Part shown: positions 1 to 10,105 of the stretch, one piece after another
Layout of the letters: every line of letters starts with the position of its first letter
How positions within the stretch are numbered: the stretch's first letter is position 1
NCBI GenBank assembly: GCA_012034075.1
Contig: JAAURD010000160.1
Location: 1 to 10,105 of the forward strand
DNA length: 10,105 bases
Direction: 5' to 3'
DNA from: Chloroflexaceae bacterium
Lineage (GTDB): Bacteria > Chloroflexota > Chloroflexia > Chloroflexales > Chloroflexaceae
Made by a program: the position numbers and the translations under genes
Notes under the pieces: model-generated
What the model was told of the DNA's origin: nothing
What the model saw: only the letters and a program-made list of their open reading frames with translations
Databases searched by the model: none

Positions 1-229
1 GCGCAATTGCTGCCGCCGCAAGGATGCCACCGGCAAAGAGGGCAACACCGATAAAATAGATGCCAAAGGCAATACCGGTAAGCCAGCCAAACCCTCGACG
101 GTCTTTGGGAATAGCGACCGGTACGAGCGAACCCTCTTCGCCGCTGCGCATCACCTGGCGAATGTTTTGCCAGGTGGCAACGACCTCTTTAATTTTGGAG
201 AAATCGGCTTTGGTTGCAGGTAGGGTCAT
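1..229 (-). CDS. hypothetical small membrane protein, 3' partial (continues beyond window start)
   Basis: The minus-strand ATG at 229..227 overlaps the TGA stop (228..226) of the upstream SPFH gene as ATGA, which suggests translational coupling. The frame stays open to position 1. It translates MTLPATKADFSKIKEVVATWQNIRQVMRSGEEGSLVPVAIPKDRRGFGWLTGIAFGIYFIGVALFAGGILAAAAIA..., ending in a clear hydrophobic transmembrane stretch. It is missing from the ORF track only because it has no stop inside the window. Confidence 0.45.
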   Translation of the reverse strand, partial: MTLPATKADFSKIKEVVATWQNIRQVMRSGEEGSLVPVAIPKDRRGFGWLTGIAFGIYFIGVALFAGGILAAAAIA

Positions 230-1752
230 AATACAGTCTCCTCCACTTTTTCGGCCAGCGCGAGTTTTTCCTCTTCCACCAGCTTGTTAATCTGGGCCGA
301 ACGTTCCTTGATCCGCGCCGTAACCTCGTTGCTGCGTTCACGTATGGTACGCATATCTTCGTTGGTAAACAGGCTGCTCTCCTGAAGCCCGAGCATCTGG
401 CGCGCAATCTGCATAAAGTCAATTTGCTGTTCGCTCTCTGGGCCGATATGCACCACGCTGGGCAGATTGCCGCTGATATTGTGCATTTTGTTGAGTATCT
501 CTTGCTGGAAGCGGTATTCCAGAATTTCGGGGTAGTACGCTGCACTCAGGGCGCGAATATCGAGTGCCTGCGCTTCCAGCATCGCAGCATTGGCCTTCGA
601 TTCGCTCTCGGCTTCGATCATCAGCTGACGGGCATATGCATTGGCGCGATTGAACTCTTTTTCGCGGGCAGTATCGATCTGGGCCTGATAGCGGGCAATC
701 TCAGCGCGTATCTCCGATTGGGTCTCTTGCAGCGATGCCAGTTCGCGGTTAAAGTCGCCCTCGTCCTGCTCTTTGCGCAGTTTGAGTTCATACTCGTAGG
801 TGTAGGCCTCTTTGGCCACACGGACCATTTCCGGAGCAGCCAGGTCCATGCGGTACTGCTGGCTGGAAGGCTCGGCATGGGTGATGTTGGCATTGACAAA
901 ACGCACCGCGGGCAAAAATTGCTTGTTCAGCGTATCGAGCAAGGTCTGGGTGCTTTCGCCGACTAGATCATAAATCGCTTCGGCCTTTTGCTCGTAGATC
1001 AAGGCACGGGTCACCTCGCTGATCGCGTTTTCGAGCTTTTCGGCAAACCCCTGGGCGCCGCCAAGGGTGAAGATAAACTCGGCCGGGTTTTCTACCCGAA
1101 ACTGCAAGAAGAGATCAACCGAGGCATTCACGCGACCTTCGGTGGGAGCTTCACGAATAGGTGCGTTGTACGGATACTCTTTGGTGATATTGACAATATA
1201 GCTCACTTTGCGCCACGGGCTGAAGAGCGTCGTCCGCCCGGCATCAACGACCTCTTCTAATTTGCCAAATCGTGTGATGAGCGCCTGACAGCCGTCAGGG
1301 ACCATGATGTAGCTGTTTTTCCAGATATTGAAACCAATATAGCCAACCAGTAAAATCCAGTAATGGATACCAAAAAGAACATTGGCAATATTACTATCGA
1401 TAAATATATCGAGGACGGCATCGAGTGTACCGGCTGCAAACCAGCCCGCAATACCAAAGCCAGCCAGCAGAAAAACGCCCACCAGCCAGCCCATCGGACG
1501 GCTATGTTTGGGCACAACCACCGGCGATATCACATTGGTATATTGTCCCGAGGGCTCATGGCGGGGAAAACTGCGGTTGAGCACTTCGGCTGCTTCGGTC
1601 AGTGATACCGACATCTGGGCAATTTGCGTAACCGCCGATTTTTCCTGTTCACGGGCCGAGAGAAAATCCTCGGCATCAATGCGAAATTGCTCAAACTCTT
1701 CGCTCTGGGCAACTTCACCAATGGCTGAGGCAATTCGTTTGAACTGTTGCAT
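226..1752 (-). CDS. SPFH/band-7 (stomatin/prohibitin/flotillin/HflKC) domain membrane protein, flotillin-like
   Basis: The 524-aa ORF 226..1800 has a roughly 100-aa cytoplasmic N-terminus followed by two hydrophobic segments (GWLVGVFLLAGFGIAGWFAAG, VLFGIHYWILLVGYIGF). An SPFH core follows (YIMVPDGCQALITRFGKL...TLFSPWRKVSYIVNITKE...VDLFLQFRV), then a long Ala/Glu/Gln-rich coiled coil typical of flotillins. The preferred start is ATG 1752..1750 (MQQFKR...), which is preceded by AAGGGAG at a good Shine-Dalgarno spacing. ATG 1800 is the alternative. Confidence 0.85.
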   Translation of the reverse strand: MQQFKRIASAIGEVAQSEEFEQFRIDAEDFLSAREQEKSAVTQIAQMSVSLTEAAEVLNRSFPRHEPSGQYTNVISPVVVPKHSRPMGWLVGVFLLAGFGIAGWFAAGTLDAVLDIFIDSNIANVLFGIHYWILLVGYIGFNIWKNSYIMVPDGCQALITRFGKLEEVVDAGRTTLFSPWRKVSYIVNITKEYPYNAPIREAPTEGRVNASVDLFLQFRVENPAEFIFTLGGAQGFAEKLENAISEVTRALIYEQKAEAIYDLVGESTQTLLDTLNKQFLPAVRFVNANITHAEPSSQQYRMDLAAPEMVRVAKEAYTYEYELKLRKEQDEGDFNRELASLQETQSEIRAEIARYQAQIDTAREKEFNRANAYARQLMIEAESESKANAAMLEAQALDIRALSAAYYPEILEYRFQQEILNKMHNISGNLPSVVHIGPESEQQIDFMQIARQMLGLQESSLFTNEDMRTIRERSNEVTARIKERSAQINKLVEEEKLALAEKVEETVL

Positions 1753-1828
1753 GATCGTCGCTCCCTTGTTCGTCAACTCTTTGGATTGTATCCAGACCAT
1801 ACGTTTCAGTCATCATCGTTCTTGCACT

Positions 1829-1856
1829 ATAGTACCACATGATACGGGTTATGTCA
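1829..1856 (-). promoter_or_regulatory. candidate sigma70-type promoter for the SPFH operon (-35 TGACAT, 16-nt spacer, extended -10 TGgTACTAT)
   Basis: Read on the minus strand, ...aTGACATaacccgtatcatgTGGTACTATagtgcaag... lies just upstream of the SPFH start codons. This is a pattern match only. Confidence 0.3.
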
Positions 1857-1952
1857 TGGTTTCATGCCATTGCACCAGTTTCCCTGCCAGTTTCCCCCTG
1901 GACGGATCAGATTCTCCGTACAACCAAAAACCGACCAGAATCCCGTTCCACG

Positions 1953-1971
1953 TGTTGCAGTAGGTGCAACA
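1953..1971. promoter_or_regulatory. perfect inverted repeat TGTTGCA-gtagg-TGCAACA, candidate operator for the downstream HTH/WYL regulators
   Basis: A 7-bp perfect palindrome with a 5-bp spacer sits in the divergent intergenic region. The half-site TGTTGCA/TTGCAA recurs at about 1989, 2019 (overlapping the ATG of the small HTH ORF), 2186, 2251 and 2282 (TGTTGCT). A -10-like TATACT lies at 1981..1986 immediately downstream. Confidence 0.4.
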
Positions 1972-2025
1972 TCGCCCCGCTATACTGGTTGCAAGAAAAG
2001 CGCATACAACAATGGAGGTGTTGCA

Positions 2026-2241
<216 letters not shown>

Positions 2242-2349
2242 TCTCTGGCTGTTGCAGAACATGCATGGTTTTGTGGAAAAGTGTTGCTATTTGTCACGAC
2301 ATCGTATGCTATGCTGGATATGCATGGGATAACAGGAAGGATGACAACG

Positions 2350-3405
2350 ATGACTCTCAATAAAGCTATCATCAAATCGGAGGGACTGGACCAACTGAAG
2401 CGCTACTTGCTCACGGGGCGCAAGACCCGCAGTGAGCTTCAGGATTTGCTCGGTATTGACCGTACTACGTTGTGGCGCTGGATTCGTTCGCTTGAGCGGA
2501 ATGAATATGCTATTGATACAGATGAGCAGGGACGGTTGTTTATAGATCGCAATACGTACCTGACCTCGCTTAAACTCTCTGCGCAGGAGAGCGTGTTGTT
2601 GATGCTGGCTTTGCGGCTCTTCCAGCAGTATAACGATAAGCCACAGCATGCGGCGGTGGAGATGCTGCATAAGCTGGGCACGCAGCTGATGCATGGGGTT
2701 GCTACGGTGGTTGGCCCGCATGTGATTGCGCTGGCTGAGGCGCAACGGGCGGGTCTGAGCCAGCAGCGCACCGATGCGGATCGACGGATGGAGGCGATTG
2801 GGACTGCCTGGCTTACCAGTCGCAAGCTGCGCATCTTCTATCGTCCCTTACACGCCCATCGCCCATTTGAAGAGGTCTTTCATCCGTATATGCTTGAGCC
2901 TTCGGCGATTGGCCGCAGCACCTATATGATTGGCTATTCGGAGCTGGTTGATGGGTTACGGGTGCGTAAAGTTGAACGGCTGCAACGCACACCTATTGTT
3001 GAAGATGACACATTTGAGATAGCAAAAGACTTTGATATCCATCGGCTGCTTTCGGGGGCATGGGGCATCTGGTTTGATGCCGATGAGCAACCGACCACAG
3101 TGACCCTGCGCTTCTCTACCTATGTGGTGCAGCGAGTTGAGGAGACCCGCTGGCACCCTACCGAACGCAAGGTGTATGATGCGGAAGGGCGCCTGGTGTG
3201 GACTGCTGAGATTGATACGGTAGAAGAGATGCTGCCGTGGATCCGTGGCTGGGGCGCGGATTGCGAGGTGATTGAGCCAGCTGCGATACGTGACCAGATA
3301 ATCGCCAATGTGAAGCGGATGGTACGGCTGTATGGCACACCCATTGGCGCAACACCGACGGATGGCCTTGATCTTGATGTACTCGGTTCACTGTTTGGAG
3401 CATAA
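2350..3405 (+). CDS. WYL-domain transcriptional regulator (wHTH - WYL - WCX architecture; BrxR/CapW/PafBC-like)
   Basis: The listed ORF starts at GTG 2281. The preferred start is ATG 2350, with Shine-Dalgarno AGGAAGG (2334..2340) at 9-nt spacing, and the MTLNK start mirrors MFGNK of the upstream paralog. There is an N-terminal wHTH. A WYL-like core follows: RKLRIFYRPLHAHRPFEEVFHPYMLEPSAIGRSTYMIGYSELVDGLRVRKVERLQ. A C-terminal WCX-like region follows: TVTLRFSTYVVQRVEETRWHPTERKV...LPWIRGWGADCEVIEPAAIRDQI. The stop TAA 3403..3405 lies 2 nt before the next gene's ATG. Confidence 0.85.
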   Translation: MTLNKAIIKSEGLDQLKRYLLTGRKTRSELQDLLGIDRTTLWRWIRSLERNEYAIDTDEQGRLFIDRNTYLTSLKLSAQESVLLMLALRLFQQYNDKPQHAAVEMLHKLGTQLMHGVATVVGPHVIALAEAQRAGLSQQRTDADRRMEAIGTAWLTSRKLRIFYRPLHAHRPFEEVFHPYMLEPSAIGRSTYMIGYSELVDGLRVRKVERLQRTPIVEDDTFEIAKDFDIHRLLSGAWGIWFDADEQPTTVTLRFSTYVVQRVEETRWHPTERKVYDAEGRLVWTAEIDTVEEMLPWIRGWGADCEVIEPAAIRDQIIANVKRMVRLYGTPIGATPTDGLDLDVLGSLFGA

Positions 3406-3407
3406 CG

Positions 3408-5960
3408 ATGATACACAAACCGTTTGATCTGCGCCCATTTCAAGAACGTGTTTTTGCGACATTGATGGCCGGGCAGAGCGTTATCTTGCAGGCGCCCACG
3501 GGGGCGGGCAAAACTCGTGCGGCGCTGGCGCCCTTTTTGCAAAACCTGGCCCATATGGGTGATCGGCTACCGCTGACCTGCCGCTATGCGGTGCCGCTGC
3601 GTGTGTTGGCACGTCAGTTTTTTGCTGAATATCATCTTTATGGGGAATGGATTGATGCGAAGATGAATACGCGGCTGTGTGAGACATACAAGCAGTTTGG
3701 GCAGGAACCGGTGCGGATCCAGATTGGCGAGCAGGCCGATGATCCGCATTTTGAGGCAGCGCTCACCTTTTGTACGATTGACCAGTTGCTTGCCAGTGCT
3801 TTGGGCGTGCCTTATAGCGCTGGGGGGCGGCGAGCAAACCTTAATGTGGGGGCGATTGTGGGCAGCTATCTGGTGTTTGATGAGTTTCATCTCTTCCCAT
3901 ACGAGCAGGGCAGTGGCGCACGTCTGACGACGCTGCAACTGTTGCGGATGACGCGGCTGCGAGCGACCTATCCGTTGGTGCCGTTTGTGCTGATGACGGC
4001 GACGTTTTCGACGACGCTGTTGGAGCAGTTGGCGACGCTGCTGGATGCGCAGGTGATCAGCCCGCTGCCAGAGGTTGATCCGCTGGCGGGCACAGATGAA
4101 CTGGATGCGCTTAATGCTGGGCGTGAGCGCTCTTTCTTTCTTCATGAGACGCCGCTTTCGGCGCAGGCGGTGCTGGCAGCGCATACGGATAGCTCGCTGG
4201 TGGTGTGCAATACCGTGCGGCGTAGCCAGCAGATGTACCAGCAATTGCGTGAGCAGCTCGAGCAGGAGGGGCGGCCAACGCGGCTGTTGCTGTTGCATAG
4301 TCGCTTTACGCCGGATGACCGCGGATGGTTGCAGGAACAGCTGGAAGCAGATTTGAACAAGGCAGCCTGGCAGCGCGAGCGCCAGCGTGATGTGATTGTG
4401 GTAGGCACGCAGGTTATGGAAGTGGGCTTAGATATTTCGGCGAGCCGGTTACACAGCGAGATAGCGCCGGCGAGTAGTCTGATTCAGCGGGCGGGGCGTT
4501 GTGCGCGGTTTGCCCAACAGCGGGGCGAGGTGCATGTGTACCCGCTTGATGCTGAAACGAGAACTCTACCCTATAAAACTGACCTCTGTGAGGTGACTTT
4601 GCAGGCCTTGGCGGAGTATGACGGGCGGCATGTTGGTTTTCGTGAGGAGCAGGGTCTGATTGACGCGGTGCATACCACAGAGGATAGCGCGATGCTGGAG
4701 CAGTTGGGACGCACCGACCAGGAGATAAAAGAGCGCGTGGTTGCTGGCTGGAGTGCTGATTCGGAGCAGATTGGGAAGATTCGCTCGCAGCTGATTCGGG
4801 ATGTGCAGCAGGTGTCGATTATTATTCACGATGATCCGAAGAGTGCGATCACGGAGCGGCCCTGGCAGTGGGAGAGCTTTGGCTTGTCGCCCTATTTGCT
4901 GACTGGGGCGTGGGATGCGCTGGATGACTACTGGGGAGAACATGGCAATGGCGAGGCATGGTGTCTGAAGCCGGTGGCGTTTGAGAGCGCTGATGAAGCC
5001 GGTGAGCGGATGCAGGTGCGGTATGCATGGGAGTCCGTTGCTCAAGCAGAAGTATCATCCACACCGATGATTGCGCTACCATCGGCGCTGGCGACGTATG
5101 ACTCGCCGAAGACGGGCGGGGGGTTGGGCTTTCTGCTGCGTGATGGCGGCCTGGAGCTGAGCAATTGGCCGGCTTACACGAGCAAGCCGCGTGGCAGTGA
5201 TCAGCGCCAACGGAGCAACCGGGGCTATGAGCAGGAGAGCTATACCGATCATATTAGTGGGCTGTTACGGGCATATCAGCGCTCACTGCTGCAACAGCAA
5301 CTGGCTTACCCGGCGCGGGTGTTGGAGGCGGTGCTGGGTTTGCCGGCTGGCAGCATCGATCAGGCGATACGACTGGCGATTGCGTGCCACGATATTGGCA
5401 AGCTGGGCACGAAATGGCAAGGCTGGTGTGAGGCGTGGCAAACGCTGCTGGCCGAACAGCGGGGGCAGCTGTATGCGGCTCAGCCGGGCAAACGGCCCTT
5501 TGCGCATACCGATTTTGATGGTTCGACGGAGATGTATCAGTTGCAGCGCATGGTTAAGTCGTCTCGTCCCAACCATGCCTGTGAGAGCGCGGCACTGGCA
5601 GCGTACTTTGTTGAGGAGACGTTGATTGCGGCTGCAGATGACAATAAAGCCACTGCAATGCTGGCATGTGCGACGGTTGCGGCGATTGCGCGGCACCATG
5701 CTGCTACATCGTCGAAGTATGGTCCTATCACATTGGTTGCTGGTGCGGTTGATGTTATCCGTGAGAATCTGGAGCTGGTGCGTCAAGGGCAGTCCTGGAG
5801 CTATGATTTGGCCCATATGGATGTAAAGTTGCATGAAGATGGATACTTAGCGGAAGACCGTATGACATTACCTACGGAAGTGAATGTACAGGAGACTCTG
5901 TTGTATTTTGTGCTGGTGCGGGTGCTGCGTCTGGCGGATCAGCGCTCGTTTGATTTTTAA
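3408..5960 (+). CDS. cas3: Cas3-like SF2 DExH helicase with C-terminal HD nuclease domain (type I-G/I-U-like domain order), orphan
   Basis: ATG 3408 is preceded by GGAG (3397..3400) at 7-nt spacing. The helicase motifs are the Q-motif RPFQERV, motif I QAPTGAGKT (aa 28-36), motif II VFDEFHLF (aa 156-163, DEFH as in Cas3), motif III MTATFS, motif IV LLLLHSRF, motif V VVGTQVMEVGLDIS, and motif VI LIQRAGRCARF (aa 358-368). The C-terminal HD-superfamily ladder is H615 (DHISG), H661-D662 (IACHDIGKLG, nt about 5388..5393), H700 (AHTDFDG), H723 (NHACESAA), and H763-H764 (ARHHAAT). No other cas genes or array are in the window. Confidence 0.85.
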   Translation: MIHKPFDLRPFQERVFATLMAGQSVILQAPTGAGKTRAALAPFLQNLAHMGDRLPLTCRYAVPLRVLARQFFAEYHLYGEWIDAKMNTRLCETYKQFGQEPVRIQIGEQADDPHFEAALTFCTIDQLLASALGVPYSAGGRRANLNVGAIVGSYLVFDEFHLFPYEQGSGARLTTLQLLRMTRLRATYPLVPFVLMTATFSTTLLEQLATLLDAQVISPLPEVDPLAGTDELDALNAGRERSFFLHETPLSAQAVLAAHTDSSLVVCNTVRRSQQMYQQLREQLEQEGRPTRLLLLHSRFTPDDRGWLQEQLEADLNKAAWQRERQRDVIVVGTQVMEVGLDISASRLHSEIAPASSLIQRAGRCARFAQQRGEVHVYPLDAETRTLPYKTDLCEVTLQALAEYDGRHVGFREEQGLIDAVHTTEDSAMLEQLGRTDQEIKERVVAGWSADSEQIGKIRSQLIRDVQQVSIIIHDDPKSAITERPWQWESFGLSPYLLTGAWDALDDYWGEHGNGEAWCLKPVAFESADEAGERMQVRYAWESVAQAEVSSTPMIALPSALATYDSPKTGGGLGFLLRDGGLELSNWPAYTSKPRGSDQRQRSNRGYEQESYTDHISGLLRAYQRSLLQQQLAYPARVLEAVLGLPAGSIDQAIRLAIACHDIGKLGTKWQGWCEAWQTLLAEQRGQLYAAQPGKRPFAHTDFDGSTEMYQLQRMVKSSRPNHACESAALAAYFVEETLIAAADDNKATAMLACATVAAIARHHAATSSKYGPITLVAGAVDVIRENLELVRQGQSWSYDLAHMDVKLHEDGYLAEDRMTLPTEVNVQETLLYFVLVRVLRLADQRSFDF

Positions 5961-5976
5961 ATGGGGGGGTGTGAGC

Positions 5977-6067
5977 GCGGTCGTCCCGACCGCAACCCCT
6001 CACCCCGACCCCTCTCCCACAAGGGGAGAGGGGAGCAGTACGCTCGGGTCAGGGTGCTTTTTTTATT
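5977..6067 (+). terminator. GC-rich double hairpin plus T-run at a convergent gene junction (candidate terminator for the cas3-like gene)
   Basis: Hairpin 1 is GCGGTCG-tcc-CGACCGC (5977..5993). Hairpin 2 has a 10-bp stem CCCCTCTCCC (6009..6018) pairing GGGAGAGGGG (6024..6033) around a 5-nt loop. The run cTTTTTTTaTT follows at 6058..6067. The T-run lies about 25 nt after the second hairpin, so this is not a textbook intrinsic terminator. The minus-strand GrpE-like gene stops at 6076. Confidence 0.4.
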
Positions 6068-6075
6068 CTGCTCAT

Positions 6076-7068
6076 TTACGACTGGTGCGATGCAGCCATG
6101 GTGGTTACTGCTACTTCGGCGTGGCGCAACACCTGGTTGCCCACCATGTAACCACGGCGCAGTTCGCTGGCTACTATCCCGGCCCGATCATCTTCGGCAA
6201 CGGGAACAACATCCATGGCAATATGGATATTCGGGTCAAATGGCTGGCCCTGGGCTTCAATCGGGTAGACCTGATCGGCGGTGAGGAGGCTCAGCAGGCG
6301 CTCTTGCATAAAGGTGACGCCAACCAGCCAGGATTGCAACGATTGGCGCAACCCACTCGCGTGCTCATACAGCGCAACGGCGGATGGGTCTGGCTCAGAC
6401 GATGCAGGCTGGGGTGTGGATCGGTGGAGCAAGCGCTCGAACAAGGAGGGATCAGACGATGCAGGCTGCTTGTTCGGTAGCGTTGGGTCGGGGGGGAGCG
6501 GTTGGTCGAGCAACTGCTGACCGGCGCGGATCGCTTCATCCATGCTATCAAGCACGGGCAAGAGCGAACGAATCAGATCGAGACGTGCCTGTGTGCGGAT
6601 GTTTTCCTGCTGTTTGCGCAGAGCTGCCATTTCTTCATTGCGGCGCTGGTCTGTCGCACGGAGTTGTTCCAACGCCTGGGTCAGCTGTTCCTGCTGGGTT
6701 TCGGTGAGGGTATTGGCTTTCAGTTGCTCACGACCGGAGCGACCAATCTGCTTTTCCAGTGCGGTGAGCACGCGTTGCAGCCCTTCTACCTGTTCGCTAT
6801 TGTTGGTACTGATAGTGGCGGGCAAGCGCTCGACATGGGCAGACAGATGGTTGAGCTGATCGGCAAGGGTTGTTTGCATGGTGTGCAACTGTCGGGTTAC
6901 CTGGGTCAGTTGGGTATCGAGCTGGTGCAACTGGGTCTGGGTATGCTCTAGACGGGGACGACTGGTGGCGGTCGTTGGCAGCAGGCGGACTATGAGCCGC
7001 CGCAGATGGGCCGACCAGCCCGACTCGTTTTTGGTGGGTTGCTCGTACTGGTAAGATGGATTGGTCAC
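6076..7068 (-). CDS. grpE: GrpE-family nucleotide exchange factor, atypical (long N-terminal coiled coil, Pro-rich insertion)
   Basis: The C-terminal half carries the GrpE signature blocks LLPVLDSMDEAI, GQPFDPNIHIAMDVVPV, and RRGYMVGNQVLRHAEVAV (compare E. coli LLPVIDSLDRAL / PLDPNVHQAIAMV / QKGYTLNGRTIRAAMVTV). The N-terminal roughly 150 aa is Q/T/L-rich coiled coil. A roughly 60-aa Pro/Ser-rich insert (QPLPPDPTLPNKQPASSDPS...PQPASSEPDPS) sits between the first two blocks. The start is a GTG at 7068..7066 overlapping the TGA of the upstream J-domain gene (GTGA), so the start is uncertain. Confidence 0.75.
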   Translation of the reverse strand: MTNPSYQYEQPTKNESGWSAHLRRLIVRLLPTTATSRPRLEHTQTQLHQLDTQLTQVTRQLHTMQTTLADQLNHLSAHVERLPATISTNNSEQVEGLQRVLTALEKQIGRSGREQLKANTLTETQQEQLTQALEQLRATDQRRNEEMAALRKQQENIRTQARLDLIRSLLPVLDSMDEAIRAGQQLLDQPLPPDPTLPNKQPASSDPSLFERLLHRSTPQPASSEPDPSAVALYEHASGLRQSLQSWLVGVTFMQERLLSLLTADQVYPIEAQGQPFDPNIHIAMDVVPVAEDDRAGIVASELRRGYMVGNQVLRHAEVAVTTMAASHQS

Positions 7069-7412
7069 AGGGTTACCTTCTGATACTGCTCACGCCAATC
7101 GGTGCGACACAGGTCGCTCATGACACGGGCTACGGTCAGAACATCTTCGGTATGGAGGGTGAGATCAAAGTCGGCCTGACGTTGTTTGCGTGATGGCGCG
7201 GACCATTCGTTGAGCAGGAGCATATCGGTTTCGATGCGCTTTTCGGGGTCACGCAGCGATTCGTAGGCGGCACGAATGCGTTTAAACATGGCCGGATCAC
7301 GTTCGGGCGGGTGCGCCTTGACCTGGGCAAAGTAGGCTTGCTTGATCTCGGCCAGGGTTGCACTCTGTGGTATGTCCAATACGGTATAGGGATTGTTATA
7401 GGTTGATTTCAT
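7065..7412 (-). CDS. small J-domain (DnaJ-like) protein with non-canonical HPP in place of HPD
   Basis: The 115-aa product begins NPYTVLDIPQSATLAEIKQAYFAQVKAHPPERDPAMFKRIRAAYESLRD, which has J-domain helix II/III topology. The invariant His-Pro-Asp position reads His-Pro-Pro (cac ccg ccc on the minus strand, equal to plus 7305..7313 gggcgggtg). It has no Gly/Phe region, zinc finger or C-terminal domains. The stop overlaps the GrpE-like start. Confidence 0.7.
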   Translation of the reverse strand: MKSTYNNPYTVLDIPQSATLAEIKQAYFAQVKAHPPERDPAMFKRIRAAYESLRDPEKRIETDMLLLNEWSAPSRKQRQADFDLTLHTEDVLTVARVMSDLCRTDWREQYQKVTL

Positions 7413-7476
7413 AGAACACCATGGTTGATGATTGTGAACAGTCTATGTGTATTAGGAAACTGGTTGTCTGATTGGG

Positions 7477-9775
7477 TTACAACACATCAGGATCAAGATC
7501 AAAATCGGGATCAAAATCAAAATCGGGATTATCCATATATATCCTCATAAATGGACTATTAATCTGTCGCCGCATCTGTTGCGCCTGCCGCACCAAGTTC
7601 TCATTGCCCTGATTTTTCGCCAGATGTTCGGCGCGTTGCAAGGTCTTTTGGGCGTTATCTGTTTGCCTATTTATGCCTTGCAGCAAGCCGAGCAGAATAA
7701 GCAGACTGGGGTCATCCGGTGCTTTTTCAACGGCTTTTTCGGCATATTCCAGGGCCAGGTCAGGTCTCACCTCCGACAGGTAAGCGGCGATCAGGCGATA
7801 CCCGTTGGGACTCTCTGGATCAGACTCGACGGCCTTATTGAGCAGGGTATGGGCCAGCGTGATCCATTCTTTGCGTTCGTGATCTTTCGCTTTGCCAGTG
7901 GTGAATGGGCGCAGATAACTGATGACACCACCATGAGATCGATCTGGGTGTTGGTATTGGTTAAAGATGGTTGTTGCGATATCTGCATAAAAGCTGATGT
8001 CGATCTCGATGGCTGCCTCGGCTCGTTCGAGTAGTTGCACCAGTTCGTTGCATTGATTGGCAACAATCCAGCATTGCATGGCCATCAGATAGGCTTCCGT
8101 TTGGTCGGGAGCAAGGGCCAGGGCTTCATCGATATGGGTGGTGACGACGTTGAACTGGTTTTGTTCGACGGCCACACGGGCAAGGTGGATCGCAAAGCGA
8201 TAGTCTTGGGGTGCAATTTTGCGGCCATCTTCATAGGTTTTTATTGCTTTTTGATACTGCCCAAACTGTTGGAGCGTGCTGCCATGGTACAAGAACGCGC
8301 TGGCAATGCGCTGGCGGACTTGCTCATTGGCTGGTTGCTGTTGGGCCAGCCGTTCGAGTGCGCCCTGGGCCGCACCAATTTGGTGGCGTTCGTGGTATAG
8401 CTCAATGGCCATGATATTGGCATCGATATGATTCGGATCGATCTCTAACACACGATGGATTTCATTCAAGCCTGCCTGATATTGATCATTGGCGATCAAT
8501 GCCTCGGCCAATTGCATCCGTGTTTCGGTGTCTTCGGGGCTTTTCTTGATCATTTGACGAAAGATCGTGACGGCTTCATCGGGACGATCGGCGCGTTTAT
8601 AGCATGTCACAATTCGTTTGCGTACCCAGGCCCATTTTGCATCCTCGGTATCGTCCTGGTCTTTTGCACGTGGGTTTTTGCGTGGGCGAGTACGCAGGAG
8701 CGCACGCCATGCTTCGGCAGCATGCAACCAGCTTTCGAGGTGTTCATAGGCAATCGCCAGGTTTTGCACGATGACACGGGGTGAACCCATTTTGCTGCTA
8801 TTGGCGACTTTCTGGCGGGCCTGTTCCCAGCACAGAACTGCTTTGCGCCAGTCGCCTTTTTTGGGCCAGATCGTGGGCTACGGTATCAAACACCGTGACG
8901 AGCAGTTCATTGAGGGGGGCATAGTCGATCTCGGCGGCCGCCCAGGCGGTGGCCTGGGCGGCGACTACGTCGTTGGCTTCCATTTGGGCGGTAAGCTGTT
9001 GGATAAACACCAGCGCCAGATTCTGGCTTAACCAGTTCGTCCGGATGTGGCCGGCTTTCTGTACCTGCTGCCAGCATTCAAAGGCGGTCTGATGATCGCC
9101 CTGCTGAGCAGCAGCGACGCCACGGTAGTACATGCGGATGGTTTCGATATCTTTGGAGGGTAACCGGCTTTCGTCAGAGAGCACTTCAAGCGCACGCTGG
9201 TCAGCCTGCTGGATCAGACTGAGACCGAAAAGGAGCCGATCCAGAGCGGATGCCTGATGACTGGTGTTTTCGGGGATGGGTTGCTGTTGGAGCAGGGCCT
9301 GCAATGGCGCGAGAACACTGGCAGTCTGGCGATACGTTTGAGCGAGGGCACTGATATCGGCATTGGCATCTTGCTCCAGCAGGGCCAGGGCCAGCACCCA
9401 CGATACACCATCCCAGGATGGTTCCAGGTCAAGCACCTTGCGATACAAGGTGATGGCTGTGTCGAGCTGATCCATGTGATGATAGGTCAGGCCCAGGTGG
9501 TAATGATAGCGGAGGTCTGCTGGTTTGCGCTCCAGTGCCTGTTGCAGATCGACGATTGCTTCTTCGTGGTCTGGTCGTTGCAACGCACGCCGAAAGTAGG
9601 CTTCAGCCAGAGCCGTCTGTAGGGCCGCGGTCGATGGTGTCACCGACTCCCAGGAGCGAATAGCCTGGCTAAATTGCCCGGCATTAAAGGCGTACAGACC
9701 CCGTTTCACCATATCTGGTGGTTTTTTCTGAGTCTGACCGGTTTTTTTCTTATTCTTATTTTTAGAAGATGCCAT
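7477..9775 (-). CDS. large TPR-repeat protein, apparently a single gene split into two ORFs (9775..8798 and 8790..7477) by a +1 frameshift at an A6 homopolymer
   Basis: Both ORFs are TPR-like throughout. The frame of the downstream ORF stays open upstream of its ATG to 8877 and there encodes TPR-like text (KGDWRKAVLCWEQARQKVANSSKMGSP...). Removing one A from the A6 run (plus-strand T6 at 8857..8862) joins the ORFs as ...VFDTVAHDLAQK|GDWRKAVLCWEQARQ..., giving one protein of about 765 aa. The preferred start is ATG 9775 (MASSKNKNKKK...), because the listed 9790 is a TTG. The C-terminus is acidic: DNPDFDFDPDFDLDPDVL. Confidence 0.6.
7488..7530 (-). repeat. short tandem hexanucleotide repeat (gatcaa/aatcaa/aatcggg units) encoding the acidic C-terminal DFDFDPDFDLDPD tail of the TPR protein
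   Basis: The plus strand reads caggatcaagatcaaaatcgggatcaaaatcaaaatcgggatt with a visible period of 6 to 12 nt. Confidence 0.5.
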
Positions 9776-9852
9776 ACGAACAGGAACCAACGCACTATTC
9801 GTATGAATAGCGCATTGACGCTAAAACGTTGCCCTATAGAAAACTCTAGCCG

Positions 9853-9882
9853 TATTATAGCATGCCTTGCGGTTTGCTTTCA
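9853..9882 (-). promoter_or_regulatory. candidate sigma70-type promoter of the TPR/J/GrpE operon (-35 TTGAAA, 18-nt spacer, -10 TATAAT)
   Basis: The minus strand reads gTTGAAAgcaaaccgcaaggcatgcTATAATacggc. The -10 is plus 9853..9858 and the -35 is plus 9877..9882, about 75 nt upstream of ATG 9775. An imperfect inverted repeat GCACTATTC-gtat-GAATAGCGC (9792..9813) lies in the predicted 5' UTR. Confidence 0.4.
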
Positions 9883-10105
9883 ACATACCGAACAAACCTA
9901 CGGGCAACTGATGGCGGTTTGCTGTGGCGGGGACACAGCCGTGTGCTGTGCCCCGCCAGTGGGGAGGGTTCCTGGTAGCAACAACAACGAGCAGTGCCCC
10001 AGGGAGTTAGGGGCTCTCAAGGGTAGGTTTTTTTGGTTTAGACATGGCTCATACCAAATTCGGTGGGCGCAGCACGCAGACGCTCCTACAGATCGCACTT
10101 GGAGC

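Follow-up and report, generated by a model that had tools for sequence, protein, structure and literature searches.

Non-CRISPR defence systems can be gated by WYL regulators, for example BrxR and CapW. Switches of the BrxR, CapW and DriD type share the wHTH-WYL-WCX architecture of the protein described here and are likewise encoded directly upstream of their presumed target genes, but they regulate BREX, CBASS or DNA-damage genes instead of cas3, and their similarity to it is weak. The association of WYL with Cas3 is already documented: certain type I systems reportedly carry WYL domains fused to Cas3 (PMC4012209), and Sll7009, a wHTH-WYL protein of a Synechocystis type I-D locus, was reported to be a negative regulator (PMC10212523). 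For Cas3, the order of an N-terminal helicase and a C-terminal HD domain has been described as distinctive for type I-G, a streamlined four-subunit complex; type I-A encodes the helicase and the HD nuclease in separate genes (PMC10482374). The only literature match for an 'orphan cas3' was a mis-annotated TatC homologue in mycobacteria, which is not relevant here.

The sequence analysed (hereafter the window) is an entire contig record of 10,105 bp from a Chloroflexaceae metagenome-assembled genome (MAG). An initial annotation had described in it a self-contained module of two genes, a WYL regulator and a Cas3-like helicase-nuclease. The unit consists instead of three genes and a candidate operator (Table 1); the palindrome and the first gene, which is broken here, had been overlooked. 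The explanation we favour, at roughly even probability, is that the region 1953–5960 represents the head unit of a type I CRISPR-Cas locus of Chloroflexota, which was truncated or uncoupled not long ago. The flanks were found as initially annotated, with a flotillin-like SPFH/Band_7 protein on the left (226–1800, minus strand) and, on the right, genes for a GrpE-domain, a J-domain and two TPR proteins that form a convergent cluster from 6076 on (Pfam).

Table 1 Features of the head unit and the adjoining spacer (window positions)
Feature	Position	Strand	Description	Evidence
Candidate operator	1953..1971	+	Palindrome TGTTGCA-N5-TGCAACA	One exact match in the window, 0.01 expected by chance
Small HTH gene	2026..2241	+	71 codons, conserved first gene of the unit	Translation; orthologues in L001-L007
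WYL regulator	2350..3405	+	wHTH-WYL-WCX transcription regulator, 351 aa	Pfam WCX and WYL; PADLOC profiles
Cas3	3408..5960	+	850 aa; SF2 DEAH-type helicase (residues about 1-470) and C-terminal HD nuclease domain (about 600-850)	
Synteny breakpoint	5961..6075	.	Structured intergenic spacer separating cas3 from the convergent grpE-like gene	Hairpins, T-run

Operator, small HTH gene and WYL regulator

The palindrome, whose start lies 73 bp 5' of the small HTH gene, is followed by a -10-like TATACT (1981–1986). The same palindrome occurs exactly once, on the operon strand, in each of 12 related loci, and in the seven loci compared it lies 68–76 bp upstream of the called start of the small HTH gene. 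Intact and conserved in the window contig, it is a candidate operator which the WYL or the HTH protein may bind. Intact orthologues of the small HTH protein (68–72 aa, with HTH_11/DeoR matches) are encoded at the same position in L001–L007. In the window, codon 14 of the gene is a premature in-frame TAA (2065–2067), where L004, L006 and L007 have CAA/CAG in the aligned DNA, and a restart at Met20 (2083) would leave a product without the first helix.

The WYL protein proved to be the complete wHTH-WYL-WCX regulator that had been proposed, with WCX (63.3 bits, cut-off 23.9) and WYL (25.0 bits, cut-off 21.8) above the Pfam cut-offs and with HTH models below threshold only (HTH_11, 18.1 vs 25). 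Its start codon (ATG, 2350) coincides in the alignment with those of the 351-aa orthologues, and the protein deviates at none of the 32 columns conserved to at least 90% among 69 orthologues. CRISPR-associated WYL profiles of PADLOC matched at 3e-25, and the N-terminal third of the profile named Cas3c (PDLC01766) at 2.4e-97; this profile carries a WYL module of the window type at its N-terminus. The closest solved chains are 7u02, 7tzv and 8tp8, which we take to be DriD (E about 1e-4, WYL-WCX part only). Like Sll7009, the wHTH-WYL protein of the window's family is encoded at a type I locus; unlike the WYL-Cas3 fusions, it is the product of a separate gene adjoining cas3 and is accompanied by the extra 71-aa HTH gene. 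Of 76 informative loci, 70 have the WYL gene directly 5' of cas3 and, because cas3 starts 2 nt after the WYL stop codon, as initially noted, translational coupling of the two is likely. The earlier descriptions of WYL-Cas3 fusions and of WYL regulators at type I loci (PMC4012209, PMC10212523) were counted in favour of a truncated head, as was the conservation of the palindrome.

Cas3 and its subtype affiliation

The assignment of the 850-aa protein to Cas3 was confirmed by cas3_core (TIGR01587, 163.3 bits, cut-off 102.45) and Cas3-like_C_2 (Pfam, 100.3 bits, cut-off 27). With the full-length protein, the HD models stayed below threshold (Cas3_HD, 22.2 vs 23.1; TIGR01596, 29.9 vs 43.45); Cas3_HD exceeded its cut-off with the C-terminal 250 aa alone (residues 601–850, 25.1 bits, cut-off 23.1), and the orthologous C-terminal segments matched it as well (7/7). 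The helicase motifs (K35/T36, D158-E159-F160-H161 and Q360-RAGR-x-x-R367) are complete, and alignment of the HD domain showed all catalytic residues in place (H615, H661-D662, H723, H763-H764 and D844). These motif residues are invariant across 79 family members, with the exception of D844 (74/79). With one deviation in 136 otherwise-invariant and two in 200 near-invariant positions, the protein ranks among the family members with the fewest. The closest solved chains, 7tr8 and 7r2k, are both named Cas3 helicase (E about 2e-21), the former presumably being part of a type I-A complex.

Across the conserved columns of the family alignments, neither relaxed constraint in Cas3 or WYL nor accelerated divergence of Cas3 was found. 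The maintained constraint in both proteins and the intact operator were counted against a truncated head; if the unit is a remnant, they imply a recent loss. An old, pseudogenised remnant was ruled out by the lack of decay in Cas3 and WYL.

Intact proteins and an intact operator with no Cascade nearby might also be expected of an autonomous WYL-gated Cas3 translocase-nuclease, a defence or DNA-processing module of its own that would operate without a crRNA-guided complex, much as WYL regulators gate BrxR- and CapW-type systems. We regard this as very improbable. Shango SngC, BREX BrxH and Druantia DruE are Cas3-like/SF2 helicases too, but the strong PADLOC matches of the window protein are to Cas3 only (1e-48 to 1e-53), those to SngC (1.9e-13) and BrxHI (8.1e-12) being far weaker, and a known non-CRISPR defence helicase was rejected on these values. 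Partner genes of Shango, BREX or Druantia were absent from the window, and Pfam and NCBIfam searches of the Cas3 protein gave no extra domain able to supply target recognition.

The helicase-then-HD order, on which a hint at type I-G had been based, is shared with Cas3g of type I-G (formerly I-U), and Cas3g models were the top NCBIfam and PADLOC matches. However, the Cas3g model TIGR02621 reached only 181.6 bits against a cut-off of 400, with only the helicase half aligned. In contrast to I-G, the operons of the relatives encode a Cas8a-like large subunit and have separate genes for Cas5, Cas6, Cas1 and Cas4; the cas4g_cas1g fusion model NF049935 scored 176 against a cut-off of 560. Subtype I-G was ruled out by the Cas3g cut-off and this operon content, and the initial hint comes down to domain order. 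With type I-A, the relatives share a large subunit and a Cas5 that match CAS-I-A profiles (PADLOC; Cas8a 1.2e-54, Cas5a 5.4e-54), alongside profile matches for Cas7, Cas6, Cas1 and Cas4. Their Cas7 is DevR/Csa2-like, and the I-A Cas7 equivalog scored 112.4 bits, below its cut-off of 212.6. The window's family further differs from I-A in that helicase and HD nuclease form one polypeptide, the hosts are Chloroflexota bacteria and the HTH-WYL regulatory head replaces the Csa3/CARF regulator usual in I-A.

Conservation of gene order among related loci

A survey of a species-representative genome collection yielded 80 loci, none of them from the source MAG. A locus was taken as informative for the gene after cas3 if 2 kb or more of sequence lay downstream (66 relatives, 67 loci with the window). 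The notion of a self-contained module was not supported by this comparison: in 61 of the 66 relatives (61/67 with the window) cas8 directly follows cas3 and the WYL-cas3 pair heads a full type I operon, and the five relatives without an adjoining cas8 all lie within type I-D or type III CRISPR islands. All six reference homologues have the order small HTH, WYL, cas3 and then cas8, followed on longer contigs by cas7, cas5 and cas6 and then by cas1, cas2 and cas4. The three closest relatives (64–65% identity) have cas8 downstream without exception, and 37-nt-repeat arrays were found in the loci checked for them, L001, L003 and L006. The window is the only informative locus with non-cas genes after cas3, and among the 67 no other lineage of this Cas3 lay outside a CRISPR-Cas context. 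Both this singularity and the Cascade linkage of all nearest relatives argue against an autonomous module.

Within one Anaerolineae/Anaerolineales clade, four of six members carry an intact HTH-WYL-cas3 unit beside type I-D or type III loci and have no Cascade of their own; the catalytic residues of Cas3 are all kept in these four as well as in the window. Such recurrence of intact Cascade-less units speaks for autonomy, and it would also suit a separable module of operator, HTH, WYL and cas3 that was selected after loss of Cascade and either serves unrelated effectors of neighbouring type I-D or type III loci or acts alone as a WYL-gated DNA-degrading defence, which appears decidedly improbable to us.

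The same clade bears on the idea of a split locus, in which a functional HTH-WYL-cas3 unit works with a Cascade from another part of the genome, either its cognate one or that of a different type I system, with Cas3 being recruited in trans in the manner of canonical type I interference. This arrangement, which the initial annotation had also considered and which is in our estimate rather unlikely, is consistent with a Cas3 and a WYL protein that are intact and show the same degree of constraint as the orthologues linked to Cascade, and with the Cascade block of the relatives having its own promoter. In L006, the spacer between cas3 and the Cascade genes contains a perfect TTGACA-18-TATAAT promoter; the two blocks are therefore separate transcription units and easy to uncouple. 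Against a split locus stand the broken first gene of the unit and, as a weak argument given the incompleteness of MAGs, that no Cas8 of the clade among the database homologues was attributable to a Chloroflexaceae MAG.

The breakpoint downstream of cas3

Homology to L004, L006 and L007 stops exactly at the cas3 stop codon, and the conserved element that follows cas3 in these three loci is absent from the window. This element had been considered as CRISPR-repeat-like and was rejected, being by eye unlike the repeat of the clade. The end of synteny at the cas3 stop and the nonsense codon in the small HTH gene were both counted in favour of a truncated head. With a folding energy of -59 kcal/mol (z = -3.6), the spacer contains hairpins at 5977–5993 and 6009–6033 (the latter REP-like, with a CCCCTCTCCC/GGGAGAGGGG stem, 25 nt) and a terminator-like site at 6041–6056. 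Since hairpins of this kind are also present as tandem copies in L084, another Chloroflexota locus, the element is of a repeated type.

As had been stated, the 10 kb hold no further cas gene and no array: HMMs built from the related operons gave no match for Cas8, Cas7, Cas5, Cas6, Cas1, Cas2 or Cas4, and neither tandem or spaced repeats nor, with up to three mismatches allowed, the core of the CRISPR repeat typical of the clade were detected in the 10,105 bp. Rfam had no match in the window, and a search for remnants of cas8, the 91-aa ORF that precedes it in relatives or the repeat was likewise negative. That no such fragment is left to prove a deletion was counted against truncation.

The breakpoint could also have arisen in the assembly, the MAG contig having been misjoined across the repeated REP-like hairpin, so that the real cas3 continues into a Cascade operon and the grpE-like cluster belongs elsewhere. 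We consider such an artefact unlikely. It would account for the coincidence of synteny loss with a hairpin-rich spacer directly past the cas3 stop, for the hairpin being of a repeated type and for the behaviour of an independent assembly: a Logan contig (L088, run SRR11470443) reproduces window positions 6022–8861 exactly and stops inside the hairpin loop. The other end of L088 (8861), however, falls within a TPR gene (8798–9790) in which no repeat was detected, and Logan breaks are thus not specific to repeats. Furthermore, typical assembly k-mers are longer than the 25-nt hairpin, and a plausible bidirectional terminator, shared with the convergent gene, lies after the cas3 stop. Exact-product look-ups retrieved no second contig for the Cas3, WYL and flotillin-like proteins; only the GrpE-like protein had one, namely L088, which is shorter than the window and ends in the hairpin. 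Neither these look-ups nor the Logan contig confirmed the cas3-grpE join independently, which, along with the restriction to a 10-kb MAG contig, was counted against a truncated head.

Proposed organisation and implications

According to the favoured explanation of a truncated or uncoupled head, operator/promoter, small HTH gene, WYL regulator and cas3 would form one transcription unit. Its counterpart in relatives precedes a separately promoted block of the 91-aa ORF, cas8 (Cas8a-like), cas7, cas5 and cas6, and further on come cas1, cas2, cas4 and the 37-nt-repeat array. In the window contig, the REP-like hairpin and the convergent grpE-like cluster stand in place of everything past the cas3 stop; the unit was most likely uncoupled from Cascade when sequence was recently deleted or rearranged. 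Binding of the WYL protein, perhaps in concert with the small HTH protein, to the palindrome overlapping the promoter may gate WYL-cas3 transcription in a ligand-responsive manner. The Cas3 helicase/HD nuclease would probably need the R-loop formed by Cascade for its loading on DNA, and it would lack a targeting function in a cell devoid of a cognate Cascade.

The locus serves mainly as a warning: when a cas3 on a short MAG contig looks like an orphan, truncation, a split locus or a misjoin offers the best explanation. Beyond this, the comparison defines the regulatory head (palindrome, small HTH gene, WYL gene and cas3) of a Chloroflexota type I variant, widespread and as yet uncharacterised by experiment, which combines an I-G-like helicase-then-HD Cas3 with Cas8a/Cas5a-like effector genes. 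This head is a separate transcription unit, uncoupled from the Cascade genes in several related loci, and provides a testable candidate operator for a CRISPR-associated WYL regulator. If the Cascade-less copies are functional, they would be relevant to the sharing of Cas3 among CRISPR systems.

Gene content and upstream elements

The contig is complete at 10,105 bp in the Chloroflexaceae MAG, and the database copy of its Cas3 is 100% identical. The initial annotation had described a WYL regulator paired with a Cas3-like protein, with no other cas genes and no array, and this was confirmed by the ORF map, domain scans, HMMs and repeat searches. The WYL protein matched the WCX (63.3 bits) and WYL (25.0 bits) models, both above the Pfam cut-offs, and the Cas3 helicase matched cas3_core with 163.3 bits (cut-off 102.45). 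The HD domain fell slightly under the threshold with the full-length query and passed it only when the C-terminal 250 residues were compared with Cas3_HD (25.1 vs. a cut-off of 23.1), a model also matched by all seven orthologous C-terminal segments tested. The catalytic motifs read earlier from the sequence were all recovered: the set of helicase and HD residues is complete and, D844 (74/79) excepted, invariant in 79 family members. NCBI already annotates the protein as Cas3'. HMMs built from related operons detected no Cas8, Cas7, Cas5, Cas6, Cas1, Cas2 or Cas4 in the window, the array search found no tandem or spaced repeats, and an Rfam scan of the window returned no family.

Coordinates of features in the window and in related loci
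Feature	Position	Strand	Remark
SPFH/Band_7 protein	226-1800	-	ORF map and Pfam/NCBIfam scans
Candidate operator palindrome TGTTGCA-N5-TGCAACA	1953-1971		followed by -10-like TATACT
Small HTH gene orthologue, 71 codons	2026-2241		in-frame TAA at codon 14 (2065-2067)
wHTH-WYL-WCX protein	2350-3405	+	ORF map and Pfam/NCBIfam scans
Cas3, 850 aa	3408-5960	+	start 2 nt past WYL stop
REP-like hairpin, CCCCTCTCCC-loop-GGGAGAGGGG	6009-6033		at synteny breakpoint; T-run also in spacer
GrpE-domain protein	6076-7068	-	convergent with cas3
J-domain protein	7065-7412	-	same convergent cluster
First TPR protein	7477-8790	-	same convergent cluster
Second TPR protein	8798-9790	-	same convergent cluster
Spacer after cas3, L006	5311-5549		closest relative
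Spacer after cas3, L007	4376-4611		closest relative
Spacer after cas3, L004	12613-12852		closest relative
Sigma-70 promoter TTGACA-18-TATAAT, L006	5454-5483		perfect; between cas3 and 91-aa ORF
Tandem repeats between cas6 and cas1, L001	17760-17955		21 bp x 9.3 copies, 98% identity
Tandem repeats between cas6 and cas1, L006	10834-10978		8/16/24-bp units
Tandem REP-like hairpins, L084	8051-8163		three copies, 45 bp apart

The unit is not limited to the two genes first proposed, a reading that had missed both the small HTH gene and the palindrome in front of it. In every close relative, the small HTH gene is the first gene of the unit. Its codon 14 is a stop in the window versus CAA or CAG in three aligned relatives (L004, L006 and L007), and a product restarted at Met20 (2083) would be devoid of the first helix; the nonsense codon may reflect genuine decay, strain variation or an error of the MAG consensus. 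Twelve related loci (L002-L010, L047, L058 and L075) each contain a single copy of the palindrome, for which the chance expectation in the window is 0.01. Measured to the called start of the small HTH gene, it begins 68-76 bp upstream in seven compared loci and 73 bp upstream in the window. The half-site TGTTGC also appears between the HTH and WYL genes, in a promoter-like stretch. The palindrome makes a good candidate for an operator bound by the WYL protein, the HTH protein or both.

The GrpE-domain protein downstream is atypical. It comprises 330 aa, of which ~240 N-terminal residues lie outside the domain match, and it scored far under the cut-off of every GrpE equivalog (e.g. 50.5 vs. 184). 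Its gene lies directly 3' of a 115-aa J-domain-only gene, with a 4-nt overlap, and two TPR genes are located upstream on the same strand. Together (6076-9790) they look like a specialised co-chaperone cluster and not a housekeeping grpE-dnaK-dnaJ set.

Organisation of related loci

Many full-length homologues of the window Cas3 are present in the database. All six whose contigs were inspected, the three closest (64-65% identity) among them, share one layout: a small HTH gene (68-72 aa), the WYL gene, cas3 and a gene for a large subunit (~600-640 aa). Wherever a reference contig extends far enough, DevR-type cas7, cas5 and cas6 are present, then cas1, cas2 and cas4. L001, L003 and L006 continue into CRISPR arrays, whose 37-nt repeat recurs with a period of ~73 bp; the repeat core of the clade is CGGCTC-NN-GGTTGAGCACTGRAA. 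PADLOC profiles identified the large subunit as Cas8a (1.2e-54) and Cas5 as Cas5a (5.4e-54), and none of the NCBIfam subtype equivalogs was reached by the relatives' operons. What the relatives encode is a genuine type I system, in which an I-G-like Cas3 order, helicase then HD, is combined with effector profiles that are I-A-like and with Cas5, Cas6, Cas1 and Cas4 as unfused proteins. The C-terminal position of HD is known from I-G Cas3 (PMC10482374); the earlier hint at subtype I-G was rejected, since the Cas3g model scored 181.6 against a cut-off of 400.

In the three closest relatives the spacer past cas3 holds a conserved ~36-nt element, GGCAAGCACTCTAAACCGAGTCGTAGGCCAGCCCAC, immediately after the gene, and a conserved ACTTTCAGTATCTTA box. 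The perfect promoter within this spacer in L006 suggests that the Cascade block is transcribed as a unit apart from HTH-WYL-cas3. Several of the six reference loci encode a 91-aa ORF between cas3 and the large-subunit gene. This ORF, conserved after the L006 promoter and without a family match, might be a small Cascade subunit.

Survey of Cas3 neighbourhoods

A scan of species-representative genomes yielded 80 further loci, mostly from Chloroflexota, and all loci were scored with HMMs derived from those reference operons. The WYL gene lies directly upstream of cas3 in 70 of 76 informative loci. Downstream, where loci with at least 2 kb past cas3 were taken as informative (67, the window included), cas8 directly follows cas3 in 61. 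The five exceptions other than the window are all located within CRISPR islands: in L078 the unit has a type I-D operon on one side and a type III-D operon on the other; the gene after cas3 in L061 and L087 encodes a Csx3-domain protein, and in L061 a Cmr (type III-B) operon comes next; the 8 kb that separate cas3 from cas8 in L074 include at least one gene of type III (Cas10/Cmr2-like); and in L075 cas3 precedes another WYL gene, then genes for a helicase and for Csc2 (type I-D Cas7). Only in the window, among the 67, do non-cas genes follow cas3. These neighbourhoods speak against the stand-alone module of the initial annotation. Its further proposal, a WYL-gated Cas3 acting autonomously, is highly improbable, because, the window aside, none of the 67 informative loci places a lineage of this Cas3 away from CRISPR genes, each of the nearest relatives is Cascade-linked, and the protein contains no extra targeting domain and matches strongly to Cas3 profiles only.

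L061, L075, L078 and L087 form, with the Cascade-linked sisters L041 and L082, one tight Anaerolineae/Anaerolineales clade (73-87% identity). The HTH-WYL-cas3 unit is intact without its own Cascade in four of six members, where it adjoins type I-D, III-B or III-D genes and keeps every catalytic residue. This suggests a recurrent uncoupling of Cas3 from Cascade in the clade, and perhaps Cas3 sharing. That HTH-WYL-cas3 is a separable module, still functional without a Cascade of its own, seems quite unlikely.

Breakpoint and origin of the probably truncated locus

Nucleotide homology of the window to L004, L006 and L007 extends up to the cas3 stop codon and is absent past it; the ~36-nt element is likewise missing. 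Instead, a strongly structured spacer of 115 bp (-59 kcal/mol, z = -3.6) follows, which includes the REP-like hairpin. The same hairpin type is found in L084 as well, and as a possible dispersed repeat it may favour rearrangement or interrupt assemblies. From run SRR11470443, an independent Logan assembly matches window positions 6022-8861 with zero mismatches and ends in the hairpin loop, and exact-product look-ups found no other assembly spanning the cas3-grpE join, so that a misjoin at the repeated hairpin has to be considered, albeit as an unlikely explanation. The other end of the Logan contig lies inside the second TPR gene, in which no repeat was detected; such breaks are therefore not specific to repeats.

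The window Cas3 deviates at one of 136 positions that never vary in the other 27 homologues of the alignment and at two of 200 near-invariant ones, one of the smallest counts in the set, and its outgroup similarity is 58% versus ~55% for its nearest relatives. The WYL protein deviates at none of 32 conserved columns. Judged by these alignments the unit is not decaying, the nonsense codon of the small HTH gene aside, and a long-dead remnant was therefore rejected. The conservation is compatible with a loss that is recent, with a Cascade located elsewhere or with a misjoin. A split locus, with Cas3 acting in trans with a distant Cascade, appears rather unlikely; the closest Cas8 as query retrieved no homologue attributable to a Chloroflexaceae MAG, a weak indication given that MAGs are incomplete.

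The remaining explanation has the best support, with chances about even: positions 1953-5960 would be the head, regulatory genes plus cas3, of a type I locus of Chloroflexota, and a deletion or rearrangement beside the REP-like hairpin would recently have separated it from Cascade, the adaptation genes and the array. By family knowledge, the WYL protein would gate a promoter overlapping the palindrome, WYL and cas3 would be translationally coupled, and Cas3 would require a Cascade R-loop for its action.

An association of WYL domains with Cas3 in type I systems, extending to fusion of the two, has been on record since 2014 (PMC4012209), and a type I-D locus is under negative control by the WYL-type regulator Sll7009 (PMC10212523). 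The first 318 positions of the PADLOC 'Cas3c' profile PDLC01766 (1009 positions) match the window WYL protein (E = 2.4e-97), and the window Cas3 matches this profile weakly (1e-9); pipelines using it could call a stand-alone WYL regulator Cas3. Given the known WYL-Cas3 links, the C-terminal HD in I-G and the NCBI label Cas3', the locus is of an already known type, in an unusual and probably truncated context.
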